In this document: in pieces, positions 1-44,549 of the stretch
Layout of the letters: the number at the start of each line of letters is the position of its first letter
How positions within the stretch are numbered: the stretch's first letter is position 1
Position numbers and translations under genes: made by a program
Source: a virus
Taxonomy: Duplodnaviria > Heunggongvirae > Uroviricota > Caudoviricetes
IMG/VR virus record: IMGVR_UViG_2721755710_000002
Reading direction: 5' to 3' (one strand)
Length of the DNA: 44,549 bases
Notes under the pieces: generated by a model
Told to the model about the DNA's origin: nothing
What the model saw: the letters and a program-made list of their open reading frames with translations, nothing else
Database searches by the model: none

Positions 1-342
1 ATGGTTAACATCGTCATAGCAAGGGATTTCTCAAAGATGCCATTTGGAAGGTTCAAGTCTGACAGCCCGAACAGTGCTGAGCGTTTTCGTAAGGACTTTC
101 TGGTTCCTGCATTAAAATCTGGTGAGCGTGAGGTTGTCGTAGATTTTACGGGTATAAATCATGGGATTGGTTCTTCGTTTCTAGAGGAGGCCTTTGGAGG
201 GCTTGTTAGGAAGGAAGGTGTACCTAAGGCTGACATTAAGGCAAAACTAATTATAAAAAGTGATTTGCCGTTCTATAAAGATCAAATTTTTAGATATATT
301 GAAATGGCTAATCCAGAAAGGAAGCCTTTCCAAAGGAGTTGA
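1..342 (+). CDS. small STAS-like (DUF4325-like) protein; may be 5'-truncated by the window edge
   Basis: ORF in AT-rich DNA; the motif VVVDFTGINHGIGSSFLEEAFGGLV resembles the STAS-like DUF4325 signature (recalled, not searched). The ORF starts at base 1, so the true start may lie upstream. Confidence 0.4.
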   Translation: MVNIVIARDFSKMPFGRFKSDSPNSAERFRKDFLVPALKSGEREVVVDFTGINHGIGSSFLEEAFGGLVRKEGVPKADIKAKLIIKSDLPFYKDQIFRYIEMANPERKPFQRS

Positions 343-363
343 TTTGAACACCGTTGATATTAA

Positions 364-385
364 GGACACCCTTGCAGGGGTGTCC
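364..385. repeat. perfect 8-bp inverted repeat (GGACACCC-N6-GGGTGTCC) between the two left-end ORFs
   Basis: Read directly from the sequence; no T-run follows, so not a canonical intrinsic terminator. Possible RNA hairpin or protein-binding site. Confidence 0.5.
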
Positions 386-397
386 ACTTACGCATGG

Positions 398-973
398 ATG
401 TTTAGTGTTGTGAGTATTATCTTAGTGTTTATTGGATGGTTTGTTACTTACAATAATTCACTGAAGATTGCTACTCGCTCTGAATCTAAATCGATTATAG
501 ATGCGATTGCTAAAATTTTAAACGAAATATCAGATTTGTCTCTGGATTACTGGGTTAATAAGTCAACACCACCAGATTCTAATCCATTTAAGAAAAAAAG
601 TTTTAAGAACTCTAATGGATTGCATACTCAGTCGGCGAAAATATATTTAACGGCAATTCATGGAAAAGCCATACAAATAAATAAATACATTAATCTTCTC
701 GATGAGAGGGGGATAAAAATAACAATTTCGTATTTTTCTAATATTATAGATGAAGCTACTATGGAATGTGAGAAATCATATTGTTTTAATAAGTCATATA
801 GGGTTTTTCGCGCTCAGAATGTATCTAGTGCTTGTGTCGATTTCATAATGCATTTATATGATTCTTTTCAAAAAAATCATCCTCCACGTAAGCCTGTATA
901 TGTATTGAAAACATTAAAACAATTGGATTGTTACTTGGATAAATGGCATAATGAATTATGTGGGCGGCAATAA
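398..973 (+). CDS. hypothetical membrane-anchored protein (one N-terminal TM helix, ~190 aa)
   Basis: ORF 260..973; the first ATG after the upstream stop and hairpin is at 398. Hydrophobic stretch FSVVSIILVFIGWFVTY near the N-terminus; AT-rich composition; no recognisable domain. Confidence 0.4.
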   Translation: MFSVVSIILVFIGWFVTYNNSLKIATRSESKSIIDAIAKILNEISDLSLDYWVNKSTPPDSNPFKKKSFKNSNGLHTQSAKIYLTAIHGKAIQINKYINLLDERGIKITISYFSNIIDEATMECEKSYCFNKSYRVFRAQNVSSACVDFIMHLYDSFQKNHPPRKPVYVLKTLKQLDCYLDKWHNELCGRQ

Positions 974-981
974 ATGCCGCC
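963..981. other. 7-bp stem hairpin (GGCGGCA-ataaa-TGCCGCC) between convergent ORF2 and int
   Basis: Inverted repeat spanning the ORF2 stop codon, 5 bp from the int stop; could act as a bidirectional terminator or RNase III-type site (inference). Confidence 0.4.
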
Positions 982-985
982 ATAA

Positions 986-2152
986 TCATTGTATAATGTA
1001 TTTGATGGAGCTTTTTCCGTCGTATTCTTTGAGATATCGACCATAGTGCCTGAAAAGCATCTCCGGCCCTTTATGCCCCATTTGAGCTGCAAGCCAAAAC
1101 AGGTTTGCTCCTCGGCTGATATGGCTGGTGGCGAATGTATGCCTGGTTTGATATGGGTTTCTGTAACGAATACCTGCTTTTCGCAATGTTGGCACCCATG
1201 CTTTTTTCCTAATTGCATCAGCACTTGCCCAAGGCTTATTGGTCTTTGGATCTTCAAAGACAGTAGTATCCTTCATGAATGTAAATGGCTTCTGATTTAT
1301 CAGCGCCAACATTGCCTCTTCTGTCAGTTCAACTTTCCGAGTACCTGCTTTTGTCTTTGTCCCTTTGATAACACCGACAACACTTGCGCTCTGGACATGG
1401 GCAGTTTTTCCAACAAAGTCGATATCACGCCATCGAAGGGCACATAATTCAGAACTACGCAGGCCTGTATGTATAGCGAACCGGAACAGATTTTCCCATT
1501 GTTTGTTTCCGGCTGCTGCTAGTAATGCATCAACTTCTGCTGGTGATAGCGGATCAACTACGTAGCTGCTTTCTGCTTCTGACTTATCACTTTGGTAGCG
1601 CGAAGCTGTTACTAACGATACGGGGTTAATTTGAAGTACCCCATCGGTCACGGCTTCATCAAGTGCTGACCGCAGGAAAGATAACTGGTTGCGAATTGTT
1701 TTTAAGGTCGTTTTCTGATTTTGAATCCACGCTTTCAGGGTTGCTGGTGTTAATTCACTTGCAGGGCAAATGTGAAGTGAGGCTAACGCACTACGGCATT
1801 TTTTATAGCCACCAATCGTAGAGGGTGAAAGTTTTCTCGTTTCGCAGATTTCAAGGTATTCGTCCAGGTACATTTTTACCGTTTTGCCTGCAGCAGCATT
1901 ACCAAAAATTTTCAAACGAGCAGAACGGGGAAAATATTCCGCATAAATGAATGTTCCCCTTTCGATCTTATTATGAATTTCGCCGAGTGTGCGCTCGGCG
2001 TATTTAATGTTCTTTGGTGTTACTTCCAGATTGGAAAGAGGCTCACGACATTTAACACCTTTGTAGGTGAAAGTTATATTGATCGTTTCGCCCTGGCGGT
2101 GTTTCCTGATTGTTACGCCGCGCGGTAGTTTGAGCAGTTTTGTCTGGCCCAT
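986..2152 (-). CDS. int: tyrosine site-specific integrase
   Basis: 388-aa ORF; C-terminal catalytic region with HTGLRSSELCALRWRDID ... TRHTFATS ... HYGRY (R, H-x-x-R and Y typical of the phage integrase family). Confidence 0.9.
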   Translation of the reverse strand: MGQTKLLKLPRGVTIRKHRQGETINITFTYKGVKCREPLSNLEVTPKNIKYAERTLGEIHNKIERGTFIYAEYFPRSARLKIFGNAAAGKTVKMYLDEYLEICETRKLSPSTIGGYKKCRSALASLHICPASELTPATLKAWIQNQKTTLKTIRNQLSFLRSALDEAVTDGVLQINPVSLVTASRYQSDKSEAESSYVVDPLSPAEVDALLAAAGNKQWENLFRFAIHTGLRSSELCALRWRDIDFVGKTAHVQSASVVGVIKGTKTKAGTRKVELTEEAMLALINQKPFTFMKDTTVFEDPKTNKPWASADAIRKKAWVPTLRKAGIRYRNPYQTRHTFATSHISRGANLFWLAAQMGHKGPEMLFRHYGRYLKEYDGKSSIKYIIQ

Positions 2153-2331
2153 TTTGCAACCTCACTAAGATCAATCCACCTCTCCTTAACGCCTTCAACC
2201 TTTAAAACCTGAACACCTTCACGCCAAACACCGCGCTGTACACGTTTGTTTATTGCTTCAGGAGTTTCGCCAGTTTCTTTGCAATAAGTTGAGATAGGAA
2301 CACAATCGAGGTTCAGCATATGTTTCTCCAC
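2113..2331 (-). CDS. xis: excisionase-like small DNA-binding protein
   Basis: 72-aa ORF immediately upstream of and overlapping int on the same strand; basic small protein in the position and size of an excisionase. Confidence 0.55.
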   Translation of the reverse strand: MEKHMLNLDCVPISTYCKETGETPEAINKRVQRGVWREGVQVLKVEGVKERWIDLSEVAKWARQNCSNYRAA

Positions 2332-2378
2332 TTAGCCCGCTGCACATGGGCAGTAATATCAAATTCCAGTCCTGATAA

Positions 2379-2594
2379 TTAATTTTGTTCTCTGGTTGCT
2401 ACTTGTTTTATTGGCCTGATGCTGTCCAGTAGCAGACGGCGACGCATGTTAGGTGCACCCCAACGGTAACCAGTCTTTTTGTCGTAGGATTCACAACGTC
2501 CGGCAACCCAGGACGTTTCAGTGGAATGTAATTTCATCCGCTTTTCACCGTCTCGGGTGATAACAATTCCTGTATGAGTTTTTATCACGCTCAT
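2379..2594 (-). CDS. hypothetical early-left protein (71 aa)
   Basis: ORF in the leftward operon; its start overlaps the upstream gene stop (ATGA-type coupling). Confidence 0.4.
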   Translation of the reverse strand: MSVIKTHTGIVITRDGEKRMKLHSTETSWVAGRCESYDKKTGYRWGAPNMRRRLLLDSIRPIKQVATREQN

Positions 2595-2953
2595 TTCTTA
2601 GTCTCTGGTGCTTTCGGCATTACTGCCCAGTGAGTGATATTGACGTTTTCAAGGTCCCCGACCTGAAATGTCCACTGCCATTCTCCGGTTTCTTTTTGTC
2701 CCCAGGTGTACCAGAGAGAACGCCAGCCAATCAGCCAGCCTTCTCCGTTAGCATCAAATAACAGAACACTTTCATTTGCTGGAGGCAGTTCAGCTGACAC
2801 TGGTATTATTTTGCTTTCCAGTGCCGCACATTTAGCTTCAAGCGCGTCGAATTTACGTACCAGATACTCAGCATTTGTTTCGTTCACTTTCAGATCTCGC
2901 GGTACACATTTCCCGCGAAGAAACCCTTCCATTTCGAAAACATTCATGCGCAT
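2591..2953 (-). CDS. hypothetical phage protein, Trp-rich C-terminus (DUF551-like)
   Basis: 120-aa ORF, operon-coupled; C-terminal W-rich segment GWLIGWRSLWYTWGQKETGEWQW resembles DUF551 (recalled). Confidence 0.5.
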   Translation of the reverse strand: MRMNVFEMEGFLRGKCVPRDLKVNETNAEYLVRKFDALEAKCAALESKIIPVSAELPPANESVLLFDANGEGWLIGWRSLWYTWGQKETGEWQWTFQVGDLENVNITHWAVMPKAPETKK

Positions 2954-3480
2954 TTGCGTAACTCCGATAATTCGTTAAAGCGTTCCATAAACATCCCGTA
3001 GGCATGGCCTGGAGCCAGTGGAATCACGTTGAACATCTCTGTTGCCGGGATACCTTCCAGCACAGGCCAGAAAGAGCCATCATCAAGCCCGAGATCGCGG
3101 CGTTCGGTTGCCAGCATGATGAGATCGGCATATTTCACGGGTGTACTCATAACCGGGGGTAACCCGTATTTCTCACGGATTACGGCGTCTATTTTTTCTT
3201 CCATCCGTTTATAGTCAGGAAGAAGGCGTTTCAGTGGAGCGGGGATGTCCTGGCAATACGCTTCTGTTGCATCATGCATTAATGCTTCAAAAGCAAATTC
3301 GTGCGGTACCAGCTGGCTGCAAAGCACCGCATGTTGGGCGACGCTGTAGAAGTGTGAAAGATGTCCTGCAAAGCGGCAGATATTTGAAAGTGAAACCGCG
3401 ATATCGTTAATATCGATGTTGTCTTTATTTATCCGGTCATAAAAAAAATGCTTCCCGGAAAAAGTTTTAATAAATGACAT
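2944..3480 (-). CDS. HD-domain phosphohydrolase (YfbR-like 5'-deoxynucleotidase family)
   Basis: H...HD motif (…LSHFYSVAQHAV… / …ALMHDATEAY…); start chosen at the internal ATG preceded by GGAGAA (ORF extends to 3543). Confidence 0.65.
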   Translation of the reverse strand: MSFIKTFSGKHFFYDRINKDNIDINDIAVSLSNICRFAGHLSHFYSVAQHAVLCSQLVPHEFAFEALMHDATEAYCQDIPAPLKRLLPDYKRMEEKIDAVIREKYGLPPVMSTPVKYADLIMLATERRDLGLDDGSFWPVLEGIPATEMFNVIPLAPGHAYGMFMERFNELSELRKCA

Positions 3481-3543
3481 TTCGTTCTCCACGTTATATG
3501 CGCTGCACCGCGTTGAATTTTGGTTGCAAGAATCCCTCGCCAT

Positions 3544-4150
3544 CCGGCGATTATTGAGTCAATTACGTTTCCATAAATGCCCCCGCTGGGGCGGTTAGTT
3601 TCTCCACAAAACAGAGAAGAACACCTACGGTAGTCACTGCCGGATGGATTGGGTTATGAGCCCGTCGTCCGGTGATGCTCTTCTCTGTTTTGTAAAAAGA
3701 GCGGTACCAGCCGGAAGCAAGGGTACAAACTGGTACCGCCAAAGCAGTGGCTGTTGTGGTGGGGTTGTCACTCAGGCGTATGGTCAACCTGACAATCCGG
3801 TGTCCTCAACGGGGAAAGAGTAACCCCGCCATACTTACCGCCGCGCCATTTCGCGGATTACCACAACGCTGAGAGCACTTAGCCAGTTACGGCACCACAC
3901 TTTGTCGCGGCTCCATAAATGCCCTCATCGTTGCACCCTGGTCTCTTCCCAGGCGTCAAACCGAATCGCCACGCTGGTTAGGCGTCTTATCAGCATCATC
4001 ATTGACTTGCACATTCCGGCTACCTGGTTTGTTTGCTCGAGCAAGGAGTGGATTGTCCCCTTTAACGTCACCAGACCGCTAACGACGCATGTGCCATACG
4101 CCGTGTTACAACCAAATTTTGTTTTAATCTTGCCTGTGTTATGTTTCTTT
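3544..4150 (-). other. ORF-free, highly structured ~600-nt leader downstream of the leftward early promoter
   Basis: No convincing ORF on either strand; a 13-mer TCCATAAATGCCC occurs twice (3570..3582 and 3911..3923); a long-range 15-bp complementarity (3606..3620 with 3681..3695) and a GGTACC-containing stem (3701..3740). Confidence 0.4.
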
Positions 4151-4151
4151 T

Positions 4152-4185
4152 AGATACATTATGTATCTCATGGGTACATTGTCAA
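4152..4185 (-). promoter_or_regulatory. candidate leftward early promoter (pL-like) with overlapping operator palindrome
   Basis: On the minus strand: TTGACA (4185..4180), 16-bp spacer, CATAAT (4163..4158). A 17-bp perfect palindrome AGATACAT-T-ATGTATCT (4152..4168) overlaps the -10. Confidence 0.45.
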
Positions 4186-4187
4186 GT

Positions 4188-4212
4188 ATAAAAAAACCTG
4201 CCGAAGCAGGTT
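4188..4212 (-). terminator. intrinsic terminator downstream of the repressor gene
   Basis: On the minus strand: AACCTGC-ttcg-GCAGGTT stem followed by a 7-U run, 13 bp past the cI stop. Confidence 0.6.
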
Positions 4213-4224
4213 CATAAATATTGA

Positions 4225-4899
4225 TTAGGCCTTTATTGTGTATCTTCTTGGTTTTCCCGAGAAAATCACTGTACCAATTATAGAGCAATTACCGTTAATC
4301 TTAATGTAAGGCTCAGGCCAGTTTGGGTTTAATGCTTTGAGATAACGCTGTGTTCCATCTTCTATCAATCGCTTGAAGGTGGTTTCGCCTGTATCGTGCA
4401 TCAATGCAATAACGTCGTCACCGTGGCAGGCAGGGACTTCGGGATCAACAAAAATCATGTCTCCAGGGCGGTACTCATCAATCATTGAATCACCAATCAC
4501 CCGCAAGATATAAGTCATTTCGCCACAGGGTACAGGGCAGGGATACGTTTCTGCTGTGCTCAAATCAACCTCAGAATAGCCAACTTCTTTCCATGCTCCG
4601 GCCTGTACCCATGATATGACAGGGACTAACGTTATTTGTTTGTTAGTGATTGAAACATCAGGTTTTTTTGTGATGTTCGTTGTCTGGTGTTCTTGATCAA
4701 GCCATCCGACAGGCAGGTCGAAACATTTTTCGATGTGCCGTGCCATGCTGTCACCGATATTTTTAGTAGCGCCATCCCCCATAAACCTGCTGGTTTGGGT
4801 TGGCTCGCGATCAATCATGGTGGCAAAGGATGAATTTCCGCCAACACCATCTCTCAGTTTTCTGGCGTTAGACCGCCGGATGTCATGGATTGTTTTCAT
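4225..4899 (-). CDS. cI: CI-type phage repressor (HTH plus LexA-like S24 peptidase domain)
   Basis: 224 aa; C-terminal autocleavage-domain hallmarks (…VIGDSM… / …FKRL…); diverges from the cro-like gene. Confidence 0.85.
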   Translation of the reverse strand: MKTIHDIRRSNARKLRDGVGGNSSFATMIDREPTQTSRFMGDGATKNIGDSMARHIEKCFDLPVGWLDQEHQTTNITKKPDVSITNKQITLVPVISWVQAGAWKEVGYSEVDLSTAETYPCPVPCGEMTYILRVIGDSMIDEYRPGDMIFVDPEVPACHGDDVIALMHDTGETTFKRLIEDGTQRYLKALNPNWPEPYIKINGNCSIIGTVIFSGKPRRYTIKA

Positions 4900-4989
4900 A
4901 ACGAAATTAAAACCTTTGTACCGACAAGGTACAAGTATCTTGAAGGTTCATTTCAATCATGTAATATGTATACCGGAGGTACATATTGT
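4900..4989. promoter_or_regulatory. cI/cro intergenic region with candidate operators (oR-like)
   Basis: Palindromes TGTACC-N5-GGTACA (4917..4933) and ATATGTA-N9-TACATAT (4964..4986); GGAGG RBS in front of the cro ATG. Confidence 0.5.
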
Positions 4990-5190
4990 ATGAAAGCGTA
5001 TTGGGACTCTTTAACCAAAGAACAGCAGGGCGAGTTGGCCGGAAAAGTTGGCTCAACACCTGGCTACTTACGGCTGGTTTTCAATGGTTATAAAAAAGCC
5101 AGTTTTGTGCTGGCGAAAAAACTTGAGCAATGCACGTCAGGTGCAATTACGAAATCTGACTTAAGACCGGATATCTATCCGAAAGATTAA
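4990..5190 (+). CDS. cro: Cro-like small HTH regulator
   Basis: 66 aa from the ATG at 4990, preceded by GGAGG; divergent from cI. The ORF track starts earlier at 4885 but overlaps the cI start. Confidence 0.65.
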   Translation: MKAYWDSLTKEQQGELAGKVGSTPGYLRLVFNGYKKASFVLAKKLEQCTSGAITKSDLRPDIYPKD

Positions 5191-5221
5191 CAGAACACCT
5201 TCAATTTTTAACCACAGAACG

Positions 5222-5785
5222 ATGAGGCTAACCGTGGGTAAGTATCACTGGAAAGTAGAAAAACAGCCTGAGTGGTACGTGAAAGCTGTCAGAAAAACTA
5301 TCGCAGCGTTGCCGGGTGGTTACGCTGAAGCAGCTGACTGGCTGGATGTAACAGAGAACGCATTATTTAACCGCCTTCGTGCCGATGGCGATCAGATTTT
5401 CCCGCTGGGATGGGCAATGGTTTTACAGCGCGCGGCTGGCACTCACTACATTGCGGATGCTGTCGCACAGTCTGCTGGTGGGGTGTTCGTATCGCTTCCT
5501 GAAATTGAGGAAGTAGAGAACGCCGATATAAACCAGCGCCTGCTGGAAGTCATCGAACAGATCGGGAATTACTCAAAGCAGATTCGTTCGGCAATCGAAG
5601 ATGGGGTCGTGGAGCCACACGAGCAGACAGCAATTAATGATGAGTTGTATCTGTCAATTTCGAAGCTCCAAGAGCATGCAGCACTGGTCTACAAAATCTT
5701 TTGCGCTCCAGAAAAGAGTGACGCCCGCGAGTGTGCAGCTCCGGGCGTCGTGGCGTTTTGTGTCTGTGGAGAAACTAACGCATGA
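5222..5785 (+). CDS. hypothetical early-right protein (possibly CII/YdaT-like regulator)
   Basis: 187-aa ORF directly after cro; function assigned by position only. Confidence 0.4.
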   Translation: MRLTVGKYHWKVEKQPEWYVKAVRKTIAALPGGYAEAADWLDVTENALFNRLRADGDQIFPLGWAMVLQRAAGTHYIADAVAQSAGGVFVSLPEIEEVENADINQRLLEVIEQIGNYSKQIRSAIEDGVVEPHEQTAINDELYLSISKLQEHAALVYKIFCAPEKSDARECAAPGVVAFCVCGETNA

Positions 5786-6618
5786 ACAGTTTAACGGCAA
5801 ATAACCGTTTGTCGCAACAGCTGGTGGTCAGCGTCGCTGAACACCTGTTGTTACGGCATGAATGCAGATTACCAAATCACCTGGCTGTAAGTAACCACAG
5901 AGAACTTTACCTGACTGTGGGGGGCGAGTTGTGCAGGAACTTAACCGCTGGTTTCGTGACGGAAGAGGACTTTATGTTCATGTTATTCGTTGGGAGCCAG
6001 AAACACAGCGCGTTATCTATCTTCGCAAAGACTACCCGCATGAGTGCTTTAGTCCTTTGTGGAAATTCAGGCGTGATTTTATTGAGTGTGAAGGACCACC
6101 AGCACATTGATTCTGCCATTCCGGGACGTTACACTGTTCAGGCACCTTATAAAGCGGGTGCCGGGATTGGCGTCCTGGAATTGATCAAGGCGATATATGA
6201 CGCGCCAGCGTCTTTTTTATCGTCCGCATTTGCTCACATCAAAGTTATGGTGGGCTGGGCGGGGGCATCGAAAGATGCGCCGGTTTCCTTGATCACCGGT
6301 TACGCCAACCCCGTTCAGTTCACCACCAGCGAAATTGGCGTTTCCGGTGGTGGAAGTATTTCACCGATCAAGGAGGCTGCCATCATGGCTACTGTCCCAG
6401 CCCTCACTCGTCTGAATGATGAAGACTTACATAAACTCAGTTATGTAACAACAGCACTACGTGCTCTGCGCAAGGTAACTCTTTCAGATCCGCAGGCGCA
6501 TCAACTTCTGGTAGAAACCCTTCTTAACTTGCAGGCTGAACGTATTCGTTTGGCGGATAAGGCTAATCTTCATATTCACCGTCTCCTGAATATCAGCGGA
6601 GGGCATCGTCATGCTTAA
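5782..6618 (+). CDS. hypothetical protein (278 aa)
   Basis: ATGA overlap with the upstream gene; no recognised motifs. Confidence 0.4.
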   Translation: MNSLTANNRLSQQLVVSVAEHLLLRHECRLPNHLAVSNHRELYLTVGGELCRNLTAGFVTEEDFMFMLFVGSQKHSALSIFAKTTRMSALVLCGNSGVILLSVKDHQHIDSAIPGRYTVQAPYKAGAGIGVLELIKAIYDAPASFLSSAFAHIKVMVGWAGASKDAPVSLITGYANPVQFTTSEIGVSGGGSISPIKEAAIMATVPALTRLNDEDLHKLSYVTTALRALRKVTLSDPQAHQLLVETLLNLQAERIRLADKANLHIHRLLNISGGHRHA

Positions 6619-6847
6619 TCCGTTGATCCTCAATATTCACCGTTTACTTCAGCGTAAAAAAATATCAATTCCTACAGTTGGGCAGTGGTACACCACACCT
6701 GCAGGGCATGTTCTACGTGTTAGCCTGGTTGACCGTGAATGCCAGAAGGTGATTTGTGAACCGCTTGGCCGTAATTACCGCGTCAGTATGCCGCTTATAG
6801 CCTTTCGCTCCGGAAAAAACATGAAGCATCTCGGAGGTGCAGCATGA
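6611..6847 (+). CDS. hypothetical protein (78 aa)
   Basis: Short ORF overlapping both neighbours by a few bases (operon coupling). Confidence 0.35.
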   Translation: MLNPLILNIHRLLQRKKISIPTVGQWYTTPAGHVLRVSLVDRECQKVICEPLGRNYRVSMPLIAFRSGKNMKHLGGAA

Positions 6848-7662
6848 GTATGGAGCTGATGGTTAAAGCGATGAAAATTCGAGTGGGTAATCCATTGCGA
6901 AAACTGGTTCTGATCAAGCTGGCTGATAATGCCAGCGATCAGGGTGAGTGCTGGCCCAGCTACCAGCATATTGCTGACCAGTGCGAGATTAGCAAACGTT
7001 CTGTGATGAATCATATTGCGGCCCTTTGTGAGTCCGGGCTGGTAAAAAAAGTCACCCGGAAAGGTGAAAAAGGTAACTCAAGTAATATCTATCTCCTTCA
7101 TCTTGATGGTGCAGGAGATTCACTAGGGGGTAGTGCAAATAATTCACTATCTGGTGCAGCAAATTCACCAGGTAGTGCAGGAGTTGCACCAGGGGGTAGT
7201 GCAGGAGATTCACCCAGAACCAGTCACTCTTTTGAACCAGTCAAAGAACCAGTCAATGAACCAATAGCTGTTGGTGCATCAGTTGATGAGTCCGTGCGAG
7301 TTCGTTCAAACCGACCGGAATACTCTCCGGAGTTTGAGCAGGCATGGCTGGTATATCCCAAACGTGCTGGTGGCAATTCAAAATCTGCAGCCTTCAAAGC
7401 CTGGAAAGCCCGTTTGAATGAGGGGGTAAACCCCGAAACCATGCTGGAAGGTGTGAAACGCTACGCGGGCTGGGTATCTGCGATGGGTAACAGCGGCACA
7501 CAATTTGTGAAACAGGCTGTCACGTTCTTTGGTCCGGATCGTCATTTCGAAGAATCCTGGGAAGTTCCTGCGGTATCTGCAGCCAGACGCGAGGACCCGT
7601 ACTTCAAAGCCAGTTACGACAACGTGGACTACAGCCAGATCCCGGCAGGATTCAGGGGGTGA
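6844..7662 (+). CDS. replication initiation / replisome organizer protein (O-like, N-terminal HTH)
   Basis: N-terminal HTH-like region (…LVLIKLADNASDQGECWPSYQHIADQCEISKRSVMNHIAAL…); internal Gly/Ser/Ala linker encoded by iteron-like repeats, as in lambda O. Confidence 0.7.
   Translation: MSMELMVKAMKIRVGNPLRKLVLIKLADNASDQGECWPSYQHIADQCEISKRSVMNHIAALCESGLVKKVTRKGEKGNSSNIYLLHLDGAGDSLGGSANNSLSGAANSPGSAGVAPGGSAGDSPRTSHSFEPVKEPVNEPIAVGASVDESVRVRSNRPEYSPEFEQAWLVYPKRAGGNSKSAAFKAWKARLNEGVNPETMLEGVKRYAGWVSAMGNSGTQFVKQAVTFFGPDRHFEESWEVPAVSAARREDPYFKASYDNVDYSQIPAGFRG
7108..7215 (+). repeat. iteron-like direct repeats (candidate replication origin) inside the replication gene
   Basis: About five copies of a ~18-20 bp unit GGTAGTGCAGGAGATTCAC and variants read directly (7108..7123, 7126..7147, 7153..7169, 7171..7190, 7191..7215). 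Confidence 0.6.
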
Positions 7663-8153
7663 TCATGAGTCTTTTGAATGAAGTTCAGAAATACATTGAA
7701 GCCCATCCGGGGTGTACTTCCGGAGACATTGCGGATGCTTTTGCAGGTTACTCACGGCAGCGCGTTCTGCAGTCAGCAAGCAAGTTACGTCAGAGTGGTC
7801 GTGTGGCTCACCGTTGTGAAGGGGATACACGCAGACATTTCCCGCGCCTGACTGAGAGAGCGCAGGAGGCGGAACCGCAACCAGTTCGTGAAACCAGACC
7901 TGTGCGCAATTTCTATGTCGGCACTAACGATCCCCGGGTGATTTTGTGCCTGACCCGCCAGGCGGAAGAACTGGAGTCGAGGGGCTTATACCGTCGTGCT
8001 GCAACGGTGTGGATGGCGGCATTCCGTGAAAGCCACTCCCAGCCAGAGCGAAACAATTTTCTTGCGCGTCGTGAGCGGTGTTTACGGAAAAGCAGCAAGC
8101 GCGCTGTACCGGGTGATGAGTGGTATCTGTCAGGGAATTACGTGGGGGCTTAA
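7659..8153 (+). CDS. regulatory protein with C-terminal PerC-like domain
   Basis: C-terminal segment LTRQAEELESRGLYRRAATVWMAAFRE resembles the PerC/Pch activator family (recalled). Confidence 0.5.
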   Translation: MIMSLLNEVQKYIEAHPGCTSGDIADAFAGYSRQRVLQSASKLRQSGRVAHRCEGDTRRHFPRLTERAQEAEPQPVRETRPVRNFYVGTNDPRVILCLTRQAEELESRGLYRRAATVWMAAFRESHSQPERNNFLARRERCLRKSSKRAVPGDEWYLSGNYVGA

Positions 8154-8806
8154 TGAGTAATAAATATTGCCAGGCGCTGGTGGAACTGCGGAACAAACCA
8201 GCCCATGAACTGAAGGAAGTGGGCGATCAGTGGCGCACGCCGGATAACATTTTCTGGGGAATTAACACCCTGTTTGGCCCGTTTGTTCTGGATCTGTTCA
8301 CTGATGGTGATAACGCCAAATGTGCCGCTTATTACACTGCGGAAGACAACGCGCTGGCGCATGACTGGTCTGAACGTCTTGCGGAGCTTAAAGGTGCTGC
8401 CTTTGGTAATCCCCCGTACAGCCGCGCCAGTCAGCATGAAGGGCAATACATCACCGGCATGCGTTACATCATGAAGCATGCTAGTGCCATGCGTGATAAG
8501 GGCGGACGCTATGTTTTCCTGATCAAAGCTGCCACCAGCGAAGTGTGGTGGCCGGAAGATGCAGATCATATTGCTTTTATTCGCGGGCGTATTGGTTTTG
8601 AACTGCCTGCCTGGTTTATCCCGAAGGACGAGAAGCAGGTGCCGACAGGCGCTTTCTTCGCTGGTGCTATTGCTGTTTTCGACAAGACCTGGAAGGGACC
8701 GGCAATCAGCTACATCGGGCGCGATGAACTTGAGGCATGTGGTGAGGCGTTTCTGGCGCAGGTTCGCCAGCAGGCAGAAAAACTGGTCAGGGAGATGGCG
8801 GCATGA
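8153..8806 (+). CDS. phage N6-adenine DNA methyltransferase (Dam-like, orphan)
   Basis: NPPY catalytic motif (…AAFGNPPYSRA…); start at the ATG overlapping the upstream stop (TAATG). Confidence 0.8.
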   Translation: MSNKYCQALVELRNKPAHELKEVGDQWRTPDNIFWGINTLFGPFVLDLFTDGDNAKCAAYYTAEDNALAHDWSERLAELKGAAFGNPPYSRASQHEGQYITGMRYIMKHASAMRDKGGRYVFLIKAATSEVWWPEDADHIAFIRGRIGFELPAWFIPKDEKQVPTGAFFAGAIAVFDKTWKGPAISYIGRDELEACGEAFLAQVRQQAEKLVREMAA

Positions 8807-9129
8807 CGACGTTAACTCAATGCCAGCAGCAGGTGCTGGATATGCTGATTTCTTATCAGAAAGAACGTGGCTTCCCGCCAACCAATCAGGAGGTGGCAAC
8901 CATGCTGGGATACCGTTCGGTGAATGCAGCGGTGGAGCATCTTCGCGCACTGGAGAAAAAAGGCGTCATCACGATAAAGCGTGGCGTGGCCCGGGGGATA
9001 ACGCTTCATACCGCGGTGAAGGACGACGACAGCGAGGCGGTCGGGATTATCCGCGCACTGCTTGCCGGTGAGGAAAACGCAAGGCTGCGTGCAACCCACT
9101 GGTTACATGAGAGGGACCTGAAAGTATGA
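8803..9129 (+). CDS. LexA-N-terminal-like winged-helix DNA-binding protein
   Basis: 108 aa; …QEVATMLGYRSVNAAVEHLRALEKKGVI… resembles the LexA DNA-binding domain without a peptidase domain. Confidence 0.55.
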   Translation: MTTLTQCQQQVLDMLISYQKERGFPPTNQEVATMLGYRSVNAAVEHLRALEKKGVITIKRGVARGITLHTAVKDDDSEAVGIIRALLAGEENARLRATHWLHERDLKV

Positions 9130-9515
9130 AGCTGATCCTGCCTTTTCCGCCCAGCGTGAACACGTACTGGCGACACCCCAACAAAGGGGCGTTTGCTGGT
9201 AAGAGCCTGATAAGCGCGGCGGGGCGAAAATTCCAGAGCGCGGCGTGCGCAGCAATAGTTGAGCAGTTACGTCGTCTGCCGAAACCAACGTCGGCACCTG
9301 CTTCAGTGGAGATCGTGTTGTTTCCTCCGGATAACCGGATCCGCGATCTGGACAACTATAACAAGGCGCTGTTTGACGCCCTGACCCACGCGGGTGTGTG
9401 GGAAGACGACAGCCAGGTGAAAAGAATGCTGGTGGAGTGGGGACCGGTTATCCCGGAAGGGAAGGTCGAGATCACTATCAGTAAGTACGAGAAAACGGCG
9501 GGTGCAGCCGCCTGA
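9126..9515 (+). CDS. rusA: RusA-family Holliday junction resolvase
   Basis: 129 aa; MKLILPFPPSVNTYWRH… and conserved acidic residues (DLDNYNKALFDAL) typical of RusA. Confidence 0.8.
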   Translation: MKLILPFPPSVNTYWRHPNKGAFAGKSLISAAGRKFQSAACAAIVEQLRRLPKPTSAPASVEIVLFPPDNRIRDLDNYNKALFDALTHAGVWEDDSQVKRMLVEWGPVIPEGKVEITISKYEKTAGAAA

Positions 9516-9534
9516 TCAAGAGGAGAAACGAAGT

Positions 9535-10332
9535 ATGAATAATCTGATGGTCATTGATGGTATTGAAGTTCGTCGTGATGCTTATGGGCGTTACAGCCTG
9601 AACGATCTGCACAGGGCTGCTGGTTCTCTGGATAAGCATAAGCCTGCATTCTGGCTCCGCAATGAGCAAACTGAACGTTTAATAAGCGAGTTGCAGATTT
9701 GCAACTCGGTCAATATAGAGCCAGTTAACGTTATTCGTGGCGGAAATAACCAGGGGACGTATGTCTGCAAAGAACTGGTGTATGCCTATGCAATGTGGAT
9801 CAGCCCGTCATTCCATCTGAAGGTGATCCGTACTTTCGACATGGTAACCAGCGCACCGGAAAAATTATCCGGACAGGCTGCTGACAAGATGCAGGCTGGT
9901 GTGATTCTGCTGGACTTTATGCGCCGGGAATTAAACCTGTCTAACTCTTCAGTGCTTGGTGCCTGTCAGAAACTCCAGGAGGCTGTTGGCTTACCGAATC
10001 TGGCACCGCGCTATGCCATTGATGCTCCTGCTGACGCGCCTGATGGCTCAAGCCGCCCCACGCTGTCACTGAGTGCACTGCTGAAGCAGTATGGTATCCG
10101 CCTGACAGCTAATCAGGCATATCACCAGATGGTGAAGCTGGGGATCGTCGAGCAGCGCGAACGATACAGCCGTACCGCGATTAACAACATCAAAAAATTC
10201 TGGTCGCTGACAGCGAAAGGCTGCATGTTCGGCAAGAATATCACCAGTCCCGCAAATCCGCGCGAGACGCAGCCGCATTTCTTCGAATCCCGATTCCCTG
10301 AGCTGTTAAAGCTGCTCGATACCGTTCATTGA
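9535..10332 (+). CDS. KilA-N domain protein
   Basis: N-terminal KilA-N-like region (…YSLNDLHRAAG… / …KELVYAYAMWISPSFHLKV…); start at the ATG preceded by GAGGAGAAA. Confidence 0.7.
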   Translation: MNNLMVIDGIEVRRDAYGRYSLNDLHRAAGSLDKHKPAFWLRNEQTERLISELQICNSVNIEPVNVIRGGNNQGTYVCKELVYAYAMWISPSFHLKVIRTFDMVTSAPEKLSGQAADKMQAGVILLDFMRRELNLSNSSVLGACQKLQEAVGLPNLAPRYAIDAPADAPDGSSRPTLSLSALLKQYGIRLTANQAYHQMVKLGIVEQRERYSRTAINNIKKFWSLTAKGCMFGKNITSPANPRETQPHFFESRFPELLKLLDTVH

Positions 10333-10333
10333 G

Positions 10334-11329
10334 GTGACCGTGAGAGCACTACTGACCCCTGAAATTGCCCCGCGTATGGGGATCGTATTGTTCAGGCCAG
10401 GTTCAGAGTTGATGCCCCTGTTTATGCAGGGGCGTGTCCTGCTGGAGCCTGAGCCGGAACGTTATTCATCTTTCGCCAGTGGTGCAGTTCCGGCGGCATC
10501 ACAACCGCTGGCGGATGATCCTGCCGTTCGGGCCGTGTTCCGCAATGAGGCAGTGATCCGTCGTGCTGGTGGCGTGGAATGTCTTGAAAGCTGGTTACTT
10601 CGTGAAAAAGGCTGCCAGTGGCCTCATTCCGACTGGCACAGCGAGAACATGACCACAATGCGACACGCTCCGGGCGCAATCCGTCTGTGCTGGCACTGCG
10701 ATAACCAGCTGCGCGATCAGTTCACGGAACGGCTGGAATCAATGGCAACGGATAACTGTGCCCGCTGGGTGTTGTCTGTTGTGCGTCGGGATCTCGGTTT
10801 TGATGACAGTCACGTTGTGACAATGCCGGAACTGTGCTGGTGGCTGATTCGTAATGATCTGGCGGATGCCTTACCGGAAAGTGCAGCCCGTAAGGCACTG
10901 AGATTACCGAAGCCTGTTGTGCCGTCTGTTACCCGGGAAAGTGACCTTGTGCCTTCGGTTCCTGCCACCAGCATCATCCAGGATAAGGCGAAAAAGGTGC
11001 TGGCGCTGAAAGTGGATCCGGAGTCGCCGGAGTCTTTTATGTTACGCCCAAAACGTCGCCGCTGGGTTAATGAAAAGTACACGCGCTGGGTTAAGACACA
11101 GCCGTGTGCATGTTGTGGAAAGCCCGCTGATGATCCCCACCACCTGATAGGTCACGGTCAGGGTGGAATGGGAACAAAAGCGCATGACCTTTTTGTGTTG
11201 CCTTTGTGCAGAAAGCATCACGACGAGCTGCATGCGGATACCGTGGCATTTGAAGAGAAGTATGGCTCCCAGCTGGAGCTGATATTTCGTTTTATCGATC
11301 GTGCGCTGGCAATTGGCGTGCTGGCCTGA
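10334..11329 (+). CDS. DUF968-family phage protein (C-terminal Cys/His HNH-like motif)
   Basis: GTG start; C-terminal …CACCGKPADDPHHLIGHGQGGMGTKAHDLFVLPLCRKHHDELH…. Confidence 0.65.
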   Translation: MTVRALLTPEIAPRMGIVLFRPGSELMPLFMQGRVLLEPEPERYSSFASGAVPAASQPLADDPAVRAVFRNEAVIRRAGGVECLESWLLREKGCQWPHSDWHSENMTTMRHAPGAIRLCWHCDNQLRDQFTERLESMATDNCARWVLSVVRRDLGFDDSHVVTMPELCWWLIRNDLADALPESAARKALRLPKPVVPSVTRESDLVPSVPATSIIQDKAKKVLALKVDPESPESFMLRPKRRRWVNEKYTRWVKTQPCACCGKPADDPHHLIGHGQGGMGTKAHDLFVLPLCRKHHDELHADTVAFEEKYGSQLELIFRFIDRALAIGVLA

Positions 11330-11346
11330 TTTTGTGGAGAAAGTTG

Positions 11347-11688
11347 ATGCGTGATATGTATGAAGTATTGGACCGCTGGGGTGCATGGGCTGCAGCAGAT
11401 AACAGTGGTGTGGACTGGCAGCCTGTTGCTGCAGGGTTTAAAGGTTTACTACCTCATGGAAAGAAAACACGCCAACAATGCGATGATGATGAAGGAATCA
11501 TGATTGACAGCTGTGTTGCGCGATTGCGGAAATATAAGCCCGAAGAGTATGAGTTGGTTATTGCTCATTTTGTTATCGGCATCTCACTAAGAGCTATTGC
11601 AAAGAAGCAGAAGTGTTCTGATGGGACAATAAGAAAAGAGTTGCAAACAGCTCTTGGTTTTCTGGATGGTGTGCTTTCAATGTTGTAA
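11347..11688 (+). CDS. Q: late-gene antiterminator Q (phage 82-type)
   Basis: …VLDRWGAWAA…GFKGLLP… plus a Cys-rich segment resemble the phage-82 Q family (recalled); GGAGA RBS 6 nt upstream of the ATG. Confidence 0.7.
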   Translation: MRDMYEVLDRWGAWAAADNSGVDWQPVAAGFKGLLPHGKKTRQQCDDDEGIMIDSCVARLRKYKPEEYELVIAHFVIGISLRAIAKKQKCSDGTIRKELQTALGFLDGVLSML

Positions 11689-11692
11689 TATT

Positions 11693-11717
11693 AGGGGGAA
11701 TTACCCCCCTTTTTTTC
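11693..11717. terminator. intrinsic terminator immediately after Q, probably bidirectional
   Basis: GGGGG-aatta-CCCCCC stem followed by TTTTTTT on the plus strand; it also lies at the 3' end of the minus-strand cassette. Confidence 0.6.
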
Positions 11718-12249
11718 TCTGTTGCTTTAATAAAATTTTAATATTTTGTCTGATTATGATGAGGCAATGTAATAAAAGAAATACCGTTAGTATTGCAAGC
11801 CATACGCAAAATAAGCATGCATATAAATTAGTTGAAAGTCCAATAGTGAATTGTGCAATTGCTGTTGTGATAGAACATAATATTGATGTATTAATAAATG
11901 AGGATAAATTGTCTAAAGGTTTATAAAGTACACTATCATTGATTTTGTCAATAGGTATACCAGTGGCAATGCTATAAATTTCCTTATATTCCTGAGTTGC
12001 AAAAACCTTATCGCGTAAATTTATTATGACAAAGGTATGCAGGCTCAATAAAAATGAACCCACGGAAATAAAACCGGAGAAGAGATAGCCTCGTAAGTTT
12101 TTATGATAAAAATCAAAAAAGTTAACACTTACTTTAGGTGTGTTTCTGTACAATAGGTAAAGTGCAAGCAATGCCAGGATCGAGAATGCAAGCAGTGTAA
12201 TGTACTGATACCTCAATCTTTTATTTATTAGCCATTCATATAAAGGCAT
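11701..12249 (-). CDS. hypothetical integral membrane protein (about 4 TM helices), AT-rich cargo gene
   Basis: 182 aa with four hydrophobic segments (YITLLAFSILALLALYLLY; LFSGFISVGSFLLSLHTFVII; ILCSITTAIAQFTIGL; LYACLFCVWLAILTVFLLLHCLIII); overlaps the upstream gene by 14 nt. Confidence 0.6.
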   Translation of the reverse strand: MPLYEWLINKRLRYQYITLLAFSILALLALYLLYRNTPKVSVNFFDFYHKNLRGYLFSGFISVGSFLLSLHTFVIINLRDKVFATQEYKEIYSIATGIPIDKINDSVLYKPLDNLSSFINTSILCSITTAIAQFTIGLSTNLYACLFCVWLAILTVFLLLHCLIIIRQNIKILLKQQRKKGG

Positions 12250-13162
12250 TTTTATTCGTCCCGTTCAGCATTTCTTCTTTTATCATATCAAAAACAGGGT
12301 TTGTTGTATAATTATCGTTTGTCAATCCATTGACTTTATCGGCAATTATATCGAAATCGTATGTTTCAAAAAAAACAGGGCAGTTCATAAAATCAATGGT
12401 TTTTTCTATTCCTGCATGGTTTACTGCAATAACCTGTGCTTTAGCAACTCCACTCATAGAATTATAAATATTTGAAAGATTCTGAGATAGTTGTTGCACT
12501 TTTGTTCTGTCGCTAGAATTAAAATTCATATCTATTGTGGTGGTGTTAACAAATTGTTCAAGCGCAGTCATTGGTCCACCTTTAAAATCTATATAATTAA
12601 ATTTAAAGCTTGTGCTTTTAATCTCTTTGAATTGACATAAAACACTCTGAATGTTGTTTTTATTTGTCATAAGGCTGAAAGTCAGTCTTTCTTTGTATTT
12701 TTTATTTATTGCAGTTACTTCTTTTTGTTTTGGTTTATCACCAAGTTTTTTTATTTCTTCTTTATTTTGATTTCTGATAAATTCATTACTTATTGTTTCT
12801 AAATGAGAAAAGAGAGTGTTCAGACTGCATGAACCGTGGTGATACATATAGAGACCAGAAAGATTAGATTTTTTAATTAAGAAAAAGTTGAAATTAGCAA
12901 GTTTGTCACTTCCTTGAAGATCTTCAATTTTAAGCTGGAATTTACCATCAACAAATTGCGACTTACAGTTCTTTTTTTGGTTTCTGAATGTGACAACTAA
13001 TCCATAATAGAAATCATTCACATCCGAAATGAGAATTTTACGAGTATAGTCTGTGCGACTGTGTTCTCTGTTTGATGCGTTGATAAAAGCATTCATTACG
13101 TCAACGGTATTAATATTTTTGTTATTGTTATTTATTGTAAATCCTATGCTTCTAACTTTCAT
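12236..13162 (-). CDS. hypothetical soluble protein (308 aa), AT-rich cargo gene
   Basis: Long Lys/Asn-rich ORF antisense to the phage backbone; no Walker, HEPN, cyclase or nuclease motif recognised. Confidence 0.6.
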   Translation of the reverse strand: MKVRSIGFTINNNNKNINTVDVMNAFINASNREHSRTDYTRKILISDVNDFYYGLVVTFRNQKKNCKSQFVDGKFQLKIEDLQGSDKLANFNFFLIKKSNLSGLYMYHHGSCSLNTLFSHLETISNEFIRNQNKEEIKKLGDKPKQKEVTAINKKYKERLTFSLMTNKNNIQSVLCQFKEIKSTSFKFNYIDFKGGPMTALEQFVNTTTIDMNFNSSDRTKVQQLSQNLSNIYNSMSGVAKAQVIAVNHAGIEKTIDFMNCPVFFETYDFDIIADKVNGLTNDNYTTNPVFDMIKEEMLNGTNKNAFI

Positions 13163-13282
13163 GTGTATTCCAGGACCGACTAAAGATAGCGAGAATGGGG
13201 ACGCATAGTTTATAAAAACCCTAACGCGTACGCAAAAAGTATTATATCGTGTTAAGAGTGGTTACTTCGCCACACAGCTTAA

Positions 13283-13305
13283 ACCCGCCGCTGAGCGGTT
13301 TTTTT
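13283..13305 (+). terminator. short GC hairpin plus T7 run (candidate tR'-like terminator or insulator)
   Basis: CCGC-tga-GCGG followed by TTTTTTT on the plus strand; the stem is short, so strength is uncertain. Confidence 0.4.
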
Positions 13306-13426
13306 GTACCTGTAAACCTGGTGCAGTACAGTAAACACGCTGGTGGTCGTGAATACTGGCTTTTTATCTTGCTGGCTTTTTAGACAAGAGTTATTGGTAT
13401 GTCATGTTAACCAGAAGGGAAAAAAC

Positions 13427-13630
13427 ATGCTAAAACAGCAAGATATGACAGAAACCGCCGCCGCAGTCCTTCATTTCTTACCTGCTGACAAGTGGGTAAC
13501 GCCACGCATGATGACGAGAACTACCGGAGTAAGCGAAGCCCGGTGCCAGTTAATACTGACTCAGTTAGTTCTGGCGGGTCTGGCGAAGGATAACGGCGGG
13601 TACGGGAATAAATTCAGACGCTGCCAGTAA
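13427..13630 (+). CDS. hypothetical small protein (67 aa)
   Basis: ORF from the internal ATG preceded by AAGGGAAA; no recognised motif. Confidence 0.35.
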   Translation: MLKQQDMTETAAAVLHFLPADKWVTPRMMTRTTGVSEARCQLILTQLVLAGLAKDNGGYGNKFRRCQ

Positions 13631-13780
13631 TGGCGGTTTCCTGCTGTGAAAATGGGCGGCTGGTGGGTGTTGGTAGCACCTGCCAGCCATTCGCTCATGC
13701 TTACTGGTCACAAGCGAACCACGGCCCACTGCTTTAGCGCAAAAGCAGAGTGAGCCTACCAGAGTTACGCTTACTGATCC

Positions 13781-14833
13781 ATGAAAAATACTGTAAAAAT
13801 AAACAGTGTTGATTTAATCAACGCTGATTGCCTGCATTTTATTCAGTCCCTGCCTGATGATTCCATTGACCTGATTGTTACCGATCCGCCGTACTTCAAG
13901 GTGAAACCAAACGGCTGGGACAATCAGTGGAAAGGGGACGAAGATTACCTTAAGTGGCTGGACCACTGTCTGGCCCAGTTCTGGCGGGTGTTAAAACCTG
14001 CCGGAAGCCTTTACCTGTTCTGTGGGCATCGCCTGGCATCTGATATTGAGATCATGATGCGTGAACGTTTCAACGTGCTTAACCATATCATCTGGGCGAA
14101 GCCGTCCGGACGTTGGAATGGGTGTAATAAAGAAAGTCTGCGCGCATATTTTCCTGCCACAGAGCGCGTTCTGTTTGCTGAACATTACCAGGGGCCATAT
14201 CGCGGCAAAAGTGACGGCTATGCGGCAAAAGAAAGGGAACTCAAACAGCACATAATGGCACCGCTGATATCGTATTTCAGGGATGCTCGTGCCGAACTGG
14301 GTATAACGGCAAAACAAATTGCCGAAGCCACAGGTAAGAAAAATATGGTTTCCCACTGGTTTGGTGCCAGTCAGTGGCAGTTGCCGAATGAGGCTGACTA
14401 TCGGAAGTTACAGGCACTGTTTTCCCGTATAGCGGCAGAGAAGTTTCAGGAACAACAACTGGAACAACCACACCACCAGCTGGTGGCATCTTATGATTCA
14501 CTGAATCGCAAATATTCTGAATTGCTGGATGAGTTTAAATCTCTCCGGCGCTATTTCTCCGTATCAGTCTCCGTGCCTTATACCGATGTCTGGATGCATA
14601 AACCCGTTCAGTTCTACCCGGGTAAACATCCGTGTGAGAAACCGGCGGATATGCTCAGGCAAATAATCAATGCCAGTAGTCGACCTGGTGATCTGGTTGC
14701 TGATTTTTTTATGGGATCCGGTTCCACAATAAAAGCAGCAATGGCGCTGGGGCGTCGGGCCTTAGGTGTTGAGCTTGAGTCAGAGCGGTTTAACCAGACA
14801 GTGAAAGAGATAAACGAGCTGCTGGGGAAATAA
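13781..14833 (+). CDS. DNA methyltransferase (amino-MTase, DPPY motif first, FxGSGST near C-terminus)
   Basis: …[10 protein letters not shown]… and …[10 protein letters not shown]… motifs; no adjacent endonuclease candidate, so apparently orphan. Confidence 0.8.
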
Positions 14834-14839
14834 TCTGGT

Positions 14840-14865
14840 GGCCACGTCAGGTGGCCTTTTTATTT
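14840..14865 (+). terminator. intrinsic terminator-like hairpin after the methyltransferase gene
   Basis: GGCCAC-gtcag-GTGGCC followed by TTTTTATTT. Confidence 0.5.
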
Positions 14866-14900
14866 CCATTACACAGCACCCGCATCTGCGAGGTGGGGTT

Positions 14901-15116
14901 ATGAAATCCATGGATAAGTTAACAACGGGTGTCGCCTATGGCACCTCAGCAGGTAGTGCCGGGTACTGGTTTTTACAGTTGCTCGATAAAGTCACGCCCT
15001 CACAGTGGGCGGCAATAGGTGTGCTGGGTAGTCTGGTATTTGGCCTGCTGACGTACCTGACAAACCTTTATTTCAAGATTAAAGAAGATAAGCGCAAGGC
15101 TGCGAGAGGTGAATAA
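14901..15116 (+). CDS. pinholin (phage 21 S-type) with dual-start motif
   Basis: MKSMDKL… dual Met start; the body closely matches the recalled S21 sequence (…[17 protein letters not shown]…[13 protein letters not shown]…[11 protein letters not shown]…RKAARGE). Confidence 0.8.
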
Positions 15117-15613
15117 TGCCTCCATCATTACGAAAAGCAGTTGCTGCTGCTATTGGTGGCGGAGCAATTGCTATAGCATCAGTGTTAATCACTGGCCCAA
15201 GTGGTGACGATGGCCTGGAAGGTGTCAGCTACATACCATACAAAGATATCGTTGGCGTATGGACTGTATGTCACGGACACACCGGAAAAGACATCATGCT
15301 CGGTAAAACGTATACCGAAGCAGAATGCAAAGCCCTCCTGAATAAAGACCTTGCCACGGTTGCCAGACAAATTAACCCGTACATCAAAGTCGATATACCG
15401 GAAACAACGCGCGGCGCTCTTTACTCGTTCGTCTACAACGTGGGGGCTGGCAATTTCAGAACATCGACGCTTCTTCGCAAAATAAACCAGGGCGATATCA
15501 AAGGCGCATGTGACCAGCTACGTCGCTGGATATACGCTGGCGGTAAGCAATGGAAAGGCCTGATGACTCGTCGTGAGATTGAGCGTGAAGTCTGTTTGTG
15601 GGGGCAACAATGA
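15116..15613 (+). CDS. SAR (signal-anchor-release) endolysin, lysozyme family
   Basis: N-terminal Gly/Ala-rich weakly hydrophobic segment [18 protein letters not shown] followed by a lysozyme-like domain; sits between holin and Rz. Confidence 0.8.
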
Positions 15614-16077
15614 GCAGAGTAACCGCGATTATCTCCGCTCTGGTTATCTGCATCATCGTCTGCCTGTCGTGGGCGGTCAATCATTACCGTGATAACGCCA
15701 TCGCCTACAAAGAACAGCGAGATAAAAAAGTCAGTGAGCTGAAGCAGGCGACCGCCACCATTACTGACATGCAGCAACGCCAGCGTGCTGCTGATGTACT
15801 CGATGCTAAATACACGAAGGAGTTGGCTAATGCGAAAGCTGAAAATGATGCTCTTCGGCGCAAGCTTGATAATGGTGGTCGGGTGCTCGTCAAAGGAAAA
15901 TGCTCTGTGCCATCCGCAGCCGAAACTTCCAGCGCCTCCGGCATGGGCAATGATGCCACCGTCGAACTCTCTCCAGTTGCTGGACGAAACGTTCTCGGTA
16001 TCCGGGACGGAATCATCAGAGACCAGACAGCACTGAGAACGCTTCAGGAATATATCAGGACGCAATGCCTTCGATGA
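15610..16077 (+). CDS. i-spanin Rz
   Basis: ATGA overlap with the endolysin stop; N-terminal TM helix then coiled-coil-rich periplasmic domain. Confidence 0.7.
15830..16036 (+). CDS. o-spanin Rz1 (lipoprotein, embedded in +1 frame of Rz)
   Basis: Signal peptide with lipobox (…LIMVVGC…) and Pro-rich mature region, fully inside Rz. Confidence 0.65.
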
Positions 16078-16245
16078 TAGCGATAATTTTACTCATCATC
16101 CTTCACATTTGGCTCTGTAGACAGGGTGGTGATCACTTCTGGAGTGAATCCAGATTAAACATCTCATTGCTGATGCTTGAAGTTGAGCATCTGGCGCGCG
16201 GTAAGGGGCTGCGTTGAGATAAGAGCCAGTCATTACAAATACCAG

Positions 16246-16314
16246 GATTTAGCCTCGTATTCGCGGGGCTTTTTATTGCCATTACAAAAGCCACTCCCTA
16301 CAGAGTGGCTTTGA
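16246..16314 (+). terminator. two tandem hairpins downstream of the lysis cassette
   Basis: AGCCTCG-tattcg-CGGGGCT followed by TTTTT (16246..16270), and a perfect 10-bp stem AAAGCCACTC-cctaca-GAGTGGCTTT (16287..16312). Confidence 0.45.
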
Positions 16315-16706
16315 TAATGGCTTATACCCTACACGGGATAACTTAACTGATATCCCTTTTAACGGATAAAGGTATTCAAGCCTGACACATCATGCGCTGT
16401 ATCGTCGCCGTATTCCCGTATTAACAGAGACCGTAGCCCGACGGGGAACTCCTTCTGCGAGAGTGTGCGGGAATAATCAAAAACGATGCACACCGGGTTT
16501 TTACCGCGTTTATGGTTCGCGGGTTTGTCCCTCATGCTCGCCAGTCCTGTGCGGGGGTGGAAGAAACAGGATACTCACACAGATTCTTGTGGGCACGATG
16601 CTATTCCTTTCTGGATTATCCCGATGCCATTCATGCAAGGCGCTGTATCAGACGTTCGTCATGGCTGTCAGGCTGACGGGTCCTCCCGGTGGGGTGGTCT
16701 GCCACG

Positions 16707-16718
16707 GGGCGGGAGCGT
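16707..16718 (+). other. cos: candidate cosN cohesive-end site (GGGCGGGAGCGT), lambda-like
   Basis: ACG-GGGCGGGAGCGT-CGCGG parallels the recalled lambda ACG-GGGCGGCGACCT-CGCGG context; the terminase small subunit gene starts ~187 nt downstream, as Nu1 does in lambda. Confidence 0.55.
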
Positions 16719-16892
16719 CGCGGAAAAAGGCTAGTTTTTGAAATTTTATTCGTCATCACCACCAATGTAATTGATTGATATTACAGTGATTTTATTTTTA
16801 TGGTGTCGATTCTGATTGTTTTTTGTTCATCACTAACACCGTTTGCCTAAAGTTGTTCGCAAGATGCATGTTTAAAACATTCTGGAGCGGGT

Positions 16893-17387
16893 ATGGATCG
16901 AGAGTTAAAAAATCTGACGCTGAATATCAGTCAACTGGCGGCATTGTCAGGTGTACATCGCCAGACTGCTGCGGCAAGGCTGCAAAATCTACCCGTTGCA
17001 GGGGGGCATGAAAGCAACCTCAAGCTTTATCGGGTGGTTGATATTGTGTCGGCATTTCTGGCATTACCACCGCCGGTTGCAGAAGGCGAAATGGACGCGC
17101 ATGAGCGCAAAGCCTGGTATCAGTCTGAACGTGAGCGTCTTAAGTTCGAACAGGAAACGGCACAACTCATTCCGGCCAGTGATGTCAGACGGGAGTTTGC
17201 CATCTGGGCAAAAGCGGTCGTGCAGGTGCTGGAGACATTACCGGATATTCTTGAACGTGACTGCGGTCTGCAGCCTGCCGCTGTGAGCCGTGTTCAGTCC
17301 ATTATTGATGATCTTCGCGATCAGATAGCCCTGCGGGTGACTGAAGCAGGTGCGGATGATGAGGAGGAATTACAGCAGGAGGAGTAA
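16893..17387 (+). CDS. terminase small subunit (Nu1-like)
   Basis: N-terminal HTH-like region (…LNISQLAALSGVHRQTAAARLQ…); first gene after cos, immediately upstream of the large subunit. Confidence 0.7.
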   Translation: MDRELKNLTLNISQLAALSGVHRQTAAARLQNLPVAGGHESNLKLYRVVDIVSAFLALPPPVAEGEMDAHERKAWYQSERERLKFEQETAQLIPASDVRREFAIWAKAVVQVLETLPDILERDCGLQPAAVSRVQSIIDDLRDQIALRVTEAGADDEEELQQEE

Positions 17388-19489
17388 TGCTGAATCAGGA
17401 AACCGCAAAGGCAGCACGAACCGATTCAGGTTATATCCTTCGCGCACCGAGACGAATGCGGGTTGCTGATGCCGTTGCTCAGTATATGCGGGTGCCCATG
17501 GGGGCAGGGAACTCAGTCCCGTGGGATCCGCTGGTGGCACCGTATGTTATTGAGCCTATGAACTGCCTGGCCTCGCGTGAATACGACGCAGTGATATTTG
17601 TTGGCCCGGCACGAACCGGCAAGACTATCGGCCTGATTGACGGCTGGGTGATTTACAACGTGATTTGCGATCCTGCTGATATGCTGATTATTCAGATGAC
17701 GGAGGAAAAAGCCCGCGAACACTCCAAAAAACGACTCGCCAGAACGTTTCGCGTCAGCCCGGAAGTGGTCAGTCGCCTGAGTCCGAACAAAAATGACAAC
17801 AACGTTTATGACAGAACATTCCTTGCTGGTAACTACCTGAAAATCGGCTGGCCGTCAGTCAATATCATGTCCTCATCAGATTATAAATGCGTCGCGCTGA
17901 CGGATTATGATCGTTTTCCGGAAGATATTGATGGCGAGGGGGATGCTTTCTCTCTTGCCTCAAAACGTACCACAACATTTATGTCCAGTGGTATGACGCT
18001 GGTGGAGAGTTCCCCCGGCAGGGATGTGAAGGATGTGAAATGGCGACGGACTTCACCGCATGAGGCTCCACCAACCACGGGGATACTGTCGCTCTATAAC
18101 CGTGGCGATCGCCGTCGCTGGTACTGGCCCTGTCCACACTGTGGTGAGTATTTTCAGCCCTGCGGCGATGTGGTTGCTGGTTTCCGTGATATTGCCGATC
18201 CCGTTCTGGCAAGTGAGGCGGCTTATATTCAGTGTCCTTCCTGTTCAGGACGGATTATGCCTGAACAAAAACGTGAGCTGAACGGACGTGGGGTCTGGTT
18301 GCGGGATGGTGAATCCATCAATGCGGATGGCAGTCGTTATGGTGATCCCCGACGCTCACGTATTGCGTCATTCTGGATGGAGGGGCCGGCAGCTGCTTAC
18401 CAGACACTCTCGCAACTCGTTTACAAACTGCTTACTGCAGAACAGGAATACGAGACAACCGGAAGTGAAGAAACACTCAAGACGGTTATCAATACCGACT
18501 GGGGATTACCTTATCTTCCCCGCGCCAGCATGGAGCAACGAAAAAGTGAACTGCTTGAGCAGCGGGCAGAGCCAGTTCCTTCCCGCAGTGTGCCGGATGG
18601 CGTTAATTTTCTTGTGGCGACAGTGGATGTGCAGGCGGGACGTCATCGCCGTTTTGTGGTTCAGGTAACGGGCTATGGCAGCCGTGGCGAACGCTGGATT
18701 ATTGATCGTTACAACATCACGCAGTCATTGCGCGGTGACTGCGACGGGGAGAGCCAGCGAATTGATCCGGCCAGCTACCCGGAAGACTGGGATGTCCTGC
18801 TGACGGATGTTTTTCATAAAAGCTGGCCGCTGGCCTCCGATCCTTCTCAACAAATGCGACTGATGGCAATGGCGGTGGACTCCGGCGGTGAAGACGGGGT
18901 CACTGATAATGCCTATAAATTCTGGCGTCGTTGCCGTCGTGATGGCCTTGGTAAACGTATTTACCTGTTTAAGGGTGACAGCATCCGGCGCGCAAAACTG
19001 ATCAGCCGTACATTCCCTGATAACACCGGACGAACGGGCCGCCGGGCGCAGGCCGCAGGTGATGTGCCGCTCTGGCTTCTTCAGACGGATGCACTGAAAG
19101 ACCGGGTGAATAACGCGTTATGGCGTGACTCGCCAGGTCCCGGCTATGTGCATTTCCCTGACTGGCTGGGGAGCTGGTTTTACGACGAACTGACGTATGA
19201 AGAGCGGAGCAGTGACGGGAAATGGAGTAAGCCGGGTCGCGGTGCCAACGAAGCTTTTGACCTGATGGTGTATGCCGAGGCTCTGGTCATTCTGCATGGA
19301 TACGAAAAGATCCGCTGGCCGGATGCACCGGAGTGGGCGAGCCGGGAAACCTGGCTGGAGTGTGTCCCGGACAGTATCGAACCGTCACCCTCACCGGAAC
19401 CGGTATCCACGCCTGTTAAAAAACAAAAACGGAAGAAAACAGTAACTGACGATGTTAACCCCTGGCTGACTTCCGGAGGATGGTTATGA
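17387..19489 (+). CDS. terminase large subunit (gpA-like)
   Basis: 700 aa; Walker A-like VGPARTGKT; position after the small subunit. Confidence 0.9.
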   Translation: MLNQETAKAARTDSGYILRAPRRMRVADAVAQYMRVPMGAGNSVPWDPLVAPYVIEPMNCLASREYDAVIFVGPARTGKTIGLIDGWVIYNVICDPADMLIIQMTEEKAREHSKKRLARTFRVSPEVVSRLSPNKNDNNVYDRTFLAGNYLKIGWPSVNIMSSSDYKCVALTDYDRFPEDIDGEGDAFSLASKRTTTFMSSGMTLVESSPGRDVKDVKWRRTSPHEAPPTTGILSLYNRGDRRRWYWPCPHCGEYFQPCGDVVAGFRDIADPVLASEAAYIQCPSCSGRIMPEQKRELNGRGVWLRDGESINADGSRYGDPRRSRIASFWMEGPAAAYQTLSQLVYKLLTAEQEYETTGSEETLKTVINTDWGLPYLPRASMEQRKSELLEQRAEPVPSRSVPDGVNFLVATVDVQAGRHRRFVVQVTGYGSRGERWIIDRYNITQSLRGDCDGESQRIDPASYPEDWDVLLTDVFHKSWPLASDPSQQMRLMAMAVDSGGEDGVTDNAYKFWRRCRRDGLGKRIYLFKGDSIRRAKLISRTFPDNTGRTGRRAQAAGDVPLWLLQTDALKDRVNNALWRDSPGPGYVHFPDWLGSWFYDELTYEERSSDGKWSKPGRGANEAFDLMVYAEALVILHGYEKIRWPDAPEWASRETWLECVPDSIEPSPSPEPVSTPVKKQKRKKTVTDDVNPWLTSGGWL

Positions 19490-19698
19490 ACCAGAATGAT
19501 ATCGAAGCCATGATTCAGCGTTATACGGAAGCTGAAATGGCGGTGCTGGACGGAAAATCCGTCACCTTTAATGGTCAGCAGATGACCATGGAAAACTTAT
19601 CTGAGATCCGACAGGGACGGCAGGAGTGGGAGCGCCGCCTTGCGGCTCTGATTACACGACGACGGGGGCATCCCGGGTACCGGCTGGCGAGGTTCTGA
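19486..19698 (+). CDS. head-tail joining protein (gpW-like)
   Basis: ~70 aa between terminase and portal; ATGA overlap with the terminase stop; GGAGG RBS 6 nt upstream. Confidence 0.6.
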   Translation: MNQNDIEAMIQRYTEAEMAVLDGKSVTFNGQQMTMENLSEIRQGRQEWERRLAALITRRRGHPGYRLARF

Positions 19699-21206
19699 TG
19701 GCAATTCTTGATGATGTGATTGGCGTTTTTTCACCAGGATGGAAAGCGGCAAGGCTGCGTTCCCGGGCGGTGATCCAGGCTTATGAGGCCGTAAAAACGA
19801 CGCGGACACACAAAGCCCGGCGGGAAAACCGAACTGCCGACCAGTTAAGCCAGTACGGGGCCGTGTCGTTACGTGAGCAGGCCCGTTACCTTGATAACAA
19901 CCACGATCTGGTCATTGGTGTATTTGACAAGCTGGAAGAACGGGTGGTGGGGAAAAACGGGATTATTGTCGAGCCACATCCGGTATTACGCAATGGGGCC
20001 ATTGCCCGTGATCTGGCTGCGGAGATTCGCACCCGATGGAGTGAATGGTCTGTCAGCCCGGAAGTCACCGGGCAGTTTACCCGTCCGATGCTGGAACGTC
20101 TGATGCTGCGTACCTGGCTGCGCGATGGTGAGGTGTTTGCCCAGATGGTTTCCGGGCGCATAAACAGCCTGACGCCTTCTGCCGGTGTTCATTTCTGGCT
20201 GGAGGCGCTCGAGCCGGACTTTATTCCCATGACCAGTGATGAGAGCAACAGGCTGAATCAGGGCGTGTTTGTTGATGACTGGGGGCGTCCCGAAAAATAT
20301 CTGGTGTATAAAAGCCGTCCCGTATCCGGACGGCAGATGGAAACCAAAGAAGTGGATGCAGAGCGAATGCTGCATCTTAAATTTGTTCGCCGTCTGCACC
20401 AGATGCGCGGGACGTCTTTATTGTCCGGTGTGCTGATCCGCCTCAGTGCTCTGAAAGAGTATGAAGATTCTGAGCTGACTGCAGCAAGGATCGCCGCTGC
20501 TCTGGGGATGTACATCCGGAAAGGCGACGGGCAGAGCTATGAAGCGGATGGTAATGGCAGCAAGGATAAGGAACGCGAGCTTACCATTCAGCCAGGCATT
20601 ATTTACGATGATCTGAAACCCGGCGAAGAAATCGGAATGGTGAAGTCGGATCGCCCCAATCCTAACCTTGAAACTTTTCGTAATGGTCAGTTGCGTGCCG
20701 TGGCGGCGGGCAGTCGTCTGAGTTTTTCCAGTACAGCGCGCAACTATAACGGCACTTACAGCGCCCAGCGTCAGGAGCTGGTTGAATCCACTGATGGCTA
20801 CCTGATCCTGCAGGACTGGTTTATTGGTGCCGTCACCCGTCCGATGTATCGTGCCTGGCTGAAACAGGCTGTGGCATCCGGTGTTATCAGGCTACCCCGC
20901 GATCTTGACCGTTCTTCACTGTATACCGCGGTGTATTCCGGACCGGTGATGCCGTGGATTGACCCTGTTAAGGAGGCTGAGGCCTGGAAAATCCAGATTC
21001 GTGGTGGAGCGGCGACAGAATCAGACTGGGTACGTGCTGGTGGTCGTAATCCGGATGATGTCAAACGTCGGCGCAAGGCCGAAATTGATGAAAACCGCAA
21101 ACTGGATCTGGTATTTGATACCGATCCGGCCAGTGATAAAGGAGGCAGCAGTGCCGCAACGAAACGACAGGAGCCGCAGCACACCGACGACCAGTCCGAA
21201 GAATAA
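19698..21206 (+). CDS. portal protein (gpB-like)
   Basis: 503 aa from the ATG overlapping the gpW stop (TGATG); position and size typical of a lambda-like portal. Confidence 0.8.
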   Translation: MAILDDVIGVFSPGWKAARLRSRAVIQAYEAVKTTRTHKARRENRTADQLSQYGAVSLREQARYLDNNHDLVIGVFDKLEERVVGKNGIIVEPHPVLRNGAIARDLAAEIRTRWSEWSVSPEVTGQFTRPMLERLMLRTWLRDGEVFAQMVSGRINSLTPSAGVHFWLEALEPDFIPMTSDESNRLNQGVFVDDWGRPEKYLVYKSRPVSGRQMETKEVDAERMLHLKFVRRLHQMRGTSLLSGVLIRLSALKEYEDSELTAARIAAALGMYIRKGDGQSYEADGNGSKDKERELTIQPGIIYDDLKPGEEIGMVKSDRPNPNLETFRNGQLRAVAAGSRLSFSSTARNYNGTYSAQRQELVESTDGYLILQDWFIGAVTRPMYRAWLKQAVASGVIRLPRDLDRSSLYTAVYSGPVMPWIDPVKEAEAWKIQIRGGAATESDWVRAGGRNPDDVKRRRKAEIDENRKLDLVFDTDPASDKGGSSAATKRQEPQHTDDQSEE

Positions 21207-23178
21207 TTCCTGGTTCAGGATGCAGGCTGGTCACCAGAGTGACGCGGATATTTATATTTATGACGAGATTGGTTTCTGGGGTGTTACAGCGAAGCAGTTT
21301 ATCAGTGATCTGAATGCACTGGGCGATATCACCCACATTAATCTCCATATTAATTCACCGGGTGGCGATGTCTTTGAAGGCATCGCCATTTTTAATGCGC
21401 TGAAAACACATGGTGCGTCCATTACCGTTTATGTCGACGGTGTGGCGGCGTCAATGGCGTCGGTCATTGCGATGGTGGGAAACCCGGTCATTATGCCGGA
21501 AAACACCTTCATGATGATTCATAAACCATTTGGCTTTACGGGCGGTGATGCGGAGGACATGCGCACCTATGCCGACCTGCTCGATAAAGTTGAGGCGGTT
21601 CTGTTACCCGCTTATGCACAGAAAACCGGGAAAACCACCGATGAAATTGCTGCCATGCTGGCGGATGAGACCTGGATGTCCGGTGCCGAATGTCTGGCAC
21701 ATGGATTTGCTGATCAGGTAACGCCAGCCGTTAAGGCAATGGCATGTATTCAGTCAAAACGTACAGAGGAATTTAAAAAGATGCCGGAATCCATTCGAAA
21801 CATGATTACTCCGCCACGCAACAGTGCTCCACGCGTACAGGATGATGAACCTGCAGCCTCCCGGACGCCAGTGCAGGCAGCAGCACCCGTGGTGGATGAA
21901 AACAGTATCCGTGCGCAGGTCCTGGCAGAGCAAAAAGCGCGTGTAAACGGTATTAATGATCTGTTTGCCATGTTTGGCGGGCGTTATCAGACGCTGCAGG
22001 CCCAGTGTCTTGCCGATCCTGAATGTTCGCTGGAGCAGGCCCGCGAAAAGCTGTTGAACGAGATGGGGCGCGAGTCCACGCCATCCAATAAAAATACCCC
22101 GGCTCATATTTATGCCGGTAACGGTAATTTTGTGGGGGACGGGATCCGCCAGGCGCTGATGGCGCGTGCCGGATTTGAAAAAACCGAACGTGATAATGTC
22201 TACAACGGGATGACCCTGCGTGAATATGCCCGTATGTCACTGACTGAACGGGGTATTGGGGTTTCCGGTTATAACCCGATGCAGATGGTCGGTGCGGCGT
22301 TCACACACAGTACGTCTGACTTCGGTAATATTCTGCTGGATGTTGCGAACAAAGCCATTCTGCAGGGCTGGGAAGATGCCCCTGAAACCTATGAACAGTG
22401 GACGCGGAAAGGTCAGTTGTCTGATTTTAAAATTGCCCATCGTGTGGGTATGGGGGGCTTCAGTGCTCTGCGTCAGGTGCGTGAAGGGGCGGAATATAAA
22501 TACGTCACCACCGGAGATAAACAGGCCACTATTGCACTGGCGACCTATGGCGAGCTGTTCAGTATCACCCGTCAGGCCATTATCAATGATGATCTGAATA
22601 TGCTGACCGATGTCCCGATGAAGCTGGGCCGTGCGGCGAAATCCACTATTGCCGATCTGGTTTATGCCATTCTGACGTCTAACCCGAAAATCTCCACAGA
22701 TAATGTAAGTCTGTTCGATAAAGCGAAACATGCAAACGTACTGGAGAGCGCTGCAATGGACGTGGCATCGCTGGATAAAGCCCGCCAGTTGATGCGCGTT
22801 CAGAAAGAGGGGGAGCGTCATCTGAATATTCGTCCTGCGTTCGTACTGGTACCGACGGCGATGGAGTCTGTTGCTAACCAGGTCATTCGCTCCTCAAGTG
22901 TCAAGGGGGCTGACATTAACGCCGGTATTATTAACCCGGTGAAAGATTTTGCGACCGTTATTGCAGAGCCTCGTCTTGATGATAACAGCCAGACCACCTT
23001 CTACCTGGCTGCGTCAAAAGGCTCCGATACGATTGAAGTGGCTTATCTCAACGGTGTGGATACGCCATATATTGATCAGATGGAGGGCTTCAGTGTGGAT
23101 GGCGTGACAACGAAAGTGCGTATTGACGCCGGTGTCGCGCCAGTTGATCACCGCGGTCTGGTGAAATGTACGGCGTAA
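21151..23178 (+). CDS. prohead protease (ClpP-like) fused to major capsid protein
   Basis: N-terminal ClpP/S14-like region (…IYIYDEIGFWG… / …INSPGGDVFEGIAIFNALK…) continuous with a ~400-aa capsid-like C-terminal region. Start taken as GTG at 21151 after AAAGGAGG; ATG at 21220 is the alternative. Confidence 0.65.
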   Translation: MPQRNDRSRSTPTTSPKNNSWFRMQAGHQSDADIYIYDEIGFWGVTAKQFISDLNALGDITHINLHINSPGGDVFEGIAIFNALKTHGASITVYVDGVAASMASVIAMVGNPVIMPENTFMMIHKPFGFTGGDAEDMRTYADLLDKVEAVLLPAYAQKTGKTTDEIAAMLADETWMSGAECLAHGFADQVTPAVKAMACIQSKRTEEFKKMPESIRNMITPPRNSAPRVQDDEPAASRTPVQAAAPVVDENSIRAQVLAEQKARVNGINDLFAMFGGRYQTLQAQCLADPECSLEQAREKLLNEMGRESTPSNKNTPAHIYAGNGNFVGDGIRQALMARAGFEKTERDNVYNGMTLREYARMSLTERGIGVSGYNPMQMVGAAFTHSTSDFGNILLDVANKAILQGWEDAPETYEQWTRKGQLSDFKIAHRVGMGGFSALRQVREGAEYKYVTTGDKQATIALATYGELFSITRQAIINDDLNMLTDVPMKLGRAAKSTIADLVYAILTSNPKISTDNVSLFDKAKHANVLESAAMDVASLDKARQLMRVQKEGERHLNIRPAFVLVPTAMESVANQVIRSSSVKGADINAGIINPVKDFATVIAEPRLDDNSQTTFYLAASKGSDTIEVAYLNGVDTPYIDQMEGFSVDGVTTKVRIDAGVAPVDHRGLVKCTA

Positions 23179-23264
23179 ACGTCGCAGACAACAACTCTGA
23201 TGGCCCGTAAGGGCTTTTTTTGTACCTGAAATCAGCCCCTGAACGGGGCTGTGCGGAGACAGTT

Positions 23265-23588
23265 ATGGCAAAGAATTTTGTAGAAGAAGGAAAAACGGTG
23301 GCGATTGTTGCCAGTGCAGCCATCAGCAGCGGAGATCTGGTGCAGGTGGGTGATGTTTTTGCGGTGGCGCTGACCGATATTCCACAGGGTGAAACAGGCG
23401 ACGGCATGACCGAAGGTGTGTTTATGCTGCCTAAGCTGAAAACGGATGACATGAAAACGGGTAAGAAGGTTTATCTGAAGTCCGGAAAAGTTCAGCTGAC
23501 TAACAGCGGCTCTGATCCGCTGGTCGGGGTTGTCTGGGCAGATGCCGGAACCAATGCAGAAGAAGTGCCGGTAAAACTCAATGTCTGA
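23265..23588 (+). CDS. small head-associated protein (DUF2190-like, possible decoration protein)
   Basis: 107 aa directly after the capsid gene; start at the ATG preceded by GGAGA. Confidence 0.45.
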   Translation: MAKNFVEEGKTVAIVASAAISSGDLVQVGDVFAVALTDIPQGETGDGMTEGVFMLPKLKTDDMKTGKKVYLKSGKVQLTNSGSDPLVGVVWADAGTNAEEVPVKLNV

Positions 23589-23856
23589 TCCCTTTTCCCG
23601 GCTGGCAGCGCGTATGGATGCGATCACGGTCAGAAAGATGGGAAAGACAGCCTCGATTAATGATGCCGATATGACTGTGATCCCGGGAGAAACACTGGCA
23701 GAGCTGAATGCTCTGTCCGGACCTGCGGTCTCTCTGGTGGTGTTTTCTTCGGGATACCGCCCACGGCGCGGGGATCGCGTTGTTTATGACGGACAACAAT
23801 GGACGGTCACACGGCATGAACGTTTTAACGGTAAGCCAATGATCTTTATTGAGTAA
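23581..23856 (+). CDS. head-tail connector protein (FII-like)
   Basis: 91 aa; …RRGDRVVYDGQQWTV… is reminiscent of the lambda FII C-terminal region (recalled); position between head and tail genes. Confidence 0.45.
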   Translation: MSDPFSRLAARMDAITVRKMGKTASINDADMTVIPGETLAELNALSGPAVSLVVFSSGYRPRRGDRVVYDGQQWTVTRHERFNGKPMIFIE

Positions 23857-23867
23857 AGAGGTGTGGG

Positions 23868-24446
23868 ATGAAGGGGCTTGAGAATGCCATCCGTAATCTG
23901 AACAGCCTTGATACCCGTATGGTGCCACAGGCCAGCGCATGGGCGATAAACCGTGTGGCACAGAAAGCGGTCTCGGTCGCCACCCGGCAGGTTGCCGGGA
24001 ATACCGTTGCGGGAGATAACCAGGTGAAAGGGATCCCCCTGAAACTGGTACGTCAGCGTGTCCGGGTGTTTAAAGCCAGTCCGTCAGGAAAAATGACGGC
24101 CAGGATCCGCGTTAACCGGGGCAATCTGCCCGCTATTAAGCTGGGGACAGCCCGGGTCAGACTGGCCCGGCGTGGTGGAAAACTGCAGTACCGTGGCAGT
24201 GTGCTGAAGGTGGGTAAATATCTTTTCCGGGATGCGTTTATTCAGCAACTGGCGAATGGTCGTTGGCATGTGATGCGGCGTATTGATGGCAAAAATCGTT
24301 ACCCCATTGATGTGGTGAAAATCCCGCTGTCCGGACCGCTGACACAGGCATTTGAAGATGCCCGCGACCGCATCATTGCTGCGGAAATGCCGAAACAGCT
24401 GGGGTATGCACTGAAACAACAACTGAGGTTATGGCTGACCCGATGA
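23868..24446 (+). CDS. minor tail protein Z-like
   Basis: 192 aa (same length as lambda Z) at the start of the tail module. Confidence 0.6.
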   Translation: MKGLENAIRNLNSLDTRMVPQASAWAINRVAQKAVSVATRQVAGNTVAGDNQVKGIPLKLVRQRVRVFKASPSGKMTARIRVNRGNLPAIKLGTARVRLARRGGKLQYRGSVLKVGKYLFRDAFIQQLANGRWHVMRRIDGKNRYPIDVVKIPLSGPLTQAFEDARDRIIAAEMPKQLGYALKQQLRLWLTR

Positions 24447-24844
24447 ACCGACATACACAAATCCGCCAGGCCGTACTGGCACGCCTTCGGGAACAGTGTG
24501 GAGACAGCGCCACGTTTTTTGACGGGCTTCCGGCATTTATTGATGCGCAGGAACTGCCTGCCGTGGCGGTGTGGCTGAGTGATGCTCAGTACACCGGAAA
24601 AATGACGGATGAAGATGACTGGCAGGCTGTTCTGCATATTGCTGTCTTCATCCGGGCACAGGCACCGGATTCAGAGCTGGATATGTGGATGGAGAGCACC
24701 ATTTTCCCGGCTCTGAATGATATACCGGCACTTTCCGGACTCATCGACACCCTGATCCCTCTCGGTTTTAACTATCAACGTGATAATGAGATGGCCACCT
24801 GGGCGATGGCGGAAATCACGTACCAGATCACGTACACGAATTAA
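24431..24844 (+). CDS. minor tail protein U-like (tail terminator)
   Basis: 137 aa, immediately upstream of the major tail protein gene. Confidence 0.6.
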   Translation: MADPMNRHTQIRQAVLARLREQCGDSATFFDGLPAFIDAQELPAVAVWLSDAQYTGKMTDEDDWQAVLHIAVFIRAQAPDSELDMWMESTIFPALNDIPALSGLIDTLIPLGFNYQRDNEMATWAMAEITYQITYTN

Positions 24845-24855
24845 AGGAGGTGGCA

Positions 24856-25599
24856 ATGACCACACCAAATCCACTGGCAAAAACGAAAGGTGCGGGAACG
24901 ACGTTCTGGATGTACACCGGCAAGGGCGATGCGTTTGCGAACCCTTTATCAGACACTGACTGGCTGCGTCTTGCGATGGTGAAGGATCTGCAACCTGGCG
25001 AAATGACCGCTGATGCAGAAGATGACACTTATCTCGATGATGAAGATGCAGACTGGAAAACGACAACCCAGGGGCAGAAATCCGTCGGTGATACTTCGGC
25101 GACGCTGGCCTGGCGTCCGGGTGACAGCGGGCAGAAAAAACTGGTTCAGTTGTTCGACTCCGGTGAAGTCTGCGCGTTTCGTATCAAATATCCCAACGGC
25201 ACTGTTGATGTTTTCCGTGGCTGGCTGAGCTCACTGGGTAAAACCATTGCCTCAAAAGACGTGATGACCCGCACAGTGAAAATCAGCGGTGTGGGGCGTC
25301 CGTATCTGGCAGAGGAAGGCACTGAAACAGTGAGCGTTACCGGGCTGACGGTGGCACCGGCATCTGCCAGTGTAAAAGTGGGAGCAACCACCACGCTGAC
25401 CTTTACAGTAAAACCTGACGGAGCCAGTGACAAAGCGATCAGTGTGCATTCGACAGATCCACAGACTGCCACGGTGACCCTGAACGGGCTTGTGGCCACG
25501 GTGAAAGGCGTGAAGCAGGGCAGTGTCAGCATTGTGGGTATGACTTCTGACGGCGATTTTGTGGCCGTGGCTGCGGTGGCTGTCAGCGCCGCAGGTTAA
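24856..25599 (+). CDS. major tail protein V with C-terminal Ig-like (Big_2) domain
   Basis: ~247 aa; AGGAGG RBS 5 nt upstream of the ATG at 24856; C-terminal Thr/Val-rich Ig-like segment. Confidence 0.8.
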   Translation: MTTPNPLAKTKGAGTTFWMYTGKGDAFANPLSDTDWLRLAMVKDLQPGEMTADAEDDTYLDDEDADWKTTTQGQKSVGDTSATLAWRPGDSGQKKLVQLFDSGEVCAFRIKYPNGTVDVFRGWLSSLGKTIASKDVMTRTVKISGVGRPYLAEEGTETVSVTGLTVAPASASVKVGATTTLTFTVKPDGASDKAISVHSTDPQTATVTLNGLVATVKGVKQGSVSIVGMTSDGDFVAVAAVAVSAAG

Positions 25600-25656
25600 C
25601 AGGACGATACTCATCATTTGCCCCGGTTATCCGGGGCTTTTTTGCAGGTGGAGAAC

Positions 25657-26046
25657 ATGATGTTTCTGAAACAGGGCTCGTTTAATTATGAAAAGCAGTC
25701 CGTGGTGCTCAGTGAGCTGTCCGGGCTGCAGAGAATTGAATATCTGGCGTTTGTTCAGCAGCGAACGGCAAAGTTTGATGCCGAAGAGGGAGAACTGCCG
25801 GAGGCTGAACGACAGATTGCTTTTCTGCGGATGGGGATGGATATCAATGCCTGGCTGGTTTCCCGCTCACTGTGGAATGCGGAACAGTCTCAGGATGTTG
25901 AGACGCTTTGCGCATCCGTTATTACAACATGGTCGTATGATGCCCTGGGAGCGGGGGCGGAGATGGTTCTGTCGCTGAGCGGTATGGGAGCCATTGAGAA
26001 TGCCGGGGATTTGGAGCATGAGGTGCTGACGCCGGAAAAGTCCTGA
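25657..26046 (+). CDS. tail assembly chaperone G
   Basis: Acidic ~129-aa protein before the tape measure gene; its -1 frame is open across its 3' end and continues into T. Confidence 0.7.
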   Translation: MMFLKQGSFNYEKQSVVLSELSGLQRIEYLAFVQQRTAKFDAEEGELPEAERQIAFLRMGMDINAWLVSRSLWNAEQSQDVETLCASVITTWSYDALGAGAEMVLSLSGMGAIENAGDLEHEVLTPEKS

Positions 26047-26384
26047 CGCGGGAAATGCAGTTTGTCATGCGGCTTGCCCGGGAGTTCCGGCGGGCAGACT
26101 GGCGGCGGATGCTGTCGGAAATGTCGGCCACTGAGCTTGGTGAATGGGGCGATTATTTCCGGATGCAGAGCTTCAGTGATGTGTGGATGGATGCGCAGTT
26201 TGCCTCGCTGAAGGCATTGATCGTGAGAATGGTGTCCGGTAGCAGTGATGCTGCGGTGGCTGATTTCAGCCTTTTACCGGAAGAGAACGGGATACCGGAG
26301 CGAACGGACGAAGAACTGATGCATCTTGGGGAAGGTATTTCCGGAGGTGTGCGTTATGGACCAGATAGCCAACCTGGTCATTGA
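26022..26384 (+). CDS. tail assembly chaperone T region (expressed as a G-T fusion by -1 frameshift)
   Basis: The frame of ORF 26055..26384 is open from 26022 and is -1 relative to G; candidate slip site CCGGAAAAG at 26032..26040. Confidence 0.6.
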   Translation, partial: GADAGKVLTREMQFVMRLAREFRRADWRRMLSEMSATELGEWGDYFRMQSFSDVWMDAQFASLKALIVRMVSGSSDAAVADFSLLPEENGIPERTDEELMHLGEGISGGVRYGPDSQPGH

Positions 26385-29300
26385 TTTGGGGATTGATGCG
26401 GCAGAGTTTAAAAATGAAATTCCCCGTATCAAAAACCTTCTGAATGGTGCAGCCAGCGATGCAGAACGGTCTTCTGCCCGTATGCAGCGTTTTATGGAGC
26501 GTCAGACTCAGGTCGCCCGGCAGACAATGCAGGCGGCTTCTTCGGCTGCAACAGCCGCATCCGTCCATGCGCAGACGATGGAGAAGAGCGCACAGGCTCA
26601 TGAACGCATGGCCCGCGAGGTGGAGCAAACCCGCCAGCGTATGGAGGCACTGAGCCAGAAAATGCGCGAGGAACAGGCGCAGGCCATGGCTCTGGCGGAG
26701 GCTCAGGATAAAGCGGCTGCCGCGTTTTATCGTCAGATTGACAGTGTGAAACAGGCCAGTGCGGGACTGCAGGAATTACAGCGTATTCAGCAGCAGATCC
26801 GACAGGCCAGAAACAGTGGCGGGATTGGTCAGCAGGATTATCTGGCGCTGATTTCTGAGGTTACGGCGAAAACCGGTGTTCTTACGCAGGCTGAGGCAGA
26901 GGCTACCCGACAGAAAGTGGCGTTTATCCGTCAGCTTAAAGAGCAGGCAACCCGCCAGAATCTTTCTTCTTCTGAGTTGCTTCGTGCTAAGGCTGCCCAG
27001 CTGGGGGTAAGCAGTGCTGCAGAAGTGTATATCCGCAAAATGGAGCAGGCAGGAAAAGCCACGCATTCGCTGGGTCTGAAAAGTGCAGCGGCCCGCCAGG
27101 AGATAGGCGTTCTGATAGGTGAACTGGCTCGCGGCAATTTAGGTGCGCTGAGGGGATCCGGGATAACGCTGGCTAACCGTGCCGGATGGATAGACACACT
27201 GATGTCACCGAAAGGCATGATGCTGGGCGGGGTTATTGGCGGTATTGCCGCGGCCGTCTATGGTCTGGGTAAAGCCTGGTATGATGGTCAGAAGGAGGGG
27301 GAAGAATTTAACCGCCAGTTGTCGCTGACGGGGCATTATGCCGGAGTCACTGCCGGGCAGCTGTGGACGCTCAGTCGTGCTATTTCCGGGAATGGTATTA
27401 CGCAACATGCTGCAGCCGGTGCGCTGGCTCAGGTGGTGGGGAGTGGTGCATTTCGTGGAAACGATATCGGTATGGTGGCGAGAGCTGCCGCACAGATGGA
27501 GCGATCGGTTGGCCAGTCGGTCAGCGATACCATAAATCAGTTTAAGCGGCTAAAGGATGATCCTGTAAATGCCGCGAAGGCTCTGGACAATGAGCTGCAT
27601 TTTCTTACTGCCACTCAGCTTGAGCAGATACGCGTCCTTGGGGAACAGGGGCGGTCCAGTGATGCGGCACGGATAGCCATGTCTGCACTGGCAGAGGAAA
27701 CCGGTCGGCGTACTGCGGATATTGATAATAACCTCAATGCGCTGGGCAGTACGCTGAAGTATCTGTCTGATTTATGGAGTCGTTTCTGGGATGCGGCCAT
27801 GAATATTGGTCGTGAAGACTCGCTGGATGAACAGATTTCCGCTTTACAGGAGAAAGTGTCGCGGGCGAAAAGACTCCCCTGGACGGCATCATCTTCTCAG
27901 GTTGAGTACGATCAGCAGCGTCTTAACGAGCTTCAGGAGAAAAAACGCCAGAAGGATTTGCAGGATGCAAAAGAGCAGGCAGAGCGGAATTATCAGGAGC
28001 AACAGAAACGCCGTAATGCTGAAAATGCTGCACTGAACCGGATGAATGAAACGGAAGCAGCACGACATCAGCGTGAAATTGCGCGTATTAATTCCATGCA
28101 GTACGCCGATCAGGCTGTCAGGGATGCGGCGATACAACGTGAAAATGAACGTTACGAGAAAGCCCTGGCATCCGGTAAGAAAAAAACACGCGAACCCCGT
28201 AATGATGAGGCCACCCGGTTATTGCTGCAGTACAGTCAGCAACAGGCACAGGTGGAAGGACAGATTGCTGCTGCCAGACAGTCAGCAGGCATTGCCACGG
28301 AAAGGATGACAGAAGCGCATAAACAGCTTCTGGCTCTGCAGCAGCGCATCAGCGACCTGGACGGGAAAAAACTGACGGCAGATGAAAAGAGTGTGCTGGC
28401 CCGTAAAGATGAACTGATTCAGGCACTGACGCTGCTGGATGTAAAACAGCAGGAGCTTCAGAAACAGACGGCACTCAACGAGCTGAAGAAAAAAACAATT
28501 CAGCTGACCAGTCAACTGGCTGAAGAAGAGCGCGCTCAGCGTCAGCAACATGACCTGGATATCGCCACGGTGGGTATGGGTGATCAGCAGCGGCAGCGAT
28601 ATCAGGTACAACTGAATCTTCGCCAGAAATACCAGCAACAGCTGGAGCAGTTGAGGCGGGATAGTGAGCAGAAAGGGACATATAACACGGATGACTACAG
28701 AAAGGCCGAGCAGGCGCTGACGGAGAGCCTGAACCGACAACTGAATGAGAATCGCCGTTACTGGCAACAGCTTGAAGTTGTGCAGGGTAACTGGAAAAAC
28801 GGAGTCCTGCGTGCATTTCAGGATTTTACCGTGGATGCAGATAATACGGCAGGAACAGCAGAACAGGTGTTCTCGTCAGCCTTCAGCAACATGGGAAATG
28901 GCCTGGCAACTTTTGTCACTACCGGCAAACTCAATTTCAAATCCTTCACCTCTTCTGTGCTGTCAGATATGGCGAAAATCCTGGCGCAGGCAACCATGAT
29001 GAAATCGATAAAAGGGATTGGCAGTGTACTGGGATTTGATCTCAGCAGCCTTTCCCTGAATGCCAATGGGGGGATTTATCAGTCTGCTGATTTGAGTCGT
29101 TACAGTGGCACGGTGGTTAACCGTCCGACGTTTTTTGCTTTTGCAAAAGGCGCGGGTGTGATGGGGGAAGCGGGACCTGAAGCCATTCTGCCACTGCGTC
29201 GTGGTGCTGACGGTAAGCTGGGGGTTGTGGCGGATATTGGTGGTTCAGGTATGGCGATGTTTGCCCCGCAGTACAACATCGAGATCAATAACGATGGCAC

Positions 29301-29421
29301 GAACGGGCAGATAGGTCCGGCTGCCCTGAAGGTGGTTTATGACCTCGGGAAAAAAGCGGCAGCGGACTTTATGCAACAGCAGGCCCGTGATGGTGGTCGG
29401 TTAAGTGGAGCATATCGGTAA
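26356..29421 (+). CDS. tail tape measure protein (gpH-like)
   Basis: ~1020 aa, coiled-coil-rich (Gln/Ala/Arg/Glu repeats); position after G/T. Confidence 0.85.
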   Translation: MDQIANLVIDLGIDAAEFKNEIPRIKNLLNGAASDAERSSARMQRFMERQTQVARQTMQAASSAATAASVHAQTMEKSAQAHERMAREVEQTRQRMEALSQKMREEQAQAMALAEAQDKAAAAFYRQIDSVKQASAGLQELQRIQQQIRQARNSGGIGQQDYLALISEVTAKTGVLTQAEAEATRQKVAFIRQLKEQATRQNLSSSELLRAKAAQLGVSSAAEVYIRKMEQAGKATHSLGLKSAAARQEIGVLIGELARGNLGALRGSGITLANRAGWIDTLMSPKGMMLGGVIGGIAAAVYGLGKAWYDGQKEGEEFNRQLSLTGHYAGVTAGQLWTLSRAISGNGITQHAAAGALAQVVGSGAFRGNDIGMVARAAAQMERSVGQSVSDTINQFKRLKDDPVNAAKALDNELHFLTATQLEQIRVLGEQGRSSDAARIAMSALAEETGRRTADIDNNLNALGSTLKYLSDLWSRFWDAAMNIGREDSLDEQISALQEKVSRAKRLPWTASSSQVEYDQQRLNELQEKKRQKDLQDAKEQAERNYQEQQKRRNAENAALNRMNETEAARHQREIARINSMQYADQAVRDAAIQRENERYEKALASGKKKTREPRNDEATRLLLQYSQQQAQVEGQIAAARQSAGIATERMTEAHKQLLALQQRISDLDGKKLTADEKSVLARKDELIQALTLLDVKQQELQKQTALNELKKKTIQLTSQLAEEERAQRQQHDLDIATVGMGDQQRQRYQVQLNLRQKYQQQLEQLRRDSEQKGTYNTDDYRKAEQALTESLNRQLNENRRYWQQLEVVQGNWKNGVLRAFQDFTVDADNTAGTAEQVFSSAFSNMGNGLATFVTTGKLNFKSFTSSVLSDMAKILAQATMMKSIKGIGSVLGFDLSSLSLNANGGIYQSADLSRYSGTVVNRPTFFAFAKGAGVMGEAGPEAILPLRRGADGKLGVVADIGGSGMAMFAPQYNIEINNDGTNGQIGPAALKVVYDLGKKAAADFMQQQARDGGRLSGAYR

Positions 29422-29750
29422 TGGAGACGTTTCACTGGAAAGTGCGCCCGGATATGAATGTGGTATCAGAGCCGAAAGTGGTGACAGTGAAGCTGGGCGA
29501 TGGTTATGAACAGCGTCGTGCGGCGGGACTGAATAACCAGTTGTCGATTTACAGCGTGACGATACGTGTTCGTAAATGTGAACACCCATCTTTAAAAGCC
29601 TTTCTGGAACGGCACGGTGGCGTCCGCGCATTTCAGTGGACGCCACCTTATGACTGGAGGCCGATCAGGGTGGTTTGTCGTAAATGGTCGGCAAGCGTGG
29701 GGGCGCTGTGGATAACCATAACGGCAGATTTTGAACAGGTCGTGGCATAG
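29421..29750 (+). CDS. minor tail protein M
   Basis: 109 aa, same length and position as lambda gpM. Confidence 0.8.
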   Translation: METFHWKVRPDMNVVSEPKVVTVKLGDGYEQRRAAGLNNQLSIYSVTIRVRKCEHPSLKAFLERHGGVRAFQWTPPYDWRPIRVVCRKWSASVGALWITITADFEQVVA

Positions 29751-29759
29751 GAGGCTCTG

Positions 29760-30458
29760 ATGCAGGATATTCCACAGGAAACACATCATGAGACGACACG
29801 CCTCACTCAGTCAGCCCAGGTGGTGCTCTGGGAAATCGATCTGACAGAGGTCGGTGGTGAACGTTATTTTTTCTGTAATGAGCAGAACGAAAAAGGTGAG
29901 CCGGTTACCTGGCAGGGGCGGCAGTATCAGGCATACCCCATTCAGGGGACGGGATTTGAACTGAATGGCAAGGGCAGTGCTGCCCGTCCGACACTGACGG
30001 TTTCTAACCTGCACGGCATGGTCACCGGGATGGCGGAAGACCTGCAGAGTCTGGTCGGCGGAACGGTGGTCCGGCGTAAGGTTTACGCCCGTTTTCTGGA
30101 TGCGGTGAACTTCGTCAACGGAAATAGTGACGCCGATCCGGAGCAGGAGGTGATCAGCCGCTGGCGCATCGAGCAGTGCAGCGAACTGAGCGCGGTGAGT
30201 GCCTCTTTTGTACTGTCCACGCCGACGGAAACGGACGGTGCCGTTTTTCCGGGACGTATCATGCTGGCCAACACCTGCACCTGGACCTATCGCGGTGACG
30301 AGTGCGGTTATCACGGTCCGGCGGTCGCGGATGAATATGATCAGCCGACGTCCGATATCACGAAGGATAAATGCAGCAAATGCCTGAGCGGCTGTAAGTT
30401 TCGCAATAACGTCGGCAACTTTGGCGGCTTCCTTTCCATTAACAAACTTTCGCAGTGA
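29760..30458 (+). CDS. minor tail protein L
   Basis: 232 aa, same length and position as lambda gpL; C-terminal Cys cluster. Confidence 0.8.
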   Translation: MQDIPQETHHETTRLTQSAQVVLWEIDLTEVGGERYFFCNEQNEKGEPVTWQGRQYQAYPIQGTGFELNGKGSAARPTLTVSNLHGMVTGMAEDLQSLVGGTVVRRKVYARFLDAVNFVNGNSDADPEQEVISRWRIEQCSELSAVSASFVLSTPTETDGAVFPGRIMLANTCTWTYRGDECGYHGPAVADEYDQPTSDITKDKCSKCLSGCKFRNNVGNFGGFLSINKLSQ

Positions 30459-31207
30459 ATCCCATGACAGAGACAGAATCAGCGATTCTGGCGCACGCCC
30501 GGCGATGTGCGCCAGCGGAGTCGTGCGGCTTCGTGGTGAGAACACCGGAGGGGGAAAGATATTTTCCCTGCGTGAATATCTCTGGTGAGCCGGAGGCGTA
30601 TTTCCGGATGTCGCCGGAGGACTGGCTGAGTGCAGAAATGCAGGGAGAGATTGTGGCGCTGGTCCACAGCCACCCCGGTGGTCTGCCCTGGCTGAGTGAG
30701 GCCGACCGGCGGCTGCAGGTGCAGAGTGATTTGCCGTGGTGGCTGGTCTGCCGGGGGGCGATTCATAAATTCCGCTGTGTGCCGCATCTCACCGGGCGGC
30801 GCTTTGAGCACGGGGTGACGGACTGTTACACGCTGTTCCGGGACGCTTACCATCTGGCGGGAATTGAGATGCCGGATTTTCATCGCGGGGATGACTGGTG
30901 GCGTCACGGCCAGAATCTCTATCTTGACAATATGGAGGCAACGGGTTTTTACCGTGTCCCACTGACAGAGGCGCAGCCTGGCGACGTGCTGCTGTGCTGT
31001 TTTGGTTCATCGGTGCCGAATCATGCCGCCATTTACTGTGGCGACGGCGAGCTGCTGCACCATATTCCTGAACAACTGAGTAAACGAGAGAGGTACACCG
31101 ACAAATGGCAGCGACGCACACACTCCCTCTGGCGTCACCGGGCATGGCGCGCATCTGCCTTTACGGGGATTTGCAACGATTTGGTCGCCGTATCGACCTT
31201 CGTGTGA
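30455..31207 (+). CDS. tail assembly protein K (JAB/MPN plus NlpC/P60 domains)
   Basis: …VALVHSHPGG… (JAMM-like) plus a downstream Cys/His region; the ORF runs 103 nt into the next gene. Confidence 0.75.
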   Translation: MNPMTETESAILAHARRCAPAESCGFVVRTPEGERYFPCVNISGEPEAYFRMSPEDWLSAEMQGEIVALVHSHPGGLPWLSEADRRLQVQSDLPWWLVCRGAIHKFRCVPHLTGRRFEHGVTDCYTLFRDAYHLAGIEMPDFHRGDDWWRHGQNLYLDNMEATGFYRVPLTEAQPGDVLLCCFGSSVPNHAAIYCGDGELLHHIPEQLSKRERYTDKWQRRTHSLWRHRAWRASAFTGICNDLVAVSTFV

Positions 31208-31752
31208 AAACGGGGGCTGAAGCCATCCGGGCACTGGCCACACAGCTCCCGGTGTTTCGTCAGAAACTGAATGAGGGCTGGTATCAGGTGCGCATTGCCG
31301 GGCGTGATGCAGGCGAAAATGAATTATCTGCCCGTCTTAATGAGCCGCTGGCAAATGGTGCCGTGATCCACATCGTGCCGCGTCTGGCGGGAGCTAAAAG
31401 TGGCGGTGTGTTTCAGGTGGTGCTTGGGGCGGCGCTGATTGCGGTGGCATGGTGGAACCCTGTGGGCTGGCTGGGGGCCGCGGCTGTATCGGGCATGTAT
31501 GCGGCAGGGGCCAGTATGATCCTGGGCGGAGTGGCGCAGATGCTGGCACCGAAAGCCAGGACGCCCACGGCAGCCAGTACAGATAACGGCAAACAGAACA
31601 CCTATTTCTCCTCACTGGATAACATGGTTGCCCAGGGCAATGTTCTGCCGGTTCTGTACGGTGAAATGCGCGTGGGGTCACGCGTGGTTTCTCAGGAGAT
31701 CAGCACGGCAGACGAAGGGGACGGTGGTCAGGTTGTGGTGATTGGTCGCTGA
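31105..31752 (+). CDS. tail assembly protein I
   Basis: The N-terminus MAATHTLPLASPGMARICLYGDLQRFGRR and the C-terminus closely match the recalled lambda gpI. Confidence 0.75.
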   Translation: MAATHTLPLASPGMARICLYGDLQRFGRRIDLRVKTGAEAIRALATQLPVFRQKLNEGWYQVRIAGRDAGENELSARLNEPLANGAVIHIVPRLAGAKSGGVFQVVLGAALIAVAWWNPVGWLGAAAVSGMYAAGASMILGGVAQMLAPKARTPTAASTDNGKQNTYFSSLDNMVAQGNVLPVLYGEMRVGSRVVSQEISTADEGDGGQVVVIGR

Positions 31753-31770
31753 TGCAAAATGTTTTATGTG

Positions 31771-31795
31771 AAACCGCCTCCGGGCGGTTTTGTCG
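31771..31795 (+). terminator. hairpin plus T-rich tract between I and J (partial terminator)
   Basis: AAACCGCC-tccg-GGCGGTTT followed by TGTCGTTT. Confidence 0.45.
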
Positions 31796-31812
31796 TTTAT
31801 GGAGCGTGAGGA

Positions 31813-34800
31813 ATGGGTAAAGGCAGCAGTAAGGGGCATACCCCGCGCGAAGCAAAGGACAACCTGAAGTCCACGCAGTTGCTGAGTGTGATCGATGCCA
31901 TCAGCGAAGGGCCGGTTGAAGGTCCGGTGGATGGATTAAAAAGCGTGCTGCTGAACAGTACACCGGTGCTGGACAGTGAGGGGAATACTAACATCTCCGG
32001 TGTCACGGTGGTGTTCCGGGCAGGTGAGCAGGAACAGACACCGCCGGAGGGATTTGAATCATCAGGTTCCGAGACGGTACTGGGTACGGAAGTGAAATAC
32101 GACACGCCGATCACCCGGACCATCACGTCGGCAAACATTGACCGTCTGCGCTTTACCTTCGGTGTGCAGGCACTGGTGGAAACCACCTCAAAGGGGGACA
32201 GGAATCCGTCGGAAGTTCGCCTGCTGGTTCAGATACAACGTAACGGTGGCTGGGTGACGGAAAAAGACATCACCATTAAGGGCAAAACCACCTCGCAGTA
32301 TCTGGCCTCGGTAGTGGTGGATAATTTGCCGCCGCGCCCGTTCAACATCCGGATGCGCAGGATGACGCCGGACAGCACCACAGACCAGCTGCAGAACAAA
32401 ACGCTCTGGTCGTCATACACCGAAATCATCGATGTGAAACAGTGCTACCCGAACACGGCACTGGTCGGCGTACAGGTGGATTCGGAGCAGTTCGGCAGCC
32501 AGCAGGTGAGCCGTAATTATCATCTGCGCGGGCGCATTCTGCAGGTGCCGTCGAACTATAACCCGCAGACGCGGCAATACAGCGGTATCTGGGACGGAAC
32601 GTTTAAGCCAGCATACAGCAACAACATGGCCTGGTGTCTGTGGGATATGCTGACCCATCCGCGCTACGGCATGGGGAAACGTCTTGGTGCGGCGGATGTG
32701 GACAAATGGGCGCTGTATGTCATCGGCCAGCATTGCGATCAGTCGGTGCCGGACGGTTTTGGCGGCACGGAGCCGCGCATCACCTGTAATGCGTACCTGA
32801 CCACACAGCGTAAGGCGTGGGATGTGCTCAGTGATTTCTGCTCGGCGATGCGCTGTATGCCGGTATGGAACGGGCAGACGCTGACGTTCGTGCAGGACCG
32901 ACCATCGGATAAGGTGTGGACCTATAACCGCAGTAATGTGGTGATGCCGGATGATGGCGCACCATTCCGCTACAGCTTCAGCGCCCTGAAAGACCGCCAT
33001 AATGCCGTTGAAGTGAACTGGATTGACCCGGATAACGGCTGGGAGACGGCAACAGAGCTTGTGGAGGACTCGCAGGCCATTGCCCGTTATGGTCGTAACG
33101 TCACGAAGATGGATGCGTTTGGCTGTACCAGTCGGGGGCAGGCGCACCGCGCCGGGCTGTGGCTGATTAAAACGGAGCTGCTGGAAACGCAGACCGTGGA
33201 CTTCAGCGTGGGTGCTGAAGGGCTTCGCCATGTACCGGGCGATGTCATTGAAATCTGCGATGATGACTATGCCGGTATCAGCACCGGCGGGCGCGTGCTG
33301 GCGGTGAACAGCCAGACCCGGACGCTGACGCTCGACCGTGAAATCACGCTGCCATCCTCCGGTACCACGCTGATAAGCCTGGTTGACGGAAGTGGCAATC
33401 CGGTCAGCGTGGAGGTCCAGTCCGTCACCGACGGCGTGAAGGTAAAAGTGAGCCGTGTTCCTGACGGCGTTGCCGGATACAGCGTATGGGGGCTGAAGCT
33501 GCCGACGCTGCGCCAGCGCCTGTTCCGCTGCGTGAGTATCCGTGAGAACGATGACGGCACGTATGCCATCACTGCCGTGCAGCATGTACCGGAAAAAGAG
33601 GCCATCGTGGATAACGGGGCGCACTTTGACGGCGACCAGAGCGGCACGGTGAATGGTGTCACGCCGCCAGCAGTGCAGCATCTGACCGCAGAAGTCACCG
33701 CAGACAGCGGGGAATACCAGGTGCTGGCCCGCTGGGACACGCCGAAGGTGGTGAAGGGGGTGAGCTTCCTGCTTCGCCTGACCGTGGCAGCGGATGACGG
33801 CAGTGAGCGGCTGGTCAGCACGGCCCGGACGACGGAAACCACTTACCGCTTCACGCAACTGGCGCTGGGGAACTACAGGCTGACAGTCCGGGCAGTAAAT
33901 GCGTGGGGGCAGCAGGGCGATCCGGCGTCGGTATCGTTCCGGATTGCCGCACCGGCAGCGCCGTCGCGGATTGAGCTGACGCCGGGCTATTTTCAGATAA
34001 CCGCCACGCCGCATCTTGCGGTTTACGATCCGACGGTACAGTTTGAGTTCTGGTTCTCGGAAACGCGGATTACCGATATCAGGCAGGTTGAAACCACAGC
34101 CCGCTACCTTGGCACGGGGCTGTACTGGATAGCCGCCAGTATCAATATCAAACCGGGCCATGATTATTACTTTTATATCCGCAGTGTGAACACCGTTGGC
34201 AAATCGGCATTCGTGGAGGCTGTTGGTCAGCCGAGTGATGACGCATCCGGCTATCTGGATTTTTTCAAAGGCGAGATAGGGAAAACCCATCTGGCTCAGG
34301 AGCTGTGGACGCAGATTGATAACGGTCAGCTTGCGCCTGACCTGGCTGAAATCAGGACATCCATTACGGATGTCAGCAATGAAATCACACAGACCGTCAA
34401 TAAGAAACTGGAAGACCAGAGTGCAGCGATCCAGCAGATACAGAAGGTTCAGGTTGATACAAATAATAACCTGAACAGCATGTGGGCCGTGAAACTGCAG
34501 CAGATGCAGGACGGACGCCTTTATATTGCGGGTATCGGTGCCGGTATTGAGAATACGCCAGCAGGAATGCAGAGTCAGGTGCTGCTGGCGGCAGACAGGA
34601 TTGCGATGATTAATCCTGCGAATGGCAACACAAAGCCGATGTTTGTTGGTCAGGGTGATCAGATATTCATGAACGATGTGTTCCTGAAATATCTGACGGC
34701 TCCCACCATTACCAGCGGCGGTAATCCTCCTGCATTTTCCCTTACACCGGACGGGCGACTGACGGCGAAAAATGCGGATATCAGTGGCAGTGTGAATGCG

Positions 34801-35292
34801 AACGCCGGGACGCTCAACAATGTCACGATAAATGAAAACTGTCGGGTTCTGGGAAAACTGTCTGCGAACCAGATTGAAGGCGATCTCGTTAAAACAGTGG
34901 GCAAAGCTTTCCCCCGGGACTCCCGTGCACCGGAGCGGTGGCCATCAGGGACCATTACCGTCAGGGTTTATGACGATCAGCCGTTTGACCGGCAGATTGT
35001 TATTCCCGCGGTGGCGTTTCGTGGCGCTAAACATGAGCGGGAGAATAACGATATTTATTCGTCATGCCGCCTGATAGTGAAGAAAAACGGTGCTGAAATT
35101 TATAACCGTACCGCGCTGGATAATACGCTGGTTTATACAGGTGTTATTGATATGCCTGCTGGTCGCGGTCACATGACGCTGGAGTTTTCGGTATCAGCGT
35201 GGCTGGTAAATGACTGGTATCCCACAGCCAGTATCAGTGATTTGCTGGTTGTGGTGATGAAGAAATCCACAGCAGGTATCACGATTAGCTGA
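31813..35292 (+). CDS. central tail fiber / host specificity protein J
   Basis: 1159 aa; N-terminus [45 protein letters not shown]… matches the recalled lambda gpJ start. Confidence 0.9.
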
Positions 35293-35312
35293 ATTTTCAT
35301 AACCCATATGCG

Positions 35313-35336
35313 GGCGCCATTTCTGGCGCCTTTTTT
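35313..35336 (+). terminator. intrinsic terminator after J
   Basis: GGCGCC-atttct-GGCGCC followed by TTTTTT. Confidence 0.7.
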
Positions 35337-35360
35337 ATTGCAGAAAAGCGAGAGGTAATT

Positions 35361-35960
35361 ATGCGTAAAGTTTGTGCAGCCATTTTGTCCGCAGCCATCT
35401 GTCTGGCCGTATCCGGTGCGCCTGCATGGGCGTCTGAGCAGCAGGCCACACTGAGCGCAGGGTATCTTCATGCCCGTACGAACGCTCCCGGCAGCGATAA
35501 TCTGAACGGGATTAACGTGAAATACCGTTATGAGTTTACGGACACGCTGGGGCTGATTACGTCATTCAGTTATGCCAACGCTGAAGATGAGCAAAAAACG
35601 CATTACAGCGATACCCGCTGGCATGAGGATTCCGTGCGTAACCGCTGGTTCAGCGTGATGGTGGGGCCGTCTGTGCGCGTGAATGAATGGTTCAGCGCGT
35701 ATGCGATGGCGGGTATGGCTTACAGCCGTGTGTCGACTTTCTCCGGGGATTATCTCCGCGTAACTGACAACAAGGGGAAAACGCACGATGTGCTGACCGG
35801 AAGTGATGACGGTCGCCACAGCAACATGTCTCTGGCGTGGGGGGCTGGCGTGCAGTTTAACCCGACCGAATCCGTGGCCATTGATATTGCTTATGAAGGC
35901 TCCGGCAGTGGCGACTGGCGCACTGACGGTTTCATCGTGGGTGTTGGTTATAAGTTCTGA
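35361..35960 (+). CDS. lom: Lom-like outer membrane protein (Ail/Lom/PagC family moron)
   Basis: Signal peptide plus beta-barrel; C-terminus …DIAYEGSGSGDWRTDGFIVGVGYKF matches the recalled lambda Lom. Confidence 0.85.
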   Translation: MRKVCAAILSAAICLAVSGAPAWASEQQATLSAGYLHARTNAPGSDNLNGINVKYRYEFTDTLGLITSFSYANAEDEQKTHYSDTRWHEDSVRNRWFSVMVGPSVRVNEWFSAYAMAGMAYSRVSTFSGDYLRVTDNKGKTHDVLTGSDDGRHSNMSLAWGAGVQFNPTESVAIDIAYEGSGSGDWRTDGFIVGVGYKF

Positions 35961-35986
35961 TTAGCCAGGTAACACAGTGTTATGAC

Positions 35987-36013
35987 AGCCCGCCGGTTCA
36001 GGCGGGCTTTTTT
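35987..36013 (+). terminator. intrinsic terminator after lom
   Basis: AGCCCGCC-ggttca-GGCGGGCT followed by TTTTT. Confidence 0.7.
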
Positions 36014-36024
36014 GTGGGGTGAAT

Positions 36025-39000
36025 ATGGCAGTAAAGATTTCAGGTGTACTGAAAGACGGTGCAGGTAAACCGGTACAGAACTGTACAATCCAGCTGAAAG
36101 CAAAACGTAACAGCACCACGGTGGTGGCGAACACGGTGGCCTCAGAAAATCCGGATGAAGCCGGGCGTTACAGCATGGACGTTGAGTACGGTCAGTACAG
36201 CGTTATTCTGTTGGTGGAAGGCTTCCCGCCATCGCATGCCGGGACCATCACCGTGTATGAAGACTCACAACCGGGTACGCTGAATGATTTTCTTGGTGCC
36301 ATGACGGAGGATGATGCCCGTCCGGAGGCACTGCGCCGCTTTGAACTGATGGTGGAAGAGGTGGCGCGTAACGCGTCCGCAGTGGCGCAGAACACAGCAG
36401 CCGCGAAGAAGTCAGCCAGCGATGCCAGCACATCAGCCCGTGAGGCGGCAACCCGTGCGACTGATGCTGCAGGCTCAGCACGTGCAGCCAGCACGTCAGC
36501 CGGACAGGCCGCGTCGTCGGCTCAGTCAGCGTCTTCCAGCGCAGGAACAGCATCAACAAAGGCCACTGAAGCATCAAAAAGTGCTGCCGCCGCAGAGTCT
36601 TCAAAAAGCGCGGCAGCCACCAGTGCCGGCGCAGCGAAAACGTCGGAAACGAATGCCGCAGCGTCACAAAAATCTGCGGCCACATCTGCATCCACCGCGA
36701 CCACGAAAGCGTCAGAAGCTGCCACCTCAGCCCGGGATGCGTCGGCTTCAAAAGTGGCGGCAAAATCATCAGAAACGAGCGCAGCCTCGAGCGCCGGCAG
36801 TGCAGCTTCCTCGGCAACGGCGGCAGGAAATTCCGCGAAGGCCGCAAAAACGTCTGAGACGAATGCGGATAACAGCGCACAGGCGGCAGCAGACTCACAA
36901 ACTGCATCGGCAAACTCCGCGACAGCAGCCAAAAAATCAGAAACCAACGCGAAAAATAGTGAGGCAGCAGCAAAGGTCAGCGAAACCAACGCTAAAGCGT
37001 CAGAGAACAAGGCGAAAGAATATCTCGACAAGGTCGGGGGACTCGTCAGCCCGATGACGCAATACGATTGGCCTGTTGTTACTGCTAGTGAGTCTCTTTA
37101 CATCAAGATCGCGAAACTTTCCGATCCTGGAACCAGCAGAAGTCATGTAACGCTAATGGTTACTAACGCTGGTAACTACGGCTCCCCTTACGGAAACATT
37201 GACTTTATCGAGATCTCGGCGCGCGGTCTGCCTTCTTTGCTTAGTGCGGATAATGTTTCTCGTCATCTGAGTATACGCCGCTTAGGGTCAACCGGGCTGA
37301 CCGATAACAACCAGATGCGTTACGGCCTGGTTAAAGGTGACGGCTTTATTGAGGTTTGGGCATTCCAGGGTGCGTTTATTAACGACGCAAAGGTTGCGGT
37401 GCTGGCGCAGACAACACTAAGCACAGAATTATACATCCCAGACGGATTTGTTAAGCAAACCGCCGCGCCTTCTGGATATATTGAAGGCAACGTTGTAAGG
37501 ATTTACGACCAGGTAAACAAGCCGACTAAAGCAGATTTGGGTCTTTCTAATGCTATGCTTACAGGCGCTTTCGGTCTTGGCGGTAGCGGGATATCAACAA
37601 ACGGCAAGATGAGCGATGTAGAGATCTTAAAAGCTCTGCGTGACAAAGGTGGTCATTTCTGGCGCGGTGATAAGCCGCCCGGAAGCACGGCGACCATTTA
37701 TAGCCACGGTTCTGGTATATTCTCGCGGTGCGGCGATACGTGGTCAGCGATCAATATCGACTACTCAACCGCGAAGATTAAGATCTATGCCGGCAACGAT
37801 GCCCGGCTTAACAACGGGACTTTTAGCGTCAATGAGCTATACGGCTCGGCAAACAAGCCGTCGAAATCGGATGTTGGACTTGGCAACGTAACGAACGATG
37901 CGCAGGTAAAAAAAACCGGCGATACAATGACCGGTGACTTGACAATCAAAAAAGGTACACCGTCAGTCTTCCTGCGGGCAGACAGTGGAGTCACCGCTTT
38001 GCGGTTTTATACTGGCGATAACACAGAGCGCGGCATAATTTATGCTGGTCCTAACACTGATTCGCTTGGCGAAGTTCGCATCAGGGCAAAGACAGCAGGG
38101 GGGACATCAGGAGGGGATCTTGTTGTTCGTCACGACGGGAGGGTTGAAGTCCGTGATCTCACAGTAGCGTATAAAATTAAAAGCAGAACGATTGAGATTG
38201 CAAATACCGACACTGACTCATCGGCAACTACGCTAAGCATCTATGGAGTACAGCACACGCCGTTGGTTTTAACGCGTTCTGGTTCTTCTGAAAATGTGTC
38301 CATTGGGTTTAAGTTAGACAACGTGAACCAAAAGTATCTTGGAATTGATACTAATGGGGATCTGGCTTTTGGTGAGAGTCCTGATCAGAAACAAAACAGC
38401 AAATTGATCACGCAAGCGAAACTCGACAAGGGATTAACGATTGGTGGTCAACTGGCTTTCAAAGGTACGACAGCGTTTTCAGCCGTTGCTACGTTCAGTG
38501 CCGGGATAGCAGGAGCCATCGAGCCGGAAAACATTGACGGCCAGACGGTTAATCTTAACAACCTGACCATCATCAAGTCAGATGTCGGGGCAGTTAAATA
38601 CTATATTTGTCCATCCTCTGCAGGTGGTGCAAATATTACCAATAAGCCTGACGGCATAGCCGGTAACTTTTTGCTTCGTGTAGAGTCGACTCGTAAGGTT
38701 AGGGATTCAGATTATGCGAACATGCAAACGCTGATTAACAGCGACACAAAACGTATATACGTTCGCTTTGTTGTTAATGGAAACTGGACAGCGTGGAGTC
38801 AGGTTGTTGTTTCCGGATGGAATCAGGATGTAACCGTCAGGTCGTTAACCTCGACGACTCCATCAAAATTAGGTGGCGGGCGGATTGATGTGCTTGGAAG
38901 TACTTCAGATTATGGCAGCATGAATTGTACCGTTCGTGGTGTTGATAGCACTGGAACCAATTCGGCGTGGTCGGTAGGCACATCAGAAAGCACAGGCAAA

Positions 39001-39804
39001 ATGTTGTTCCTGAAAAACCACAGAAGCAGCGCTCAAGTGCTGTTAAATGGCGATGATGGAGCGGTTCAACTACTAAGTGGCACTGTTAACGGGGCTACAG
39101 CGCAGGCGCTCACTATCAACAGGAATGAGGTTAACTCAACTGTTGATTTAACCCTTACAAAACAATCAGGGACTGGCAATCGTTTTGTTTTACAGAACTC
39201 AGGTAATGCAGAACTACCGTTTTCTGTCAGGGTGTGGGGTTCCAGTACTCGACAAAACGTTTTTGAGGTTGGTACGTCTGCTGCGTATCTGTTTTATGCG
39301 CAAAAAACAACAGACGGGCAAAACCTTACTGTAAACGGAAGTGTTAACTGCACCACACTGAATCAGTCATCAGACCGCAGACTGAAAGAAAATATCGAGA
39401 TTATCGATAACGCGACTGACGCAATCCGCAAAATTAATGGATACACGTACACGCTCAAGGAGAATGGGGCACATTGCGCCGGGGTTATAGCCCAGGAAGT
39501 TGAAGAGGCCATCCCGGAGGCCGTTGGTTCATTCATCCATTACGGTGAAGAGTTGCAAGGCCCGACCGTTGACGGCAACGAGCTACGCGAAGAAACGCGC
39601 TATCTTAATGTTGACTACGCCGCCGTGACGGGTTTACTTGTTCAGGTCGCCCGTGAAACAGATGATCGCGTTACCGCGCTGGAAGAGGAAAACACAACGC
39701 TACGTGAAAATCTGGCAACAGCAGACACCCGGATCAGCACTCTGGAAAATCAGGTAAGCGAACTGGTTGCACTTGTCCGGCAGTTAACAGGAAGCGAACA
39801 TTGA
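36025..39804 (+). CDS. stf: side tail fiber: lambda Stf-like N-terminus, Ala/Ser-rich repeats, divergent distal domain, C-terminal intramolecular chaperone (S74-like) domain
   Basis: N-terminus MAVKISGVLKDGAGKPVQNCTIQLKAKRNSTTVVANTV… matches the recalled lambda Stf; repeat region with reiterated AAKTSETNA units; C-terminal …SSDRRLKENIEII…GVIAQEV… chaperone signature from 39367. Confidence 0.85.
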   Translation: MAVKISGVLKDGAGKPVQNCTIQLKAKRNSTTVVANTVASENPDEAGRYSMDVEYGQYSVILLVEGFPPSHAGTITVYEDSQPGTLNDFLGAMTEDDARPEALRRFELMVEEVARNASAVAQNTAAAKKSASDASTSAREAATRATDAAGSARAASTSAGQAASSAQSASSSAGTASTKATEASKSAAAAESSKSAAATSAGAAKTSETNAAASQKSAATSASTATTKASEAATSARDASASKVAAKSSETSAASSAGSAASSATAAGNSAKAAKTSETNADNSAQAAADSQTASANSATAAKKSETNAKNSEAAAKVSETNAKASENKAKEYLDKVGGLVSPMTQYDWPVVTASESLYIKIAKLSDPGTSRSHVTLMVTNAGNYGSPYGNIDFIEISARGLPSLLSADNVSRHLSIRRLGSTGLTDNNQMRYGLVKGDGFIEVWAFQGAFINDAKVAVLAQTTLSTELYIPDGFVKQTAAPSGYIEGNVVRIYDQVNKPTKADLGLSNAMLTGAFGLGGSGISTNGKMSDVEILKALRDKGGHFWRGDKPPGSTATIYSHGSGIFSRCGDTWSAINIDYSTAKIKIYAGNDARLNNGTFSVNELYGSANKPSKSDVGLGNVTNDAQVKKTGDTMTGDLTIKKGTPSVFLRADSGVTALRFYTGDNTERGIIYAGPNTDSLGEVRIRAKTAGGTSGGDLVVRHDGRVEVRDLTVAYKIKSRTIEIANTDTDSSATTLSIYGVQHTPLVLTRSGSSENVSIGFKLDNVNQKYLGIDTNGDLAFGESPDQKQNSKLITQAKLDKGLTIGGQLAFKGTTAFSAVATFSAGIAGAIEPENIDGQTVNLNNLTIIKSDVGAVKYYICPSSAGGANITNKPDGIAGNFLLRVESTRKVRDSDYANMQTLINSDTKRIYVRFVVNGNWTAWSQVVVSGWNQDVTVRSLTSTTPSKLGGGRIDVLGSTSDYGSMNCTVRGVDSTGTNSAWSVGTSESTGKMLFLKNHRSSAQVLLNGDDGAVQLLSGTVNGATAQALTINRNEVNSTVDLTLTKQSGTGNRFVLQNSGNAELPFSVRVWGSSTRQNVFEVGTSAAYLFYAQKTTDGQNLTVNGSVNCTTLNQSSDRRLKENIEIIDNATDAIRKINGYTYTLKENGAHCAGVIAQEVEEAIPEAVGSFIHYGEELQGPTVDGNELREETRYLNVDYAAVTGLLVQVARETDDRVTALEEENTTLRENLATADTRISTLENQVSELVALVRQLTGSEH

Positions 39805-39987
39805 TATCCTTCAAGCTCTGAAGGAGGCTGTTCCCGGTACGTTCAGACTGTTGTTGAGCTGGAAATCGCAACGGAGGAAGAGAAAGCGTTACTGGCCGCA
39901 TGGAAAAAGTATCGGGTGTTGCTGAACCGTGTTGATACATCAACTGCACCTGATATTGAGTGGCCAGAAGAACCAGACACCGTGTAA
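39805..39987 (+). pseudogene. tfa: remnant of tail fiber assembly gene tfa (C-terminal fragment only, no start codon)
   Basis: Open frame without ATG encodes …[37 protein letters not shown], matching the recalled C-terminus of lambda Tfa. Confidence 0.6.
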
Positions 39988-40000
39988 GCAAAAAAGAAAA

Positions 40001-40037
40001 ACCGCAGACACGACGTATGCATGACGTGCTGCGGTTT
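40001..40037. terminator. long hairpin with flanking A/T runs between tfa remnant and the convergent GIY-YIG gene
   Basis: ACCGCAG…CTGCGGT stem with extra inner pairs; on the minus strand it is followed by TTTTCTTTTT. Confidence 0.55.
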
Positions 40038-40056
40038 ATGCTTATCACTTAAAGAC

Positions 40057-40875
<819 letters not shown>

Positions 40876-41236
40876 TCATTGCAAGGGCTCACAACCAGTA
40901 GTGTTGAGAAAACCATCGGAGAAATGAGGCTAAGCCTTTGAATTTACATAGTACAAAAAAGATACTTTTCCTCATAATGTGAGCTAATTTTATGTTTCGT
41001 TTGATGATTGGACCGGTCTCGAAAACCGTAGACACATAGTATGCGTTAATTTATGAACAAACTACTTGTCTGCTGTTTTTCTGTCATTAGTCGTATATAG
41101 AATGATTCTCTATGCCTAACAAAGCATCACCAGTGCTAGATTACGTTGTAGTCACTGTTTAAATATCCAGATAAAACATTTCCTTCTGGGTTGAATGAGT
41201 GATAAAGTTTCACCCATTAGACCCCTTGGAGGAATT

Positions 41237-42670
41237 ATGTCTGAATTTGAAGTGTTGGCACAGCATCTGCTGAAGGAAGCCGAGGCGGAAGAAAAGCTGC
41301 GACAGGAAAATGATAAAAAGCTTATCGAGAAAGTGCTGGAAATCTATGATCAGAAGTATGTGGCTGAATTACTGAGAAAAGTCGGAAAAAATGAGTGGAG
41401 CCGTGAAACCATTAACCGCTGGATTAATGGCAAGTGTTTACCAAAATCGTTGACTTCAGTAGAAGAGTCTCTTCTGCGTAAGATGCTACCAGAACCACCT
41501 GCAAACCATCCGGAATATGCTTTCCGCTTCATTGACTTATTTGCTGGAATTGGAGGGATACGGAAAGGTTTTGAGGCCATTGGAGGCCAGTGTGTTTTTA
41601 CCAGTGAATGGAATAAAGATGCTGTGCGTACATACAAGGCCAACTGGTTTAACGATGAACAGGTGCATAAATTCAATCTCGATATTCGGGAAGTCACGCT
41701 GAGTGATAAAACCGATGTATTGGAAACGGATGCTTATGCATATATTGATGAGCATGTGCCGGATCATGATGTGCTTCTTGCGGGGTTCCCGTGCCAGCCA
41801 TTTAGCCTTGCTGGTGTTAGTAAGAAAAACTCACTTGGTCGTGCGCATGGTTTTGAATGTGAAGCACAAGGAACACTTTTTTTTGACGTGGCACGTATTA
41901 TACGAGCAAAAAAACCGGCAATTTTTGTGCTGGAAAATGTCAAAAATCTGAAGAGCCATGATAAGGGTAAAACTTTCAAAGTCATTATGGAGACCCTTGA
42001 CGAGCTGGGCTACGAAGTTGCCGATGCTGCAGAAATGGGAAAAAACGATCCAAAGATTATCGATGGGAAGCATTTTTTGCCTCAGCATCGTGAACGCATT
42101 GTTCTGGTCGGATTTAGACGAGATCTGAATATTCACAAGGGGTTTACCTTGCGTGATATCAGTCGTTTTTATCCGGAACACCGCCCATCATTTGGTGAAT
42201 TGCTGGAGCCTGTAGTCGACAGTAAATATATACTTACGCCAAAACTATGGGAGTACCTTTATAACTACGCCAAAAAGCATGCAGCCAAGGGGAATGGTTT
42301 TGGCTTTGGGTTGGTCAATCCTGAGAATAAGGAAAGCATTGCACGCACACTTTCTGCCAGATATCACAAAGACGGATCAGAAATTCTTATTGATCGTGGT
42401 TGGGATATGGCAACGGGAGAGGCTGACTTTATGAATGAGAGTAATCAGGCTCGTCGACCACGCAGGCTGACTCCCCGAGAGTGCGCACGCCTTATGGGAT
42501 TTGAAAAACCTGGAGGGAAACCATTCCGTATTCCGGTTTCAGATACTCAGTCATATCGGCAGTTCGGTAACTCAGTTGTGGTGCCAGTATTTGAAGCTGT
42601 TGCCAGACTTCTGGAACCCTATATCCTCAAAGCTGTTTCTGCTGATGCTGGTAAGACTGGGCAGCCTTGA
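41237..42670 (+). CDS. DNA cytosine-5 methyltransferase, Dcm/M.EcoRII-like
   Basis: C5-MTase motifs [10 protein letters not shown] (I), [11 protein letters not shown] (IV), VLENVKNL (VI), [10 protein letters not shown] (X); GGAGG RBS 6 nt upstream of the ATG at 41237, giving 477 aa. Confidence 0.9.
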
Positions 42671-42704
42671 GAACATCTCCCGGCCTTTTAAGCCGGGAGT
42701 CAGC

Positions 42705-43913
42705 CTATGATAGTTCAGCGTAAAGCTCTATCAGCTCAGTAATGAATGCTCCGAGCGTTATTAATTCTTCTCTAACTGCTTCTGGGTATTTTTTATGTAA
42801 AGTTGATGGTACAACGAGTCTGACACCCGCATCTTTCATTTCTCGGTATTGTGCTGAAGAAACACCTTCTTGCAGTGTAAATAAATGTACCTGATGGATT
42901 TTATCTGCTTCATTCAGTATCTGACGCCAGCGATCTTTGCAGGTGGTCTTTACTGCCAGCATACGTAAGTTTTCTACAGGAAATTCAACGTTATGATATG
43001 CCTCTGCTGAAGGAAACAGGAAATCTGGTTTTTTATTACCTTCAGTAACTGCCTGAGTGGAGAAATGCCGTAGTCCGTGCTCGATAAAAAGCTTCTCTAG
43101 GTGAAGTTCAAGTGATTTGCCTGCCCTTGATTTACGTCGATTACTGACAGAGTTGGCTAATGCAATAAACTCATCTACAGAATCGAATCCTTTCTTAATA
43201 ATATCAAGAACATGTAATTCCTCGACGAGTAGAAAAATATCATACTCGACACGCCGACGGTCAATCAGTTGCTCATCTGGATCCTTGGAGTTTTTAGCAT
43301 AATGGCCAGCAGCATATTGAATAATTTCGTTTCCAGAAGGAAAACGCTTCTTCCAGTCTTCAGGAATAACATATTTATGATTTACTGGAGTTTGCTGAAG
43401 AGACAATCCGCCCAAAATTTGTCCGGCAGGGCCGGAAATTAGGGTTCCAGGTATGATTTCGCCAATAGCAGACTCGATGATATCCTCTTCATCGGGATTG
43501 ACGCAGACCCATATATCTACCTCGGAACAGTCAGTGTTCTGTTCGTTTAACCTGAAAGCAAGAATTGTGAGGGCTCCTGTATTTTCAGGGTTCTGTAATG
43601 GACTTCCTCTCCCCCAGCGCGTAATTCTTTTTTCGTTTCGGGTCTTACCAAAATAACGGTTGTTGTAATAAATTGCGCGTGCTTGGGTATCAGGGCAATC
43701 ATGGGATGATACATGCGCAGTAAGGAAGACTGAAGGGTTCAGTTCGCGAGTATGATTGATAGATGGAAAAAGCTTTTCAACGATATTTGAGGGGATATAA
43801 AGTCCGACCTGATGGCCACCTGTTGCGCCTGTGTCGTTTGCAGAAAGGCGTTTGATGTAGATAAAGTAATTCCCGCTTGCGATATCAAGCAGCCAGTTAT
43901 GAAAAACCGACAT
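42705..43913 (-). CDS. EcoRII-like type IIE restriction endonuclease
   Basis: ~402-404 aa; N-terminal …YIKRLSANDTGATGGHQVGLYIP… and overall sequence resemble EcoRII as recalled; convergent with the MTase. Start could be 43913 or 43919. Confidence 0.75.
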   Translation of the reverse strand: MSVFHNWLLDIASGNYFIYIKRLSANDTGATGGHQVGLYIPSNIVEKLFPSINHTRELNPSVFLTAHVSSHDCPDTQARAIYYNNRYFGKTRNEKRITRWGRGSPLQNPENTGALTILAFRLNEQNTDCSEVDIWVCVNPDEEDIIESAIGEIIPGTLISGPAGQILGGLSLQQTPVNHKYVIPEDWKKRFPSGNEIIQYAAGHYAKNSKDPDEQLIDRRRVEYDIFLLVEELHVLDIIKKGFDSVDEFIALANSVSNRRKSRAGKSLELHLEKLFIEHGLRHFSTQAVTEGNKKPDFLFPSAEAYHNVEFPVENLRMLAVKTTCKDRWRQILNEADKIHQVHLFTLQEGVSSAQYREMKDAGVRLVVPSTLHKKYPEAVREELITLGAFITELIELYAELS

Positions 43914-43990
43914 ATACATCCCTTTGTTAACATACAGTCAGGGTTAACATTTTTCCATAGTTATAGATAAGCGGCTAGGAACTTAAGGGA

Positions 43991-44017
43991 AAAACAAAAA
44001 GCCCGCATAAGCGGGCT
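43991..44017 (-). terminator. intrinsic terminator downstream of ssrA
   Basis: On the minus strand AGCCCGC-ttat-GCGGGCT followed by TTTTTGTTTTT, ~130 nt past the tmRNA 3' end. Confidence 0.6.
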
Positions 44018-44147
44018 TTTGTGTCACTCGAGAGCCGCGGCTCCTTTGCGTATCCTTTTTTGTCTCCTCACCGTCTGGTCGGTGTCCTGCTGAGACTGCT
44101 AACTTCCTGTTTTTGTTGGTGTTGTCCTTACACCGTCCAATCATGAT

Positions 44148-44510
44148 TGGTGGAGCTGGCGGGAGTTGAACCCGCGTCCGAAATTCCTACATCCTCGGTA
44201 CTACATGCTTAGTCAGTCTTTACATTCGCTTGCCAGCTGCGGACGGACACGCCACTAACAAACTAGCCTGATTAAGTTTTAACGCTTCAACCCCAGGCAG
44301 GGCTTCCACGCGATCTCTTTTGGGTTTGACCTCTCTTGATCCCCGTCCTAAGAGCGGAGGCTAGGGAGAGAGGGCTCTAAGCAGGTTATTAAGCTGCTAA
44401 AGCGTAGTTTTCGTCGTTTGCGACTATTTTTTGCGGCTTTTTACGAGGCCAACCGCCCCTCGGCATGCACCTTGGGTTTCGCAAATCCCGTCGAATCCAG
44501 AATCAGCCCC
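44148..44510 (-). ncRNA. ssrA: tmRNA (SsrA), 363 nt
   Basis: The reverse complement begins GGGGCTGATTCTGGATTCGACGGGATTTGCGAAACCCAAGGTGCATGCCGAGGGGCGGTTGGCCTCGTAAAAAGCCGCAAAAAATAGTCGCAAACGACGAAAACTACGCTTTAGCAGCTTAATAA (tag-peptide ORF …ANDENYALAA*) and ends …GGACGCGGGTTCAACTCCCGCCAGCTCCACCA. Confidence 0.9.
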
Positions 44511-44549
44511 AATGTGTAAAGGTAAGTATACCAGATTTATGAGCGCCAT

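Follow-up and report, generated by a model that had tools for sequence, protein, structure and literature searches.

An almost complete lambda-like prophage, very probably integrated at the 3' end of the tmRNA gene ssrA, with an EcoRII-type restriction-modification pair and PD-T4-3 as predicted phage cargo

The DNA analyzed here, called the window, is the whole stretch of 44,549 nucleotides. Our results indicate that it comprises almost the whole of a 45.2-kb lambda-like prophage, which is very probably (about 0.93) integrated site-specifically in the 3' end of ssrA, the tmRNA gene. The element is a new case of a known kind, a prophage with a PhiNP/LLS-type integrase at ssrA, and in this respect it is ordinary. 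It carries little weight beyond correct annotation, and the interest for follow-up lies in a conserved, possibly structured ssrA trailer that is common to chromosomes and attP.

The right end of the window holds the target gene, its junction with the prophage, and the attP arm that follows the gene in the lysogen.

44148 to 44510, minus strand: intact ssrA (tmRNA), found by ARAGORN and Rfam RF00023, with the tag peptide ANDENYALAA
44147 to 44177, no strand assigned: right att core, the junction with the ssrA body, 31 bp, TTGGTGGAGCTGGCGGGAGTTGAACCCGCGT
43993 to 44146, minus strand: P arm of attP, which is the ssrA 3' trailer in the lysogen; 92% identical to the annotated LLS attP region and also present in PhiNP

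The tmRNA gene was the only one that ARAGORN found in the window, and RF00023 matched at the same coordinates with 295.8 bits (E 9e-121) over model positions 1-374 of 374, untruncated. The gene was identical to the K-12-type tmRNA at 363 of 363 positions, and the target gene has therefore been regenerated intact, with its 3' end (44148) pointing into the interior of the window. The core TTGGTGGAGCTGGCGGGAGTTGAACCCGCGT is composed of the 3'-terminal 30 nt of ssrA (the T arm, the 3' strand of the acceptor and CCA) and 1 further nt, and the last 30 nt of the window's ssrA are now supplied by the prophage. On the other side of ssrA, the near-identical genome of E. coli elppa10 carries smpB, ratA, yfjF, bamE, and recN, which is the usual chromosomal context. 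A first-pass annotation of this DNA had described ssrA as intact with its 3' end toward the prophage, as the likely integration target, and as having no second copy of its 3' end in the window. The ARAGORN result and the full-length Rfam match agree with the first point. The third was borne out by searches that tolerated mismatches, in which a 28-mer with up to 3 mismatches and a 15-mer with up to 2 recovered no second ssrA 3' end in the window. The role of ssrA as the target is supported by a 31-bp repeat, an empty site, and the homologies of the integrase and of attP, which are described below.

The second copy of the core was found beyond base 1 of the window. Its position was read in the near-identical genomes of elppa10 and CH427. 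The first of these (NZ_CP083478.1) served as the proxy for the flanks and is colinear with the whole window of 44,549 bp; the alignment is free of gaps and contains 3 mismatches. In elppa10, the left att copy lies at 18913 to 18943 of locus L001, which is equivalent to window positions -1087 to -1057. It forms a perfect 31-bp direct repeat with the right core and was the sole significant BLAST match (E 6e-12) of the ssrA 3' region in the extended sequence. Between the two ssrA 3' ends, at the right end of the window and at the left in elppa10, there are 45,234 bp, and the boundaries of the prophage are now set by this interval. Strain CH427, which has the same left end, carries an identical P' arm followed by the same 30-nt ssrA end, and beyond this lies a different neighboring island with a different integrase. 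Since the repeat is kept despite another neighbor, it belongs to the prophage boundary and not to one particular neighbor. The first-pass annotation had offered two explanations for the missing repeat, the first being that the left attachment site lies beyond base 1, and had proposed a search of the left flank for the ssrA 3' end. The perfect copy 1,057-1,087 bp to the left in elppa10, together with the same junction in CH427, confirms this explanation. An att repeat that is missing from a fixed window can thus be a mere edge effect.

To the left of base 1, elppa10 carries in order a 307-aa cargo gene and a gene for a 413-aa integrase on the same strand as ssrA. Farther out lie a degraded island (two IS3 copies and a truncated ypjA), ileY, and glaH-lhgO-gabDTP. 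The 413-aa integrase is identical to K-12 IntA of CP4-57 at 350 of 413 positions, which marks the immediate left neighbor of the prophage as a relative of CP4-57. Likewise, the spacer between the integrase gene and the ssrA repeat is the K-12 ssrA-intA spacer. A synthetic empty site of 695 bp was composed of the IntA spacer, a single core, and ssrA. Many E. coli genomes matched it in one uninterrupted piece over its full length (100% coverage, 99.9% identity), and the matching region is annotated there as ssrA adjoining an integrase. At least 80% of the query was covered in 636 genomes. A comparison with an empty ssrA locus had also been proposed in the first pass, and an uninterrupted site was found in hundreds of E. 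coli genomes. Because the empty site is contiguous, the 45.2 kb between the repeats correspond to a precise insertion at an ssrA that already carried a CP4-57-type island. The locus is a tandem array, in which the prophage lies between ssrA and the older CP4-57-type (IntA) island.

Tandem arrays of this type are known from tRNA and tmRNA genes. In the Islander/TIGER work, the target is split and regenerated, a displaced 3' fragment marks the far end of the element, and elements stack through repeated integration (PMC4383910). The locus in the window is one more instance, with no difference in kind. Like the prophage, the CP4-57 (IntA) island of K-12 occupies the 3' end of ssrA and supplies the 3' end of the gene and a terminator. 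However, its integrase belongs to an unrelated subfamily, its int lies beside ssrA on the same strand, and it is not a lambda-like phage.

The integration genes and the cargo beside them are located at the left end of the window and just beyond it.

986 to 2152, minus strand: tyrosine integrase (Int), 388 aa, PhiNP/LLS type; Pfam Arm-DNA-bind_2 81.3 bits, Phage_integrase 61.1 bits
2113 to 2319, minus strand: excisionase (Xis), overlapping the int start; phrog_2917, 148.4 bits
1 to 342, plus strand: STAS-like DUF4325 protein, cargo; Pfam DUF4325
344 to 973, plus strand: hypothetical protein of 209 aa, cargo; weak 2TM-effector match
19085 to 20008 of L001, outside the window: third left cargo gene, 307 aa, from the elppa10 annotation

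Int is the window's sole integrase, with 92.5% identity to that of PhiNP, 87.4% to that of Klebsiella phage Kp4866-6, and 86.9% to that of Escherichia phage LLS. In contrast, only 69 positions were identical in a 430-column alignment with the neighboring IntA-type integrase, and two unrelated integrases thus use one gene, ssrA. PhiNP, a phage of Citrobacter rodentium (OR565852.1), was shown experimentally to integrate in E. coli K-12 in the 25-bp sequence TGGTGGAGCTGGCGGGAGTTGAACC at the 3' terminus of ssrA, and its integration duplicates TGGTGGAGCTGGCGGGAGTTGAACC and reconstitutes ssrA (PMC6456863). This experimental att corresponds to the first 25 bp of the core in the window, where the identity extends over 30-31 bp.

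The first-pass annotation had noted that int is located about 42 kb from ssrA with cargo genes beyond it, and the coordinates of int and of the two open reading frames to its left agree. The distance is explained by the layout of this phage family, in which int comes to rest at the end far from ssrA and is separated from attP by a variable cargo slot. An AAA ATPase gene occupies the slot in PhiNP, AAA ATPase and Dam genes fill it in strain H1, and LLS has a gene for a 271-aa hypothetical protein there. For the element studied here, the 307-aa gene and the P' arm sit just beyond the left edge of the window. The left cargo proteins matched phrog_5816, phrog_30059, and phrog_3364, and PADLOC gave no significant match for the three of them. 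The three-gene slot between attP and int may represent an undescribed defense system.

In addition to Int, PhiNP shares with the prophage the ssrA 3' target, a P arm beside the core, xis beside int, and a cargo gene that separates int from attP. The remainder of its genome differs, and the phage was described as a member of the Myoviridae (PMC6456863). Its cargo consists of AAA ATPase, DinI, HicAB, and acetyltransferase genes, without the restriction-modification (R-M) pair or PD-T4-3. In the PhiNP record, which is given as circular, the 25-bp att core occurs twice in tandem at the origin (end of L004 and start of L005). This appears to be an artefact of joining the attL and attR ends of the prophage and not a true attP.

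Phage LLS (PQ299149.1) is a free temperate phage that was isolated on E. coli K-12. Its record contains an annotated attP and a 'tmRNA pseudogene', and its P arm and core are 92% identical to those of the window. The gene order is also the same, running from tail fibers through morons, P arm, core, and one cargo gene to int and xis. LLS differs in its morons, which are the Fin invertase and hypothetical genes, with no R-M genes or PD-T4-3. In addition, its tmRNA-like segment is 39 bp with mismatches, and its P' arm cannot be aligned with that of the window.

The P arm ends in a terminator-like hairpin (44020 to 43997, minus strand) of 10 pairs with a T-run. It is kept in LLS, PhiNP, and strain H1, whereas the P' arms are poorly conserved among the relatives. 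A candidate arm-type Int site, the 11-mer CTTTGCGTATC, occurs in both arms here and in the P arm only in LLS, PhiNP, and H1. Because the P' arms are poorly conserved, the arm-type sites are putative. A looser candidate motif, similar to TC(Y)TTTRCG, is visible by eye in the P' arms.

Taken together, these features agree with the classical mechanism of phage integration. Int, as the presumed agent, binds the core and arm sites of attP, which holds the last 30 nt of ssrA. Strand exchange presumably takes place at some point within the 25-bp segment of the ssrA T arm and acceptor that is common to all relatives. Integration splits ssrA, and the gene is restored at the right end by the last 30 nt that the phage brings with it. 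The phage also supplies a trailer of about 150 nt with a strong terminator, completing the ssrA transcription unit. The displaced original 3' end of ssrA stays at the left end, 1.06 kb beyond base 1. Int and Xis would reverse the integration, and the element may still be competent for excision. In this arrangement int comes to lie distal to ssrA, with one variable cargo slot between int and attP and another between the tail-fiber genes and attP, and the latter is filled by the EcoRII-type R-M pair and PD-T4-3.

The region between xis and the R-M genes codes for the phage proper.

2320 to 36018, no strand assigned: lambda-like prophage body; RefSeq annotation of elppa10, and PHROG for terminase, portal, and repressor
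4225 to 4899, minus strand: repressor; PHROG
17387 to 19489: large terminase; PHROG
31813 to 35292: J; RefSeq annotation of elppa10
36019 to 39804, plus strand: side tail fiber with a C-terminal S74 intramolecular chaperone, without internal stops; phage_tail_N 238.6 bits, Peptidase_S74 60.1 bits
39853 to 39987, plus strand: remnant of the tail-fiber-assembly gene tfa, 45 codons, N-terminus missing; RefSeq annotation of elppa10

The body also contains replication and Nin-region genes, the Q antiterminator, lysis genes, the portal, a ClpP-protease/capsid fusion, tail genes, and Lom. It thus has the set expected of a lambdoid phage, with a CI-like repressor, Q, lysis, terminase, portal, and capsid functions, and a lambda-type tail (tape measure, L, K, I, J, Lom, stf).

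The prophage may be defective, since tfa is truncated and RefSeq flags J as a pseudogene ('internal stop') in elppa10, which is 3 SNPs from the window. The side tail fiber of elppa10 is also annotated as a pseudogene in partial pieces. Few strains have near-identical copies; coverage of at least 80% of the first 12 kb of the window was reached in 38 genomes. A prophage that was inserted as described and is now fixed and defective, unable to excise or to produce particles and domesticated as a carrier of defense genes, would be compatible with these observations, and we consider this unlikely while giving it an appreciable chance. Against it, the int, xis, repressor, terminase, portal, capsid, tail, J, and stf reading frames are all open in the window, including the two annotated as pseudogenes in elppa10, and both att cores are perfect (the left copy in elppa10). 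Moreover, a tail fiber with an S74 chaperone may not need Tfa.

One of the 3 SNPs between the window and elppa10 may be the J stop. At the homologous position in strain H1, tfa is intact (L008, 5230 to 5814) and is accompanied by a different tail-fiber module. A comparison of the window with H1 places a swap of the tail-fiber module by recombination at about window position 39842.

Two further regions of the body were observed. In the early region, the Rfam matches to isrK (6142 to 6218, plus strand, 64.2 bits) and C4 antisense RNA (6243 to 6330, plus strand, 82.3 bits) lie side by side just upstream of a gene annotated as an ash family protein. The pair resembles an antisense immunity module of the P1/P7 type, here carried by a lambda-like prophage. 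Two hypothetical genes (182 and 308 aa) with a GC content of about 0.31 occupy 11701 to 13162 (minus strand), downstream of none of the tail genes but between Q and the lysis genes. This is a strongly AT-rich moron on the opposite strand, and it may be another defense or accessory cassette.

Three genes are located between the tail-fiber region and the P arm.

40057 to 40830, minus strand: GIY-YIG protein, predicted PD-T4-3 single-gene anti-phage defense system; PADLOC PDLC04031, 462.8 bits
41195 to 42670, plus strand: Dcm/EcoRII-type C5 cytosine methyltransferase, with its start at 41237 according to RefSeq; Pfam DNA_methylase 263.3 bits, NCBIfam NF007772 927.2 bits
42705 to 43919, minus strand: EcoRII-type type II restriction endonuclease; EcoRII-N 205.8 bits, EcoRII-C 239.6 bits, PADLOC REase_II 775.5 bits

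The GIY-YIG protein is a predicted defense protein by its full-length match to PDLC04031 (residues 1-256 on model positions 1-255 of 256), and it also matched phrog_5356 (472.5 bits) and the Pfam family LEM-3_GIY-YIG. The other two genes are predicted to form an EcoRII-type R-M pair, in which an endonuclease with an EcoRII-N effector domain and an EcoRII-C catalytic domain adjoins a C5 methyltransferase, with CCWGG as the putative recognition sequence. The methyltransferase is Dcm-like, and the host's own Dcm presumably already protects the chromosome from an EcoRII-type endonuclease.

The first-pass annotation had placed GIY-YIG and R-M genes between the tail fiber and ssrA, and the Pfam and NCBIfam domains agree with this placement. 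Its second explanation for the missing att repeat, that this block is a separate small island at ssrA to which the prophage is merely adjacent, is very improbable according to our results. The GC content of the block (0.42-0.45) is lower than that of the tail region, the block abuts a truncated tfa in elppa10, and in a megablast search of 50,697 phage records the matches were confined to the initial ~240 nt, a stretch of tail-fiber sequence; these three observations would suit an independent island. However, no integrase was found among the three genes, no additional ssrA repeat was found in the window, and neither an ssrA repeat nor any other repeat separates the block from the phage. In addition, the 154 bp between the endonuclease gene and ssrA are homologous to the attP arm of LLS (92%) and to the arm of PhiNP. 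An attP arm between the block and ssrA puts the block on the phage side of attP, and the precise insertion that is defined by the empty site includes the block. PD-T4-3 also belongs to a PHROG family and therefore occurs in phage genomes.

Strain H1 points in the same direction. It carries the same three proteins, with identical accessions, between ssrA with its arm and an intact tfa and tail-fiber module, inside the att repeats. Its far end has an identical Xis (WP_001331174.1) adjoining int, an Int identical at 377 of 388 positions, the AAA ATPase and Dam methylase cargo, and a 25-bp ssrA repeat. Judged from its sequence, H1 is a mosaic relative that encloses R, M, and PD-T4-3 within the att boundaries. 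The block was found beside ssrA in about 240-260 genomes, and phage tail-fiber or tail-fiber-assembly genes were beside it in 25 of 25 among the matches listed for a 5-kb query. The R-M pair and PD-T4-3 are thus best regarded as predicted phage cargo inside the att boundaries. They were probably acquired by recombination in the moron slot of the phage. The presence of defense genes in the att-proximal slots of a phage is typical of prophage-carried defense.

It is extremely improbable that the prophage merely adjoins ssrA and occupies another site, bordered at int and at the tail-fiber end by an att repeat of its own: the sole motive for this reading is the 42-kb distance between int and ssrA, the 12 bp between the int stop and the neighboring cargo reading frame leave no room for an att, and the closest characterized integrase, that of PhiNP, uses ssrA. 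The first pass had named such a repeat as the finding that would overturn integration at ssrA, and apart from the ssrA core no direct repeat longer than 12 bp was found between the left end and the tail-fiber, R-M, and ssrA end. The siting of the prophage at ssrA therefore stands.

The P arm has a wider distribution than the phage family. A similar sequence, 90-94% identical, was present in 4,170 of 5,426 E. coli genomes. K-12-type and O157 genomes carry their copy of the arm immediately beyond ypjA, where the CP4-57-type island has its distal border, and a degenerate ssrA 3' end, TTGGTGGGCTGGCGGAGTCTGAAT, comes next. This sequence is the displaced and decayed original 3' end of ssrA. Borders of the TTGGTGGGCTGGCGGAGTCTGAAT type were found at 6155 to 6180 of L006 and also in L021, L025, and L023 (K-12-type E. 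coli, Enterobacter genomosp. O). Since the displaced end is degenerate, excision of the CP4-57-type island would leave a mutant ssrA. We also considered whether ypjC-pinH-ypjA of K-12 is the relic right arm of an LLS-like phage, and rejected this candidate. The pinH remnant has 53% amino acid identity to Fin of LLS over 53 residues only, nothing else matched, and the resemblance was not decisive.

Copies of the arm block elsewhere were located as follows.

L006: 6001 to 6154
L007: 6001 to 6154
L014: about 6393 to 6544
L003: about 6001 to 6152
L005: 11 to 142

Among species-representative genomes, 17 loci with the block were identified. An intact ssrA beside smpB directly precedes the block in E. 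albertii, E. ruysiae, E. whittamii, Mixta tenebrionis, and two Erwinia species. In Trabulsiella the block also follows an intact ssrA, and no smpB match was found in that locus. The order in E. whittamii is free of islands and consists of gabT, gabD, lhgO, and glaH (97.5-98.6% identical), about 570 bp, the block, ssrA, and smpB. From this arrangement, the block in E. whittamii resembles native chromosomal DNA. DinI and HicB genes come after the block in Erwinia tracheiphila, as they do at the right end of PhiNP, which indicates that the block is phage-borne there.

Folding of the block in the ssrA sense gives three short hairpins in addition to the terminator. Alignment cells were paired in 93% of cases, compared with 32-54% when the partners were slid, and 16 cells were changed on both sides, compared with 8.3 ± 2.2 in shuffles. 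When counted by pairs, 4 were changed on both sides compared with 3.5 in shuffles, and the variants come from few lineages. Several variants in the block are G-U pairs, which would be A-C mismatches on the opposite strand. The evidence of covariation in the arm is suggestive at most. With permissive settings, Rfam found no family for the arm in 43900 to 44200, and the sub-threshold matches were on the terminator hairpin only.

These observations might be explained if the attP arm is not ordinary arm DNA of a phage but a copy of a native, structured 3' trailer of pre-tmRNA with its terminator, which was captured by the phage family. We hold this reading tentatively, at well below even odds. If it is true, the entire 3' end of the ssrA transcription unit travels with the phage, and lysogens would make normally processed tmRNA. 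The left junction in a host with the native flank would also closely resemble attP. Conversely, the chromosomal arm copies could be fossil arms of old prophages of the PhiNP/LLS-type family.

The enterobacterial arm sequence was also observed in L010 (Chryseobacterium sp.) and in L019 (a metagenome-assembled genome, MAG, of Ancylobacter). L010 also contains an intact tmRNA with the E. coli-type tag ANDENYALAA, and in L019 the ssrA 3' end lies at the end of the contig. The arm in these two loci most likely reflects contamination or mis-binning of enterobacterial DNA.
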